A DNA stretch of 64,000 nucleotides, from assembly GCA_038150265.1 (NCBI GenBank), contig JAYOTF010000004.1, positions 32,001 through 96,000 on the forward strand, written 5' to 3'. Positions within the stretch are counted from its first letter, which is position 1. Each line of letters opens with the position of its first letter. The stretch comes from Deltaproteobacteria bacterium (lineage in GTDB: Bacteria > SAR324 > NAC60-12). Position numbers and translations under genes: made by a program. A model generated the notes under the pieces. That model was not told the origin of the DNA. It made no database searches and worked only from the letters and a program-made list of their open reading frames with translations. Positions 1-64,000 of the stretch are shown here, in pieces.

Positions 1-328
1 CGTCTGTTCCCTGCGCTTCGAGCTTGTAGTGCTCCTCATGCTGCTGAATCGCCTTCAGGACGGCTCCCTTTGCCTCCATTGCCTGCTGCTCCAGCGTCGC
101 CATCTGATCCGGATCCTGCGCGCCAACGTGTGAGATCAGCAGCAGCAGCGTCCGCTGAGCCTGTTGCTGAATCCGTTCCACCTCAAAAACGGGGGCGGCG
201 TGATCTTCTACCAAACGTTCTGAGATATCAGCGACTCCTTTGGTGTAGTAATACCCCATGCTTCCTAAAATCAGGAAACACACCAACGTAAATGCGGAGG
301 TTAGGTAGAGCTTTGTCCGGACAGTCAT
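1..328 (-). CDS. N-terminal part of a membrane sensor, probably a methyl-accepting chemotaxis protein or kinase with a four-helix-bundle periplasmic domain (runs off the window edge)
   Basis: Not in the ORF track; translated by hand from ATG at 328: MTVRTKLYLTSAFTLVCFLILGSMGYYYTKGVADISERLVEDHAAPVFEVERIQQQAQRTLLLLISH... This is the typical MCP start (basic N-terminus, one TM helix, helical periplasmic domain). GAGG RBS upstream; frame open to the edge. Confidence 0.7.
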   Translation of the reverse strand, partial: MTVRTKLYLTSAFTLVCFLILGSMGYYYTKGVADISERLVEDHAAPVFEVERIQQQAQRTLLLLISHVGAQDPDQMATLEQQAMEAKGAVLKAIQQHEEHYKLEAQGTD

Positions 329-360
329 AGTTCCTCAAGGTAATAAATTATGATGACATT

Positions 361-425
361 AAAAATAATTTATAAAATTATTTTTCGGACATTAAAATTT
401 GATTAGATTCATGAAACCATGAATC
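361..425. promoter_or_regulatory. AT-rich regulatory region with two perfect inverted repeats
   Basis: AAAAATAATTT-ata-AAATTATTTTT (361-385) and GATTCATG-aaac-CATGAATC (406-425), upstream of the sensor gene. Confidence 0.45.
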
Positions 426-482
426 GATGAATTTGGTTCCTACGGTCCGAAACGTTAGGAAACGGAAGCGTCAAACAAGGGT

Positions 483-1472
483 TTAGACCACCGTCAGCAA
501 CACGGTCAACGTGACCACGCTAAAGAGCGTCGAAAAGAGGACCGTTGTGGTCACAAAGCTGGGAATGAGCTGGTACTCCAATGCAATGATTGACACCAGC
601 ACGGCTGCTGGCATCGCTGCCTGCAGAATCCCAGTCGCCCGCTCCAGTCCCACCAACCCAAAAAAGGGGACCACGAGCAGCGCCACCAGTGGTCCTCCCA
701 GCAAGCGGAGTCCAGTTGCCACCCAGACGTTGAAGTCAATCGTGATGTCCCGGACTTCAGAGAGCTGCACCCCCAGCGTCACCAACATCACGGGGACCAT
801 CGCCTGGGCCAGCAGCCCAGTCATGCGCTCCGCAAAGATCGGCACCGGCGTTTCGGTCAGCGTGAATGCCAGGGCCGGTAGCAGAGCCAGCAGCGCCGGG
901 GTCTTGAACACCTCCAGCGTGGCCCGGAGCCCACCACGACGTCCCCAGTTTGCCACACTGACACAAATGATAAAGGACGAGATCATGATGGCGAGAAAAA
1001 AGACCGTCGCCGGGAGGCGTGACTCCACACCAAAGCGGAATTCGATCAGCGACAGGCCGAAGTTGCCGACGTTCCCAAACACGGCAATCATCATGAAGGC
1101 TGCCGTCATCTCCGAAGAGCGCCGGAGCAGCTTTCCACTCAACCACGCCAGCAACGTGACCCCGGCCTGAATCCCCAGGGCGGCGCCCACCATCCGCAGC
1201 AGCGTCCCCGCCTCCACCGCAGAGGTGCTGATGATGTTGAAGACAAAGGACGGAACAAAGAGGAAGTACGCCACCCGGGAAAGGGTCCGGGCTTCCAGCG
1301 CCAGCCGAGGTCCTGCCAGGTAACCGATGAGGACCAGCAGAAAGACCGGGGTCACCACATCCACAAACACCCCCAGCAGGGGGCCCAGGGCGTGTCCGGT
1401 CAGCTGGTTGTAAAGCAGAACCGCTCCCAGGAGGAACCCGAGGAGTCCGAGGTACTGAGCCACCTTTCGCAC
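483..1472 (-). CDS. AEC (auxin efflux carrier) family transporter
   Basis: About 10 TM helices with GNVGNFGL and AAMPAAV motifs. Start moved to GTG 1472 to avoid overlap with the upstream response regulator. Confidence 0.88.
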   Translation of the reverse strand: MRKVAQYLGLLGFLLGAVLLYNQLTGHALGPLLGVFVDVVTPVFLLVLIGYLAGPRLALEARTLSRVAYFLFVPSFVFNIISTSAVEAGTLLRMVGAALGIQAGVTLLAWLSGKLLRRSSEMTAAFMMIAVFGNVGNFGLSLIEFRFGVESRLPATVFFLAIMISSFIICVSVANWGRRGGLRATLEVFKTPALLALLPALAFTLTETPVPIFAERMTGLLAQAMVPVMLVTLGVQLSEVRDITIDFNVWVATGLRLLGGPLVALLVVPFFGLVGLERATGILQAAMPAAVLVSIIALEYQLIPSFVTTTVLFSTLFSVVTLTVLLTVV

Positions 1473-1479
1473 ATCGGCC

Positions 1480-1842
1480 TCAGACCAGGCGTTTGACCGT
1501 GTCCAGCAGCTGCTGACTCTGAAAAGGCTTCTCCAGGGTCGCATCCACGCCCAGGTCCTCGGTCATGCGCAGGTAGTCGACCCCATTGATGTTGCCGCCT
1601 CCGGAGATGGCAATGATCTTCACCGCCTGACTCTTCTGCCGGATCCCGACGATCACACTGATGCCATCCTGCTGCGGCATGATCAGGTCGGTGATGATCA
1701 CGTCAAAGGAGTGCCTGGAGAAGAGGGTCATGCCCTCCCGTCCGTCTTGAGCCGAAGTCACCTGGTGCCCGTGCAGTTCCAGCATCTCGGCAATGGTTTC
1801 ACGGAACTCGGGGTGATCTTCAATGAGGAGAATCTTTGCCAT
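1480..1842 (-). CDS. Single-domain response regulator (REC)
   Basis: MAKILLIEDH...DVIITDLIMP..DG...IIAISGG...LEKPF. Confidence 0.92.
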   Translation of the reverse strand: MAKILLIEDHPEFRETIAEMLELHGHQVTSAQDGREGMTLFSRHSFDVIITDLIMPQQDGISVIVGIRQKSQAVKIIAISGGGNINGVDYLRMTEDLGVDATLEKPFQSQQLLDTVKRLV

Positions 1843-1861
1843 GAAGGGGTACCAAGGCCTT

Positions 1862-3163
1862 TTAAGAAAGGGTGTGTTGCAGGGCCTGATCGAGGTCACT
1901 GATGAGGTCGTCAACCCGTTCCAGTCCCACAGACAGACGGATGACTTCGGCGCCAGCGCCGGCAGCGGCACGCTGCTCATCCGTCAGCTGCCGGTGCGTG
2001 GTGGAGGCGGGGTGGATGATCAGGGAGCGGGTGTCTCCAATGTTGGCAACATGGCTGAGCAGCTCCACTGATTCGACCAACTGGACTCCGGCGTCAAAGC
2101 CGCCCTTGAGACCAAAGGTAAACACAGACCCCGCCCCGTGCGGGAGGTAGGTTTGGGCCAGGGAGTAGAAGGCGTTTTCGGGAAGCCCCGCGTAGGAGAC
2201 CCAGTCCACGGCCGGGTGCGTCTCCAGGAATTCCGCCACCTTCTGAGCATTCTCACAGTGCCGCTCCATGCGCAGCGCCAGCGTCTCAATGCCATTCAGC
2301 GTCAGCCAGGCATGAAACGGCGACAGCGTTGCCCCCAGGTCCCGGAGGCTCACCGCATGGCTGTACAGGGTGAACGCCAGGTCGTTTCCAAAGGTTTCGG
2401 CAAAGGTGATGCCGCTGTATTCGGAGGCGGGTGTGCTGAGGCTCGGAAACTTCGGGTTGTTGAGCCACGGAAAGGTGCCGGCGTCCACCACCACGCCTCC
2501 CACGGCATTGCCCTGCCCGGAGAGGAACTTGGTGGTGGAGTGGGTCACCAGGTCAGCGCCCCACTCAATGGGACGGCAAAGGGCAGGAGTCGCCATCGTG
2601 TTGTCCACAATCAGCGGCACCCCCGCTTCCTGAGCCACCTTCGCAATGGCTTCCAGGTCCATCACCACGCCTCCCGGATTCGCCAGGCTCTCAATGAAGA
2701 TCGCCCTCGTCTTTTCCGTGACCGCGCGGCGGAAGGCCTCCGGGTCGGTGGCTTCGACAAACACCGCCTGCCAGTCGAACTTCTGGAAGCTCTTTCCCAT
2801 CAGGTTGATGCTGCCGCCGTAGAGCTTGTTGGCCACAATCACCTCCATGCCTGGCGACATGAGGGCAAACAGGGCCAGCACCTCGGCGGCGTGTCCGGAC
2901 GCCGTACAGGTGGCGCCCCGGCCTCCTTCCAGAGTCGCCAGGCGCTCTTCCAAAGCGGCAACGGTTGGATTCGTCAGACGCGAGTAGATGAACCCGGGAG
3001 ACTGCAAATTGAAGAGCGACGCGGCATGATCGGCATCTTCAAAAACATAGGACGTCGTCTGATAGATCGGAAACGAACGGGCGCCGGTAACCGGGTCCGG
3101 AGGCGTTCCGGCATGGATGGCCAGGGTTTCAAAACCATACTGCGGGTGAAGGGGCTGCTTCAT
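1862..3163 (-). CDS. metY: O-acetylhomoserine aminocarboxypropyltransferase (sulfhydrylase)
   Basis: FETLAIHAG, PIYQTTSY, YSRLTNPT, PLP-lysine motif HSTTKFL, ANIGDTRSLIIHPASTTH. Confidence 0.93.
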   Translation of the reverse strand: MKQPLHPQYGFETLAIHAGTPPDPVTGARSFPIYQTTSYVFEDADHAASLFNLQSPGFIYSRLTNPTVAALEERLATLEGGRGATCTASGHAAEVLALFALMSPGMEVIVANKLYGGSINLMGKSFQKFDWQAVFVEATDPEAFRRAVTEKTRAIFIESLANPGGVVMDLEAIAKVAQEAGVPLIVDNTMATPALCRPIEWGADLVTHSTTKFLSGQGNAVGGVVVDAGTFPWLNNPKFPSLSTPASEYSGITFAETFGNDLAFTLYSHAVSLRDLGATLSPFHAWLTLNGIETLALRMERHCENAQKVAEFLETHPAVDWVSYAGLPENAFYSLAQTYLPHGAGSVFTFGLKGGFDAGVQLVESVELLSHVANIGDTRSLIIHPASTTHRQLTDEQRAAAGAGAEVIRLSVGLERVDDLISDLDQALQHTLS

Positions 3164-3636
3164 GCTCGTCTCCTGCGACTGGAAATCACTCCGGTGTTGA
3201 TGCCCTGCCAGCCCAGCTCCCCCCAGAGGCGCGAGTACTCGATCTTCGGGCAGCGGTTCATGACGACGGTCAGACCACCCGCCTCGGCAATCTCTCGAGC
3301 CTCTTCACTGACCACACCAATCTGGAGCCACAGCACCTTGGCGCCACAGCGGACGGCTTCCCGGGCAATTGCAGGGGCCTCCTCACTGCGCCGGAACACC
3401 TCCACCATGTCCACGGGCCCCACCTCGGCCAGCTCGGCCCGGACGGTTTCTCCGAGCAGCACCTGTCCGGCGGCTCCCGGATTGACGGGCAGCATGCGGT
3501 ATCCCTTCTGGGCGAGGTACTTCATCACAAAGAAGCTGGGTCGCTTCCAGTTGGTGGAGGCTCCGACCACCGCAATGCTCCGGACGTCGCGCAAGATGGT
3601 ACGGATCTCTCGATCGCTTAAGGCAGGTGGTGTCAC
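3160..3636 (-). CDS. CoA-binding protein (YccU-like)
   Basis: IAVVGAS..WKRPS, VDMVEVFR, LWLQIGV, VVMNRCPKIE. Confidence 0.92.
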   Translation of the reverse strand: MTPPALSDREIRTILRDVRSIAVVGASTNWKRPSFFVMKYLAQKGYRMLPVNPGAAGQVLLGETVRAELAEVGPVDMVEVFRRSEEAPAIAREAVRCGAKVLWLQIGVVSEEAREIAEAGGLTVVMNRCPKIEYSRLWGELGWQGINTGVISSRRRRA

Positions 3637-3926
3637 TCTTTTACTTCAGGATAGATGACCTTGGGGTACACCTCACGGCGCGGGATGAATTCGAGGGTCT
3701 TCCCCTCCTCACCATACCGGTAATACGGAATCAGCGAGGAGTGCTCCCGGTTCGGCAGGGTCCGGTGCGCTTCTTCAAGCCGGAGGGCGGCTTCCTGAGT
3801 GGGCGAGAGGGGCGGCGGCGGTTCTGACGAGGCGCACCCCAGCAGAGCCAGCCCAGCCAACGCCCCCCACATCCGGGACTTGAGCATAAGCATCCAAAAG
3901 CGGAGAAGGCAGTTCAAACGGTGCAA
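3633..3926 (-). CDS. Small hypothetical lipoprotein (true start probably downstream, near 3893 or 3872)
   Basis: Lipobox LALLGC; stop overlaps the start of the next gene. Confidence 0.6.
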   Translation of the reverse strand: MHRLNCLLRFWMLMLKSRMWGALAGLALLGCASSEPPPPLSPTQEAALRLEEAHRTLPNREHSSLIPYYRYGEEGKTLEFIPRREVYPKVIYPEVKE

Positions 3927-3950
3927 GTATCAAAAAGCTCAGGGAAAAGC

Positions 3951-4667
3951 TCAAGTGGTTATCGGACGGTAGGCCACATGAACCGTGGAGGCGCCAAACA
4001 CGAAATCCTCAATCAAGACATTGCAAAAACCGGATTCCAGCAAAATCCGCCGCAGCGTCTCCTGATCCGGATAGGCCCGAGACGATTCAGGCAGGTACGT
4101 GAACATCTCCTGCCCAGGCATCAGCAGCTCCCCAATCTTCGGGACCACCTTGAAGAAGAAGAACCGGCTCAGGGCATCCACCACTGGCATCCGGACCTTT
4201 CCGACATCGAGGCTGACCAGGGTGCCGCCTGGCTTGAGAACCCGGTGGACCTCGGCCAGCGCGCCCTGGAGGTCGGGCACATTCCGGAGCCCATACCCCA
4301 CCGTGACGGCATCAAAGTGTGCGTCTGGAAACGGCAAGGCCATGGCATCGCCCCGGACGTAGGTGATTCCGGAGGCGGTTCGCTGCTCAGCGAGATCCAG
4401 CATCTCCTTCGCAAAGTCGAGCCCGATGATCTCGGCGCCGGGGTGCTGACGCTGGACGGCTCGGGCAATGTCCCCTGTTCCGCAACACAGGTCCAGGCAG
4501 CGCTCTCCGTCTCGCAGCCCCACCTGCCGGGCCACAAACCGCTTCCAGTAGCGGTGCAGGCCAAAGGTGATCAGGTCATTGAACCGGTCATACTGCTGGG
4601 CGATTTCGTCAAACTTCCGTTCAACGTATGCCGATTTTTCCGTGGCATCAGGGAGGCGGTAGTTCAT
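3951..4667 (-). CDS. ubiE: Ubiquinone/menaquinone biosynthesis C-methyltransferase (UbiE/MenG)
   Basis: FDEIAQQYDRFNDLITFGLHRYWK, LDLCCGTGD, GYGLRNV, RVLKPGG, YLPES. Confidence 0.9.
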   Translation of the reverse strand: MNYRLPDATEKSAYVERKFDEIAQQYDRFNDLITFGLHRYWKRFVARQVGLRDGERCLDLCCGTGDIARAVQRQHPGAEIIGLDFAKEMLDLAEQRTASGITYVRGDAMALPFPDAHFDAVTVGYGLRNVPDLQGALAEVHRVLKPGGTLVSLDVGKVRMPVVDALSRFFFFKVVPKIGELLMPGQEMFTYLPESSRAYPDQETLRRILLESGFCNVLIEDFVFGASTVHVAYRPITT

Positions 4668-4817
4668 GAGACTCAGGGAGAGAGAAAGGCGGCAACCTCG
4701 CTTCCGGGAGGCGTCCATCCCGGAATGGGACGGCTTTTCAGGGTACGGGAGCCTCTGGGAAGCCTAAAGTTTTTTCCACTGCGTCTTCGGTGCGAAACGC
4801 CTCGGTTTTCTGAACTC

Positions 4818-4833
4818 ATTGAAATCGTTCAAT
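4818..4833. promoter_or_regulatory. Fnr/Crp-family-like palindrome upstream of the multiheme cytochrome
   Basis: ATTGAA-ATCG-TTCAAT, close to the TTGAT-N4-ATCAA Fnr box. Confidence 0.4.
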
Positions 4834-5021
4834 CAAGCGTCCGGATTTTCCGGAATCGTCTGGTGAATGGGGGATTTCTCTGGGGAGAAGTTTGGGTTGC
4901 GGTTTCCACCAAGCCTTGTTAGCTTATCGCAGTTTTTGTGTGCTCACTAAGAGCGTCACCAGGCAGATGTGTCTGGCCCCCTGACTCCCAACCCTGACTG
5001 TCCATCACCATGGAAATCACA

Positions 5022-6956
5022 ATGAAACGTTTGCTGGTCGCGAGCTTACTGCTTGTAGCGGGTTCCTGGATCGCTCCAACGGTATTTGCTGCAGGAGACA
5101 TCCAGCGGGGATCCGTGCTTTATTACAACTGTGTGAACTGCCACGGAAAAAACGGGGAAGGCAAGGAACTTTCCTCCGCTCCCGCCATTGCTGGTCAGCA
5201 CAGCTGGTACCTCCTCCGGCAACTGCAGAACTTCAAGAGTGGAGTCCGAGGCACCCATGCCGATGATGTGACCGGACAGCAGATGAAGGCCTTTGCACTG
5301 ACGCTGGCCACTCCGGCTGAAATGGAGAGCGTGGTGGCCTACATCGGCACCCTCAAGCCTCAGCCCCTGCCCGCCACGGTTCCGGGGGATCCGGTTGCCG
5401 GAAAGACCGCTTACGGCACCTGCATGGCTTGCCACGGCGCTCAGGGTGAGGGCAATCAGGCGCTCAATGCGCCCAAGCTGGCCGGACTTCCGGACTGGTA
5501 CATCGTGACCCAGCTCAACAGCTTCCAGAAGGGGTACCGCGGAGTTCACAAGAAAGACACCTACGGGCAGCAGATGCGTCCCATGTCTCTGGCCCTCACG
5601 CCTCAGAGCATGAACGACATTGCCGCCTACGTGGCGACCATGAGCGGACTCACGCCACCGAAGCCGACCGCTGAAGAGCTGATGGCGGCCACCCCAGCGC
5701 CGGCCGCTGAAGCCGCGGCTCCGGCCCCGATGACCGCTCTGACCACGGGACAGGTCACCGGGCAGTACGTTCCTTACGACAACCCGCTGGAAGCCGATGC
5801 CAGCTTTGCCGTCTGTGCCTCCTGCCACGGCAACAACGCCCAGGGCAATGAGCGCCTCAATGCTCCCCGCCTGGCAGGTCAGCATGACTGGTACCTTGCT
5901 CGCCAGTTGCAGAACTGGAAAGACGGCATCCGGGGCACGCACCCGACCGACCTCTATGGCATGCAGATGCGTCCGCTTGCCATAGCGCTCACTGACGCGG
6001 AAGTCCAAAGCCTGGCCACCCAGGCGGCCAACTATCAGGCTCCTTACCCACGTACCACCCTTGCTGGTGACATGAACGCCGGACGCGCCGCCTATGGCGT
6101 GTGTGCCTCCTGCCACGGCCCGGATGGAGCCGGAAACCAGGCCCTCAACGCCCCCAAGCTGGCCGGACTTCCGGACTGGTATGTGGCTCGGCAGCTGTCC
6201 CACTTCCGAGATGGTGCTCGGGGTCGAAACCCGAAGGACACCTACGGCCAGCAAATGGCGCCCATGGCAGCCGGACTGAGCGACCAGGGCATTGTTGACC
6301 TCGCGACCTACATCGCCACTCTGCGCGAAGGTGAAATCGACACCACCCCAGTGGTGGCTGCGGCTCCGGCCGCAACGGGAACCGACACGGCAGCGGCGGC
6401 CACCGCCTCTGCTTCCAACGGGCAAGCCCTCTATGGCACCTGTGCAGGCTGTCACGGTCCAGATGGAGCCGGCAACCAGGCCCTCAATGCCCCTCACCTC
6501 GCTGGACAGGCACCGTGGTACATTGCTCGCCAGCTGGCCAACTTCAAGGCGGGCATCCGGGGGGGACATGCCGATGACATGTACGGCAAGCAAATGGCCC
6601 CCATGGCCATGGCCCTCAGTGACGCCGACATGCAGGCCCTCGGCGAGTACGTCAGTGGCCTCACCGGAGCCCCGCTCCCGGCAACCCTGGATGGCGACGC
6701 GGCTGCGGGGCAAGGCGCCTATGCCACCTGTGCAGGCTGTCACGGTGCCGATGGCGCTGGAAACCAGGCCCTCAATGCCCCCAAGCTCGCAGGTCTGCCT
6801 GACTGGTACATCGTCCGGCAGCTGGCCAACTTCAAGGGCGGCATCCGCGGAAGCCACCCGGATGACATGTACGGCAAGCAAATGGCCCCCATGTCAATGG
6901 CTCTTGACGAAGCCGGCATGAAGAACATTGCGGCTTACATCCTGACCCTTCAGTAA
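5022..6956 (+). CDS. Periplasmic hexaheme c-type cytochrome made of three tandem cytochrome c4-like diheme units
   Basis: Signal peptide; six CxxCH motifs (CVNCH, CMACH, CASCH, CASCH, CAGCH, CAGCH), each followed by PxxAG..WY..QL..G.RG..D..G.QM; Ala/Pro-rich linkers between pairs. Confidence 0.92.
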   Translation: MKRLLVASLLLVAGSWIAPTVFAAGDIQRGSVLYYNCVNCHGKNGEGKELSSAPAIAGQHSWYLLRQLQNFKSGVRGTHADDVTGQQMKAFALTLATPAEMESVVAYIGTLKPQPLPATVPGDPVAGKTAYGTCMACHGAQGEGNQALNAPKLAGLPDWYIVTQLNSFQKGYRGVHKKDTYGQQMRPMSLALTPQSMNDIAAYVATMSGLTPPKPTAEELMAATPAPAAEAAAPAPMTALTTGQVTGQYVPYDNPLEADASFAVCASCHGNNAQGNERLNAPRLAGQHDWYLARQLQNWKDGIRGTHPTDLYGMQMRPLAIALTDAEVQSLATQAANYQAPYPRTTLAGDMNAGRAAYGVCASCHGPDGAGNQALNAPKLAGLPDWYVARQLSHFRDGARGRNPKDTYGQQMAPMAAGLSDQGIVDLATYIATLREGEIDTTPVVAAAPAATGTDTAAAATASASNGQALYGTCAGCHGPDGAGNQALNAPHLAGQAPWYIARQLANFKAGIRGGHADDMYGKQMAPMAMALSDADMQALGEYVSGLTGAPLPATLDGDAAAGQGAYATCAGCHGADGAGNQALNAPKLAGLPDWYIVRQLANFKGGIRGSHPDDMYGKQMAPMSMALDEAGMKNIAAYILTLQ

Positions 6957-6958
6957 GT

Positions 6959-6984
6959 AAAAGGGGGCCCTGCGCCCCCTTTTT
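6959..6984 (+). terminator. Rho-independent terminator
   Basis: AAAAGGGGGC-cctgc-GCCCCCTTTTT directly after the cytochrome stop codon. Confidence 0.85.
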
Positions 6985-7012
6985 CCTCTCCCCGCAGTCA
7001 TTCCTTTCCGCC

Positions 7013-7735
7013 ATGATGACGGTCTTGCTCGTCGAAGACGACGATGTCCTCCGCGATTCCTTGACCTCGGCGATCCGCTCTCTGGGCCATGAGCCCCAGC
7101 CCTACGACCGCGCCATCCCTGCGCTCGCGGCCATGCTGCAAGACGCCTTTGACGTCATTGTCACCGACCTCAAGCTTCCCGATCTCGACGGCATTGAGAT
7201 GATCCGCCAGGCCCGTGCAGAAGGCGTGGTCAGCCCCTTCATCATCATTACCGGACACGCCAGCCTCGACGTGGCCCTTGACTCCATTGACCTCGGCGTC
7301 AAGGCTTTCCTCCGCAAGCCCTTCACCCTCACCGAGCTGGAAAACGCCTTTGAGAAAATCAGTGGGGCGGCTGAAGCCGAGGAGCTTTCCGATGACGAGG
7401 CTGCGGCCCTGGCCGATTCCGAGCTCACCCAGCTTCAGCAGCAAATCGTGGTGGTCGCCCAGCTGAGCCTCACCTACTGGGAACGCCACCTTCTGAAAAC
7501 GAAGGTGCAGCTTGCCTCCGAAAGCGGACTCTGGTCGGTGTACATGGACCGCAGCACCGAACGCACCCGCACGCTCGACCGCTACCTGCAACTCGACCGC
7601 GTTCCCCTCCACCCCAAGCCCTATCGGGTCATCCGGACCGCCCAGTTTGTTCTGAGTAAGCTTCCCAGCGAGGCCAATACGCTGGAGCTGGAGACCGAGC
7701 TGTTCAAGCTCAAGCGCCTCGCTCGCATGAGGTAG
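7013..7735 (+). CDS. Response regulator with an uncharacterised C-terminal output domain
   Basis: REC motifs LLVEDD, TDLKLP, ITGH, RKPF. C-terminal LASESGLWSVYMDRSTERTRTLDRYL region matches no standard output domain I recognise. Confidence 0.85.
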   Translation: MMTVLLVEDDDVLRDSLTSAIRSLGHEPQPYDRAIPALAAMLQDAFDVIVTDLKLPDLDGIEMIRQARAEGVVSPFIIITGHASLDVALDSIDLGVKAFLRKPFTLTELENAFEKISGAAEAEELSDDEAAALADSELTQLQQQIVVVAQLSLTYWERHLLKTKVQLASESGLWSVYMDRSTERTRTLDRYLQLDRVPLHPKPYRVIRTAQFVLSKLPSEANTLELETELFKLKRLARMR

Positions 7736-7831
7736 CTCGCCTCAAGCAGCAATCCACTTGCACCTGCCTGCAGTCTTTCCGAGACTGGTGTGTTACCGCT
7801 TACTTGCTCAACACACCACAAATCGGCCTTC

Positions 7832-8953
7832 ATGCTTGTTATCCTCCATCCCAACACGGATGAATCCTCAGAAGCCTACACCCAGACCTGGGAATACCTG
7901 CAGGCCCTCCCTGACATTCAACTTCGCCTGAACCAGGTCCAGGGGCAAGGACAGCGCCTCACGGAAATCTACCTCATTGGCAACACCCGTGCGCTCTCCC
8001 TGGAGTCTGTGGAAGCCCTCCCGGCAGTGGAGCGAGTGGTCCGGATTTCCCACGAGTTCCGCATCCTGGGACGCCATGCCTCCGGAACGCCGTCCCTTGA
8101 TTTTGAATACAACGGCGTCCGCTTCAGCCAAGACACCCTCAACCTGTTCCCCGGCCTGTGCGCCGTCGACAACCCGAAAAACGTCGAGCGCATGATGCAG
8201 GCCCTCCAGGCCCATGGCCTGACCTGCACCCGCATGGGCGCCTACAAGCCCCGAACCAGCCCCTACGCCTTTCAGGGACATGGCAAGGACTGCCTGCCCT
8301 ACGTTTTTGAGCTGGCTGGAAAATACGGCATCAAGGTCATTGCCATGGAAGTCACACACGACAGCCATGTGGAAGAGATTGACGAGGTCCTGGAAAAGCT
8401 CGGACGCCCCACGGGCGTGATGCTCCAGATCGGTACCCGCAACACCCAGAACTTCGAGTTGCTCAAGGTCATCGGCCGGCAGCAGACCTACCCCGTGCTG
8501 CTCAAGCGAGGCTTTGGCATCTCTCTGAACGAGTCCCTCAACGCCGCGGAGTACCTGGCCAGCGAGGGCAACAGCAACATCATCTTCTGCCTCCGTGGCA
8601 TGAAGACCGGGTTTGGCGCGCCCCACCGCAACATGGTGGACTTCCCACACGTCCCGGTTGTTCGCCGACAGACCCGGATGCCCGTCTGCATCGACCCCTC
8701 TCACTCGGTTGGAACCCGTGAGGAAGGCCCGGAAGGCATCATGGACGTCCTCCATGCCATGGCTCAGGGCATCATTGCAGGAGCCAACATGGTCCTGATC
8801 GACTTCCACCCAGAGCCCACCGAGGCCCTTGTGGACGGTCCCCAGGCGCTGCGCCTTGAGGAACTCCCGCTGTTTCTGGAAGACGTCCGGATCGCACGCG
8901 AGGCCTTCCTGAAGCGTCAGGAGCTTTATCAGAATCACCCCACAGCCCCCTAA
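7832..8953 (+). CDS. aroF: 3-deoxy-7-phosphoheptulonate (DAHP) synthase, type I-beta with N-terminal extension
   Basis: GLCAVD, GAYKPRTSPYAFQG, QIGTRNTQNFELL, VLLKRG, IDPSHS, DGPQAL. Confidence 0.9.
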   Translation: MLVILHPNTDESSEAYTQTWEYLQALPDIQLRLNQVQGQGQRLTEIYLIGNTRALSLESVEALPAVERVVRISHEFRILGRHASGTPSLDFEYNGVRFSQDTLNLFPGLCAVDNPKNVERMMQALQAHGLTCTRMGAYKPRTSPYAFQGHGKDCLPYVFELAGKYGIKVIAMEVTHDSHVEEIDEVLEKLGRPTGVMLQIGTRNTQNFELLKVIGRQQTYPVLLKRGFGISLNESLNAAEYLASEGNSNIIFCLRGMKTGFGAPHRNMVDFPHVPVVRRQTRMPVCIDPSHSVGTREEGPEGIMDVLHAMAQGIIAGANMVLIDFHPEPTEALVDGPQALRLEELPLFLEDVRIAREAFLKRQELYQNHPTAP

Positions 8954-8958
8954 CGCCC

Positions 8959-9156
8959 ATGCCGCTCTACGACTACCACTGTGAGAACTGCCGAACCGAC
9001 TTCACCGAGCTGCGGAAGTCTTCGGAAATGGATCAACCCATCGCCTGTCCCGAATGCGGCTCCGCACACACCCACCGCGAACTCAGTGGCTTCGCGGTCG
9101 CCGGTGGAAGCGCCAAGGGCGGCTGCTCCGGAGGCGGCAACAGCCCCTTCCGCTGA
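8959..9156 (+). CDS. FmdB family zinc-ribbon protein
   Basis: MPLYDYHCENC...CPECGS, glycine-rich tail. Confidence 0.88.
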   Translation: MPLYDYHCENCRTDFTELRKSSEMDQPIACPECGSAHTHRELSGFAVAGGSAKGGCSGGGNSPFR

Positions 9157-9269
9157 GCGTCCTGACGCCACCAGGATGGTCATCCTGGACCCACCCCGAG
9201 TTCCCGGCATTCCGTGAGGAGCCCTGCTCCTCCGGAACTTCTCCTCAAACCCCCTTGTGAGGCCCCTGC

Positions 9270-10682
9270 ATGTCTGCTTTTACCGCCGAAGCCCCTGTTC
9301 CCAGCACCACGAAGAAGGTCCGCATCAAACCGGAAGGCGCCCTGGACTTCCTCTCGTTGCGGGAGATCCAGAAGCTTCGGGACAGCAACGAAGGGGGCCT
9401 GTACAACGTCTTCCGCCGCTGCGCCCTTGCGGTGCTCAATACGGGAAACGAAACCGACAGCGGCGCCGAGTTGCTCCGGATGTTTCCGGACTTCGACATC
9501 CAGATTGTTCCTCAGGCCCGAGGCGTCCGCCTGGAAGTGGAAGGGGCTCCGGACACCGCGTTTGTCGATGACGTCATGCTGCAGGGCATCCGGGAGCACC
9601 TGTTTTCGGTCCTGCGCGACATCATCTACGTCAGCAACCAGCTCGAAGCCTCCGACCGCTTTGACCTTGGCACCTCAGACGGCATCACGGACTTCATCTT
9701 TCACATCCTGCGCAACGCAGGGGTGCTCGAGCACCTGATCCCCTTCAACCTCATCGTCTGCTGGGGGGGACACTCCATCAACTACACGGAGTATCAGTAC
9801 ACCAAGGAAGTGGGCTACCACCTCGGCCTGCGGGGCTTCAACATCTGCACCGGCTGCGGCCCGGGTGCCATGAAGGGGCCCATGAAGGGGGCCGCCGTCG
9901 GACACGCCAAGCAGCGCAACCGCCACGGACGCTACATCGGCCTCACCGAACCCGGCATCATTGCCTCCGAGGCTCCGAATCCGATGGTCAACACGCTGGT
10001 GATCATGCCCGACATCGAGAAGCGACTGGAGTCCTTTGTCCGCATGGGCCACGGTTTCATCATCTTCCCCGGAGGGGCAGGGACCGCTGAAGAAATCCTC
10101 TACCTGCTCGGCATCCTCATGCACCCGGAAAACCAGGGCGTGCCCTTTCCCCTCATCCTCACGGGTCCCAAGGAAAGCGAGGCGTACTTTGAGCAGATCG
10201 ACCGCTTCATCGTCTCCATCCTCGGGGAGGAGGTCCGGAAGCACTACCAGATCATTGTCGGAGATCCGGAGGAGGTCGCCCGGCAGATGCAGAAGACCGT
10301 CCCGCGAGTCCGGGAGTTCCGGCGCTCACGACGCGACGCCTACTACTTCAACTGGACGCTGCACATCGACCCGATCTTCCAGCAGCCCTTCGTGCCCACG
10401 CATGAAAACATGGCCGCGCTCAACCTGAACCCCGGGCAGCCGCCGCATGAACTTGCCGCCCAACTCCGGCGCATGTTCTCCGGAATCGTCTCAGGCAACA
10501 TCAAGGATGACGGCGTGGCCGCCGTGGCAGCACATGGGCCATTTGTCATCAACGGCAAGCGCGAGTGGATGGAACAGCTTGACGTCCTCCTGCGATCGTT
10601 CTGCGACCAGCACCGCATGAAGCTTCCGGGCATGGGCGAGTACCAGCCCTGCTACCGCGTGGGGTCCGGAGCCGACGCATGA
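9270..10682 (+). CDS. ppnN: Nucleotide 5'-monophosphate nucleosidase (LOG family)
   Basis: CALAVLNTG, VCWGGHSI, CTGCGPGAMKGPMKGA, PDIEKRLE, PGGAGTAEE. Confidence 0.93.
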   Translation: MSAFTAEAPVPSTTKKVRIKPEGALDFLSLREIQKLRDSNEGGLYNVFRRCALAVLNTGNETDSGAELLRMFPDFDIQIVPQARGVRLEVEGAPDTAFVDDVMLQGIREHLFSVLRDIIYVSNQLEASDRFDLGTSDGITDFIFHILRNAGVLEHLIPFNLIVCWGGHSINYTEYQYTKEVGYHLGLRGFNICTGCGPGAMKGPMKGAAVGHAKQRNRHGRYIGLTEPGIIASEAPNPMVNTLVIMPDIEKRLESFVRMGHGFIIFPGGAGTAEEILYLLGILMHPENQGVPFPLILTGPKESEAYFEQIDRFIVSILGEEVRKHYQIIVGDPEEVARQMQKTVPRVREFRRSRRDAYYFNWTLHIDPIFQQPFVPTHENMAALNLNPGQPPHELAAQLRRMFSGIVSGNIKDDGVAAVAAHGPFVINGKREWMEQLDVLLRSFCDQHRMKLPGMGEYQPCYRVGSGADA

Positions 10683-11293
10683 ACCTCAAGGAGCAGTTCC
10701 GGCTGAGGGGAGAACCCGAGCTGCGCGCCTCCATCGCTGCCACCCTGCAGGGACATGATGTCACAGAGGGCGTCTGGATCTTTGGCTACGGCTCGCTCAT
10801 CTGGAACCCGGGGTTTCGGCACACCACGGCTCGTGACGCCCAGCTGAAGGGTTACCACCGGCGCCTCTGTGTGGAGTCCAAGGTCTACCGGGGCACTCCG
10901 GAGGCTCCGGGCCTGGTGCTGGGGCTCGACCAGGGAGGGTGCTGCCACGGACGCGTGTTTCACATTGCACCGGACGACCTGGATTCGGAGCTGCTGGAAG
11001 TCTGGGAACGCGAAATGTTTGACGAAAGCTACCTCCCGGCATGGGTCCATCCGGAAACGCCAGCAGGCCCGGTGGAGGCCCTCACCTTCGTGGTCAACCG
11101 CGACACCGACCTGTACATTCCGGAACGCAGCCTCGCCGAGATGACGGACGTTGTGACCCAGGCTGCTGGAGAGCGAGGCACCTGTGAGGAGTACCTCCGC
11201 AACACCGTCGAAGCCCTCCGGCACCATGAGCTTCCCGATCCAGACCTCGAAGCCATTCTTGCGGCAGTGGATGCCCACCGGGGCCCTTCATGA
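10679..11293 (+). CDS. chaC: ChaC family gamma-glutamylcyclotransferase
   Basis: VWIFGYGSLIWNPGF, RGTPEAPGLVLGL, REM. Confidence 0.9.
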   Translation: MNLKEQFRLRGEPELRASIAATLQGHDVTEGVWIFGYGSLIWNPGFRHTTARDAQLKGYHRRLCVESKVYRGTPEAPGLVLGLDQGGCCHGRVFHIAPDDLDSELLEVWEREMFDESYLPAWVHPETPAGPVEALTFVVNRDTDLYIPERSLAEMTDVVTQAAGERGTCEEYLRNTVEALRHHELPDPDLEAILAAVDAHRGPS

Positions 11294-12252
11294 AACGCCT
11301 GCTGGTTTTCTTTTTCTGGGTGCTGCTGCTGTTTGGGCTCGGCGGGACCGCTGGGTGGCGGCTTCATGAAGAGGCCATCCGCAAGGGGTGCATCAACCCG
11401 CAGGATCCGATTGTCACTGCGCCCCTGCAACAGCAGGAGGGGCGACTCGTTCTGAAGCCTCAGGCCGCCGAAACGCTGCGTCTGCTGGCCGTCGGTGATA
11501 CGGGAAGCGGCGATGCCGACCAGCGTCAGGTTGCTCAGGCCATGCAGCAGGTGTGCGCCCAAAACGGCTGTGACGCGGTCCTCTACCTGGGGGACAACCT
11601 CTACCCAGATGGCGCCTCCTCCACCGTGGACCCGCTCTTCCAGAGTCACTTCGAGTCGGTTTATGCCGGCCTCGATCTGCCCTTTCTCGCGGTGCTTGGC
11701 AACCATGACGTCCACCTCCCTGCCCTCCACGAAGTCAACTACACCGCCCAGTCCAGCAAGTGGCAGCTCCCGGCTCCGGAGTACAGCGTGGAAGCGGGCC
11801 CAGTGGAGCTGCATGCCCTCAACACCAACTGCCCAGCCGCCTGGACGCTGGCACAAAAAGTAAGGGAAGCGCCCCGGACCCCGTGGACCCTCGTGTTTGC
11901 ACACCACCCCGTCTACTCCGCTGGCACTCACGGAGATGCCGACCCACTCACCCGGGTGCTCGCCAACTCGCTGCTTTCCAACCGGGTGGATTTTTACCTT
12001 TCCGGACACGATCACCACCTGGCTCACCTGCAGTTTCCCGGGGTCACCACCGACTTCATCGTCAGCGGAGCCGGGGGCAAGCACTACCGAGACACCCCTC
12101 CGGACGACCTGCAGACCAGTCAGGCGCGCCTGCGCTTTCAGCACCTTGATACCGGATTCGTCTGGCTGCAGTTTGACGTCCGGCAGGCACGTGTGGAATT
12201 CTATGACGGAAACGCCCGCCTGCTTTACCAGTTTACCAAAGACGCCTTATGA
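11290..12252 (+). CDS. Metallophosphoesterase, purple/tartrate-resistant acid phosphatase type
   Basis: All five PAP motifs: GDTG, GDNLY, GNHD, AHHP, GHDH. N-terminal hydrophobic anchor. Confidence 0.88.
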   Translation: MKRLLVFFFWVLLLFGLGGTAGWRLHEEAIRKGCINPQDPIVTAPLQQQEGRLVLKPQAAETLRLLAVGDTGSGDADQRQVAQAMQQVCAQNGCDAVLYLGDNLYPDGASSTVDPLFQSHFESVYAGLDLPFLAVLGNHDVHLPALHEVNYTAQSSKWQLPAPEYSVEAGPVELHALNTNCPAAWTLAQKVREAPRTPWTLVFAHHPVYSAGTHGDADPLTRVLANSLLSNRVDFYLSGHDHHLAHLQFPGVTTDFIVSGAGGKHYRDTPPDDLQTSQARLRFQHLDTGFVWLQFDVRQARVEFYDGNARLLYQFTKDAL

Positions 12253-13049
12253 CAGAACCGTTGCTGGTCTTTGCCCACGCCAACGGGTTTCCCGGGCAGT
12301 GCTACACCGAGCTGTTTGAAGCCCTCACGCCGTGGGAAGTTCAGGCCCTGCCTTGCATGGGAGACGGTCACCGGGCGGAGGACGTACGCTGGGAGTTCTT
12401 TGCCGACGAGGTGCTGGAGGTGCTGGTTTCGCTGAAGCGCCCTTTGGTGGGGCTGGGGCACTCATTGGGAGGAGTGGTGATGCTCATGGCTGCGGCCAAG
12501 CGTCCGGACCTGTTTGTCCACCTGATCACGCTGGATCCGCCGCTGATCGCCCGCTGGAAACGGGAGTTGCACTGGGGCCTCCAGAAGGTGCGGCTGGGAG
12601 ATCGCTTCACCCCAGCCTGGAAGTCCCGGAACCGCCGGGAGCACTTTTCCAGCCGCGAGGAGGCCCTGAACTACTTCCGGGGACGTGGGCTCTTCAAGCA
12701 CTTCTCGGAGCGAGCCCTTCAGCTTTATGTGGAACACGGGCTGCGGGAAAACGAGTCAGGCGTGACTCTGACGATTCCCCGAGAGGTGGAGGTCCAGATC
12801 TTCCGGACGCTTCCGGCGCGGCTGCCCCGAGGCGTGCGGGAGTTAGAGGGGACGTTGATTCATGCGACTGCGCCTTCGCTCCTGACGCCGCAGGACCTGC
12901 GGTGGTGGAACCGGACCCTGCCCCACTTTGAGCAGATCCCCCTTGCGGCAGGGCACCTCTTTCCGCTGGACCAGCCGGATGCCACCGGCGCCCTCATTGC
13001 TGAGGTGCTTCAGCGGCAAGTCAAGCGTGAGGGCGTTCAGGCAAGCTGA
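12249..13049 (+). CDS. Alpha/beta hydrolase
   Basis: HANGF, GHSLGG nucleophile motif, GHLFPL. Confidence 0.9.
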   Translation: MTEPLLVFAHANGFPGQCYTELFEALTPWEVQALPCMGDGHRAEDVRWEFFADEVLEVLVSLKRPLVGLGHSLGGVVMLMAAAKRPDLFVHLITLDPPLIARWKRELHWGLQKVRLGDRFTPAWKSRNRREHFSSREEALNYFRGRGLFKHFSERALQLYVEHGLRENESGVTLTIPREVEVQIFRTLPARLPRGVRELEGTLIHATAPSLLTPQDLRWWNRTLPHFEQIPLAAGHLFPLDQPDATGALIAEVLQRQVKREGVQAS

Positions 13050-13594
13050 GGAGAGGCGCTGGGGGCCGACGCCTGAAGGAGGTCGGGATACGCGGCGGCA
13101 CGGTCGATGTACACCTGTGCCACCAGGCGGTTGCGCTCCAGGATGCGTTCGTCGTAGGTCTTGCGGACCTGTCCGGGGGATCCCACCACGAGGGAGAACG
13201 GCGGAATGATGGTGTTTTCCAGGACCACGGCGCCTGCCCCCACAATGCTGCCACGCCCAATCCGGGCCCCATTCATCACCACCGCGCCCATTCCAATCAG
13301 GCAGTCGTCTTCCACCACACAGCCGTGCATGATGCACCGATGCCCCACGGTGACGCGGTCTCCCAGAATCAGGGGGGTTCCGGGGTCGGCATGTCCCACC
13401 GAAAGGTCCTGCAGGTTCGTCCCGGCTCCAATGGTGATCCATTCCGTATCCCCGCGCAGGACCGTGTTGAACCAGACGGACGACTGAGCGCCCATCCGGA
13501 CGCCTCCGATGACCTGGGCGCCCGGCGCCACAAAAACCGACTCATGCAGATCCGGATGCCGGTCTCCCAGCGTCCAGGTTCCGGAGTCCCTCAT
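13037..13594 (-). CDS. Gamma carbonic anhydrase family protein (YrdA/PaaY-like)
   Basis: Hexapeptide repeats; LRGD, NLQD, VTVGH..MHGC. Confidence 0.92.
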   Translation of the reverse strand: MRDSGTWTLGDRHPDLHESVFVAPGAQVIGGVRMGAQSSVWFNTVLRGDTEWITIGAGTNLQDLSVGHADPGTPLILGDRVTVGHRCIMHGCVVEDDCLIGMGAVVMNGARIGRGSIVGAGAVVLENTIIPPFSLVVGSPGQVRKTYDERILERNRLVAQVYIDRAAAYPDLLQASAPSASPQLA

Positions 13595-13848
13595 GGAAGC
13601 TGCCCCTTGCGGAAGGCCGCCCCAATGTTCGCCCAGATTTGCAGAATTTCCCGGATCGCCTCTTCCTCAAGCCCCGTTTCCTGGAGCAAAAAGGGCATGG
13701 TGGCCTTGACATCCGTGCAGTGATCCCGGACCCCTTTGGCACAGTACACGGCCCACACCTGATGCTCGGCAGCAGTGCGGTTCGGGCGCTGGGCCATGAC
13801 TTCTGCCGGGTTGACCTCCCAGATTTCTTCCAATTCGATGAACTGCAT
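13591..13848 (-). CDS. Hypothetical protein (85 aa)
   Basis: MQFIELEEIWEV...; the stop overlaps the ATG of the gamma-CA gene (ATGA coupling). Confidence 0.65.
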   Translation of the reverse strand: MQFIELEEIWEVNPAEVMAQRPNRTAAEHQVWAVYCAKGVRDHCTDVKATMPFLLQETGLEEEAIREILQIWANIGAAFRKGQLP

Positions 13849-13964
13849 GGCGCTTGTCTCATGAGATGTTGAAGGAACCACACCGCTCGACTTTCTGGCG
13901 AACGCGGCTGGACAGGCAAGAACCTCAGACAGCATGCAGTCTGTCCGGACTGAACCGCAAGTAC

Positions 13965-13995
13965 AAGTAAAGTTTCGTTTCAAAGTGAACGAAAC
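13965..13995 (-). terminator. Probable intrinsic terminator of the lacI-family gene
   Basis: GTTTCGTT-N8-AACGAAAC inverted repeat followed by TTTACTT on the minus strand, shortly after the stop codon. Confidence 0.5.
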
Positions 13996-14012
13996 CGGCC
14001 CCAGTCCCGGGT

Positions 14013-15014
14013 TCAGATGGAGTGTCGCATCACCACCGGGCACTCCAGCTTGATCTTGCTCGGCGTCCGGGCTCCCAGCACCAGCTGCTCCACCGCCCAG
14101 CGTCCCATCTCAAGGTGGGGGAGGAGGACGGTCGAAAGGGCAGGAGAGAGGTGCTGGGCCACTTCCTGATCATCATACCCCATCACGGCCACGTCCTGCG
14201 GAATCTGCAGTCCGGCTTCCTTCAGGGCCTCGTAGCACCCGAGCGCCATCAGGTCGTTGGCACAGAAGATGGCGGTGGGCCGCACCTTCAGGGCCAGAAG
14301 GTGGCACGTCGCTTCATAGCCACCGCTGGGCAGGAAGTTGCCCGTCCGCGAGTAGTCGGGCTGAAAGGGAATGTCATGCGTGGCCAACGCCTGCCGGTAT
14401 CCGGCAAAGCGGTCCCGGGCGGCCTCCATCCAGGGCTCACCATGAATGAAGGCAATGCGCCGGTGTCCGGACTGAATGAGGGCTTCTGTTGCCGCAAAGC
14501 CGCCCATCACCTCTGAAGGCACCACCGCCGGAAAGCGCGGGGTCGCCTCGTAGCAGTTGAGCAGAACCGTCGGAATGGAGTCGAGCGCCGGGGGCAGCGT
14601 CACTTCCCGCGTGAGGATCGACGCATAAATGACCCCCTCCACCTGCATGGCCTTCCAGTGCTCCAGGGTGGCCTCCTCGCGATCGGCCTTTCCTCCGGTT
14701 TTTGCGGAAACCAGCAGCCGGCCATGCTCCCACGCCGCCTCCTGGGCGCCTTCCACGGAAAGCGCCGCAAAGGGGCTGGTCATGATCTCGTCCACGAGCA
14801 TGCCAATCCACGAGTGACGCTGCCCCTTCTGGGGCGCTCCTCCGGACCGGCGAGCGTACCCCATCCGGTCGGCCACCTCCAGCACCCGCTGCCGGGTGGC
14901 CTCTGCAATGCGCACCCCCTCCACACCATTCAGGACAAACGAGACGGTGGACTGCGACACCCCGGCCTCGTGTGCCACATCCTGCATGGTCAATCGACGC
15001 TTTTCTTCAGTCAT
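14013..15014 (-). CDS. LacI family transcriptional regulator
   Basis: TMQDVAHEAGVSQSTVSFVLN HTH; PTAIFCANDLMALG; GYDD. Confidence 0.95.
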   Translation of the reverse strand: MTEEKRRLTMQDVAHEAGVSQSTVSFVLNGVEGVRIAEATRQRVLEVADRMGYARRSGGAPQKGQRHSWIGMLVDEIMTSPFAALSVEGAQEAAWEHGRLLVSAKTGGKADREEATLEHWKAMQVEGVIYASILTREVTLPPALDSIPTVLLNCYEATPRFPAVVPSEVMGGFAATEALIQSGHRRIAFIHGEPWMEAARDRFAGYRQALATHDIPFQPDYSRTGNFLPSGGYEATCHLLALKVRPTAIFCANDLMALGCYEALKEAGLQIPQDVAVMGYDDQEVAQHLSPALSTVLLPHLEMGRWAVEQLVLGARTPSKIKLECPVVMRHSI

Positions 15015-15079
15015 GCCTCTACTTGGAACTCAAATCGTCAGAGGGAAAATTTCTACTTGAATCTCTGCTCAGACTCAAG

Positions 15080-15119
15080 TAATAATCGTTTACTAATATT
15101 TGCTAATAATTAGCAAATA
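15080..15119. promoter_or_regulatory. Operator region between the lacI-family gene and the ABC operon
   Basis: CG-centred LacI-like site TAATAAT-CG-TTTACTA (15080-15095) and perfect inverted repeat TATTTGCTAAT-a-ATTAGCAAATA (15097-15119). Confidence 0.6.
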
Positions 15120-15149
15120 GCCAAAAACCGCTGGTTTACCGAGCCCCTG

Positions 15150-16064
15150 ATGGCAGCACCGACCCTCACCCCACCCTTTTGGATTCGGCACCGAGACACC
15201 CTGGAGGGTTATGCCTTCCTGTTCCCGTTTCTGGTGGTCTATGCGGTCTTTCTGCTCTTTCCCTTCTTCAAGGGCATCTGGATCAGCCTTCATTCCTGGA
15301 ACCTGCTGGAAGTCGCCTTCAACCCGGAGGCAAAGACCTGGATCGGGCTGGCGAACTTCCTGGACCTGTTGACGCTGGACCGGCGTTTTTGGGACATCGT
15401 GCTCCACACCCTGGAGTTCGTCTTCCTCACGGTGCCGACCATCACGATCATCGGTTTGCTCCTCGCTGTTGCCCTGAACCGCGAAACGCGGGCAATGGCG
15501 ATCCTCCGGACGCTGTTTTTCCTCTCACAGGTGCTGTCGGTCACCGTCGTGACCCTGATCTGGCAGTTGCTGTACAGTCCGCAACAGGGGCTGATCGGGA
15601 AGGTTCTTGAGGCGTTGGGGCTGGAGGCGCTGGACTGGGTCACCTCGCCCGACCGGGCCATGCCGTCCCTGGTAATTGTGACGGTGTGGTGGTCCATCGG
15701 GTTTGCGATGATCCTCTTCCTCGCGGGGCTCCAGGAAATTCCGCAGGAGCGTTACGAGGCTGCGCGGCTGGATGGGGCTTCGCGCTGGAGGCTGCTCTGG
15801 CACATCACGCTTCCAGGCATCCGACGCACGACCACGCTGGTGGTCATCTTCGAAATCATCCTGCACTTTCAGGTCTTTGGACAGTCGCACCTGATCACCC
15901 GAGGGGGACCCAACGATCAGACGCAGGTGCTCGTCCGCTACATTTACCAAACGGCCTTCCGGGACTCGGAGCTGGGATACGCTTCCGCGTTAGCGATGGT
16001 GCTGTTTTTCCTGATGCTCGGCTTTTCGGTGCTTCAGCTTCGCCTCAACCGGGAGGATTCATGA
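15150..16064 (+). CDS. Carbohydrate ABC transporter permease (MalF-like)
   Basis: EAA motif YEAARLDGA; ITRGGP; GYASA. Confidence 0.95.
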   Translation: MAAPTLTPPFWIRHRDTLEGYAFLFPFLVVYAVFLLFPFFKGIWISLHSWNLLEVAFNPEAKTWIGLANFLDLLTLDRRFWDIVLHTLEFVFLTVPTITIIGLLLAVALNRETRAMAILRTLFFLSQVLSVTVVTLIWQLLYSPQQGLIGKVLEALGLEALDWVTSPDRAMPSLVIVTVWWSIGFAMILFLAGLQEIPQERYEAARLDGASRWRLLWHITLPGIRRTTTLVVIFEIILHFQVFGQSHLITRGGPNDQTQVLVRYIYQTAFRDSELGYASALAMVLFFLMLGFSVLQLRLNREDS

Positions 16065-16900
16065 GCCGCGCCCGTCGCCAGTACTGGCTGCTGACTTCTT
16101 TCCTGGGCGCCTTGGCGTTCCTGTGGCTGGTTCCCACGCTGTGGATGCTGTCGCTGTCCTTTCAGCCCAACGACCTCCTGGCCCGGACGACCTCGAACTT
16201 TGCGTTTGGCCTCATTCCGTTTCCGTTTACCGGGGAAAACTACGTCCGGCTGCTCAACTATGGCCTCACGCCTCGCTGGTTCCTGAACAGCTTCATCGTT
16301 GCCGGAGGCATGACGGTGCTGGTGCTGGCGCTCTCTTCCACAGCCGGATACGCCCTGGCCCGGATTCCCTTCAAGGGGCGCTCGGTGGTGTACGCCCTCA
16401 TTGTGGCCGGGTTGGTGATTCCGGAGCAAGCGGTCTTCATTCCCCTCTACACGCAGTTTGCTGACTGGAAGCTGCACAACACCTACTTTGCGCTGATCAC
16501 CCCACGACTGGCAGTGCCGATTGGGGTGTTCCTGATGACTCAGTTCTTCCGGGGCATTCCAGCCGAGGTGGAGGAAGCCGCCCAGCTCGATGGCGCCAAC
16601 CGATGGGTCATCTTTACCCGCATCATGCTGCCGCTGTCGTGGCCGGCCCTGACGACGCTGGCGATCCTGACCTTTCTGTATGCCTGGAACGACTACCTGT
16701 GTCCACTCGTCTCGGCGCAGCGCAAGGAGATGTTTACCATCACCCTGGGGCTGGCAAGCCTGCAGAGCAACTTTGCGCAGTCGGAAGGACTCGGCCGGAT
16801 CATGGCCTCCGGCGTCTTTGCCAGCCTGCCGGTCATTCTCCTTTTCATCGCCTTTCAACGTTTCATCGTGCGCGGCATTGCCCTGGGAGGAAGCAAATGA
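16061..16900 (+). CDS. Carbohydrate ABC transporter permease (MalG-like)
   Basis: ATG at 16061 after GGAGG; EEAAQLDGA, WNDY, QRFIVRGI. Confidence 0.95.
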   Translation: MSRARRQYWLLTSFLGALAFLWLVPTLWMLSLSFQPNDLLARTTSNFAFGLIPFPFTGENYVRLLNYGLTPRWFLNSFIVAGGMTVLVLALSSTAGYALARIPFKGRSVVYALIVAGLVIPEQAVFIPLYTQFADWKLHNTYFALITPRLAVPIGVFLMTQFFRGIPAEVEEAAQLDGANRWVIFTRIMLPLSWPALTTLAILTFLYAWNDYLCPLVSAQRKEMFTITLGLASLQSNFAQSEGLGRIMASGVFASLPVILLFIAFQRFIVRGIALGGSK

Positions 16901-16979
16901 TGCCGATTGTGTACGTCCTGCCCGCGTTGGCGCAGGGGCTTCCTTCCACTTATTCTGAATCTCACTACGGGAGTGAACT

Positions 16980-18275
16980 ATGAAAACTCTGCTTCGCTGG
17001 GGAGCCGTCTGCCTGCTGGGTCTGGCCCCTCTGTCTTCTGCATCCGCCCAAACGGAAATCACCCTGGGCCGCTTCTTTGGAGCCTGTGAAAATGCGGGCA
17101 CCAACATTTCGGAAGCCGTTGGGGAGGCCTGCATCATCCAGACGATCATCAACGCCTTCGACGCGGAAAAGTCACAGATCTCCGTGAACACGTTGCCGAC
17201 AGACTGGGGCAACTACTACGATCAGATCAAGGCCAGCTACGCCGGTGGCAATCCTCCGGACATCCACGTCATGCACCGGCACCGCATTCCGGAATTCGCC
17301 GGGCTGGGTGCCATCTCGGCCCTGACGCCCGCAGAGCTGCAGTCGGTGGGGGTGGACGTCAACGACTGGTCCGATTCCGCCCGTGAGGCCGTGAGCTACA
17401 ACGGCCAGATCTACGGCGTGCCCCTGGACTTCCATGCAAACCTGTGGCACCTCAACATGGACCTCTTCAAGAAGGCCGGCCTGATCAACCCGGACGGCAC
17501 CCCGATGCTGCCCTCCAACCCGCAGGAAATGCTGGAGCATGCCCAGAAGGTGAAGGCCGCCACAGGCAAGAACTACCTCGCCGCCGACTTTGCCGAGTTC
17601 CCCATTGGCGTCCGGCTCGTGCTGGCGCTGCTCTGGCAGCAGAACAGCAACGTGTTTGACGGCAAGCAGGCCACGATCAACACGCCCGAAGCCCAAAAGG
17701 CGGTCAAGGCCATCACCGACCTGTTTGCTCAGGGGTACGCCAACCCGAAGCTCAACTATGCCGACTCCCAGCAGTCGTTCCTGAACGGAGAAGCAGCGGT
17801 GCTGGTGAACGGAACCTGGGTGGTGGACTTCTACACCGCAGAAGCCGCCAAGCCGGAGGTGGCCCTGGGGAACTACTACGTCGCCGATTTCCCGACCCTG
17901 TTCAGCACGGGCGCGACCTGGGCCGATTCCCACATGTGGGCCATTCCAGCTTCGCTCAAGGGGCAGGATCCGGACAAGTTCCAGGCCTCGCTTGAGCTGC
18001 TCGGCTGGATCAATGCCCACAACCTCGACTGGGCCCGCACCGGACACATGGCCGTCCGGAAGTCCGTCCTGGCCAGCTCCGAGTACGCGAACCTGCCGCA
18101 CCGCAGCGAGTATGCGCACACCGGACAAATCGCCCGAGACGTGCCGCCGGCCCGCAAGTATGGCGCCATCCAGGATGTCCTCAACCGCGAGCTCCAGGCC
18201 ATCTGGCTCACCGACAAGCCGGTGGAAAGCGCCCTCGCCGATGCGGAAGCTGAAGTGCAGCGCCTCCTTCGCTAA
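16980..18275 (+). CDS. Sugar ABC transporter substrate-binding protein
   Basis: Signal peptide; GNPPDI, GQIYGVPLD, NGTW; position in the operon. Confidence 0.93.
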   Translation: MKTLLRWGAVCLLGLAPLSSASAQTEITLGRFFGACENAGTNISEAVGEACIIQTIINAFDAEKSQISVNTLPTDWGNYYDQIKASYAGGNPPDIHVMHRHRIPEFAGLGAISALTPAELQSVGVDVNDWSDSAREAVSYNGQIYGVPLDFHANLWHLNMDLFKKAGLINPDGTPMLPSNPQEMLEHAQKVKAATGKNYLAADFAEFPIGVRLVLALLWQQNSNVFDGKQATINTPEAQKAVKAITDLFAQGYANPKLNYADSQQSFLNGEAAVLVNGTWVVDFYTAEAAKPEVALGNYYVADFPTLFSTGATWADSHMWAIPASLKGQDPDKFQASLELLGWINAHNLDWARTGHMAVRKSVLASSEYANLPHRSEYAHTGQIARDVPPARKYGAIQDVLNRELQAIWLTDKPVESALADAEAEVQRLLR

Positions 18276-18286
18276 CCCTCTTGTCG

Positions 18287-18311
18287 CCTGACCTCTCCGG
18301 AGGTCAGGTTT
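18287..18311 (+). terminator. Intercistronic hairpin after the substrate-binding protein gene (attenuating or mRNA-stabilising)
   Basis: CCTGACCTC-tccg-GAGGTCAGG-TTT. Confidence 0.55.
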
Positions 18312-18333
18312 CCCCCTTGCGTCACCGGCCCTT

Positions 18334-20067
18334 ATGTCCCTTCCGCGTTCCGAATACCCGCGTCCTCAACTGCGCCGCTCCCGCTGGCTTTGCCTCAATG
18401 GCGAGTGGACGTATGCCTTTGACTTTGCCTGTTCCGGAGCGGAGCAGGGCTGGGCGCATTCTCAGGGATTTGACCAAACCATTCAGGTTCCTTTTTGTCC
18501 AGAAAGCGAACGTTCCGGAGTGGGCTACACGGACTTCATTCCGTCCCTTTGGTATCACCGCACCGTGGAGGTGCCAGAAGCCTGGGAAGGCTCTCGCATT
18601 CACCTGAACTTCGGGGGCGTGGACCATCACTGTGTCGTCTACCTCGATGGTGTTCGGATGGGCGAGCACTGGGGCGGCAGCGTCGGCTTCACCGTCGACC
18701 TCAGCCCGCAGGTTCGTTGCGGCACCACGCATCACCTGGTAGTTCAGGTGGAGGACCACCCACGGACCCGGCAGCAGCCATGCGGCAAGCAGAGCCTCAA
18801 GTGGAACTCCCACGGGTGCTACTACACGCGTGTGACCGGTATCTGGCAAACCGTCTGGCTCGAGCCGGTGGCGCCGTGCGGCGTTGAAAGCCTTCAGGTG
18901 CTGCCCGACTGGGATCAGGGGCAGTTTCACTGGATTCCCCGTTTTTGGGAAACCCCACTGGGCGCCACCGCTCATTACAAGCTGCTGAGTCAGGGAAGGC
19001 TGCTTGCCGAAACACGGGCCCCGCTGCAATCGGGCCTGCCGGTTTCGCTGCATCCGCCCGAGCCCCGGGCGTGGTCTCCCGACGACCCCTTTCTGTATGA
19101 CTGGGAGCTGGACCTCTATGATCCGGACGGGGAGTTGGTCGAAACCGTGAGCGGGTACGCCGGGCTGCGGAAGATTCACTGGCAGGACGGCAAGCTGTTC
19201 CTCAACAACGAGCCCCTCTACCTGCGGCTGGTGCTCGATCAGGGCTACTTTCCGGAAGGGCTCTGGACCGCGCCCACCGACGATGACCTGCGACGCGACA
19301 TTGAACTCGGACAGGCCGCAGGCTTCCACGGCGCCCGCCTGCACCAGAAGGTGTTTGAGGCACGCTACCACTACTGGGCCGACCGCCTGGGCTACCTGAC
19401 GTGGGCAGAAGCCCCGAGCTGGGGCCTTGAGGAAACCGACCCGGTTGCAGCCCGGAACTTCCTGAGCGAGTGGCAGGGCATTGTGGAGCAGGTCCGGAAC
19501 CACCCCTCCATCATCGCGTGGACGCCTCTGAACGAAACTCAGTTTCAGCAGGCCAGTCCGGAGCAGCGACGCTTCACCGAAGACGCCTATGCCCTCACCC
19601 GACAGCTGGACCCCACCCGTCCCATCAACGATGCCAGCGGCTGGGTTCACGTCAAGACCGACCTCTGGACCGTTCACTGCTACCAGCAGAATCCGGCCGA
19701 GGTGCAGGCGCTGCTGGAGCAGGAGCCACGCTTCCGCAACTACCCGGACCTCGAGCCCGCCTACGCGGGGCAGCCTTACCTCGTTGATGAATTCGGGGGC
19801 ATCTTCTGGAAAACGGAAGGCATTCCGGAGGGGTCCTGGGGCTACGGCGAAGCGCCTCAGACCCTGGCAGAATTCTATGAACGCCTGGAGGGACTCCTCC
19901 GGGTGATCCTCCAGCAGCGGCATGTGGTCGGGTACTGCTACACGCAACTCACGGATGTCGAGCAGGAGTGCAACGGGCTGTACACCTACCACCGGACCCC
20001 CAAGTTTGACCTCGACCGGATCGCCCGCCTCTTCCAGCAGCTTCCGGCCTCAGACGACGCGTCCTGA
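18334..20067 (+). CDS. Glycoside hydrolase family 2
   Basis: EYPRPQ..WLCLNGEW, GIWQTVWLE, VLDQGY, NHPSIIAW..LNE (acid/base), DEFGG (nucleophile), YTQLTDVEQE. Confidence 0.92.
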   Translation: MSLPRSEYPRPQLRRSRWLCLNGEWTYAFDFACSGAEQGWAHSQGFDQTIQVPFCPESERSGVGYTDFIPSLWYHRTVEVPEAWEGSRIHLNFGGVDHHCVVYLDGVRMGEHWGGSVGFTVDLSPQVRCGTTHHLVVQVEDHPRTRQQPCGKQSLKWNSHGCYYTRVTGIWQTVWLEPVAPCGVESLQVLPDWDQGQFHWIPRFWETPLGATAHYKLLSQGRLLAETRAPLQSGLPVSLHPPEPRAWSPDDPFLYDWELDLYDPDGELVETVSGYAGLRKIHWQDGKLFLNNEPLYLRLVLDQGYFPEGLWTAPTDDDLRRDIELGQAAGFHGARLHQKVFEARYHYWADRLGYLTWAEAPSWGLEETDPVAARNFLSEWQGIVEQVRNHPSIIAWTPLNETQFQQASPEQRRFTEDAYALTRQLDPTRPINDASGWVHVKTDLWTVHCYQQNPAEVQALLEQEPRFRNYPDLEPAYAGQPYLVDEFGGIFWKTEGIPEGSWGYGEAPQTLAEFYERLEGLLRVILQQRHVVGYCYTQLTDVEQECNGLYTYHRTPKFDLDRIARLFQQLPASDDAS

Positions 20068-20319
20068 CGTCATGGGCTCGCCGGCCCCCGGTGAGCCGAC
20101 GTCCCCTCCAACCGGGTCGACCTCCTCGGCCCTCCGGTTTGGTGCGGCTCACTGCTGTTGTTCTTCTCGAGCCCATCCCTTCATGTTACGCTGAAGGCCA
20201 GCCCGGCATTCCGCTCCCTCCGGACGTCCCGGGGCGCCACAGCGGAAACAGGCCAAACGTCCCTGAATCCTCACGCTTGCGAACCCGACCCAGGCGTCTG
20301 TTCCCGAAAGCCCATCACC

Positions 20320-20670
20320 ATGCACCTGACTGTCAGCGCCAACGGCATCACCGTCGCCTATGCCCTCAACCGCAGTGGAGCCGCCAGCGACCTCCTCGCC
20401 CAGCTGCCCCTGTCCTCTCCGGTGAAGGATTATGGCGGCATCGAAAAGATCTTCTACCCCCCTCAGAAGCTCACCACCGCCCACACCCCACTCGTTCAGC
20501 AAGCCATGCCGGGAACGCTCGCGTACTATGCTCCCTGGGGGAACGTTGTGCTGTTTTACGGGAATTTCGGGGCGGCGGCCGGTCTGTATGAACTCGGACA
20601 CGCGGTGTCCGGGACAGACTGGATTCCCCGGCTTCAGGGGACCCTCCGCGTGGAAGCCCACGAGGAGTGA
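20320..20670 (+). CDS. Cyclophilin-like fold protein
   Basis: LAQLPL...DYGGIEKIFY...GTLAYYAPWGNVVLFY...GLYELG. Confidence 0.85.
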   Translation: MHLTVSANGITVAYALNRSGAASDLLAQLPLSSPVKDYGGIEKIFYPPQKLTTAHTPLVQQAMPGTLAYYAPWGNVVLFYGNFGAAAGLYELGHAVSGTDWIPRLQGTLRVEAHEE

Positions 20671-20687
20671 GGGCTGTGGGGGAGGGG

Positions 20688-22166
20688 CTACAGCGTCGTG
20701 TCCTTGAAGCGGGAACGACGGTGGACAAACGCCGGCCAGGGCTCGCCCTGTGACGTGTAGGCCTGCAGCAGGGTGAGGGCCTCCTGAACGCTCGGCTGCT
20801 GCTCCAGTGGCGGCACCGTATCCGCCTCCGGATCCAGCTCCTCCTTCACCAGCACATCCGGAAGCAGGCCCTTCTCATGGAGCGAGGTCCCATCCGGAAG
20901 CCGGTACTCGCCAATCGTCACCTTCACACCGGCGCCCGACTCGGTTTCCCAGGCCGACTGAATCGTGCCCTTCCCATAGGTCTTCTCTCCCAGCACCAGT
21001 GCCCGCTGATGCTGCTGAAGCGCGGAGGCGAGGATTTCTGAGGCGGAGGCACTGTTCCGGTTCACGAGCACCACAACGGGAACCGTGTTCCAGCGTTCCG
21101 GGAGGAACAGGCTCTGGGAGCGGTGCTGCTGCGAAGAAATGGTCGTGGACGCCTCCACAATCAGCTGGTCACGCGGAAGGAAGAGGTCACTGATTTCCAC
21201 AGCCGTCTCCAGCAGGCCTCCGGGGTTGTCACGCAGGTCGAGGATCACGGCCTCGCTGCCTTCCAGATCTCCGAGCTTCCGGACCAACTCCTGCGCCGAC
21301 CCCTGCTGAAAGGTGTCGAGGTGCGCAAACTGGACCGTACCGGTCGCCGTCTGCAGCGCACTCATCTGCAGGCTGTCCGCCTGCACCAGCTCGCGCCGCA
21401 GCTGCAGCACCAGGGCCTTCTCTCGCCCTTCGCGTTCCAGGGTCAGGGTCAGCAGCGTCCCGGGCTCTCCCTTGAGCTCTTCAAGGATGCGCTCCACGGT
21501 TTCAGCAGTGACGGCTTCACCATCCACCCGCAGGATGCGGTCGTCTGCCTGAACGCCCGCTTTTTCTGCAGGCGAGTCCGGAAAGATGTCCACCACCAGC
21601 AGCCTTCCGTCTTCCTCTCGAACCAGAATGCCCACCCCGGCGTAACGCCCGATGACGCTGTTCCGGAAGGCCTCAAACTCGTTGGGGGCAAACACGACGG
21701 TATGCGGGTCCAGCGCCGAAGTCAGGCCTGTTGCCAGCGCCAGTTCCAGCGGTTCCGAGTCCGGCGCCGCCTGCTGGTACCGCCCAACGGCTTCCTGCAG
21801 AAAGTCGTTCAGGTCTTCCAGTGACTGCAAGCGCCCGGAGGTCAGCAACGTGGCGCCCTCCGCATCCTGCAGCACGCGGGTCCGGCCTGCTTCCACGAGG
21901 GTCCAGCGCAGCTCGGGGAGGTCTTCGGCAACCTGCTTGAATGCGCCTTGCAGCAGCTGGTCCGGCTTCAGGTTGGGCCAGCGGTAGTAGTCGGCTTCCA
22001 GGTGCATGAGGACTTCTGCCAGCAGACGCGAGGGAACGTGTTCGTGGCGGGGCTCCAGCTGATCGGGAGAGTACACGCCCACGCATCCTCCCAACCCGAG
22101 CAGCAGGGTCAGGACCAGCGCGAGGAGGACCCGGGAGAGCGAGGAAAAGCGGAGGTTACGTTGCAT
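20688..22166 (-). CDS. S41 family carboxyl-terminal processing protease (lipoprotein)
   Basis: LDPHT, PDZ domain, ILDLRDNPGGLL, SASASEI, TYGKGTIQ. Confidence 0.92.
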   Translation of the reverse strand: MQRNLRFSSLSRVLLALVLTLLLGLGGCVGVYSPDQLEPRHEHVPSRLLAEVLMHLEADYYRWPNLKPDQLLQGAFKQVAEDLPELRWTLVEAGRTRVLQDAEGATLLTSGRLQSLEDLNDFLQEAVGRYQQAAPDSEPLELALATGLTSALDPHTVVFAPNEFEAFRNSVIGRYAGVGILVREEDGRLLVVDIFPDSPAEKAGVQADDRILRVDGEAVTAETVERILEELKGEPGTLLTLTLEREGREKALVLQLRRELVQADSLQMSALQTATGTVQFAHLDTFQQGSAQELVRKLGDLEGSEAVILDLRDNPGGLLETAVEISDLFLPRDQLIVEASTTISSQQHRSQSLFLPERWNTVPVVVLVNRNSASASEILASALQQHQRALVLGEKTYGKGTIQSAWETESGAGVKVTIGEYRLPDGTSLHEKGLLPDVLVKEELDPEADTVPPLEQQPSVQEALTLLQAYTSQGEPWPAFVHRRSRFKDTTL

Positions 22167-23835
22167 CACGAATCATCAGTTGAACCTTGCGTTGACCCCG
22201 GAACTCGTTGATTCCCAGCGTCACCGCCAGTTGGTTGGGCAGGGCATGCTCAAACGCCTCCGCCAGGTTCCACCCCAGCAGCTCCAGGCTCTGTCCAAGC
22301 TGCCACTTGACGTGACGGTCCTTGAGCGTCTGGAACGGCAGCGTGGGCACCGGGCAGGCGAACACGGGCTCCGGATTGGCCGCCCCAAAGGGTTCCAGCC
22401 GCAGCAGCTGCTGCACCAGCGGCAAGCTGAGTTGGTCGGGCTCCACCTGGCCATCAAGCTCCAGCTTGGGCGTGAGCTGGTTGGGCAGGCGGCTGGCGCA
22501 CACCTCGGCAAACTGGTTCTGGAACTCAAGGAGGTGGTCCGGATGCACCGAGCACCCGGCGGCGGCGGCGTGTCCACCGTAACGGACCAACCACTCGGCA
22601 CACGCGTCAAAGGCCTCCTTGAGGTGCAGCTCCGGAATCGACCGTCCAGACCCCTTGAGGAGGCCGTTGCTTTCGCTGAACACGACCACCGGTTTGTGCA
22701 GGCGTTCCACCAGCCGGGCTGCCACAATGCCATTGACGCCCTCATGAAATTCTGGATGAAACACGACCACGCCCCGCTGGTTCCGCTGTCCGGAAGCCAT
22801 CTGGGTGGCCGCAGCGAGCATTTCGTCGCCCAGCTCCCGCCGGCGCAGATTGATCTCATCCAGCTCCTCCGCAAGCCCCAGGGCCTCGTCTTCGTCCTGA
22901 CTCAGCAGCAGATTCACCGCCGGCGCGGCATCCTGCAGGCGTCCCACGGCGTTGATCATTGGGCCATACTTCCACCCCAGCGTCTGGGCGGTCACGGTCT
23001 GAACCTCCTTCAGGCGCTGCAGCACCCGGAAGGAAAGCCGGTGGCCTTCATTGAGCACCTTGAGGCCGTGGTGAACAATCACACGGTTTTCATCAATGAG
23101 CGGCACCACATCCGCAACGGTTCCCAGCGCAGCCAGGTCGAGCAGCAGGCGCAGGTTGGGCTCCGGACGGTCAGCGGTCCACCAGCCCTCTTCTCGCAAG
23201 GCGCGGCGCAGGGCCATCGCCAGCTTGAGCGCCACGCCACATCCGGAAATCTTCTTGAAGGGGTAGGCGCACTCGGGGTGATTCGGGTTGAGCACCAGTC
23301 CCTGGGGCAGCTTCTCCGGATCCGCCAGGTGGTGATCGGTGACCAGGACGGTCATCCCCTGTGCTTCCAGGTCTGCGGTCTCCGGACCAGCGGTGATGCC
23401 ATTGTCCACCGTCACCACCAGGTCGGGCTTCATGGCGGCCACCTCTGCCGCACTGGCCGGCGTGAGGCCATAGCCGTGGTCCACCCGATTGGGAATGAAG
23501 AAGCCCAGGTCGCGGAAGCCACAGGACTGGAAGAAGTCGAGCAGCAGCGCGGTGCCGGTCACGCCGTCCACGTCGTAGTCTCCGAGGATGACGATCCGCT
23601 TCTGCTGGTGCAGGGCATCGCGGAGCAAGCGAATGGCTTCCGGCATGTGCCGCATCAGCAGCGGATCATGCAGCTCGGAGAAGTCAGGGGCCAGAAACCG
23701 CCCTGCCGCCTCCGGAGAGGCATACCCGCGACGGAGCAGCAGCTGAGCGATCAGGGGCTCCAGCCGGTGGGCCTCCATCAGGGCCTGAACCTGGCTGGTG
23801 TCGGATTGGCCGGGGAGGACCCATTCTTTGCGCAT
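22156..23835 (-). CDS. recJ: Single-stranded-DNA-specific exonuclease RecJ
   Basis: GDYDVDG, TVDNG, TDHH, GTVADVVPL..ENR, GSGRS, GGHAAAAG. Confidence 0.96.
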   Translation of the reverse strand: MRKEWVLPGQSDTSQVQALMEAHRLEPLIAQLLLRRGYASPEAAGRFLAPDFSELHDPLLMRHMPEAIRLLRDALHQQKRIVILGDYDVDGVTGTALLLDFFQSCGFRDLGFFIPNRVDHGYGLTPASAAEVAAMKPDLVVTVDNGITAGPETADLEAQGMTVLVTDHHLADPEKLPQGLVLNPNHPECAYPFKKISGCGVALKLAMALRRALREEGWWTADRPEPNLRLLLDLAALGTVADVVPLIDENRVIVHHGLKVLNEGHRLSFRVLQRLKEVQTVTAQTLGWKYGPMINAVGRLQDAAPAVNLLLSQDEDEALGLAEELDEINLRRRELGDEMLAAATQMASGQRNQRGVVVFHPEFHEGVNGIVAARLVERLHKPVVVFSESNGLLKGSGRSIPELHLKEAFDACAEWLVRYGGHAAAAGCSVHPDHLLEFQNQFAEVCASRLPNQLTPKLELDGQVEPDQLSLPLVQQLLRLEPFGAANPEPVFACPVPTLPFQTLKDRHVKWQLGQSLELLGWNLAEAFEHALPNQLAVTLGINEFRGQRKVQLMIRDAT

Positions 23836-24476
23836 CAGGGGCTCTTCTGACGGAACGCCCGAGGCAACAGGTTGCGCTGAGAGAGGGTTCGGTACATCTG
23901 CAGGCAGATCCAGGCATCGGTTGCCGCATAGCTCTGCTGCGAGTCGTCCAGCTCCGGTTTTTCCCAGTTGGACAGCTGCGCCTTTTTGGAAATCCGGACC
24001 CCCAGCCAGATGGCGGCAAGGTTCCGGAGCCCCCGGGTGACAATCTTCATGCTTTCAGCAATATCTGCCAGCTCCACAAATCCCTGCGGTTGGAACATCT
24101 TCAGCTTCTGCAAGGTCCGGATGTCGTCTCGGATGGCAACACCGACTTTCAGAATCTGCGGATCTGCCAACACATCAATGACGGCATCGGGCAGGCCCAG
24201 GGTATTGAGGCGAAAGAGAAAGGCATCATTGACGGTGGACAGCTGCAGCAGGGCCACCGGATAGGACTCGCCCCGCTGAAAGGCCGGACGCGTCTCGGTG
24301 TCAAACCCCAGGCGGCGCTCGTACCGCATCTTCCGGACCGCCGCCTCAACCTGCTCGGGAGACTCAATGATGTGGATGGTTCCGGGAAAGGCAGCCACAG
24401 GGAGTTCCTGAAGCTCTTCTTTGGCAATCCGCTCCGGGTAAGGGGGGGAAGGGGGGGAAGGAAAAGATGTTCGCAA
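23835..24476 (-). CDS. DEDDy 3'-5' exonuclease (RNase D/WRN-exo-like)
   Basis: GFDTETRP, LSNWE, YAATDAW. Confidence 0.9.
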   Translation of the reverse strand: MRTSFPSPPSPPYPERIAKEELQELPVAAFPGTIHIIESPEQVEAAVRKMRYERRLGFDTETRPAFQRGESYPVALLQLSTVNDAFLFRLNTLGLPDAVIDVLADPQILKVGVAIRDDIRTLQKLKMFQPQGFVELADIAESMKIVTRGLRNLAAIWLGVRISKKAQLSNWEKPELDDSQQSYAATDAWICLQMYRTLSQRNLLPRAFRQKSP

Positions 24477-24786
24477 CAGTGGCCCCAGAGTTGAGGTGAT
24501 GAAGGTAAAGGAGGCAAGACCGCCGCAGGGCCGCCCTGTTCCTTGGTTTCAGTCGTGGCAGGATGCTCTCAATTGTGTTGGTCTGGAGGCGAAAGTGGCT
24601 CCGGAGGTCGGGGATCCGGCCAAAAACGCAACTCATCATAATCACTTGCCTGGCTTTGCGCAAGCCTCGGAAACACGCAGGTTTGTCCCCTCCAGACGCA
24701 TTCGCGCATTGCTCGAATGCCCAGGAATCGCTAGGATATGAGGTCAGATTCTAATGCACTCCGGCTCACGGCCCTCAAATCCCAGC

Positions 24787-25881
24787 ATGCTCCTCTTTCG
24801 TTCGCTGTTCCTTCAGCTGCTCCCAGCGTTTCTGCTGTCCACTGGGGTGCTGACGTTTATCCTGTCGATCGATACCGTCTACAAGCTCATCAACCTCATT
24901 GTGGAGCGGGGCGTCGGCGTCGGAAGCGTGGTGCTCATGCTGCTGTACCGCCTGCCGCAGTTCCTCTCGGTGACGCTGCCTCTGGCCATTGTGGTCTCCG
25001 TCTCCCTCCTCATCGTCCGGCTTTCGGCAGACCTCGAGCTGACCGCGCTGAAGGCCTCGGGCTACAGCCTCTGGCGCATTGGGCAGCCCATCTTCGCCTT
25101 CGGGTTGCTGACCACCAGCCTGGCCCTCGTCATCACCCTCTGGCTGCAACCGGCAGGCTATGCCGCCTTTGAAGCCGAGAAGCTCCGGATCCTCAAGAGC
25201 CAGACGGCCCGGACCATTCAGCCCAAGATCCTCAGCTACGACTTTCCGGGGAAGGTCCTGTACGTTCAGGGACGCTCGGAAAACGATCAGCTCTCCGGCG
25301 TCTTCATTGCCGACCGGGACCTGCGCTCCGATTCCATGGTCACGGTTGCCGAAACCGGACGGGTCGAAATTGACGAAAAGGAGCAGGGCCTGTCCCTCAA
25401 CCTCGCCAACGGCACCATCCACCTGGAAGGCACCGAAGGGTCCTACCGGATGATCGACTTCGAGACCTTCCGGTACACCTTCCGCCCCCCCCGGATTGAT
25501 GATGCGGAACAGAACGGACACATCTGGGGGGTCCCCACTGCGCAGCTGCTGCTTCAGTCCAACCAGACCAGCCAGATGGAACTGCTGCTCCGCCTCACCA
25601 CCCCCTGGGCCTGCTTTGCCTTTGCGCTGGCGATGGTGCCCCTGGGCGTCAGCAACCCGCGTCATGGTCGCACCGGAGCCTACCTCCGGGCCCTGATTCT
25701 GGTGCTCGGACACTACATCCTCTGGCTCGGATCCAAGGAGTTGGTGTCTGGCATGAAGCAGACGCCCCATACCCTCTGGTTGCCCCCGCTGGCGATCTCG
25801 CTGTTTGGCCTGTATCAGTTGGTCAAAATCGACCAAAACTCTCGTTCCTTGTTGGAGACCGTTCGTGACTTCTTTCGCTAA
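24787..25881 (+). CDS. lptF: LPS export ABC permease, LptF/LptG family
   Basis: RLSADLELTALKASG motif; 3 TM, periplasmic domain, 3 TM. Confidence 0.85.
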   Translation: MLLFRSLFLQLLPAFLLSTGVLTFILSIDTVYKLINLIVERGVGVGSVVLMLLYRLPQFLSVTLPLAIVVSVSLLIVRLSADLELTALKASGYSLWRIGQPIFAFGLLTTSLALVITLWLQPAGYAAFEAEKLRILKSQTARTIQPKILSYDFPGKVLYVQGRSENDQLSGVFIADRDLRSDSMVTVAETGRVEIDEKEQGLSLNLANGTIHLEGTEGSYRMIDFETFRYTFRPPRIDDAEQNGHIWGVPTAQLLLQSNQTSQMELLLRLTTPWACFAFALAMVPLGVSNPRHGRTGAYLRALILVLGHYILWLGSKELVSGMKQTPHTLWLPPLAISLFGLYQLVKIDQNSRSLLETVRDFFR

Positions 25882-26521
25882 GCACGTCAAGCCCCTGGTG
25901 CTGGCGCTCGCGCTGCTGGTGCCCCTCCCCCTTCTGGCTCAAAGCACCGAAGAGCTGCTGCAGGCGGTGCAGCAACGCTACCTCGCCACCTCGAGCTTCA
26001 CGGCTCACTTTGCACAACGGGACCGCCGGACCGGAAGCGCCCCGCGCGAAGCCGAGGGGCTGCTCAAGTACAAACGCGGCATGATGCGCTGGCAGTATGA
26101 AGCCCCGGAGGAGCAGCTCATTGTCACCAATGGCGACACCCTCTGGCTCTACGATCCGCTGCTGGAAAACGTCACCATTCAGCCGCTGAACAACGTGGCC
26201 ACCGGAACCGCCCTCGCCTTTTTGCTCGGACTCGGAGACCTCGGTCAGGACTTTCAGGTTCAGGAGGTCAGCCAGACCCTCTTCACGCAAGAGCGCGGGA
26301 TGGTGCTGGAGCTCAAGCCCCGGGAGCCTCTGGCCAACCTGGAGCTGATGCAACTGGAGGTCAACCCCGACACCCTGGAGCTGCAGGCGCTTGCCCTGGC
26401 AGATGCGCAGGGAAACGTCCGGGAGATCCGTTTGTCAGAGGTGGCGCGCGAGGTGGAACTGGCTGATGAGGAGTTCCAGTTCGACGTCACGCCGGACATG
26501 GAAGTCATTCAAACCGAATGA
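25865..26521 (+). CDS. lolA: Outer-membrane lipoprotein carrier protein
   Basis: FTAHFAQ, GMMRWQYEAPEEQLIVTNGDTLWLYDP; GTG start after GGAG. Confidence 0.9.
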   Translation: MTSFAKHVKPLVLALALLVPLPLLAQSTEELLQAVQQRYLATSSFTAHFAQRDRRTGSAPREAEGLLKYKRGMMRWQYEAPEEQLIVTNGDTLWLYDPLLENVTIQPLNNVATGTALAFLLGLGDLGQDFQVQEVSQTLFTQERGMVLELKPREPLANLELMQLEVNPDTLELQALALADAQGNVREIRLSEVAREVELADEEFQFDVTPDMEVIQTE

Positions 26522-26528
26522 GGCACCA

Positions 26529-28643
26529 ATGAGTGGTCGACCCGCCATGCGGAAGGAGCTGACGCTCCTCAACGTCTATGCCATTGCCACCGGAACCACG
26601 CTGAGCGCGGGGTTCTTTCTGCTTCCGGGCATTGCCTTCCGGGAAGCAGGACCCGCCATGGTGCTGAGCTACCTGATTGCCGCCATCCCGCTGATTCCAG
26701 CCATGTTCAGCGTTGTGGAACTCTCAACAGCCATGCCTCGAGCCGGAGGCGCCTACTACTTCCTCGACCGCAGCCTGGGCCCGCTGGTTGGCACCATTGG
26801 CGGGCTCGGGACCTGGTTTGCCCTGAACCTGAAAACGGCCTTCTCCCTCATTGGCATCGGGGCCTACCTGAGCATCTTCTGGCCAGAGCTGCCCACCCTG
26901 TGGGTGGCCACTGGGCTGGCCCTTGCCTTTGGGGTGATGAACCTGTTCGGCTCCAAAAAGAGCGGGTCGCTGCAGGTGTGGATGGTCGCCGGCTTGCTCA
27001 CCATCCTCTTCCTCTTCCTCGGAAGCGGGGTGCCGCAGATTCAGCCCCAGCGCTTTGAGGGCTTCTTTGACAAAGGCACCCTCGCCGTGTTTTCCACCGC
27101 CGGACTGGTTTACGTCAGCTACGTCGGGGTCACCAAGATTGCCAGCGTCTCCGAGGAAATCCGGAACCCCGAACGGAACCTGCCCCTTGGCATCTTCCTG
27201 GCCATTGGGACCGCCCTCACGGTGTACGGCGTTGGCGCGCTGGTGATTGTGGGCCTCCTGCCTGGCGAGGAATTGCAAAATGACCTCACTCCCGTGGCCT
27301 CGGCGGCAGGCGTGCTGTTTGGGCCTCCAGGCAAGATCCTCCTGACCTTTGCAGCGCTCCTGGCCTTCTCTTCCGTGGCCAATGCCGGCATCCTCAGCGC
27401 CTCGCGGTACCCCCTGGCCATGAGCCGCGATCACCTCCTGCCCCGTAAATTTGCCCGGGTTGGACGCTCCGGAGCCCCCATTGTGGGCATCTGGGTCACG
27501 GTGTTCGCGATCATTGCGATGATCTGGGCCTTTGATGTGACCAAGATCGCCAAACTCGCCAGCGCGTTTCAGCTCCTCATGTTCTCCCTGCTGTGCCTCG
27601 CGGTGGTCGTCATGCGGGAAAGCGGGCTGGAGTCGTATGACGCCGGATACCGCTCCCCGCTGTACCCATGGATGCAGATCTTTGGGGCCTTTGCTCCGCT
27701 GGTGCTGATTGCTGAAATGGGGCTGCTGCCAATCCTCTTCACCCTGGCCCTGATTGCCTCCGGAGTGGTCTGGTACGTGGCTTATGCCCGCAAGCAGGTC
27801 ATCCGGACCGGGGCCATCTACCACCTGTTTGCCCGCCTGGGCGAATTCCGGGACGTGGGGCTCGACCGCGAACTGCGGGGCATCATGAAGGAAAAGGGCG
27901 CCCGGCTGGAAGATCCCTTCGATGAGGTCGTCGCGCGCGCCACGGTTCTCGACCGGACCACCGGCGAGCCCTTTGAAAAGCTGGCCACGCGAGCCGCCCA
28001 GAACCTGGGCTTCCGCCTCAACCTCGCAGAAGACGAGCTGCTCCGGGAGTTCCTGGAAGGCAGCCGCATTGGCGCCACCCCGATCTCCGGAGGCGCGGCG
28101 CTGCCCCATGCGCGGCGTCCTGGGCTGACTCAGGCCGAGATGGTCATGGTGCGCTGTCAACCCGGAGCCTCCGTCGAGACGCCTGGCCCCAATGGCGAGC
28201 TTCAGGAGACGGGCCCCATCCACGCCTTCTTCTTCTTTGTCAGCCCCAGCGACAACCCCGGGCAGCACCTGCGGATTTTGGCCCAGGTTGCCAACCGGGT
28301 CGATGAAGAGCACTTCCTTGAGGAGTGGCTCTCTGCCACCAACGACCAGGAGCTCAAGGAGGTGCTGCTCCGCAACGAACGCTTCCTCTCCCTGAGGCTC
28401 CAAACCGCCACCCCCACCGCTGACCTCATTGGGCGCGAGTTGCGGGAGGTTCAGCTTCCGGAAGGCTGCCTCGTTGCCCTCATCCGCCGTGGGAGCATCA
28501 CGCTCGTGCCTCAGGGACACACGCAGCTCCGTGAAGGAGACCGCCTGACGCTCATTGGAGACAGCAAAGGCATCCGTACCCTGCAAAATCACTACGGCTC
28601 CGGTGCCTCCACCGGCCAACCCTTCTCCCGACAGGTTCCATGA
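26529..28643 (+). CDS. APC-family amino acid permease fused to PTS EIIA-like and TrkA_C (RCK_C) domains
   Basis: [32 protein letters not shown]; then [19 protein letters not shown] and HLRILA (EIIA); then [27 protein letters not shown] (RCK_C). Confidence 0.88.
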
Positions 28644-29392
28644 CCCCTCGTACCGATGGACGCACCTCCGACCAGGCGCGTCCCCTGACCCTCACCCCGA
28701 ACTACCTCCTGCATGCCGAAGGCTCGGTGCTGGTGGAATGCGGCCTCACCAAGGTCATCTGCACTGCGTCTGTGGAGCGTGAGGCCCCGTCGTGGCTCCG
28801 AGGCCCTGATGGCCAGCCCCGGCATGGCTGGGTCACGGCTGAATACGGCATGCTCCCCCGCTCCACAGGCACCCGGAAGCGCCGCGAAACCGGAAAGGTG
28901 GATGGCCGGACCCAGGAGATTCAACGGCTCATCGGACGCTCCCTCCGTTCGGTCACGGACCTGGATGCGCTCAAACCCCACGCCATCTGGATCGACTGTG
29001 ATGTCATCCAGGCGGATGGCGGCACCCGGACGGCTTCCATTACCGGAGCCTTTGTGGCCCTGGTCCTCGCGCTCCGGACCCTGCAGGAGAAGGGGCAGCT
29101 GGACACCTTTCCCATTCAGCAGCACCTTGCTGCCATTAGCGTTGGCCTTGTGGCCGGGACCCCCTTGCTGGATCTGAAGTATGATGAAGACCGAGACGCC
29201 GAGGTGGACATGAACGTGGTGATGCTGGAAGACGGGACCTTTGTCGAAGTTCAGGGCACGGCCGAGGGCAAGACCTTCAGCCGAGCCCAGCTCACGGCTT
29301 TCCTCGACCTCGCCGAGGCCGGGATCCGCTCTCACATCTCGGTACAACGCGCCGCCCTGGCCAACACCCTTGCCCTTCCCACGACTTCCTGA
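28640..29392 (+). CDS. rph: Ribonuclease PH
   Basis: [48 protein letters not shown]. Confidence 0.97.
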
Positions 29393-30225
29393 TGTTTCCC
29401 ACCATTTTTTCCCTTGAGCTTCCCTTCCTCGGCATCACCCTGGAGCCCCGATTCTACGGGCTGTTTTATGCGATCTCCGTCCTGATTGGCTCCAAGATTG
29501 TGCTGCACGAGGTGGAGCGGCGCCGGATTCGCCTGACTGAGGATGAAGCCATGAACTGCACCCTGATCATCTTCATGGCAGGGCTGTTCGGAGGGCGGAC
29601 GTATGAGGTGGTGATGGAGTGGCCCAACTACTACGCCCATCAGGAGTGGTGGAAGGTGTTTGCCGTCTGGGAAGGCGGGCTGGCCATTCACGGGGCCATC
29701 GTCTTTGGCCCCTTGGCGCTGTTGGCCTACTGTCGCTGGAAGCGCATCTCGCTCTCAGCCATGCTCGACATTGCCACCCTTTGCATCATCCAGGGGCAGG
29801 CCATTGGCCGGTGGGGAAACTTTACCAATGGAGAAGCGGCAGGCCCCGTCACTGACGCCTGGACGGGGGTGGTCTTTCCGGAAGGAACCGTGGTGGACCG
29901 CTACGCCCAGGGGCAACCGGTGCATCCGACCATGATTTACGAGTCCCTTGCCAACGCCCTGCTGTTTGTGCTGCTGTGGCGACTCCGGCGTCAGAACTAC
30001 CGTCCGGGGATGCTTTCGGCGCTCTACCTGATCGGATACGCGGTCATCCGCTCTTCCCTGACCCCCTTCCGGATGGACAACCAGTTCCTCACCTTTGGTG
30101 ACACCGTCATCCTGGCACCGTATGGCATCAGCGCGATCATGATCCTTGCCGCGCTGCTCTGGATTCGTGGAGGCAAGCTCTGGCAACCGGACCCAACGCT
30201 GGCTGGGGCTCAGGCGTCACGCTGA
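29392..30225 (+). CDS. lgt: Prolipoprotein diacylglyceryl transferase
   Basis: RFYGL, WEGGLAIHG, QAIGRWGNFTNGE, HPTMIYE. Confidence 0.95.
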   Translation: MFPTIFSLELPFLGITLEPRFYGLFYAISVLIGSKIVLHEVERRRIRLTEDEAMNCTLIIFMAGLFGGRTYEVVMEWPNYYAHQEWWKVFAVWEGGLAIHGAIVFGPLALLAYCRWKRISLSAMLDIATLCIIQGQAIGRWGNFTNGEAAGPVTDAWTGVVFPEGTVVDRYAQGQPVHPTMIYESLANALLFVLLWRLRRQNYRPGMLSALYLIGYAVIRSSLTPFRMDNQFLTFGDTVILAPYGISAIMILAALLWIRGGKLWQPDPTLAGAQASR

Positions 30226-33053
30226 GCGGACTCAGTAAACACGGGGAGCCGAATCACGATGCGCGTTCCGGTGCCTTCCTGAGACTGGCAGTCGATGCTT
30301 CCGTGATGACTGGCGACCAGGCCATAGGCCATGGCCAGGCCGAGCCCCTGTCCCTGCCCCACGGCTTTTGTGGTGAAGAAGGGATCGAAGACCTTCGAAA
30401 GCACCGCCTCCGGAATCCCCACTCCTGTATCTTCCACCACCAGCTCCACACACGACGTCCCTGCTTTCACCCCTCCGGAAGCCGTCAGGACCCGGACGTC
30501 ACTGGTGTCCATCGAATCCAGGGCGTTCAGGATCAGGGCATGGAGCATCTGAATGAGCCGCAGGGCATCTCCTGCGACCGGAGGCAGGTCAGCCGGAAGC
30601 TCGTTCTGCACGCGGACCTGCTGCTCCGAGATGCGAGTCAGGGAAAGCGTCACGGCCTCTTCCCACAGCTCGGAGAGGGAGCAAGGCTCCAGCTCCAGCC
30701 CTCGTTCCTGTCCCAGGGAACGCAGCTGCCGAATGATGCGGGTGATGCGCTGAACCTGCTGCTGCGCCTCGTGCAGGATCTTCCGTGAAGCCTCCTCTTC
30801 CAGGTTTCCGGCTGCCAGGTCTTCTTCCAACTCGTACAGCACGCCATTGATGTAGGAGAGGGGCTGGTTGATTTCGTGGGCCATCCCGGTGCCCATCAGG
30901 GCCAGGGACGAGAGCTTGGCCGATTGCAGCAGGCGCTCCTGAGCCTGCTTGAGCTCCTGCGTCCGGGCGTCCACCAGCTGCTCGAGGTGCCGCCGGTGCT
31001 GAGTCAGCTCCTCCTCCAGCGCCTTGCGCTGAGTGATGTCTTCCTTGATGGCAATGTAGTTGATGATCTCTCCCCCGCGGTTCCGGACCGGTGTAATGGT
31101 CGCGTCTTCCCAAAACAGGGAGCCATCCTTGTGTCGGTTGCACAGCTCTCCGCGCCAGGTTGCCCCCTGCGAGATGGTTTCCCACAGGTCCCGGTAGTAC
31201 TCCTCGGTGTGCCTTCCGGAGCGCAGAGCCCGGGGGTTCTGATGAAGGACCTCCTCAGCGGTGTATCCGGAGATGGTACAGAAGTATGGGTTGACGTACT
31301 CAATGTGGCCCTCCACATCTGTGATGACCACCGAGGCCCGGCTCTGCTCAATGGCCCGGCTGAGCTTGAGCTGCTCCCGCTGGGCGTTCCGGAGGTCCGA
31401 CACGTCCTTGGCCACAATCACTGCTGCCGGAGGCTCCCGATGCTCATCGCGTCCTGCCGGCAACGGAGCCCCTGACACCAGCACCGGAATGCGCTGCCCG
31501 GTTTGGGTGAGCAGAAAATCCGTCCGCTCGAGCTGATCAAACGTGGCCCCCTGGCCAAACAGCCGGGAAATCGGGCACCCCTGCAGCTCCTCGTCTCGGT
31601 AGCCCAGAAGCCGCACGGCCGCCTGATTCCAGCGCAGGATCCGGGACTCTGCCGAGACCACAAACAGCGGGTCCGTCAACGATTCCAGGATGCGATCGAC
31701 CTGCGCTTTTTCCTCGCGCATCTGCTCCCATGCCGCCTGAAGGTTCGATGCCATCAGATTCAGCGTGGCCGCCAGCCGGTCTTCGGAAGAACGACACGGG
31801 ACCCGAAAGCTGAGGTTGCCGGCCAGCACCTGCTTGGCTTGCTGCGTCAGCAACAAGAGGCTCCGATCCAGGGTCTGGAGGGCCTCAATGATCGCCTCAA
31901 ACTCATCGGACTCCCCCTCCGGAATCTGCGGAAGCGGCTTTCCCTGAGCCACCAGCTGCGCCCACCGCACCACCTGCAGGACGCGCTTCCGGGAGCGCTG
32001 CAGCTGGTAATTTCCCGCACCGATCAGTCCCAGCCCCAAAAGCACAATGAGCCCGACGGTGCTCCACCAGAGCAGGCGTGCCTGGGTTTCCGTCTCCTGT
32101 GCCTGACGCTTCAGCTGCTGCTGCAGGGTTTCCTCCAGAGCAAGCAGTTGCTGCAAGCGCTCTTCGTTCCGGGCCAGCAGAGGCGCCAGGTCCTTGCCCT
32201 GATGCGGCTGAAAGAGGCTTTGCATGAGGTGGCTGCGCAGCTCCTGCAGCTGCGGGTCAAAGGTTGCTCGGATGCTCGCCAGCTCCTCTTGCAGGCTCAT
32301 GGGGAGAAACACCTCCAGGTTCCGGACCCATTCCTGCCGGTGCCGTGCTTCCATCCAGGCATCAAACCCGGCAGGAGCCACTGGCTGCCGATAGGTTTCA
32401 AACACCTGAAACCACAGCTGTTCCTGCTCTGCCTGATGCCGTAACATCAGGAGCGTGTGGAGGCCCAGCAGCTGGTTCTGAAAGGTATCCTTGAACAAGT
32501 GGGCAATCTGCAAACGAAGGAACTGCTGCAGCATCAGGCTCAGGTCGGCATAGGATTGTGCGGCCTCGACCAGGGACGCCTGGCGAGCCAGGGTGGCCTT
32601 CCGGAGGGGATCAAGCGCCGCGAGGTGGTTGCTGGCCACGGCATAGGCCTTCCCCACCTCCGGGAGGAGGGGCTCCAGCTCTCGCAGGTGGTGCTCCAAA
32701 CGACCTTGCGTTTCCTGAGTCGCCACTTGCCGCTGAATGTACTCCTGAGGATCTGACGCCAGAGGCACCGCCAGCCAACGCACCGCGCTCTGCTGCTCGT
32801 GCTCAACGGCATGAACCACATCGTCCGTGACCTGAACCAGCTCCGTAAAGTGAGCAAATTGCAGGCTCGTCCGCGCCAACTCTCGCTGATGCTGCATGGC
32901 CACCAATGCCCCCCCGACCCCCAGCACCACCGCGATCAGCAGCATCAGCTGCATCCGGCGAATGAGGGTTGATTGTGGGGCTGGCCAAGTCATGGTGATT
33001 TTGGAATGCAGGAAAGAACGGACCGCGTCCAGGGAGAGGGGCGATGAAGCCAT
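30210..33053 (-). CDS. Membrane sensor histidine kinase (NIT-like periplasmic domain, HAMP, PAS-PAS, HisKA/HATPase)
   Basis: Two TM helices; PAS IEYVNP..SGY..EE; AHEINQPL; DTGVGI, FDPFFTTK, GQGLGL. Confidence 0.9.
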   Translation of the reverse strand: MASSPLSLDAVRSFLHSKITMTWPAPQSTLIRRMQLMLLIAVVLGVGGALVAMQHQRELARTSLQFAHFTELVQVTDDVVHAVEHEQQSAVRWLAVPLASDPQEYIQRQVATQETQGRLEHHLRELEPLLPEVGKAYAVASNHLAALDPLRKATLARQASLVEAAQSYADLSLMLQQFLRLQIAHLFKDTFQNQLLGLHTLLMLRHQAEQEQLWFQVFETYRQPVAPAGFDAWMEARHRQEWVRNLEVFLPMSLQEELASIRATFDPQLQELRSHLMQSLFQPHQGKDLAPLLARNEERLQQLLALEETLQQQLKRQAQETETQARLLWWSTVGLIVLLGLGLIGAGNYQLQRSRKRVLQVVRWAQLVAQGKPLPQIPEGESDEFEAIIEALQTLDRSLLLLTQQAKQVLAGNLSFRVPCRSSEDRLAATLNLMASNLQAAWEQMREEKAQVDRILESLTDPLFVVSAESRILRWNQAAVRLLGYRDEELQGCPISRLFGQGATFDQLERTDFLLTQTGQRIPVLVSGAPLPAGRDEHREPPAAVIVAKDVSDLRNAQREQLKLSRAIEQSRASVVITDVEGHIEYVNPYFCTISGYTAEEVLHQNPRALRSGRHTEEYYRDLWETISQGATWRGELCNRHKDGSLFWEDATITPVRNRGGEIINYIAIKEDITQRKALEEELTQHRRHLEQLVDARTQELKQAQERLLQSAKLSSLALMGTGMAHEINQPLSYINGVLYELEEDLAAGNLEEEASRKILHEAQQQVQRITRIIRQLRSLGQERGLELEPCSLSELWEEAVTLSLTRISEQQVRVQNELPADLPPVAGDALRLIQMLHALILNALDSMDTSDVRVLTASGGVKAGTSCVELVVEDTGVGIPEAVLSKVFDPFFTTKAVGQGQGLGLAMAYGLVASHHGSIDCQSQEGTGTRIVIRLPVFTESAQRDA

Positions 33054-33190
33054 CTTCCATCCAACCGACTGCCCATTTATTGTAGGCCATCCGGACAGAA
33101 ATGCTCTACGTAGATCATGGGAGAGGAGCCGGTAATTCCTGTTGGAAACACAAGGAGATAGCTCAGCAGGACATTCGGCAGGACGGAAAC

Positions 33191-35425
33191 TTATGCCGCC
33201 GACGGCCCCGGCAGGGTGATGCGGAAGCAGGCGCCTCGGCCGTCGGGTGGAGTGAAGGCCTCAAGGGTGCCGTCGTGCTCTCGGATCAGGCGCTGGCACA
33301 TGGAGAGCCCCAGTCCGGTTCCTGTGCCCTGCTTGGTGGTGTAGAAGGGTTCAAACAGGTGGGGAAAGACGTCTTCTGGAATCCCGGAGCCATTGTCCTG
33401 TACCTCCAGGAGCACCTGAGCCTCCCGGGCGTGGAGGCGCAGAATCAGCAGCCGTTGAAAGCGCTGAGGGGCCTCGGCTTCCGCTCGCTCCGCCAGGGCC
33501 TCACAGGCATTGACAATGAGGTTTTGCAGCACCTGCAGCACCTCCTTGCCATTGACACGCAACCGTGGCTCCACCCCCGGAGTGCCCGCCCATTGGTTGT
33601 CAAAGCGCACCTCCACGTTCTGGTGCCGCAACGTCGTGTCGAGCAGCTCCAGAGTCTGGTACACAATCACTGAAAGAGGCTGCTCCCGGCGTCCACTCTG
33701 GCTGCGCGCCACATCCAGGGTCCGGGCGGCAATGGTCCGGGCATGCTCCAGTGACGCTCGCGCCGCCTTGAGGACCCGCTCGGCACGCTCCTGCTTCGCA
33801 GGGTCCAGCAGCTTCTCGAGGCTCGTCAGGCGCATCATCAGGGCGGCAATCGGTTGGTTGAGGTCGTGATTGATCTCGGCCGCAAGTTGTCCCAGGTTGG
33901 CCAGGCGCTCCTGCCGTCGCTGGAACTCGCGCTGCTGCACCTCCAGCGTGATGTCCTGTGTCACCCCAATGATGTGCCGAGCCCCCTGGCGGCTCACCTC
34001 CCGCTGATACGTCCGCATGAAGGCCCGAGGCTGATCCGGAAGGTTCAGCTTCACCTCGGAAGCTGCCTCCCCACGATCCTGAACCTCCTGACGTGCCTGA
34101 TAAAATGCCCCCAGGCTATCGGAGTGAATGCGAGTCAGCAGGTCAGCAGACGTGAGGGGGCTGGGCAGCTGCAGAAACTCCTGAAGGAATTCATCGATGT
34201 GCATCTCGTCTTCCTCCACCCGGAATTCCCAGTAGCCAATCCGGGCCCCTGCGTTGACGATCCGGCGCAGCTCCTGGTTCTGCTGAATCTGCTGCAGGTG
34301 TTGCTCACGCTCGGTGACATCCTGAATCACTCCAATCATCGACGACGCGCCATCTCTGCGCTTCACCTTCTTGATGTACGCGTCCAGCCAGCGCTCAGAC
34401 GCATCCGGAAGCAGGATTCGCAAGAGCACCAACGCTGGGGTCCCCTCAAGGGCCTGCTGATGGGCCTGCTCAAAACGCGTGAGCTGCTCCTGAAGCTGGT
34501 GAGGATGCAAGCGGCTCAAGAAGGACTCCAGCCCAGGGGCTTCTCCGGGTTGTCGCTGCAGCAGCCGGTTGGCATTTTCATCCCACCACACCTGCTCCCC
34601 ATCCTGTCCCCAAAAGGCCAGTTTGCCCAATTCCGCCGCGAGCTGGATCTGTTCCAGCTGAAGCTCCAGACGCTGACGCAGCACAACGGTTTCAGTGACC
34701 TCCTGAGCGGTTCCCCAGACCAGCTTGCCTTCAGGGCCTGAGCGCCAACTGAAGGTGCTGCGGATCACCCGCCTCTTGCCACTCGGAAGGTTCAGCTCCA
34801 ACTCCCGAGAAAGCGGCGCCTGCGCCAGGGCGGCGTCTCCCTGCTCGGCCAGTTGCTTCAGCAGCTGCGGAACCTCTTGCTGCTGTTCGGGAACCACCCG
34901 CTCCAGAAAGGTGTTTTGGTAGTGCTCGGTTTCTCTGGAAACCTCAAACAGCTCAAACATCGCTGCGTCTGCCCAAATTTGCAGCGTCTGCGGGTTCCAG
35001 TTCCAGTAGGCCAGCCCGCTGTGCTCACGGGCCACCTTCACCAGCTCTCCAGCCCACCGACCACTTGGGTGGGAGGCTTCAATCGGCTGGAGGACCGCAA
35101 ACACGGCGAGCGCCTCCTCATAGCACACGCGCCGGCACGAGCCTCGAAACGCTCCACCCGGCTGCGCTTCCTTCCGGAAGGTCAGGGTGGGCGCCTCAAC
35201 CAGCTGCGCTCCTTCCCAGGCACCAGACAGAAAATCCAGGCTGTCCGGGGTCTCCAGCCAGGAAAGCAACGGCTGCCCCAACAGGGCTTCCGGAGGCTGC
35301 TGGAGCCACGCAGCCAGCGCCTTGTTGACATACAGCAACTGCCCGTCGGCTTCCCGAAAAACGGCCACCGGCTCACTACGATGCTCATGCAGTTCCATCT
35401 GCTCCCGGTTCAGGGAAAGAGTCAT
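33191..35425 (-). CDS. Cytoplasmic multi-PAS sensor histidine kinase
   Basis: Several PAS/PAC-like repeats (GTAQEVT, GVIQDVT, GVTQDIT); NHDLNQP; NLIVNA, DNGSGI, FEPFYTTK, GTGLGL. Confidence 0.9.
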   Translation of the reverse strand: MTLSLNREQMELHEHRSEPVAVFREADGQLLYVNKALAAWLQQPPEALLGQPLLSWLETPDSLDFLSGAWEGAQLVEAPTLTFRKEAQPGGAFRGSCRRVCYEEALAVFAVLQPIEASHPSGRWAGELVKVAREHSGLAYWNWNPQTLQIWADAAMFELFEVSRETEHYQNTFLERVVPEQQQEVPQLLKQLAEQGDAALAQAPLSRELELNLPSGKRRVIRSTFSWRSGPEGKLVWGTAQEVTETVVLRQRLELQLEQIQLAAELGKLAFWGQDGEQVWWDENANRLLQRQPGEAPGLESFLSRLHPHQLQEQLTRFEQAHQQALEGTPALVLLRILLPDASERWLDAYIKKVKRRDGASSMIGVIQDVTEREQHLQQIQQNQELRRIVNAGARIGYWEFRVEEDEMHIDEFLQEFLQLPSPLTSADLLTRIHSDSLGAFYQARQEVQDRGEAASEVKLNLPDQPRAFMRTYQREVSRQGARHIIGVTQDITLEVQQREFQRRQERLANLGQLAAEINHDLNQPIAALMMRLTSLEKLLDPAKQERAERVLKAARASLEHARTIAARTLDVARSQSGRREQPLSVIVYQTLELLDTTLRHQNVEVRFDNQWAGTPGVEPRLRVNGKEVLQVLQNLIVNACEALAERAEAEAPQRFQRLLILRLHAREAQVLLEVQDNGSGIPEDVFPHLFEPFYTTKQGTGTGLGLSMCQRLIREHDGTLEAFTPPDGRGACFRITLPGPSAA

Positions 35426-35782
35426 GATCGCCTTGAGGGCATAATGAGTTTTGGACGGTCGCGGAGCAGGAAAGGAAGGAAGCGGGCCAAGGCGAATTGT
35501 GGGAAGCCTACGGAAAAACGAAACATAGGGTTACCCCCATTGCCAAGAAGTTTCAGCCTAAAAGCTCGGAAAAAAATGCATTCTCAGTGTTGGCGCAAGT
35601 GCCTGTGCGCGAGCCTCGCTTTGCGGAAGCAGCGGGCCTCCTTCCCAAGGAGACGCTCTGACGCTGCAGCAAGGGGTGTTCCACCAGACTCCGCGTTGCG
35701 GTAAGATCAAGCCTCATGCTCCGCTGCTGGCAACGCTCGGCCTCCGGAGCCGGCTCCGCTCCAGAACCCCTCAGGAGACTTC

Positions 35783-36649
35783 ATGACTCTGCAGGAACAG
35801 CTTCACCACCTCCTGGGCGAGGAACTCGTCACCGCTCAGCCGGTTTCCGGAGGATGCATTGCCGAAGCGCAGGTGCTGCACACCCGCTCCGGAAAGACGC
35901 TCTTTGCCAAGCAGGCCCGTCCGGGTCAGCCCGCAGCCATGCTGACGGCGGAAGCCGAAGGGCTCCAGGCCCTCCGGGCGTCTCAGACCGTTCGGGTGCC
36001 CCAGGTCCTTGCCGCGACCTCCCACCTGCTGGTGCTCGACTACCTGCCGACCGGACGTCCCCGGAGCGGTAGTGCCTTTGCCCTCGGGCAAGCCTTGGCC
36101 CGCCTCCATCGGTTGCCGCAAGCGACCTTTGGCTTTCCTCAGGACAACTTCCTCGGGAGCAGCCCCCAGTCCAACCAGGCGTCCGGAGCCGCCCAACGCG
36201 ACTGGCCCACGTTTTTCCGAGACCACCGCCTCCGCTTTCAGCTCAACCTGGCACGTCAGAAGGGACGGACCTCGTCAGAACTTGAAGAACGGATGGAGCA
36301 GTTGATGGCTCAGCTTCCCGACTGGCTTGCCGGAAGCGAAGAGCCCCCGGCGTTGCTGCACGGTGACCTCTGGTCGGGCAATCACCTGTTTGATGAGCAG
36401 GGAAATGGATGGTTGATTGACCCGGCCGTGTATCACGGACACCGGGAAGCCGACCTCGCCATGACGACGCTGTTCGGAGGCTTCCCCGCCGAGTTTTACC
36501 AAGGGTATGACGCCGAGTTCCCTCGACGTAAGGGGTGGGAGCAGCGGGAGCCGCTGTATCAGCTCTATCACCTCCTCAATCACCTGAATCTGTTTGGAGG
36601 AGGCTACCTGAGCTCGGTGCTGGCGATCTTGCGTCGCTTTACCCGATGA
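35783..36649 (+). CDS. Fructosamine kinase family protein
   Basis: [49 protein letters not shown]. Confidence 0.93.
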
Positions 36650-37553
36650 GGCCTTCAGCGCCCCACAGCCATGCTGCGCCCCGGACGCCAGAGGAATCGC
36701 CATGAGCGGCCTTCCGGATGGGCGTGGTGAACTCGTTCCCAAAGACCCAGTTGGGAATCAGGCGCGGGAGCGCGTCATAGATCCGGGGCAAATTCGACAT
36801 CCCGCCTCCCAGGACAATCACATCCGGATCCAGCAGATTGACGGCTCCGGCCAACGCGCGGGCCAGGCGGCTCTCGTAACGCTGCAGGGAGCCCTCGGCC
36901 ACCGCGTCGCCCGACTCGGCAAGTGCCACAATCTCCGGACCTCGCCGGGCCTCTCCTGTTGTCTGCCGGTAGTCCAGCTCCAACCCTGATCCGGACACAT
37001 AGGTTTCAATGCACCCCTTGAGGCCGCAGTAGCAGTCGTTTCCGGGAAACTCCTCTGGGGTCATCCACCCCAGTGGATTGTGCCCCCACTCGCCTCCGAC
37101 AAAGTTCGGACCGGCGTGCACTGCGCCCTGCAGCGCCACTCCTCCTCCGGAACCGGTCCCCAGGATGACGGCAAACACCACCTTGAACCCGGCCCCGGCC
37201 CCGTCAACCGCCTCTGAAACCGCGAGGCAGTTGGCATCATTGGCAAAGCGCAGGGGCCGCCCCATCACCGCCTGCAGGTCCTGATCAAAGGCCCGCTGGT
37301 TGAGCCACACCGAGTTGCTGTTGCGGACCAGCCCCGTGGTAGGAGAAAACGAACCCGGCATGCCAATGCCAACGGTTCCCGTGCCACCGGCTTCCTGCTC
37401 CACGGCCTCCACCAGCTGGGCAATGTTCGCCAGCGTTCCGTCATAATCATCCCGGGGCGTCGGGACGCGCTTGCGGGCACGCTCCTGTCCGTGTTCGTCC
37501 AGGACAATGGCCTCGGTCTTGGTTCCCCCTAAATCCACGCCGACGCGCAGCAT
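36639..37553 (-). CDS. mak: ROK family fructokinase/mannokinase
   Basis: [41 protein letters not shown]. Confidence 0.9.
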
Positions 37554-37742
37554 AGTTCCTCGTCTGAGTGATGTTGATGAATGATCCGGAGCCCTGGGCT
37601 TCAGGGGTTCCCTCCTGTGCGCCCGCCTGCCTCGCCGGACGCTTTCCTGAATGGTGGCGCGACTTGCACCGCTTTGGGAAGGTCACTATAGTGAGTCTTT
37701 TGAGACTTTCCAACCCCGTAAACTGCTCACTGAAGGAAAAAC

Positions 37743-38540
37743 ATGGGAATGCCTGCAGCCACTGAAGCCCCGGAAGCCTTGGTGCTTCGTGAAGACAACG
37801 GGCGCATCGCCACCTTGACCCTGAACCGCCCCCGCCAGTACAACGCGCTCTCCGAAGAGCTGCTCGCCGCTCTGCAGCAGGAGCTGGACGCCCTGGCTCA
37901 GGATGACACGATCCGGGTGGTGGTCCTCTCTGCCAACGGAAAGGCGTTCTGTGCCGGACACGACCTCAAGCAGATGCGGAGCAAGCCGAGTCAGGAGTAC
38001 TACGAGTCGCTGTTTGCCCAGTGCAGCCGGATGATGCTCTCCATCCACAAGCTTCCGCAGCCCGTGATCGCTCGGGTGCAGGGCATTGCCACTGCGGCCG
38101 GCTGCCAACTGGTCGCCGCCTGTGACCTCGCCCTTGCCGCTGAAGAGGCTCGCTTTGCCACCTCCGGAGTCAACCTTGGGCTCTTCTGCTCCACACCAGC
38201 AGTCCCGGTGAGCCGGAACCTCTCACGCAAGAATGCCGCCCGCATGCTCCTGACCGGCGACTTCATTGATGCCGAAACCGCGGCGGCCCAGGGGCTGATC
38301 AACGAGGTGGTTCCTGCCGAGCAGCTCGATGGCGCCGTCTGGAAGCTGGCCCAGACGATTGCCGCCAAGCCTCCTGCCGCCTTGCGGATCGGCAAGGAGA
38401 TGTTCTACCGCCAACTGCAGATGCCCCTCGAGGACGCCTATAGCTATGCAGGGGAACGCATGGCCTGCAACCTGATGGATCCGGATGCGGCAGAAGGCGT
38501 GGACGCCTTCATTGAGAAGCGGCACCCCAACTGGAGCTGA
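37743..38540 (+). CDS. Enoyl-CoA hydratase family (ECHDC3-like)
   Basis: FCAGHDLK, ATAAGCQLVAACD, GLFCSTP. Confidence 0.92.
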   Translation: MGMPAATEAPEALVLREDNGRIATLTLNRPRQYNALSEELLAALQQELDALAQDDTIRVVVLSANGKAFCAGHDLKQMRSKPSQEYYESLFAQCSRMMLSIHKLPQPVIARVQGIATAAGCQLVAACDLALAAEEARFATSGVNLGLFCSTPAVPVSRNLSRKNAARMLLTGDFIDAETAAAQGLINEVVPAEQLDGAVWKLAQTIAAKPPAALRIGKEMFYRQLQMPLEDAYSYAGERMACNLMDPDAAEGVDAFIEKRHPNWS

Positions 38541-39240
38541 CGACCGGCTCACGGCGGGCGATCAGGAAACCAATCGGTGGGTCGCCCTTGGACCGGAACA
38601 GCAACTCAAACTCGGTCTCCACGTTTCCTTCGGCAAACGGGCTGTGCTGCAGCACCTCCGTGTGAGCCTCCAGCGTGTACCCTTCCAGGTCTCGGAAGGT
38701 TTCGCTGACCCAGGCAAAGTACTCCTGATGGTCCGTCTTGAAGCGGATCTCGCCCCCCGGTTTCAGGTACGGATGCAGCCGAGTCAGAAACTCCGGACTC
38801 ATCAGGCGGTTCTTGGCATGCCCTTTTTTGGGCCAGGGGTCCGGAAAGTTCACATGAAGCACATCCAGTGACTCAGGCGTCAGGTAGTCATCCAGGAACT
38901 CCCCGCGCTCCCGCAGCAGCAGCACGTTGGCCAGACCGCCTCGCTTGAGCTTGCGAGCGGCCAGGGCCAGGCGCTTGTAGCGCAGCTCCATGCCCAGAAA
39001 CAGATCCTGCGGATGCGCTTCAGCCCAGCGAATCAGGTACCGTCCGGAGCCACAGCCAATTTCCAGATGCAGGCGCTCAGGCGCATGCTCCGCCTGCCAG
39101 GCGGGAAACGCCTTTGGGTCCGGGTGCACCCAGATCCACTCCGGGTACTCATACACCTCCTTGAGGTAGGGATTGTTTTGAGTCTGCCGCAGAAACTCTT
39201 CCGGGTCCTGGGTCCGGACATCAGGAGTACGGTAACGCAT
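38509..39240 (-). CDS. trmB: tRNA (guanine-N7)-methyltransferase
   Basis: LEIGCGSG, NFPDPWPKK.H, FKTD, TEFE. Confidence 0.93.
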   Translation of the reverse strand: MRYRTPDVRTQDPEEFLRQTQNNPYLKEVYEYPEWIWVHPDPKAFPAWQAEHAPERLHLEIGCGSGRYLIRWAEAHPQDLFLGMELRYKRLALAARKLKRGGLANVLLLRERGEFLDDYLTPESLDVLHVNFPDPWPKKGHAKNRLMSPEFLTRLHPYLKPGGEIRFKTDHQEYFAWVSETFRDLEGYTLEAHTEVLQHSPFAEGNVETEFELLFRSKGDPPIGFLIARREPVVSSSWGAASQ

Positions 39241-39899
39241 TGAAGAAAAAAGAGATTACAGTTGGTTGGAAGGTCAAGCAGGTTCGCTTTCTGGAAAGTG
39301 GGGAAGTCGTGGTTGATTTTGCTGATGACGCCCCGTCAGCGCGGCTGGACTACCTGGCCTGGAGCGACCTGGCTCTGCCCCGGGAGGAAGCGATCACCTC
39401 CGAGCAGCATGCTCAGCTGGAAGCCGCCGTCTGGCGCTGGACGGTCCGGGAACGCGCGCTGGCCCTGCTGGCGTCTCGCGAACACTCACGCTGGGAGCTG
39501 CGCCAGAAGCTCCGGCAGCGCTTTGACGCCCCGGAGTTGATCGACACCTGCCTGGACGACTTGCAGGAACGCGGTTACCAGAGCGATGAACGCTTTGCCC
39601 GGAGCTTCCTGGAGTCTCGCCTGCACTCACGCGACCAGGGGCCCTTCCGGCTGGTCGGGGAGCTGCAGCAGCGTGGCATCTCCCGGGAACTGGCGGAGCG
39701 CCTGCTTGGCCAGCACCAGAGCCCGTCCCTGTGGCTCGAAAAAGCCCGCCGCGCGCGGGACAAGGCCCTCAAGCGTCTGAAGCCCGGACAGCCTCAGCAC
39801 AACCTCTGGAACAAGCTCTACCAGCAGGGCTTCTCCCGTGACATCATTGAGCAGGTCATGGGCGAGCTTCCGGATGACGCGGACGCGCGCTTTTCCTAA
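39240..39899 (+). CDS. recX: Regulatory protein RecX (start uncertain)
   Basis: ALALLASREHSRWELRQKL, YQSDERFA, GPFRLVGELQQRGI, LYQQGF. Confidence 0.88.
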   Translation: MKKKEITVGWKVKQVRFLESGEVVVDFADDAPSARLDYLAWSDLALPREEAITSEQHAQLEAAVWRWTVRERALALLASREHSRWELRQKLRQRFDAPELIDTCLDDLQERGYQSDERFARSFLESRLHSRDQGPFRLVGELQQRGISRELAERLLGQHQSPSLWLEKARRARDKALKRLKPGQPQHNLWNKLYQQGFSRDIIEQVMGELPDDADARFS

Positions 39900-41044
39900 A
39901 GGCTCCGGCCGATCAGCTCCTTCATGACCTCGTTGCTGCCCCCGTAAATTTTCTGGACGCGCGCGTCAGTGTACATGCGGGCAATCGGGTACTCGTTCAT
40001 GTATCCGTACCCTCCATGAAGCTGCAGGCAGGCGTCCACGATTTCATTCTGCTTCTGGGTGCACCACCACTTTGCCATTGAGGCCGTTTCGTTGTCCAGC
40101 TCCCCCCGGCACAGGCGCTCAATGCAGGAGTCCAGAAAGACCCGGGCAATGTGCGTCTCGGTCTTGCATTCGGCCAGGGTGAAGCGAACGGTCTGCAGGT
40201 CCAGGAGTCGTTTGCCAAACGCCTCGCGGTTCCGGGTGTGTTCCACCGTGATGGCCACCGCATGCTCCATCGCCGCAACGCCCGCCACTGCCAGGGCCAG
40301 ACGCTCCTGCGGAAGCTGCTGCATGAGGTAGTAGAAGCCCTTGCCTTCCTCGCCCAGCAGATTGGCAACGGGCACCCGCGCATCGTCAAAGAACAGCTCC
40401 GAGGTGTCTGCCGCCTTCATGCCCATCTTGTCAAGGTTCCGGCCCCGCTGGAATCCGGGCGTGTTTTCGGTCTCCACCACCAAAATGGAGATGTTCCGGG
40501 AGCCCTTGCCTTCTCCGGTCTTCACACAGAGCAGAATCAGGTCGGCATGCTGTCCATTCGTGATGAAGGTCTTGGCGCCATTGACCACATAGGTGTCGCC
40601 CTCTCGGACCGCTCGGGTCTGGATGTTCTGCAGGTCCGAGCCGGCCCCGGGTTCGCTCATGGCAATCGCAGACACCCGCTCGCCCGAGGCCAGTTGCGGC
40701 AACCAGCGCTGCTTCTGCTCCTCAGTGCCGTAGTGCAGCAGGTAGTGCGGACAGATGGTGCTGTGCACCGGGTACCCCAGGTTTCCGCCGATACCGGATT
40801 TTTCGAGCTCCTCAATGACCACGGCTTCATGCGCAAAGGTGCCCCCCACGCCCCCATACGCTTCCGGAATGCTTGGCAGCAGCAGGCCCATCTCTCCGGC
40901 CTGATTCCAGGCCTCGCGGTCCACCTGTCCCTGCGCCAGCCAGCCCTCAAGCCTGGGGACAAATTCACGCTCCAGAAACTTGCGGGTGGTCTCGCGGAGC
41001 AGGCGCAGTTCCTCCGTTTCCCAAGTCGGGGTATAGGCTTTCAT
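39896..41044 (-). CDS. Acyl-CoA dehydrogenase (long-chain type)
   Basis: AIAMSEPGAGSDL, NGAKTFITNG, QLHGGYGY, IYGGSNE. Confidence 0.95.
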   Translation of the reverse strand: MKAYTPTWETEELRLLRETTRKFLEREFVPRLEGWLAQGQVDREAWNQAGEMGLLLPSIPEAYGGVGGTFAHEAVVIEELEKSGIGGNLGYPVHSTICPHYLLHYGTEEQKQRWLPQLASGERVSAIAMSEPGAGSDLQNIQTRAVREGDTYVVNGAKTFITNGQHADLILLCVKTGEGKGSRNISILVVETENTPGFQRGRNLDKMGMKAADTSELFFDDARVPVANLLGEEGKGFYYLMQQLPQERLALAVAGVAAMEHAVAITVEHTRNREAFGKRLLDLQTVRFTLAECKTETHIARVFLDSCIERLCRGELDNETASMAKWWCTQKQNEIVDACLQLHGGYGYMNEYPIARMYTDARVQKIYGGSNEVMKELIGRSL

Positions 41045-41120
41045 GATGCAACTCCGTAAAATGATGGCAGGCGCGGGTTCTCCCGCAGTAGCTTAAGTGC
41101 AACCCCCAAAAAGAACAACC

Positions 41121-41993
41121 ATGGAACCTCCTGCTCCGTTCTACCTGGGATGCCCCGAGTGGGCCAATGCCGACTGGCGCGGAAGCCTCTTTCCGGAAGG
41201 GGCCAAACCTGCGGACTTCCTCCGCGGGTACGCCTCCGTCTTCAATACCGTTGAAGGCAACACCACCTTTTACGCCTTGCCCCGAGCCGAGATCATCGCC
41301 CGCTGGAAGGACGAAACTCCGGAGACCTTTCGCTTCTGCCTGAAGATGCCCCAGCGGCTTTCGCATGAACTCCGGCTGCAGGGCGTCGAGGCCGACCTGA
41401 CCCAGATGTTCCGGACCTTTGCTCCGCTGGAGAGCCGGCTGGGCCCCTTGTTCCTGCAACTCCCAGCGTCGTTTGGCCCCCGGGACCTTCCGGCGCTTGA
41501 GGCCTTTCTGGAGCAGCTTTCTGCCGACTTCCGCTATGCCGTCGAGGTTCGGCACCCGGAGTTCTTTTCCCGAGGTCCGGCCGAAAACCGGCTCGATGCC
41601 CTCCTGCAGCGGCACCAAGTGGCACGGATGGTCTTTGACACCACCGAGCTGTATTCCAGCACCGAGACGGATCCGGACACGCGTGAGGCCCAGCGCAAGA
41701 AACCACGGGTGGCGTTCCGGGACACCGTGACCACCGACCACGCGCTGGTCCGTTACGTTGGGCACCTGGAGGACTCGCGGAACCTGCCGGCGCTCCACCG
41801 CTGGGCCGATCAGGTCGCCCGCTGGATTCAGGCGGGCCTCACCCCGTGGTTCTTTGTGCACACGCCGGGGGACCGGACGGCTCCGGAGCTGGCCCAGACG
41901 TTTCACCAGCTTGTTCGGCAGCGGCTCCCAGAGCTTCCGGAGCTGCCCGCATTTCCGCAGGATCCGGAGGCCGCCCAGCTGAGCCTCTTCTGA
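41121..41993 (+). CDS. DUF72 domain protein (YecE-like)
   Basis: FNTVEGNTTFYALP, FLQLP..FGP, AVEVRH, FVHTP. Confidence 0.9.
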   Translation: MEPPAPFYLGCPEWANADWRGSLFPEGAKPADFLRGYASVFNTVEGNTTFYALPRAEIIARWKDETPETFRFCLKMPQRLSHELRLQGVEADLTQMFRTFAPLESRLGPLFLQLPASFGPRDLPALEAFLEQLSADFRYAVEVRHPEFFSRGPAENRLDALLQRHQVARMVFDTTELYSSTETDPDTREAQRKKPRVAFRDTVTTDHALVRYVGHLEDSRNLPALHRWADQVARWIQAGLTPWFFVHTPGDRTAPELAQTFHQLVRQRLPELPELPAFPQDPEAAQLSLF

Positions 41994-41999
41994 AACGCG

Positions 42000-43304
42000 C
42001 TACCAGTACCGCAGCGCCCCCTGAAACAGGTCCCGGACATCGGCTTCACTGAGCGGCAATGGCGCATTGACCAGCAGGCGCTGCTGCGCCCATGCCCGTT
42101 CCGTGAGGGCAGGCAGGTCGGCTTCGGTGTAGCCCAGCCCGGAAATGCCATTGGGCAGCTGGGCCTGCTGCATGAGGTGGATCACTTGCTGCGCCAGGGC
42201 TTCTCCGGCATCCGCTCGCGCCACGTCTCGGATGTCCATGCCCAGCGCCTCTGCCGCCTGCAGGTGACGCTCTGGACACGCGGGGCCGGTCTTCCGAAAC
42301 ACGGCGGGCGCATTGACGATGACCGACGTTCCATGCGGCACCATCGCATGATCGCCCGGCCAGCCATCCGGAGGCAGCTCCTTGGCCAGCCCCGCCACCG
42401 CATACGACATCCCATGCGGAACATGGCACCCCGCGTTGCCAAAACCAATCCCGGCCAGCATCCCCGCAAACATCAGCCCCTCCAGCGGCTCCAAGGCCTC
42501 CGGATCCGCCAGGGACGGCAGCAGGTGCTCGCCAATCAGACGGATGGAGCGCAGGCAAGCCAGGTCGCTGTAGGGGTTCGCCCCTTGACTAAGCGGGCGC
42601 TGAGTCGGCGTCTCCGGAGCCGGGCGGTGCGTAAAGGGGCGGGCCGTCACCGACTCACAGGCATGGCTGAAGACATCCAGCCCGTTTGCCGCCCGGACCG
42701 CTGGGGGCAGCGTCTGCAGCGCCGACGGATCCAACACCCCCAGGCTCGGACGAAGCGCTGCGTGCGAGATTCCGGACTTCACTCCCAGCTCCAGAAAATC
42801 ACAGATCGCAATGCCTGTGCACTCGCTGGCCGTCCCAAACGTCGTGGGGCAAGCAATGTGAGGCTTCAGCGGTCCCGGAACCGGCTGGGCGCGTCCAATC
42901 GGAGCGTTGACGTAGGCAAACAGGTCTTCGGGCCACGTCGAGTAGAGGTTTGCCGCCTTTGCCGTGTCCATGCACGAGCCGCCTCCGACTGAGAGAAAGC
43001 CATCAAAGCGTCCCTCCTGCGCAAAGCGGGCACCGGCCTGGAAGGCCCGGTCGGTTGGCTCCACCTCAACTTCAGCAAACACGGCCACATCCAGCCCTTC
43101 GCGCTCCAGTGCCTTCCGGACCGTTTCCACGGGCTCCAGGTGCTGCACCCGCGGGTCGGTGAACAGCGCCACTCGGGTCATCCCGAGCGCCTTTGCATCC
43201 GCTCCAACCTCCTGGAGCGCGCCCCAGCCGAATTTGATCTTGGGGGCTTCCACGGTGAAGGCACGGTCGCCGCCTTCGCTGAAGGAAAAGTAAGCGTCCA
43301 GCAT
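42000..43304 (-). CDS. Hydroxyacid-oxoacid transhydrogenase (ADHFE1-like Fe-ADH)
   Basis: GGGSCMDTAKAANLY, YVNAPIG, PLKPHIACPTT, HACES, GFGNAGCHVPHGMSY, VPHG. Confidence 0.88.
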   Translation of the reverse strand: MLDAYFSFSEGGDRAFTVEAPKIKFGWGALQEVGADAKALGMTRVALFTDPRVQHLEPVETVRKALEREGLDVAVFAEVEVEPTDRAFQAGARFAQEGRFDGFLSVGGGSCMDTAKAANLYSTWPEDLFAYVNAPIGRAQPVPGPLKPHIACPTTFGTASECTGIAICDFLELGVKSGISHAALRPSLGVLDPSALQTLPPAVRAANGLDVFSHACESVTARPFTHRPAPETPTQRPLSQGANPYSDLACLRSIRLIGEHLLPSLADPEALEPLEGLMFAGMLAGIGFGNAGCHVPHGMSYAVAGLAKELPPDGWPGDHAMVPHGTSVIVNAPAVFRKTGPACPERHLQAAEALGMDIRDVARADAGEALAQQVIHLMQQAQLPNGISGLGYTEADLPALTERAWAQQRLLVNAPLPLSEADVRDLFQGALRYW

Positions 43305-43361
43305 GGTTCCTCCTTGGAAATCAGGTGAGAGGGGGATCTGACGATCCCGTTGGGCGGGAAA

Positions 43362-46300
43362 TCAGGTGGCTTCCGGAGCCGTGTAGCCTGCAGGCGCGAC
43401 GCCCACTTGGTTGCCGCCTTGCTCCTGAGCGAGGTCAACGGCATGCTCCACCGCCAGGATCAGGTTCTTGCGGGTCAGGGAGTCGGTCAGCGCTTCCGGA
43501 TAAGACGCCACCCCCATGGTCACGCTGACCTTGAAGTGTGTGTCCTTCCAGACAAAGTCGAAGGCCTGGATGTCATCGTGGATCTTCTGGGCAAAGTCCT
43601 GGGCGGCGATGGAGTCCATGCCCTTCATGGCCACAATCAGCTTCTCACCAAAGTAGCGGGACGGGATGTCGCTCTTCCGGCAGTGATTCTGGACCAGGGT
43701 CGCCAGCTGCTTGATGACGTAGTCGCCCCCTTCAAACCCGTGGGTGTTGTTGACGTCCCGGAAGTGGTCAGGATCCACCAGCACCAGAGACAGCGGCGTT
43801 TGCCGCTTGCGGGCTTCCTTGATCAGCCCTTCCACATGCTGGGAGAAGGACTCACGGGTGGCCAGCTGCGTCAGCTCGTCCAGCTCGATCTTCTGGCTAC
43901 CGGCATCCTGCTCGGCAGCCTCCAGCAGGTCTTCCACCGTCAGGGTTTCGCCTTCGCTGTCAGGGAAGGCGCCAACTCCGACACAGACGGACACATGGAA
44001 GGTCTTGTCCTCCCAGGTAAACTCGTGCTCATTGATGAGCCGCTTCACCTTGTTGGCGTAGCTCTGTGCCGCCTGTCGGTCGAGGTTCGGCAACGCAATG
44101 ATGACCTTCTCACCATGGTAACGGGCCGGGACGTCAGACTTGCGGGCTTGCTCCTGCACCACCTGGGCAAAGGTCCGGATCACCTCGTCGCCACACTCGA
44201 AGCCGTACTTGTCGTTCACCAGGTGGAAGTTATCCGGATCCACCACCACCACAGAGAGGGGGTTGTCGCTCTGCTGCGCCTTGGCCAGCAGGTCACCGAG
44301 GGTGCGCATGAAGTAGGCCCGGTTCGGAAGCTGGGTCAGGTCGTCGGTGTAGTTGTCAATGGCGGCATCCACCTGGTTGCCCCCCTTCTCCTGGGCCAGC
44401 TCCACGGCATTCTCAGCGGCCAGCACGAGGTTCTTGCGGGTCAGGTTGTCCTTGAGCACCTCCGGATACGAAGCCACCCCGAGGGTCACGGGCACACTGA
44501 AGTGCTCCCCACGCCAGATGAAGTCGTAGTCCATGATGTCGCGGTGGATCTGGTTCGCAAAGTCCATTGCGGCGGCGGTGTCCAGATTCCGGAGCACGAC
44601 AATGATCTTCTCGCCAAAGTAACGGGCCGGGATGTCGCTCTTGCGGGTATGCTTCTTGACCATCTTCGCCAGTTCCTGAATGACGTAGTCGCCCCCCTCA
44701 AATCCGTAGGCATTGTTGATGTTCTTGAAGCTGTCCGGATCCACCAGCACCACCGCGAGGGCATGCTGCTTCTTCTTCGCCTCCTCGGCCAGGTCGTCAA
44801 AGAGCCGGTTGAAGGTGTCGCGGGTGGCCAGCTGGGTCAGCTGATCGATCTCGATCTTCTGGGAACCGGCATCCTTTTCTGCGGCGGCAATCAGCCCCTC
44901 CACACTCAGGTTCTCCTCACCGATGTCCGGATACGACCCCACTCCGACGCTAACGGTGACCCGGAACATCTTGTCTTCCCACACAAACTCGTGCTCATTG
45001 ATCAGGCGCTGCACCTGCTGTGCGTAGTTGCGGGCGGCCTCGAGGTCGAGGTTCGGAAGGGCAATGATGACCTTTTCCCCGGTGTAGCGAGCGGGAACGT
45101 CCGCCTTGCGGGCATGGCGCTTGACGACCTCGGCAAAAGTCCGGATGACTTCATCGCCACACTCAAACCCATACTTGTCGTTGACGAGGTGGAAGTTGTC
45201 TGGATCCACCAGCACCACCGACAGAGCGCCCTTGGTGCGCTGCGAGCGGGCCACAAAGTCGCCCAGACGCCGGAGGAAGAAGTCGTGGTCGAAGAGCTTG
45301 GTGAGGTCGTCGATGTCTTCCGGACGGACCTGCTGGAAGCCCTTGATGTGGATGTTGCCCAGCAGCTTCTTGGCCAGGTTCTGGAACGGTTCAACCGTCA
45401 GACCGACCGCGACCAGGAGCACCACCTTGAAGTAGAAGGAGTCTTCGGCCAGGTCGTCCACATAGGGCTCTGTGGTCGCATCCAGAAACGCGAACAGGAC
45501 CATGACCACGACCGCAACAATGTAGTCGGAGATGTTTTCGGAGTACCCCATGCCCCGGAGCACACCGGAGATGAGGAGCAGCACCATCAGGAAGCCCAGC
45601 TGTGCCGAGTAGAACCACCACGTTTCATACCAGGGGGGCTCCACCACAAAGGTGAAGGACACCGGTTCACTCCGGGCCCCATCCTTCCGCATGGCCTTGA
45701 CGTGGAAGACGTACTCCTTCCAGGTCAGGTTCGTGTATTCGCGGAAGGGGCGTATCGACCACTTGGACCAGTCATCCTCCATCCCTTCAAGGTAGGTCTG
45801 GTACATGACGTCGCTCGGGTAGGTGTAGTCGTTCGAGGTAAAGGTAAAGCGAACGGCGTTCTGCTCATAGGGCAGGATCCGGGTCGTCAGCGGAGACTCG
45901 TTCCGGACCGCAATCCCACCGAGTTCCTTGAAGAAGTTTCCGGCAAAGAGGTTCACCTCGTCCTGGATGCTCTCCACCTGCCGAATGAGGGGGGTGAACT
46001 CCGGATCCTCTCGCACCAGCGGGGGGCGGGCCGAGACAAACATCTCCACATCTGGAGGAACCGTCGGGGGCTCTTCCAGGGGGATGAAGGCATAGACACC
46101 GGCGCTGCTCGCGAGCCAGGTGTTGTCCTTGAGGTCCTGAAAGATGCTGAAGACGTTCTGCTCCGGGATGTGCATCTTCTCCAGCACCGTCACCGTCTCT
46201 TCATTGAAGTCGAGGCGGACAATGCCCACTCGGTCCACCGCAAGCAGAAACACGCCGGGCGACACCTCGGTTCGGGCGGTCACCAGGTGGTTCTCAAAGA

Positions 46301-47078
46301 CGTCCTGATTTTCGTACTCCAAAAACGTAAAGGCTTCCCGCTCCGGAGTGCCTTCATTCGCCGGGGAGTCAAGAGCCGGGTCATACAGAAGCAGGCCCTT
46401 GTCCTGAGTCACCAGCAGCAGGCGCCCGCCCGGAAACGGCAGCATGGCGTGAGCCAGGAAGAAGTTCCCCTCCGGGACGTTGCGCAGAACCCCATCCACA
46501 ATGCGCATCAGACCATAGTCGCTGTCCAGGACGTAGAGGGTGTCGCCGATGGGGGTCACCTTGTAGAGGTAGCCCTCGGTTTCAATTTGGGTAAACACCC
46601 CATCCTTGTAGCGCAGCAGCAGCTGCTCGAACAGGAACAGCAGCTCGCCATCCGGACGCTTCAGGCTCTCCAGCAGCGGCCCCAGCAGCTCCCAGTCCTC
46701 CACCTGAATCTGGTCCTTGAGGGAGATATACGTGGTTTAGCCGTCGCTGTTCGGCGGCAGGTAGCCCAGCTCGCCGTAGCCCCCGACAAATACCCGTCCG
46801 TTGTCATCGGTGATCAGGCTGGAGCCCCCGCCATCACCAGGCATCTTGATGAGCCGCCAGGTGCTGCTGTCAAACTCATAGACCCCATTGAAGGTCGCAA
46901 AGTACATCACCCCACGGGAATCCTGAGTGGCATCCCACACCACGGGCTCCGCCTCGTAGTTGGCCACCGCGTACTGGCGCAACACGCCCACGTCCCAGCG
47001 GTCAAACGCCTGGGCGCTGCCTCCGAGCAGGAGGAGCAAGGTGATGATGATCCCGAATCCGTATCCCCAGCGCTTCAT
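43362..47078 (-). pseudogene. Membrane protein: signal peptide, propeller-like region, Y_Y_Y domain, 3 TM and four tandem degenerate GGDEF domains; interrupted by one in-frame TAA at 46737-46739 (pseudogene or sequence error)
   Basis: ORFs 46737-47078 and 43362-46703 are in the same frame, separated only by the TAA and 11 sense codons (...GYLPPNSDG*TTYISLKDQIQVEDW...). Y_Y_Y: YQTYLEG..DDWS..YTNL..EYVFHVKA, PPWYETWW. GGDEF positions read TGEKV, FGEKI, HGEKV, FGEKL. Confidence 0.8.
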
Positions 47079-50000
47079 TTACTCAATCTCAAAGGTGATG
47101 AAACGGGTGGAACGGTTGTTGACCCAGTCGTCAACCTGAATGTCGAGGGTGATGCTCCCCCGGATGGGGAGGCGGCTGATGGCCCGGCGGTACAGGCGTT
47201 TGTTGCGACCATTCAGGGAATAGAACACCTCCCGAACTCCACTTTGCGGATCCTTGGTGTCAATGTGCAGCAGGCTGCCCCGTCTGATGAAGAACTTCCC
47301 GTCACTTTCCCGGAAGGGCGGCGTGCTGCGGATCGCCACTTCCGGGTTGGTGGCATCGACCATGAAGCTCAGGGATTTCTGTTCCTCGGTGTTGCCCACC
47401 TCATCGACCGAGTAGTAGCTCAGCTCGTACCGTCCAGTTTCCTTGATGCGGATGGGCCCCTTGTACGGCTGCTGCTTGCCGCCGTTGATGCGGTAGACCG
47501 TTTGGCGGATGCCCGCTCCTCCATCAGAAGCCAGGAGGCGGATCTCGGTGTCCGCATTGAGGTACAGCTCCCCCCGGTACAGGTACTGCGTGCCCACCAC
47601 CTCATGAGACGTCACCGGAGCGGTCAGGTCGAGGTAGAAGTCCTTCGATTGCCGAGGAGTCGTGTTTCCCACCCGATCCAGCGAGCTGAAGGAGATGGTG
47701 TGCCGGCGCTCCACCTCCGGAAGCCCGAAGGTGTTGGTGTACGGCTCCATCTCGCCCGTGTCAAAGGCATAGAGGATCTTGAGGACTTCGCTGGACTTTT
47801 CCTTGGCACTGAGCGAGAAGGTCGTGGTCCGAGAGACATAGGTCCGGCCATTGTTCGCAAGGTGCTGCTCGCCCCGGACCCGCAACGAAACGGCAGGAGG
47901 CTCGTGGTCCAGCGAGAAGTTCAGCTTCCGGACCGTCTCCTTGTTCCCCACTTCATCGACCGCGTAGTAGGTCAGCAGGTGGTCGCCTTCCGGCAGGTTC
48001 CGGAGGGTCGCTGCCGTCAGCGGACGTCGATAGAGCTGCTCGGTGCCGTTGTCAAAGGAGTAGTAGATCCCGGCCACGCCCGAGAGGCCGTCGTCAGACC
48101 TCAGCTCAATGGTGGTTTGAGAGGAGAGGGTGCTTCCGAAGAAGGCGCCTTCAACCGTGTGGGTGGTCAGGGGCGGAGCCAGGTCGATGCTGAACTCCAT
48201 GGAGCGCACCTTTTCGGCATTTCCCACCTTGTCCAGGGCGTAGTAGCTGACGCGGTACACCTTCTCGCTGAAGAAGAGCTTGATCGGCTCCTCATATTCC
48301 ACAAATCCGGAGCCATCAATCGAGTAATAGAGAGCTTCCACGCCCGACTGCTTTTCCTTGCCTGCATCGCGAGCCGTCAGTTCCAGCACCAGGCCTTCAC
48401 TGTAGTACGTGGTGCCCCCTCGCTCAAACTTGTTGGCCCCCTTCAGGCGAGCCGTGGTTCGAGGATCCGTGTCGTCAATGTTGATCCGGAAGAGCCGCTT
48501 GGTGCCCGGAATGCCCACCCCAAGGGCCTGAGAGCCCCCCTGGCTGAAAAACAGCGACTGCGGATCCTTGTCGTCCGGATCATAGGCCATCTGGAAGTAC
48601 GGAGCATCCTCTTCCGGAGAAACCGAGAGGCGGAGGAAAAACTCCAGACCCGCGGCGCCCATGAGTCCATGCTCATCGCTCACAAACCAGTGCTTGCGGT
48701 GCGAGACCCGCCCGTCGGGACCAATGGAGCTTCCGGCCGCATCGTCTCCACCCGACTCGCCGGCACCCGCCCAGCGGGCCTGATCGACGCGGACCAGCAG
48801 CACCTGTGGTTTTTCCTGATTGTTGACGTTGTCAATGGAGTAGAAGCGGATGGTGTAGTCGCCGTCTTCACTCCAGCTCAGAGGCTGATCGTACGGCTGA
48901 CACTCCTGATCGTTGATGCAGATCATCGTCTTCTCCACCCGAGATTCCAGGTCGGTGGCTTCGAAGAAGATGGAGGTGCTGGGGCCAATGATGACGGTGT
49001 CATCATTCCACGACGATGACCCGGAGATGCGGTATCCGGTGGTCGGAGGGGTGCCGTCTACGTAGACCCGCCGGCGGTAGATGCCTTCGTTTTCCGCCTT
49101 GTCGGAAACACGGGCGCCAATCCAGTGCAGCCCGGCTTTTTGAGGAGGCAGAAAGGGATCGGTGTACGGAATCCACTCCGCATCATCCAGGTTGTAATCG
49201 AGGCTCTTGATCTCTGAAAATTCGTCGCGGGCCACCAACCGGATGGGCGATGAGCTGGAGACGTAAACCACGCCATCTTGCCGGTATTCGCGACCCTCCA
49301 CCTTGATCTCCAGCTCCGGAGGCTGGTTGTCATGCTGGAAGGGCACCGTCTGCCACGCCTCAGCGTTCTTGACCCGGTCCACGGCGCTGACGTAAAGCGT
49401 GTGGGCGCCCGGAGGAATGTCCTTCATTTCCAGTGGCTTCCGGTAGACCTGCTCCTTGCCTTCATCAATGCGGTAGCGGATCCGGTCGACTCCGGAGGCC
49501 CCATCTTCGGCCTGGAGCACCAGTCGTCCTGCTGTGGCAACCGCCCGGTTCAGGTGCGGTCCTTCCGGAATCACCTGGGTCACCGGAGCCGTCAGGTCGA
49601 CCACCAGGGTCAGGTCCTGAAGCGGCTCCTCGTTGCCCACATGATCGACGGAGAAGTACTTGAAGGTGTGCACCCCATCTACGGCCAGGTTGAGCTTGAG
49701 GCCTGCGGCAGGAACGTAGGGTTTGCCTTCATACGAGACCCAGGTCTTCCAGACTCCGGAAAGGGCATCGGTGGGGACCAGCTCAAACTGGGAGTTCTGC
49801 CCAATGAAGTCGCGCTCCGGGGTTTCGTAGGAGGGGGTCTCGGGGTAGTTGGGTTGGGTTTCCGGGGGGGTGCCGTCGCCAATGACCGTGTAGGCTTCCG
49901 ACTTCACCGCCAGGTTGCGGACCAGGTTTTCCCCTTCTTTCAGCGGAATGCCGCTCTGCTCCTTGGGGTCGGGAACCGAGACCGCGTCTTCCGCCTCAGG

Positions 50001-50204
50001 CTGGAGCGCCAACCCGAGGAAGACCGGCTGCCGCAACGGGGCATACGTGATGCCGTCATCGTTGACGTAAACCCGCGGCTGATGCTGAGGAGCCTGTGGC
50101 CACTGGCGTTCCTGAGCCTGCAGCGGTCCCCACGCCAACAGAGCCCCCAGCAACCCGACGGTTCTTAACCCATGCCACTTTGCCACCAAGCAAGCTCCGA
50201 ACAA
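47079..50204 (-). CDS. Large secreted protein with about 9 Ig-like (OmpL47-type) repeats
   Basis: Signal peptide; repeated D.xSG...Y..DG...Y...(Y/F)xxDxVGNxE...DxxPP units. Confidence 0.8.
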   Translation of the reverse strand: MFGACLVAKWHGLRTVGLLGALLAWGPLQAQERQWPQAPQHQPRVYVNDDGITYAPLRQPVFLGLALQPEAEDAVSVPDPKEQSGIPLKEGENLVRNLAVKSEAYTVIGDGTPPETQPNYPETPSYETPERDFIGQNSQFELVPTDALSGVWKTWVSYEGKPYVPAAGLKLNLAVDGVHTFKYFSVDHVGNEEPLQDLTLVVDLTAPVTQVIPEGPHLNRAVATAGRLVLQAEDGASGVDRIRYRIDEGKEQVYRKPLEMKDIPPGAHTLYVSAVDRVKNAEAWQTVPFQHDNQPPELEIKVEGREYRQDGVVYVSSSSPIRLVARDEFSEIKSLDYNLDDAEWIPYTDPFLPPQKAGLHWIGARVSDKAENEGIYRRRVYVDGTPPTTGYRISGSSSWNDDTVIIGPSTSIFFEATDLESRVEKTMICINDQECQPYDQPLSWSEDGDYTIRFYSIDNVNNQEKPQVLLVRVDQARWAGAGESGGDDAAGSSIGPDGRVSHRKHWFVSDEHGLMGAAGLEFFLRLSVSPEEDAPYFQMAYDPDDKDPQSLFFSQGGSQALGVGIPGTKRLFRINIDDTDPRTTARLKGANKFERGGTTYYSEGLVLELTARDAGKEKQSGVEALYYSIDGSGFVEYEEPIKLFFSEKVYRVSYYALDKVGNAEKVRSMEFSIDLAPPLTTHTVEGAFFGSTLSSQTTIELRSDDGLSGVAGIYYSFDNGTEQLYRRPLTAATLRNLPEGDHLLTYYAVDEVGNKETVRKLNFSLDHEPPAVSLRVRGEQHLANNGRTYVSRTTTFSLSAKEKSSEVLKILYAFDTGEMEPYTNTFGLPEVERRHTISFSSLDRVGNTTPRQSKDFYLDLTAPVTSHEVVGTQYLYRGELYLNADTEIRLLASDGGAGIRQTVYRINGGKQQPYKGPIRIKETGRYELSYYSVDEVGNTEEQKSLSFMVDATNPEVAIRSTPPFRESDGKFFIRRGSLLHIDTKDPQSGVREVFYSLNGRNKRLYRRAISRLPIRGSITLDIQVDDWVNNRSTRFITFEIE

Positions 50205-50220
50205 CCTGAGTTTGATCTAT

Positions 50221-51984
50221 CTATTGCTGAGGAACAATCCGGAATTCAGTTACCTGAGTAGCCTGATTCTGAACGTTGTCTTCTGCCCGCACCGAAATCC
50301 GGAAGCGCCCCGGCTTGTCAAAGAACAGGGTTTCTCCGTATGCCTTGTAAGGCTCATCATTGAGGGCAAATTCCAGCTTCCGGACGTTGGCCGAGTTATC
50401 GGTTGAGGTCAGGTACAGCAGGGTGTTGATGGGGAAGATCTTCACGTCCACGCCGTCTTCCTTCTCCACACGAAGGGGATCAATGCTGAAGATGGTCAGG
50501 ATCTGCGGCGGCGTGTTGTCCACAATCAGGAACAGCGGAGAAGACACCTCCCGGTTGTTGACCCGGTCAATGGACCAGTAGCTGAACATGTACTGGCCTT
50601 CTACCGGAATGACAATGTCCTGCTCATAGGTGGTTTCCGCCTCGTTGCCCAGTCGGTAGCTGGTGGTCTGCACCCCTGCCAGGTCGTCCTGAGCGCTCAG
50701 GCGCACCTTCGTGTTGCCAGTCAGCCACACGGCGCCAATGCCCTGACTGAAGTGCGGCCCCAGGAACTCGTGAGACGACTTCGGAGGCATCGCATCCATG
50801 ACCACATCCAGCGTTTTGGGCTCCGACTCGTTCCCCAGGCGGTCTCGGCTCTTGAAGATGACCTTCATCTCGCCAGGCGCCACCCGAGGAATGAACGGGG
50901 TCACGTACTCGCTGTAAGGCAGCTCGTTGATGCGGTACTGAATGGACTGCGGCTGAGACCGGAGGTCCGTTGCATCCAGCTGCACCCGGGTCCGTGGAGA
51001 AACGTACTGCCGGTCGTTGACCAGGGCCACATCGCCAATGAGGGTGGCCTCGACTTCCGGAGCGGTCCGGTCCAGCTCGAAGCGGTACTCGCGGGCCACT
51101 TCCACGTTGTCCACCTGGTCAATGGCAAAGTAGTGCAGCACCCGCTCCCCATCCGGAAGGTCCTTGACGGCAATGCCGGTTTCCGGATTGTACTGGCGGG
51201 TGGTGCTTTCGTTATCGAAGCGGTAGCGGATTTCCCGAACCCCCGAAAGCTGGTCACCACTGGTGAGCAGGATCACACTCTGCTGCGAGAGGATGTCGCC
51301 CAAAAAGTTGTTGGTCACGGTGTGTGTGGTCGTCGGTGGGGTCAGGTCCACCGTAAACAGCACCTCCACCGGTTTGCTGGCGTATCCCACGTGGTCCACG
51401 GCGTAGTGACGCACCAGGTAGGTTTTTTCCTGATTCAGATTCAGCGGATTTTCATAAACGCCGTACGGCACCCCATCGACAGAAATGTACGCGTCTTCAA
51501 TTCCGGAGAGGTCGTCCACCGAACGCAGCGTGCCGATCAGTCCTCGCCCGTAGTAGGTCATCTTCGAGGATTTGTAGATTGGAGCATCCGTGAGGTTCAG
51601 GTTGGTCTCCGGAGGCTGGCCATCGGCAATGAACTTGTACAGCGTCTCTTCTTCTGTCAGGTAGTTGACCCAGCGGATGAACTGCCGCCCCGGAATTTCC
51701 AGGCGGATGCCTTCCGTTTGCCGCTCCTGCTTGCCCCCTTCAGCCAATTCCTGAATCGTTTGCAGCAAGAACGTCTGAGCGCCTTCTTCCGGAGACGAGG
51801 CCAGCCGAATCCACACCGGCTTGTCCATGGGCCAGTAGACCATTTTGGAGCTGCTGGTGTACACCTTGAGCTCATGCTTCAGCGGTACGGGAACCGGCTG
51901 CGCCCACAGGCTTCCGGCGCCCAGCAAGGCAACCAGGAGCCCTAAATTGATCTGCAAGAAAAGAAGCGCGCCACGGTTAAACAT
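50221..51984 (-). CDS. Secreted protein with about 5 Ig-like (OmpL47-type) repeats, paralogous to the downstream gene
   Basis: Signal peptide ending SLWA; units HYAVDHVG, FAIDQVDN, SRDRLGN, SIDRVNN, AEDNVQN. Confidence 0.8.
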   Translation of the reverse strand: MFNRGALLFLQINLGLLVALLGAGSLWAQPVPVPLKHELKVYTSSSKMVYWPMDKPVWIRLASSPEEGAQTFLLQTIQELAEGGKQERQTEGIRLEIPGRQFIRWVNYLTEEETLYKFIADGQPPETNLNLTDAPIYKSSKMTYYGRGLIGTLRSVDDLSGIEDAYISVDGVPYGVYENPLNLNQEKTYLVRHYAVDHVGYASKPVEVLFTVDLTPPTTTHTVTNNFLGDILSQQSVILLTSGDQLSGVREIRYRFDNESTTRQYNPETGIAVKDLPDGERVLHYFAIDQVDNVEVAREYRFELDRTAPEVEATLIGDVALVNDRQYVSPRTRVQLDATDLRSQPQSIQYRINELPYSEYVTPFIPRVAPGEMKVIFKSRDRLGNESEPKTLDVVMDAMPPKSSHEFLGPHFSQGIGAVWLTGNTKVRLSAQDDLAGVQTTSYRLGNEAETTYEQDIVIPVEGQYMFSYWSIDRVNNREVSSPLFLIVDNTPPQILTIFSIDPLRVEKEDGVDVKIFPINTLLYLTSTDNSANVRKLEFALNDEPYKAYGETLFFDKPGRFRISVRAEDNVQNQATQVTEFRIVPQQ

Positions 51985-52117
51985 CTGAGGGTCCTCAAGT
52001 ATGAAAAAAAGAAGGGTGCTGGTCAGGGCTTATCGAAAAGCTTAAATTTCGCAACTATAGCACTGGTCTTGCACAAAGGCCATGCTAGAGTTTGGGCCAG
52101 GTCCCGAATTTGAGGCA

Positions 52118-52768
52118 TCAGCGCCGCAATTTGCGTTCCAGAATGGTTTGCAGCTCCACGTCACTCAGCAGTTTTTCGAGCCCGCCTCCGGGAAACAGCC
52201 GGGCCCAGCGGTACGCCAGGTCAGCGCCCAGCCCGTGTTCCACGCCAACGGGCGGCTCCTTCATGACCTGCTTGAAGGCATCGTTCACCGAGCGGGCCAG
52301 CCGGGTGTAGTAATGGTCGAGCACCTCGGCGGTGCTCCCCCCGGCTCGCCAGGCTTCCTGGTACCACTCCATCGCATTGAGCTTCACAATTGTGCTCCGG
52401 GGGTAGCCGGAACACATCAGGTTCCACGGATCGCCCTCGCGGTGCTGATCGCCAGCGCTCCGGAAGTCGGTCCGCAGCACCACTGCCGGGATGTCCAGCA
52501 TCTTCGCAAAGAGGAACTCCACCACGGTTCCGGAGTCCAGCTCCAGCCCATCAAAGTTGAGCAAGATGAGGTCGGCCTTCAGGACCTCCAGCAGGTCCTG
52601 ATTCCGGATCTCCACCGAGCGCCCGCTCGTCTGCTCCAGGTTCTGGGGCAGCACGCAGCGGTACTCGCTTCCGGACTCGCGCTCAATGGCTTCTGCGAGC
52701 AACAGGTTCCCGATGAGGTCCTTGTGGTTGAACAGATCGCCGGCAAAGTAGATGGAATGAGTATGCAT
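52118..52768 (-). CDS. Nucleoside 2-deoxyribosyltransferase family protein
   Basis: IYFAGDLF, LPQ, DGLELDSGTVVEF, LRTDFR. Confidence 0.85.
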   Translation of the reverse strand: MHTHSIYFAGDLFNHKDLIGNLLLAEAIERESGSEYRCVLPQNLEQTSGRSVEIRNQDLLEVLKADLILLNFDGLELDSGTVVEFLFAKMLDIPAVVLRTDFRSAGDQHREGDPWNLMCSGYPRSTIVKLNAMEWYQEAWRAGGSTAEVLDHYYTRLARSVNDAFKQVMKEPPVGVEHGLGADLAYRWARLFPGGGLEKLLSDVELQTILERKLRR

Positions 52769-52867
52769 CAGCAGGGCTCCTCTGGGTGAAAAAGCGAATC
52801 AGGGGTTGATGAAGGTAAAGGCGGCACAGCGGCAGCTTCGTGGATCCGGAAGCGGCGCCGCGTCCTC

Positions 52868-53869
52868 TTAGCGCGCAGGGCGGACCTCGCCCACCCGGAG
52901 CTCGTTTCGGTTCCGGAGTTCCTGTGACACCGAAAACGAGGGATCCCGGGGGCGAACGCCGAGTTGGTTCAGGACCTCGCTCAAGGCGACTTCCGCAGCA
53001 CGAGCCGCGCCGTCTTCCACCTTGAGGGCAAGGCCCACGCCCTGTTCCGGAACGGTTGCGGCATACACGCCTTCCGCGCCGCCCTTGCAGACCACCTGGT
53101 CCCCAAAGGCTTCCATGACGCGGGTGCAGTGCCGCCCGGTTCCGGCCACATAATAGGGTTCCGCCAGCATGGCCGCCTGCAGGCGTCGCGCAGCCGCAGC
53201 CCAGTCTTCCGGAAGCCCCACCCCGGTTCCAAAGCGGGCCATGCCCCGGGCCAGTGCCTGAAGCGGCACACACCACGTTGGAATGGAGCAGCCGTCAATG
53301 CCAACCGGGACCTGGTTCAGGTCGAGCCCCATCGTCTGCTCAAGGGCCTGCTGAATGTGCTGCTGAACCGGGTGCTCCAGCTGAACGTACCCCTTCGGGT
53401 CCACCCCCAACTGGCGCGCCACCGAGAGAAACCCGGAGTGCTTTCCGGAGCAGTTGTTGTGGAGCGCACAGGGCGTTTCGCCGCGTCGGGCCAGGGCGTA
53501 AGCCGATTCTTCGTGCGTGGGCCAATGCTGGCCACACTCCAGGTGGGCATCGGTGCAGTCGATGCGCTCCAGCCACTGAGACACTGCGGCAATGTGCCGC
53601 TCCTCAGAGCCGTGAGAGGCACAGGCCAGGGCCAGCTCCACCTGCTGCAGCCCCCAGCGGTCTGCCGCTCCGGAGAGGATCAGTGGCAGCGCCTGCAGAG
53701 GCTTGGACGCCGAGCGGGGGAAGGTGGGGTAGTCGGGGTTGCCCCACTGACGCACCACCTGACCAGCGGCATCCAGTACCACCGCATGCACCTGATGCCG
53801 GCTCTCAACGACGGGGCCGCGGGTGACTTCAATGCAAAGGGGGGCAGCTTGATCCGAAGCAGCCGACAT
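52868..53869 (-). CDS. L-asparaginase II (Rhizobium etli AnsA type)
   Basis: RGPVVESRH, RSASKPLQAL, ASH, NNCSGKH, DGCSIP, KGGAEG, KVEDG. Confidence 0.92.
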   Translation of the reverse strand: MSAASDQAAPLCIEVTRGPVVESRHQVHAVVLDAAGQVVRQWGNPDYPTFPRSASKPLQALPLILSGAADRWGLQQVELALACASHGSEERHIAAVSQWLERIDCTDAHLECGQHWPTHEESAYALARRGETPCALHNNCSGKHSGFLSVARQLGVDPKGYVQLEHPVQQHIQQALEQTMGLDLNQVPVGIDGCSIPTWCVPLQALARGMARFGTGVGLPEDWAAAARRLQAAMLAEPYYVAGTGRHCTRVMEAFGDQVVCKGGAEGVYAATVPEQGVGLALKVEDGAARAAEVALSEVLNQLGVRPRDPSFSVSQELRNRNELRVGEVRPAR

Positions 53870-53899
53870 GCGATCTCCTGACACAAAAGTTAGCGAGAG

Positions 53900-54826
53900 T
53901 TAGGCGGAAATCTGGTGCTTGACCTGCCACGCCACCTGCATCGCATTCAGGCCATCCTGCGCCGACACCTTCGGCTGCGTCTTCGTCCGGATGCACTCCA
54001 GGAAGCTCTGGACCTCTTCCAGCAGAGCGTCTCCGCGCTCCAACTGCACCACCTCCGGCTTGAGGGTTTCCGGGTCAATGCCCTCCTGCAGTTCCACCTG
54101 AAGCCGCCGGGCCTGCCCGGTTCCGTAGTCGAGCGAGAGGTAGAGCCCGGGCTGGAAGATGCGCATGCGGCGTTCCGCCTTGTCAGAAACACGGCTGGCC
54201 GTCAGGTTCGCAATGCACCCTCCCGGAAAGCGCAGGCGGGCGCTGGCCAGGTCGCTGCTGGGGGTGATGATGGAGACCCCGTTCGCTTCCACCTGCTCAG
54301 GCATCTCCCCGACCACGGCCAGGACCAGGTCGATGTCGTGGATCATCAGGTCGAGGATGACGTCCACATCCGTTCCTCGCTTGGGAAACGGAGCAATGCG
54401 GATGTTTTCAATGAACTGCGGCGTTTGAATCTGCTCCCGGAACCCCGTAAAAACCGGGTTGAAGCGCTCCAGGTGCCCGATCTGCAGAATCACCTCATGC
54501 CGGGCCGCCAGCTTTGTCAGCTCTTCGGCCTCCTCAAGGGTGGCGGCAAAGGGCTTTTCCAGCAGCACATGCACCCCCTTTTCCACAAACGGACGGGTGA
54601 TGGCATGGTGGGCACTGGTGGGCACCACAATGCTCACCGCGTCCACGTGGTCCAGCACCGCAGCCGGGTCGGTGTGCCAGGGCACGCCCAGCTCTTCTCC
54701 CACCTTCTGGGCCTGTTCCGGATTCGAATCCACCACCCCGATCAGTTCGCAATCAGGCAGCGCCGCATGTTTTTGGGCATGGAAGCGCCCGAGGTACCCG
54801 ACTCCGATGACAGCAGTTTTCAGCAT
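53900..54826 (-). CDS. Gfo/Idh/MocA oxidoreductase (GnnA-like UDP-GlcNAc 3-dehydrogenase)
   Basis: AVIGVGYLGRFHA, LLEKP, GHLERFNP, DVILDLMIHDID, ANLTASRVS. Confidence 0.85.
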   Translation of the reverse strand: MLKTAVIGVGYLGRFHAQKHAALPDCELIGVVDSNPEQAQKVGEELGVPWHTDPAAVLDHVDAVSIVVPTSAHHAITRPFVEKGVHVLLEKPFAATLEEAEELTKLAARHEVILQIGHLERFNPVFTGFREQIQTPQFIENIRIAPFPKRGTDVDVILDLMIHDIDLVLAVVGEMPEQVEANGVSIITPSSDLASARLRFPGGCIANLTASRVSDKAERRMRIFQPGLYLSLDYGTGQARRLQVELQEGIDPETLKPEVVQLERGDALLEEVQSFLECIRTKTQPKVSAQDGLNAMQVAWQVKHQISA

Positions 54827-54894
54827 GAGTTTGTTCAGCAAAGGTTTGCAGCAACCCCCCTCCGGAACCAGCCGAAGGGGGTGAGCGAGGGGGC

Positions 54895-56514
54895 TCAGTC
54901 CAGACGCCAGTTCCGGATCTGCTGGCCCCCCAGGGCCATGTGGTACCACCCCTTCACCCAGGGCTTGACCAGGTAGGACGCGGTGTAGAAGTAGAGCGGA
55001 ATCATCGCCGCCTCTTCCTCGGTCAGAATCTGCTCCGCACGGTAGTAGAGCTTCTTGCGCTCCTCCGGATTGGTGGAGGCCATGGCTCGGTCCGTCAGGT
55101 CTGCAAACTCCTGGTTGTGCCAGCGCAGGCGGTTGGTGGACTTGGTGGGGTGGAAGACTTCCAGCAGCCAGTTGTTTGCATCCGGATAGTCCGCACACCA
55201 GCCAAAGCGGAACAGGTGCGGCGCGCTGGGCTCGGTGGTGGACTTCAGGTAGACCTTCCACTCCTGATTTTCCACCTTGATGTTGATGCCGAGGTTGCGC
55301 TTGAGCATCGCCTGAACCGCCTGGGCCACCTTGGCGTGGCTTTCGGACGTGTTGTGCATGTAGGTGATTTCCGGGAAGCCCTCGCCGTTGGGATAGCCCG
55401 CTTCCGCGAGCCACTTCCGGGCCTGTTCCGGATCATAGTGGATGCCCACGCCTTCCGACGGATCCACCGACCCAAAAATCGGCGGACGCGTGAAGGTCGT
55501 CGCCGGCTCCTGACCTCCGCGGGTCACACGCTCCACAATCGTCTTGCGGTCAATTGCTGCCGAAATCGCCTTCCGGACCTTCGGGTTGTCCATGGGCGCC
55601 CGTTCGTTATTGATGGCCAGGTAGTAGGTGCAGAGATCCGGCTGCACCGAGAACTCGCTCCGGTACTCCTCCTTGACCCGGTTCATCTCTGCCGGCGGCA
55701 TCGGCAGGTAAGACGCCCCCATCAGGTCCAGCTCATTGTTTTCGTACATCGCCAGGCCCGTGGACTCTTCCGGAATGATGTAGTAGTGCACTTCCGGAAT
55801 GTAAGGCGCCAGGCCACTGACGGCATCCGAGTAGTTCGGATTGCGCTTGAGCACCAAGCGGTCGCCCTTCTTCCACTCGGCCAGGCGGTAGGAGCCGTTG
55901 GTGACAATGTTTTCCGCATTCGTCCAGCTTGTGCCATGCGCCTCAATTGCCTTGCGGGGCAACGGACGGTAGGTCCACAAGCCCGCCATGGCCGGAAAGA
56001 AGCCGGCGGGGGCATTGAGCTGAAACTCAACCGTGTAATCATCCAGGGCCTTCACCCCCAGCTGGTCCACGTCTTTTTCGGCACCGGTGTTGATGGCCTC
56101 GGCATTCTTGAGGATGTAGAGGACGTAGGCATACGGGGAGGCCGTTTCCGGGAGGATGTTCCGCTTCACGGCGTATTCAATGTCATGGGCCGTCACGGGG
56201 GTGCCATCACTCCACTTGACGCCTTCGCGCAGCTTGAAGGTGTAGGTCATGCTGTCGGCACTCACCTGCCAGCTCGTGGCCAGCTCCGGAACCACCTCAT
56301 AGGTCTTGGGGTTGTAGTCCGTGAGGCCGAGGAAGAGCTGCTCAATGACCTCAATCGAAGAGGAATCCTGAGCCACTCCGGGGTCAAGAGAAGGAATGGC
56401 CGACTGCATCGGCAGGCGCAAGAAATCGGGATGATCTGCCGCAAAAACGGTTCCCCCCCAGGCCAGAGCGGCCACGAGGGTGCCCGTCATGAGCGAACGA
56501 AGGCTGTGTGTCAT
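54895..56514 (-). CDS. oppA: Oligopeptide ABC transporter substrate-binding protein (family 5)
   Basis: SLDP, GLTDY, TYTFKLREGVKWSDG.PVTAHD, NGSYRL, GWCADYPD. Confidence 0.9.
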   Translation of the reverse strand: MTHSLRSLMTGTLVAALAWGGTVFAADHPDFLRLPMQSAIPSLDPGVAQDSSSIEVIEQLFLGLTDYNPKTYEVVPELATSWQVSADSMTYTFKLREGVKWSDGTPVTAHDIEYAVKRNILPETASPYAYVLYILKNAEAINTGAEKDVDQLGVKALDDYTVEFQLNAPAGFFPAMAGLWTYRPLPRKAIEAHGTSWTNAENIVTNGSYRLAEWKKGDRLVLKRNPNYSDAVSGLAPYIPEVHYYIIPEESTGLAMYENNELDLMGASYLPMPPAEMNRVKEEYRSEFSVQPDLCTYYLAINNERAPMDNPKVRKAISAAIDRKTIVERVTRGGQEPATTFTRPPIFGSVDPSEGVGIHYDPEQARKWLAEAGYPNGEGFPEITYMHNTSESHAKVAQAVQAMLKRNLGINIKVENQEWKVYLKSTTEPSAPHLFRFGWCADYPDANNWLLEVFHPTKSTNRLRWHNQEFADLTDRAMASTNPEERKKLYYRAEQILTEEEAAMIPLYFYTASYLVKPWVKGWYHMALGGQQIRNWRLD

Positions 56515-56628
56515 AAGAGTCTCCTGAGCAAGAGATTGGGCGAGTGAGGCCGTGGCGAGACTGCAACAGGTTCTTGTTTCTGAGAATGCTTGTCAAGCCA
56601 CGTTCCGGCAGCCCAGGCGCTTTGGGGG

Positions 56629-57255
56629 CTAAACCAGAGGCACAAAGGAAAACCGACCCAGCGCCTCTGATTCCAGACCCGCAGGGGTCTTCCGGACCCG
56701 GGTCATGGTGCACCCCTGAGGCGCTCCGATCGGCGCCAGCAAGAGGCCACCGGGCTCGAGTTGCTCAAGCAAGGCAGGGGGAAGGGCTTCCGAGGCCGCA
56801 GTGAGAACAATCCGGGAATACGGTCCTGCTTCCGGAGCCCCCTGCTTGCCATCGCCCCACTGAACCGCTACCGTCCGGAAGCCAGCCTGGGCGAGGTTCG
56901 AGCGGGCAAATGCCACCAGCTCCGGATGCCGTTCAATGGAGACCACCTGCTTCGCCAGCACCGCCAGCAGGGCCGCGTTGTAGCCACTTCCGGTGCCAAT
57001 TTCCAGCACCGTGTCCTCGGGTCCCACCTCCAGCCACTTCAGCATCAGCATCACCGTGGTCGGCTGCGAAATCGTCTGTCCCTGCCCAATCGGCAAGGGA
57101 AAGTCCAGGTAGGCTTCTCCCACTCGGTGCGACTCCACAAAGGCTTCCCGGGGCACCTGCTGGAAGGCCTGCAGCACGGCTTCCGGAATGCCTTCCTGCT
57201 GCCACTCGCGGAGCAGTCGCTGCTTCTCCGGTTCTCGGGACGCGGCTGCTCTCAT
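56629..57255 (-). CDS. pcm: Protein-L-isoaspartate O-methyltransferase
   Basis: VPREAFV, PIGQGQTISQP, VLEIGTGSGYNAA, FVPLV. Confidence 0.95.
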   Translation of the reverse strand: MRAAASREPEKQRLLREWQQEGIPEAVLQAFQQVPREAFVESHRVGEAYLDFPLPIGQGQTISQPTTVMLMLKWLEVGPEDTVLEIGTGSGYNAALLAVLAKQVVSIERHPELVAFARSNLAQAGFRTVAVQWGDGKQGAPEAGPYSRIVLTAASEALPPALLEQLEPGGLLLAPIGAPQGCTMTRVRKTPAGLESEALGRFSFVPLV

Positions 57256-58385
57256 GAGGAGCTGCGGGTGGAGGTCAGGTACAGGTGATTGCGGTGCACA
57301 ACGGGACGCGAGAAGACCGGGAGCAGTTCGGTACTGCCCGCCCGGAAGGCCTCAAGCTGCTGCCGCAGTTCCCGGGCGGTGCAGGCCACGCGTCCGACCC
57401 CCAGGCGGGTGCCGGAAGCCCCGACGATTTCCACCAGATCCTTGACGTCAAAGCTCCCGGTCACGCGCACAATGCCTTTGGCCAGCAGGCTCTTGTGGTG
57501 ATCCCGCAGCGCGGCTTCTGCTCCTTCGTCCACCAGCAGGCTGCCCTGGCTCAGTGCTCCTGCCGCGAGCCACTTCTGGTAGCCGTTCACCTTGCGTCCG
57601 GTGGCCACGAAGTGGGTTCCGTTGCGCTTCCCCGAGAGCACTTCCAGCACCCCAGCGGGCGCCTTGCCCTCGAGGATATGGGTGTGGATGCCAAACTCCA
57701 TGGCCATGCCGGCGCACCGCACCTTGCTTTCCATGCCGCCCTTGCCCACCTGCGTTTTGGTAGGACGGCACCAGTCCAGCACCTCCTTGGTGACCTCCGT
57801 CACTTCCGGAACCACCAACGAACGCCGACCGGCCGGCGTCTGCTCCTCCCGCAGCAGGCCGGGGGCCGTGGTCAGAAACACCATCCGATCCGCCCCGGCC
57901 ACAGCGGCTGTGTAGACCGCCAGCTGGTCGTTGTCACCAAACTGATGGATCTTCAACTCCTCGGTGGCCACCACATCATTTTCATTGACGATGGGCAGCA
58001 CCCCTGCGTCCAGCAGGCCACTGAGGGTGCTTCGGATGTTGAGGTACGACGAACGCTCCCCAAAGTCCTGGCGGGTCAGCAGCACCTGCGCGACCGCAAT
58101 GCGGTGCTCTCGGAAAAAATCGCCATAGATCTGCATCAGCCGCGCCTGTCCCACTGCCGCCAGGATCTGGCTGGTCTTCAGCGAGTCCGCAGGAGCCTTC
58201 TTCAGGTCCACCAGTTCCCGTCCCGCTCCCACCGCTCCGGAGCTCACCAGGATGACCCGGTGCCCCCGGTCCCGGATCGTCGCAATGGTGTGCGCCAACT
58301 CACTGATGAGGTTGTAGTCCAGGCGCCCGTTCGGACGCTGCAGGACGTTGGTTCCAATTTTTAGAACAAGGCGTTGCGAGGGCAT
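57252..58385 (-). CDS. proB: Glutamate 5-kinase with PUA domain
   Basis: VLKIGT, LVSSGAVGAG, AAVGQ, PIVNENDVV, FGDNDQLA, GGMESK. Confidence 0.95.
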   Translation of the reverse strand: MPSQRLVLKIGTNVLQRPNGRLDYNLISELAHTIATIRDRGHRVILVSSGAVGAGRELVDLKKAPADSLKTSQILAAVGQARLMQIYGDFFREHRIAVAQVLLTRQDFGERSSYLNIRSTLSGLLDAGVLPIVNENDVVATEELKIHQFGDNDQLAVYTAAVAGADRMVFLTTAPGLLREEQTPAGRRSLVVPEVTEVTKEVLDWCRPTKTQVGKGGMESKVRCAGMAMEFGIHTHILEGKAPAGVLEVLSGKRNGTHFVATGRKVNGYQKWLAAGALSQGSLLVDEGAEAALRDHHKSLLAKGIVRVTGSFDVKDLVEIVGASGTRLGVGRVACTARELRQQLEAFRAGSTELLPVFSRPVVHRNHLYLTSTRSSS

Positions 58386-58685
58386 GGAAGGCAATCCGGA
58401 CCAGTCAATTCAGCAAAACTTAATTTTTTAACACACTCACCAAAAAGATGCCATGAGCGACGCCTCACTCGACCGTGTTTTCGGTCAATTTTTGTTTTTG
58501 GCTGGCCTAAACCAACGGATGCCCTACCTTGAAAAATATGGAAAACTGGACACCCTCTGAAAGGGTGATGAATTTTCCTGCCGAGGGGTCCCGCCTCTCG
58601 GCAGAGTCGGCAACCGAGTTGAGCCTGAGGCTCGCGCTACCGGCTGCGCGGGGGCTGCTTCCGAAACGCCTGGTGCGGTCCGGAG

Positions 58686-59879
58686 GTGATGCCCCAGAAC
58701 CCAACTCTTCCTGACAATCCCAGACCCGGCGAGCCCCTCATGTCCCTGAATGATATTCGTGTCCGTGACCTCCCGATTTATCAGGAGCCACTCCAGGTGC
58801 TGGAGATCCTGAAGCGTCAATTTCAGCGTCCGCAATCCCAAATGCGAGCGGCCAAGAAAAATGCCATTGTCAGTGGCGCGCTCAAGGGAGTGGGCCAGGC
58901 CATCAAGTCTCGCAAGCTCCCGCCGGCACGAGACCTCGATGCGGCAGGAACCCGACTCGCTCAGGCGCTGGGAGGCGACGCGCTGCAACTGGCCTCGGCC
59001 CTGCAAAACGATCCCTGGGACCTCAATGCCCGGACCCAGCTCATCCTCCAGTTTTCCTCCAGCCCCTTGAAGAGCAACCTGGCGGCGCTGACAGACGCCC
59101 TGCTGCTGGCTCACGCCAACAACCTGGATCCGGTTCAGCTCAAGCAGTCCTCCCTCTACCTCGCCAGCCACCTGCAGTCGCTGCTGCTGGTCACGCTGCA
59201 CGATGCCCTCCGGGAAGATGAGGCGCGTCTGGCGGAAGAGGAATCGACGGATGAACGCACCCAAAAGCAGCTCAAGGAACTCCGGAACAGCCGCTCCTAC
59301 GTGGGGGAACTCGCCAAACTCCTCAAGGCCAAGGGGGGAAATGGACCGCTGGCCTTCAAGTACAAGGAAGTCGCCCTCGGCGGCAAACCCACGCCCAAGC
59401 AGCAGCAGGACCTCAATACGCTGCTCCGCCTGCTCGTCGGACTGCCCCTGCTGCGTGATCAGCAAGGCACCTTGCTTGAAGCCCTCCGGAAAGCCGACCC
59501 CAATTCCCTGCTCCTCAATTTCTATGAGGCCGAGTCCCGGCGCATGGAGGTGTTCACCCTCCAGCTGCAGAACCGCTTTCTGAAAAAACCGGAGCTGACC
59601 CAAAAGACTTCGCAGTTGCTCCAGGAGGCCCTGCTCTTTGCGCAGAAAAACGTCGACAACCTCGGCGTCAACCCGCAGCCTGGATTCGAAACCAACTGCC
59701 TGCTGCAACTCGCAACCCTCTGTTCGCAGGCCATTGTGCAGGTTCGACGCAGCCGCGAGTCCGTCTCCGACAGCCTCGCCACCCTCAGCAACCGAACCCT
59801 CGAGACCCTCCGCAAGCGCTCAGACGACCCCAAGGTCGCCAAGGCCATCAACCAGTTGGTCCGGGCCACCGAGCTCTGA
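58686..59879 (+). CDS. Hypothetical, probably all-helical protein
   Basis: 397 aa ORF with GGAGG RBS and host-like codon usage; no motif recognised. Confidence 0.7.
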   Translation: MMPQNPTLPDNPRPGEPLMSLNDIRVRDLPIYQEPLQVLEILKRQFQRPQSQMRAAKKNAIVSGALKGVGQAIKSRKLPPARDLDAAGTRLAQALGGDALQLASALQNDPWDLNARTQLILQFSSSPLKSNLAALTDALLLAHANNLDPVQLKQSSLYLASHLQSLLLVTLHDALREDEARLAEEESTDERTQKQLKELRNSRSYVGELAKLLKAKGGNGPLAFKYKEVALGGKPTPKQQQDLNTLLRLLVGLPLLRDQQGTLLEALRKADPNSLLLNFYEAESRRMEVFTLQLQNRFLKKPELTQKTSQLLQEALLFAQKNVDNLGVNPQPGFETNCLLQLATLCSQAIVQVRRSRESVSDSLATLSNRTLETLRKRSDDPKVAKAINQLVRATEL

Positions 59880-59919
59880 CCTCCTGACTCGGCTGAGCCC
59901 GCTGCGGGGCTTTGCGCCC

Positions 59920-59973
59920 AAAATGACTGACTAGTCATTTTTTATTGACGCAGAAGCATGGGGTTGCTTTACT
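59920..59973 (+). promoter_or_regulatory. TetR-type operator next to a sigma70-like promoter
   Basis: Perfect inverted repeat AAAATGACT-gact-AGTCATTTT (59920-59941), then TTGACG-N17-TTTACT with a TG extension. Confidence 0.65.
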
Positions 59974-60009
59974 GCTGACACAGCCGATTTTCTGTCTCTT
60001 GATCGTAAG

Positions 60010-60573
60010 ATGAGTTCCGTTTCCAAACGTGATGCCCTGTTAGACACCGCCGAGGCCCTGTTTGTACGCGACGGCTTCTGGGGAACCACCACCGCCAGCA
60101 TTGCTCGTGAAGCTGGGGTGGCCACCGGAACGCTGTTTACCTACTTTTCCTCGAAAGACGAGTTGATTGACGAGGTGTACATGCGCATCAAGGCGACGGC
60201 CTTTGCCTCCACCAGTCCCGCGTTGGAGCCGGCTCCGCTTTCAGAAGACGGGTTTCGCCTCATCATGGAAAAGTACATCCGCTGGGGGTGTGCCCACCCT
60301 CAGCAGTACCGGCTGTTGCTGCAGCTTCGGCAGGAAAACGTGATCAGCCAGCGCGTTCAGGAGCAGGTGGAAGAAGGCGGCCTGAGCCTGTTGCAGCAGG
60401 GCATTGAGAGGGGCCTGATCGAATCCCTCGACCCGTCCTTTCTCTACAGCATGGTGGCGGCTCAATGCGAGGCGGCCATTCAGTATGCTCTGGATCACCA
60501 GCTGGATGCTCCGGAAGTCGAAGCATTTGCGCGGCAGACATCTTCCCTCATCTGGAAATTCTTGACCCCTTGA
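60010..60573 (+). CDS. TetR/AcrR family transcriptional regulator
   Basis: [41 protein letters not shown]. Confidence 0.95.
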
Positions 60574-60604
60574 TGGTCCCTCACTCCCTTCCCTCAGGAG
60601 CCTC

Positions 60605-61060
60605 ATGAAACAGCTCACCATCAACAACCAGGTCGTCACGGTCGACGTGGACGATGACACGCCCCTTCTGTGGGTCCTCCGCGACGAAGTGGGCCTCACC
60701 GGAACCAAGTTTGGATGCGGAATTGCGCAGTGTGGCGCCTGCACGGTCCACATCGATGGCGTCCCGGTCCGCTCCTGCAGCTACCCGGTCAACTCGGTTC
60801 CGGAATCGGCTCAGATCACCACCATTGAAGGAATCGGCGCCAACGGACTTCATGCGGTGCAGCAGGCGTGGCTCGAGGAACAGGTGCCGCAGTGCGGCTA
60901 CTGCCAGTCCGGACAGATCATGGCGGCCACAGCGTTGCTGGCCACCAACCGTGCTCCCAGCGACGCGGAAATTGATGCTGCCATGACCAACATCTGCCGC
61001 TGTGGCACCTATCCCCGCATCCGCAAGGCGATCCGCCGCGCTGCTGAACTGATGGCCTAA
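60605..61060 (+). CDS. iorA: Isoquinoline 1-oxidoreductase-type (2Fe-2S) small subunit
   Basis: [44 protein letters not shown]. Confidence 0.92.
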
Positions 61061-61070
61061 GGAGTCGACC

Positions 61071-63203
61071 ATGCCAATCACTCGTCGCAAGTTTCTCTAT
61101 TCGTCTGTTCTCACCGGACTCGCCGGCAGTGGCCTGCTGCTGGGCTGCTCCTCCACCTCCAAGCAGATCCTCAGTGTTCCGGAACCTGCTGACACGGCCC
61201 TTGGGCTCTGGATCCGGATCGGATCGGATGGCACCATCACCCTGGTGATTCCGGCGGCCGAAATGGGACAGGGCGTCACCACCTCCCTTTCCACCATTGT
61301 TGCCGAAGAACTGGAGGTCGATTACGAGTCGATTCAAACCGTTCTGGCTCCGGCGAATGAGGAGTACAACAACCCGGAAATGGGCATGCAGGGAACCGGA
61401 GGCAGCAACTCGGTGATCGCCTGGTGGGAGCCCCTCCGCAAGCTGGGGGCCTCTGCCCGGGTGATGCTGGTGCAAGCAGCGGCGAATCGCTGGCAGGTTC
61501 CCGCTGAGGAATGCACGGTTGAAGACGGAGTGGTCCTTCACCAGGCCTCTGGACGCAGCGCCCGCTACGAGGAGTTGACGGTTGAGGCGGCCCGGCTGGA
61601 CATTCCGTCGGATCCGCCCCTCAAGGACCCCAAGCGTTACCGGTACGTCGGCAAGTCCGTGCCCCGCAAAGACGGCCTCGAGAAGGTCACCGGAACCGCT
61701 GAGTTCGGCATTGATGTCCAGGTCCCCGGCATGCTCTACGCGGCCATTCGACAGTCTCCGGTTTTTGGTGGAACGGTGGCGTCCTTCGATGAGGCCTCCG
61801 CCAGGCAGGTCAAGGGCGTGGTGGCCGTGGTTCCGGTTCCGAATGGGGTGGCGGTGGTCGCCGACCGGTTCTGGAGCGCCAAGAAGGGGGCCGATGCGCT
61901 CAAGGTGAGTTTTTCCGGTGGAACTTCGGTGGGGGCCTCCAATGCGTCCATCTTGCAGAGCTACCGCCAGGCGCTCGAGGAATCAGGCAAGGCGGAGCTG
62001 ACGGGCTCCCGGGGGCTTGATGTCGAATACGAGCTGCCCTTCCTGGCGCATGCCACGATGGAGCCGATGAACTGCACCGCTGACGTTCAGCCCGACCGTT
62101 GCACCGTCTGGGCCCCCACCCAGTTTCCCGGAGTCGCCCGGACCCGAGCCGCCGAATTGACGGGGCTCGAAGAGGAGCAGGTCACCCTCAACTGCACCTA
62201 CCTCGGTGGCGGATTTGGTCGCCGGGCAGAAGTCGACTTTGTTGCCCAGGCCGTCTTGATCTCAAAGGCCGTGGGGAAGCCCGTCAAGCTGGTCTGGACG
62301 CGTGAGGAAGACACCCAGCACGACTTCTACCGTCCCGCCTACCTGAGCCGCGTTCAGGTTCAGCTCAATGAGCAAGGGGCTCCGGAAAGCTGGGACCACC
62401 AGTTGGCCGGACCGTCCATCCTCTCGCAGATCACGAGTCGGCTCATGGGCCTCGAGTTTGCGGGCACCGTCATGAACTGGCTGGACTGGGACATGACCTC
62501 CACCGAGGGAGCGGGGAAGATTCCCTACGCCGTGGGTTCGCACAACGTTGACTACACCATTGTTGATCCGGGAGTGCCCGTCGGGTTCTGGCGTTCGGTG
62601 GGCAGCTCGCACAACGCCTTCACCGTGGAGTCCGTGGTCGATGAAGCGGCCCACCTGGCGGGGAGGGATCCGCTGGAGTACCGCAAGGCGCTGCTTCAGG
62701 AACACCCCCGCTACGTGGCGCTTCTGGACCAGCTTGCCCGGGATTCCGGATGGGGCACCCCGTTGCCGGCAGGCCACGCCCGTGGGGTCGCCATCCATGA
62801 GTCGTTCAAGAGCATCGTTGGCGAAGTCGCCGAGGTTTCGGTGGAGAACGGTCAGCTCCGCGTCCACCGCGTTTATGCCACCATTGACTGCGGACGGCAC
62901 ATCAACCCGGACATCATCACGGCACAGGTGCAGGGCGCCATTTGCTTTGGGCTCTCGGCCATGCTGAAGGAGCAGATCACCCTGAAGGACGGGGCGGTGG
63001 TCAACAGCAACTTCCACGACTACCCCCTTCTGCGTCTGGCAGAAGCTCCGGACGTGTCGGTGAGCATCATGCAGAACAACGAGGCTCCCGGCGGCGTTGG
63101 GGAACCCGGGGTGCCGCCCCTGGCTCCGGCGGTCTGCAACGCCATCTTTGCTGCCACCGGAAAGCGCATCCGCAAGCTCCCGCTGGCTGATCAACTCACG
63201 TAA
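61071..63203 (+). CDS. iorB: Molybdopterin-binding large subunit, isoquinoline 1-oxidoreductase/aldehyde oxidoreductase family, with Tat signal
   Basis: TRRKFL Tat motif; EMGQG, TGGSNS, HATMEPMNC, LGGGFGRR, GFWRSVG, GGVGEPG. Confidence 0.92.
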   Translation: MPITRRKFLYSSVLTGLAGSGLLLGCSSTSKQILSVPEPADTALGLWIRIGSDGTITLVIPAAEMGQGVTTSLSTIVAEELEVDYESIQTVLAPANEEYNNPEMGMQGTGGSNSVIAWWEPLRKLGASARVMLVQAAANRWQVPAEECTVEDGVVLHQASGRSARYEELTVEAARLDIPSDPPLKDPKRYRYVGKSVPRKDGLEKVTGTAEFGIDVQVPGMLYAAIRQSPVFGGTVASFDEASARQVKGVVAVVPVPNGVAVVADRFWSAKKGADALKVSFSGGTSVGASNASILQSYRQALEESGKAELTGSRGLDVEYELPFLAHATMEPMNCTADVQPDRCTVWAPTQFPGVARTRAAELTGLEEEQVTLNCTYLGGGFGRRAEVDFVAQAVLISKAVGKPVKLVWTREEDTQHDFYRPAYLSRVQVQLNEQGAPESWDHQLAGPSILSQITSRLMGLEFAGTVMNWLDWDMTSTEGAGKIPYAVGSHNVDYTIVDPGVPVGFWRSVGSSHNAFTVESVVDEAAHLAGRDPLEYRKALLQEHPRYVALLDQLARDSGWGTPLPAGHARGVAIHESFKSIVGEVAEVSVENGQLRVHRVYATIDCGRHINPDIITAQVQGAICFGLSAMLKEQITLKDGAVVNSNFHDYPLLRLAEAPDVSVSIMQNNEAPGGVGEPGVPPLAPAVCNAIFAATGKRIRKLPLADQLT

Positions 63204-63311
63204 TCCGTCCCTTCCGGGTCCTGCAGGCGCCTCCCGGAACCTGCGGGACCTGATCCTCTCGTTTTGTGTCCGCAAGGCCTTGCCCCTCGCGTGGAATTCC
63301 CCATCAGGTTT

Positions 63312-64000
63312 ATGCCCCTCAACCGTTCCTTCTTGCTGGTCGTGCTCGTGAGCCTCTTCAGCCTTTCCTTGATGTCCTGCTCCACGTGGCGTGAGCTGGG
63401 GGAGAAACCCAGCGGTCCGGAGTTGGCACAACTCGCCCAATCTCCTCAATTTGACGCCGAGCGGCAGCATTTTGAAAATCGGCAGCCGGGGCTGCTGCAA
63501 CAGATGAACGAGCGCATCACGCTCAAGTCCATCTGGGAGTTTTTCTTCTCCGGAGTCCCCGACCAAACTCCCCGGACCCCGCTTCCGGAGCGCCAGCCGG
63601 TTCAGCTCGACGCGTTCCTGGCGCCCAGCCCAGCAGTGAAGTTCATCTGGCTCGGACACTCCACGCTGCTCCTCAATTTGTCCGGAACCATTGTCCTCAT
63701 TGACCCGGTTTTTTCCAGGGCTGCGTCTCCGGTCAAGTGGGTCACCCAGCGGTTTCAGCCTCCGATTCTGCCGCTTGAGGCCCTTCCGGAGGTGGATGTC
63801 ATCCTCATCTCTCATGACCACTACGATCACCTGGACATGGAGACGATCGAGTTCTTCCGAGACAAAACGGCTCGGTTCTTTGTGCCTCTCGGGATCTCCT
63901 CACACCTGCGCTACTGGGGCATTGATGCCTCCCGGATCACCGAGCTTGACTGGTGGGAGCAGGCGCAGTTTGAAAACCTGACCCTCACCTGCACACCGGC
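63312..64000 (+). CDS. MBL-fold metallo-hydrolase (RomA/NAPE-PLD-like), probable lipoprotein; runs off the window edge
   Basis: Translated by hand: MPLNRSFLLVVLVSLFSLSLMSC...WLGHST...LIDPVF...ILISHDHYDHLD...FFVPLG...ELDWWE. Confidence 0.9.
   Translation, partial: MPLNRSFLLVVLVSLFSLSLMSCSTWRELGEKPSGPELAQLAQSPQFDAERQHFENRQPGLLQQMNERITLKSIWEFFFSGVPDQTPRTPLPERQPVQLDAFLAPSPAVKFIWLGHSTLLLNLSGTIVLIDPVFSRAASPVKWVTQRFQPPILPLEALPEVDVILISHDHYDHLDMETIEFFRDKTARFFVPLGISSHLRYWGIDASRITELDWWEQAQFENLTLTCTP

Follow-up and report, generated by a model that had tools for sequence, protein, structure and literature searches.

PelD is a multi-transmembrane protein that carries a degenerate GGDEF domain with a kept RxxD. 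In the LapD-LapG-LapA system, the inner-membrane protein LapD combines a periplasmic domain with c-di-GMP domains that are described as enzymatically dead in PMC5231407, an article that also describes YfiN/YfiR. In YfiBNR, as in SiaABCD, a membrane signalling protein is co-encoded with extracytoplasmic or accessory partners, and the cyclase is active. The Bacteroides hybrid two-component sensors (HTCS) BT4663, BT4673 and BT3049 place a propeller and Y_Y_Y ectodomain of 740 to 790 residues before a single transmembrane (TM) helix and a kinase/receiver/AraC output. For the Leptospira protein OmpL47 (LIC13050), PMC2698987 reports surface exposure, export of the signal-peptidase-I type and partitioning into the aqueous phase. 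Here we analysed a three-gene locus that resembles each of these systems in part; our best reading is that it works partly like LapD or YfiBNR and is a member of neither.

The locus lies in the window, by which we mean the whole 64,000-nucleotide stretch of DNA analysed, from a 98%-complete SAR324 genome (G000). It consists of a short Ig-repeat gene (ig1), a long Ig-repeat gene (ig2) and a propeller/Y_Y_Y/3-TM gene, hereafter the membrane gene (Table 1). The first-pass annotation had described three co-oriented, tightly spaced genes, and the coordinates agree: 16 bp separate ig1 from ig2, and the TAA of ig2 abuts the ATG of the membrane gene. One RNA contig of 151 bases at depth 2 spans the junction at 47079, which, with the spacing, weakly suggests that the trio is co-transcribed. 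The RNA run contained a fraction of 0.08 of the words, with coverage in 4 of 30 bins, and is uninformative on expression level; a promoter and terminator scan was also uninformative (1 and 6 sites, versus 1.6 and 8.6 in shuffled sequence). Relative to the sister species G002, with which all dN/dS values were calculated, ig1, ig2 and the whole membrane gene gave 0.09, 0.08 and 0.08, and all four GGDEF domains are under purifying selection. The flanking genes were unrelated by Pfam parse, and no polysaccharide genes were found in the trio locus.

Table 1. Open reading frames of the trio and features of the membrane gene (window positions)
Feature	Position	Strand	Description
ig1	50221..51984	-	587 aa; leader peptide, N-domain, 5 OmpL47-type repeats (NF047446)
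ig2	47079..50204	-	1041 aa from a TTG start; after the leader, an N-domain followed by 4 repeats and, past a linker, a second one followed by 5 (NF047446, 9 stretches)
Membrane gene	43362..47078	-	1238 codons; leader, one beta-propeller, Y_Y_Y/Ig domain, three TM helices, four degenerate GGDEF
In-frame TAA, codon 114	46737..46739	-	Private to the window's assembly versus three DNA runs and G002
Single beta-propeller, ~residues 25-335	46074..47006	-	Model of G002 orthologue; fold match Z ~22 to single propellers
Y_Y_Y/Ig-like domain, ~residues 360-480	45639..46001	-	PF07495 E 4e-5, under curated cut-off; Bacteroides HTCS ectodomains E 6e-9
Three-helix membrane block, ~residues 481-580	45339..45638	-	Conserved in 106/150 top hits
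Degenerate GGDEF D1	44877..45314	-	RKAD / TGEKV; C-terminus shortened; dN/dS 0.03
Degenerate GGDEF D2	44373..44849	-	RKSD / FGEKI; dN/dS 0.10
Degenerate GGDEF D3	43905..44351	-	RKSD / HGEKV; copy of D1 (69% identical); dN/dS 0.12
Degenerate GGDEF D4	43407..43883	-	RKSD / FGEKL; copy of D2 (60% identical); dN/dS 0.28

The membrane gene, listed in the first-pass annotation as the third member, is real, but an in-frame TAA that splits it in the window's assembly had been overlooked. In 3/3 public DNA runs, from three studies, position 46739 of the + strand reads C, giving a Glu codon, each time in a single contig at full local depth, and the orthologue in G002 (1240 aa, 88% identity) has an uninterrupted frame that encodes Glu at the stop position. 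Among the sequences compared, the stop is therefore private to this assembly. Within 30 bases there are two further letters private to the window, a cluster that resembles a local consensus error. Read-through or recoding was ruled out, since the codon is TAA and the DNA runs show a sense codon. That the membrane gene is a fresh pseudogene, leaving the locus non-functional in G000, strikes us as improbable. The TAA is in frame, the module is patchy among genomes, even within genera, and the window allele, absent from all runs, is possibly a rare true allele of an unsampled strain; against this stand the sense codon in every run, the clustered private letters and the low dN/dS of the gene.

Both Ig proteins share the NF047446 repeat family with OmpL47, scoring 213 bits (ig1, 5 stretches) and 409 bits (ig2) against a cut-off of 40. 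Each half of ig2 matches ig1 at 27 to 33%, and ig2 is in effect two ig1-like units in tandem. Unlike OmpL47, the Ig proteins are longer and have N-domains; ig1 falls below the OmpL47 equivalog cut-off, ig2 is three times the length of OmpL47, and the ig2 model predicts a string of beta-rich domains, with Ig-like chains as top structural matches, and not a membrane barrel. Of the two secreted Ig-repeat proteins claimed from the sequence, the repeats stand in both, while secretion is suggested by a hydrophobic N-terminal leader identified by eye only. Among 85 relatives we found no secretion tail or conserved lipobox, and the Ig proteins terminate on the last repeat strand. A type IX cargo search of the genome (PF18962) found no match in any control and is uninformative, and the C-terminal half of ig2, used as a homologue query, returned 37 matches, mostly unrelated repeat proteins. 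At 31 of 58 loci, a solitary ig1 gene has within 1 kb a receptor with a signal peptide, TPR, one TM helix and a phosphatase, kinase or cyclase output, and at 5 of 58 it adjoins a YfiR-like gene; SiaC genes also adjoin solitary ig1 relatives.

The membrane protein was modelled from the G002 orthologue (mean pLDDT 89). The Pfam parse and this model give one propeller, a Y_Y_Y/Ig domain, three membrane helices and four GGDEF domains, and the propeller-like region and Y_Y_Y domain noted in the first pass were recovered in domain parse, model and fold matches. The closest solved ectodomain relatives, by sequence and fold, are outside-in Bacteroides sensors, whose PDB sequence matches (the best found) cover the Y_Y_Y part only. 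In contrast to those sensors, the membrane protein has one propeller of ~310 residues, three TM helices and a GGDEF tail and lacks kinase, receiver and AraC domains; despite the shared type of ectodomain, we rejected it as a hybrid two-component sensor. Neither Pfam nor PDB sequences supplied a name for the three-helix block, and the Atlas returned one unnamed cluster at a low score of 0.79. A wide fold search was dominated by propeller and GGDEF matches and barely probed the helices.

Conserved synteny of OmpL47-type genes with a Y_Y_Y gene, the main test proposed for the locus, was strong and reached well outside SAR324. The conserved unit is ig1, ig2 and a one-propeller/Y_Y_Y/3-TM gene. Eight of the 88 SAR324 genomes surveyed carry the membrane gene, behind ig1-ig2 in 8/8, and the trio also occurs in Acidobacteriota, Balneolota, Calditrichota and Latescibacterota. 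A propeller gene was present at 16 of 18 long-ig2 loci, the remaining 2 being cut by a contig edge; in the reverse test, the 3-TM block occurred at 22 metagenome loci, of which 16 had Ig genes; at the remaining 6, the gene ran off the contig start. A survey of neighbours found no conserved output-partner gene beside the trio. Among neighbours of long-ig2 loci, Pfam scanning covered 25 selected proteins. As a described module, the trio was not found in the literature searched. We conclude that it is an undescribed multi-phylum gene set, which may be an envelope complex tunable by c-di-GMP.

The fourfold GGDEF tail that had been taken as part of the system is present in the window but does not define the family. 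Among the 106 relatives with the 3-TM block, 100 have no cytoplasmic domain, with at most 88 residues after the block; a single GGDEF is present in five relatives, and G000 and G002 are the only carriers of four copies. The GGDEF-tailed proteins form one clade (100/99) within the tail-less ones in our tree. A degenerate GGDEF was fused to the membrane protein once, and the four copies in the two sister species arose by recent duplication in two steps (from 1 to 2, and from there 2 x 2). The lineage whose membrane proteins bear these putative c-di-GMP-binding tails is marine and aquatic. Because most relatives are tail-less and copy number is variable, c-di-GMP control would be a lineage-specific addition to an older envelope module.

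We tallied motif residues over 15 domain copies across the family. RxxD is present in 14 of them, including 4/4 in the window, where it lies five residues upstream of each motif; G013 kept the domain and lost RxxD. In place of the third I-site arginine (PleD R390), D1 and D2 have Gln, and D3 and D4 have Lys. Guanine- and metal-binding positions (PleD D327, N335, D344 and E370) are kept in 14 to 15 of the 15 copies, the conserved His before the guanine-binding Asp is hydrophobic in 15/15, and the second phosphate-binding Arg is absent from all eight G000 and G002 copies; G021, G005 and G011 keep both phosphate-binding basic residues. Motif position 4 is Lys in every copy, and PMC3974145 reports that Ala at this position inactivates VCA0965. 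With x-G-E-K in place of GG(D/E)EF in all four copies, a canonical active diguanylate cyclase was rejected. The first-pass view that the output is neither kinase nor active cyclase holds as to the kinase domain, of which there is none, and is probable, from the degenerate motifs, as to the cyclase.

In G009, MshEN/PilF-like repeats occupy the place of the GGDEF tail, matching PilF GSPII (E 6.8e-10) and MshE (E 0.023). The MshEN/GSPII criterion is tandem 24-residue (R/K/L)LG...LxxxLxxQ motifs; the five G009 repeats start KIG, KTG, PVE, PIG and PIG, have short spacers and lack motif residues in two. PilF motifs that begin with Lys or Pro occur in c-di-GMP-binding domains according to PMC11731258. 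Pfam returns DUF4388 alone for this tail, Atlas leads are all below 0.9, and the protein is placed outside the GGDEF clade with 98/73 support.

A genome profile search found a c-di-GMP circuit of one GGEEF cyclase and one HD-GYP protein in G000; EAL was not found there (control positive in 6/14). Since the membrane protein is the only GGDEF protein of G000 besides the single cyclase, it is a prime candidate effector of this minimal circuit. The proposed c-di-GMP receptor gains support from the kept RxxD, the G009 tail and the small complete circuit, but its tail is not core to the module. Like LapD, it is an inner-membrane protein with a periplasmic domain and c-di-GMP-type domains predicted to be enzymatically dead, and it is proposed to control partners outside the cytoplasm. 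It differs in having no HAMP or EAL, in replacing the LapD periplasmic output domain with propeller, Y_Y_Y and three TM helices, and in that most family members lack the tail; it scored 73 bits with the LapD profile NF045673 (cut-off 1020), and a LapG-type protease (PF06035) was not found in G000 (control positive in 1/14), and membership was rejected on the HAMP-GGDEF-EAL module and the LapG partner. With PelD it shares a multi-TM protein whose degenerate GGDEF has an intact RxxD; the missing GAF domain and pel operon context, the large periplasmic head and the Ig partners set it apart, PelG was not found in G000 (control positive in 1/14), and membership was rejected here too. The partner genes of YfiBNR and SiaABCD are in neither case present at the trio locus.

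The best explanation, to which we give a little less than an even chance, is that the trio is a trans-envelope complex that lacks an enzyme output of its own and was placed under c-di-GMP control in SAR324. The Ig rods would be exported, periplasmic or loosely surface-bound, with the propeller/Y_Y_Y head of the inner-membrane protein as their docking site. In its ancestral form, the membrane protein stops just past the third helix, which puts its core job in the envelope or membrane, perhaps as an anchor or co-receptor acting through the three-helix block. The single GGDEF fusion in SAR324 would have brought in a dead domain with a kept I-site, and a related genome would have acquired MshEN-like repeats instead. 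c-di-GMP from the single canonical cyclase of G000 may bind the tails, cross-link or reorient them and so tune, from the inside out as in LapD, the state of the membrane block and of the Ig partners, and four GGDEF copies would add avidity and not a new function. Speaking against this explanation are the replaced third I-site Arg, the RxxD lost in G013, the reliance on one G009 genome with modest placement and incomplete repeats, the TPR-TM receptors beside solitary ig1 genes, which better fit outside-in signalling, the single depth-2 RNA contig and the stop in the window's own copy.

Those TPR receptors and the YfiR-like neighbours also support an outside-in co-receptor, which we consider unlikely, if worth serious weight: Ig rods and propeller would sense an envelope or external cue and relay it via helices or tail to a separately encoded partner, and the dead GGDEF would serve for docking (e.g., of the one active cyclase) or sense GTP/(p)ppGpp, and would not act chiefly as a c-di-GMP switch. 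The Bacteroides sensors nearest to the ectodomain signal in this direction, and the guanine and metal positions are kept; however, the trio has no conserved output-partner gene beside it, and RxxD retention and a second c-di-GMP-type module in the same place in G009 would go unexplained. We find it very doubtful that x-G-E-K marks a nucleotide enzyme that is non-canonical but still active, with weak cyclase activity or a different product, under YfiN-like control from the ectodomain. The invariant Lys resembles selection and not decay, three relatives keep both phosphate-binding residues, and VCA0965 tolerates Met and His at motif position 1, and non-canonical motifs can be active (both as reported in PMC3974145), but the lost His and Arg and the shortened C-termini of D1 and D3 argue otherwise, and tail-less relatives need no enzyme.

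We would likewise be surprised to find a tethered mechanical or ion-flux sensor, in which rods span the periplasm and pull on a three-helix protein that forms or gates a pore, with c-di-GMP tails modulating gating. At L031, L033 and L068, three loci of three different phyla, the trio has a periplasmic-binding-protein/MscS channel gene beside it; in Balneola-type loci (L062, L075 and L117), a pair of EF-hand genes separates the membrane gene from ig1; and 5 and 9 repeats, respectively, are strung together in the two rods. Such neighbours are found at a minority of loci, though, and vary between lineages, the rods show no outer-membrane or cell-wall anchor, and no channel fold was among the matches listed in the fold search that barely probed the TM block. 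A broader proposal, which we hold to be doubtful as a whole, is an undescribed multi-phylum envelope machine of Ig rods and a propeller/Y_Y_Y protein whose sole conserved output is the unnamed three-helix block, which would serve membrane partners as co-receptor or gate. In SAR324, this machine would have come under c-di-GMP control twice, through a dead GGDEF with its own invariant x-G-E-K site and through MshEN-like repeats. TPR and propeller receptors in general, in Bacteroidota and other groups, would have the short Ig protein as their extracytoplasmic partner.

The analysis defines a conserved three-gene envelope module that is absent from the literature searched, and, on genomic evidence, it casts OmpL47-type repeat proteins as partners of membrane receptors and not as lone adhesins or barrels. 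Its carriers include a cultured one (the Balneola genome at L062), which makes the core testable. The family also offers a natural experiment, in which the same membrane protein occurs with no tail, with one or four dead GGDEFs or with MshEN-like repeats, and these variants on one protein allow a direct test of adding second-messenger input to an existing envelope complex. Within an uncultured group, the membrane protein is a candidate effector of a minimal c-di-GMP circuit.

The first-pass annotation had described three co-oriented, tightly spaced genes, and their coordinates agree, with 16 bases between ig1, the short Ig-repeat gene, and ig2, the long one, and 0 bases between ig2 and the membrane gene. 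Ig-like repeats were likewise confirmed in both Ig proteins: by sequence comparison ig2 is a tandem of two ig1-like units, each an N-domain followed by repeats, and in its structure model beta-rich domains follow one another in a chain; the best matches, at low overall TM-scores, are to Ig-like chains, the GhpA grappling hook among them. The modelled fold differs from the membrane barrel implied by the OmpL47 family name. The domain order proposed for the membrane protein agrees both with our domain parse and with a model of residues 25-760 of its orthologue in the sister species G002 (mean pLDDT 89), which finds matches among the ectodomains of Bacteroides sensors and among GGDEF domains. Because an exported head precedes the three helices, the tail C-terminal of this three-helix block would be cytoplasmic. 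One RNA contig (151 bases, depth 2) spans the ig2/membrane-gene junction, which does not establish a single transcript. A 1889-codon open frame that covers the membrane gene and a stretch of ig2 in antisense (window 43350-49019, plus strand) is probably a shadow of codon bias.

The three genes and their products (feature, window coordinates, strand, content)
ig1, 587 aa	51984-50221	minus	5 OmpL47-type repeats
ig2, 1041 aa	50204-47079	minus	9 OmpL47-type repeats
membrane gene	47078-43362	minus	leader, one propeller, Y_Y_Y/Ig domain, three TM helices, four GGDEF

Synteny, which the first-pass annotation had named as a test of its proposal, is conserved. The membrane gene occurs in 8 of 88 genomes and 5 of 43 genera of the phylum, patchily inside genera, and is preceded by ig1-ig2 in all eight (split across two contigs in G001 and G005). 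A scan with an ig2 alignment confirmed 113 stretches, from which 76 loci were kept; by our sorting, 18 of these carry a long ig2, accompanied by a propeller gene in 16, while a contig edge ends the other 2. Ten of those 16 were assigned by record title to Acidobacteriota, Balneolota, Calditrichota, and Latescibacterota. The reverse search recovered the three-helix block in 22 of 39 metagenome loci, with Ig genes in 16 that are not independent (about eight distinct versions, seven loci being one species); in the remaining 6, the gene is cut by the start of its contig (1.7 to 4.4 kb). One of these 16 loci, L121, carries ig2 but no ig1 over the DNA examined. In an Acidobacteriaceae locus (L040:7572-14638), each of the three genes falls apart into overlapping frames, as expected from long-read indel errors.

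The tail of four degenerate GGDEF domains (D1 to D4), part of the architecture in the first-pass annotation, does not define the system. Among the best 150 matches of a Y_Y_Y + TM profile to 1.84 billion representatives, 106 cover most of the three-helix block, and in 100 of these, some of which may be cut fragments, no more than 88 residues follow the block; GGDEF follows in 3, MshEN-like repeats in 1, and an unnamed ~200-residue tail in 2. Seven whole genes in our loci end 15 to 35 residues past the block. On sequence grounds, the GGDEF tail is not core to the family. A larger family (P0054-P0150; ~830 to 1200 aa) combines Y_Y_Y and this block with a longer propeller region and likewise lacks a cytoplasmic domain; P0057 and P0090 have an unnamed ~200-residue tail. 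In a midpoint-rooted tree of 65 Y_Y_Y + TM regions, all 8 rows with a GGDEF tail group in a single clade (100/99) amid tail-less rows, with genome G009 just outside it, a placement that is not firm (98/73). A single GGDEF is present in five relatives, and a set of four in the window's genome and G002 alone; D1 groups with D3, as D2 does with D4, and therefore the array arose from 1 to 2 and then as 2 x 2. Against G002, dN/dS is 0.03 in D1, 0.10 in D2, 0.12 in D3, and 0.28 in D4.

We surveyed motifs in 15 degenerate GGDEF copies from 9 proteins, which are not independent (two sister species contribute 8 of them, and two of the single copies are nearly identical). In 14 copies the motif is x-G-E-K and in 1 it is x-D-E-K, so that position 4 is Lys in all 15. 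Positions that we take, by PleD numbering, to bind metal and guanine are retained in 14 to 15 copies, and the His preceding the presumed guanine-binding Asp is replaced by a hydrophobic residue in every copy. Since Ala at position 4 is reported to abolish the activity of VCA0965, and Met or His at position 1 is not (PMC3974145), the x-G-E-K tails are likely inactive by analogy; the claim that the output is not an active cyclase thus became likely, short of proof. RxxD, the I-site motif as defined in a bioRxiv preprint (10.64898/2026.08.21.746235), is retained in 14 of 15 copies. At the position of the third I-site arginine, D1 and D2 have Gln, and D3 and D4 have Lys, which counts against strong I-site binding. 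RxxD is lost in G013, and a metagenome copy of this type also lacks the motif Glu. In G009, five repeats replace GGDEF at the tail position (L020:8496-8957) and match PilF GSPII (E 6.8e-10) and MshE (E 0.023). The MshEN motif reportedly binds c-di-GMP (PMC5013675), as do PilF domains with motifs beginning with Lys, Leu, or Pro (PMC11731258). The occurrence of two unrelated c-di-GMP-type modules at one position, the second of them in a single genome, is the best argument for the c-di-GMP control proposed in the first-pass annotation.

The window's genome (98% complete) encodes a single canonical cyclase, in which GGEEF accompanies a cNMP-binding domain, a single GAF/HD-GYP protein, and two candidate PilZ-like pattern matches; no EAL was found in it. 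The sole canonical cyclase lies ~6 kb from the GAF/HD-GYP gene (C6:21781-31389; L142).

Secretion of both Ig proteins, as first proposed, stands as a prediction. They look like exported soluble proteins: among 85 relatives of at least 540 aa, a loose lipobox pattern occurs in 4, none convincing, and full-length ones finish on the last repeat strand. They may be periplasmic or surface bound: Leptospira OmpL47 partitioned into the aqueous phase, yet is reported to be surface exposed (PMC2698987). At 58 ig1-only loci, mostly Bacteroidota, a TPR receptor gene lies within 1 kb in 31 and a YfiR-like gene in 5, often with a SiaC gene where TPR receptors are present; of 23 such receptors scanned, 22 have SpoIIE, kinase, or cyclase outputs and 22 a predicted membrane helix. 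This arrangement suggests a general role for ig1-type proteins as membrane-receptor partners, and it favors outside-in signaling for the family. Loci such as L034, L037, L039, L043, and L046, where solitary ig1 has as its neighbor a TPR/1-TM receptor whose output is SpoIIE, kinase, or adenylate cyclase, often with SiaC, may represent a not yet described Sia-like system with an Ig-repeat partner.

Several neighbors recur beside the trio, none of them general to it: a periplasmic-binding-protein/MscS channel gene in three phyla (L031:10206-14048, with a cNMP-binding domain; L033:2136-4970; L068:13322-16324), two tandem EF-hand genes that, in Balneola-type loci, separate ig1 from a tail-less membrane gene (L062:5941-7078, L075:6279-7402, L117:2237-3376), and a DUF481 gene directly adjoining the membrane gene (L033:5158-5949, L113:1749-2735, L115:2596-3426). 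The window's genome has two further ig1 paralogues without a membrane gene, on C29 (L025:10041-11840) and C37 (L026:4231-6048); an FGE-sulfatase-domain gene follows the C37 copy, the same holds in G002 (L147), and L114 has such a gene after its trio.

The window's copy of the membrane gene has an in-frame TAA at codon 114 (46739-46737), overlooked by the first-pass annotation. We compared 4 of 22 listed public runs, three DNA runs from three studies and one RNA run. Each DNA run yields one contig over codon 114, with a Glu codon at full local depth, and window-private letters at 46728 and 46757 bring to three the differences from all three DNA runs within 30 bases. The G002 orthologue also has Glu there, in an open frame of 1240 aa. 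A local consensus error or a rare allele is the most likely origin of the stop; since contigs lose rare variants, the source strain may carry a true stop allele. That the gene is dead in this strain we consider improbable.

Our tentative preference, held at somewhat less than even confidence, is that the trio's products would contact one another in an envelope complex with a membrane subunit devoid of enzyme output, and that in SAR324 the dead GGDEF tail would add c-di-GMP control by binding the ligand and relaying the signal outward. Gene linkage, the folds, the history of the tail, and the conserved motifs are the demonstrated parts of this reading; export, contact between the products, binding of the ligand, and the direction of the signal are inferred. 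An outside-in co-receptor, in keeping with the direction favored for the ig1 family, would instead use the tail for docking or GTP sensing, and we regard this as possible but unlikely. That the tail is a non-canonical enzyme seems a poor prospect, and we give equally little credence to a tethered mechanical or ion sensor.

The preferred c-di-GMP-controlled complex resembles LapD in logic (PMC5231407), although the trio is without HAMP, EAL, and LapG. The I-site is common to it and PelD, but the GAF domain and pel context are missing; likewise, it has the head of hybrid two-component sensors without the output that they carry. Proteins that join propeller/Y_Y_Y to GGDEF are not rare as such: 3 of 39 metagenome loci encode longer ones that lack the three-helix block, and one of these has a GGEEF motif. 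The OmpL47 literature that we found is almost wholly on Leptospira. Among the papers listed, searches on Y_Y_Y + GGDEF + propeller returned none, and those on SAR324 + c-di-GMP and "triple tyrosine motif" returned unrelated ones. The architecture was first put forward as undescribed, and our search of literature listings, with few subscription papers among them, found no account of the trio. What appears new, with no prior description found, is the multi-phylum core of ig1, ig2, and a three-helix membrane protein.
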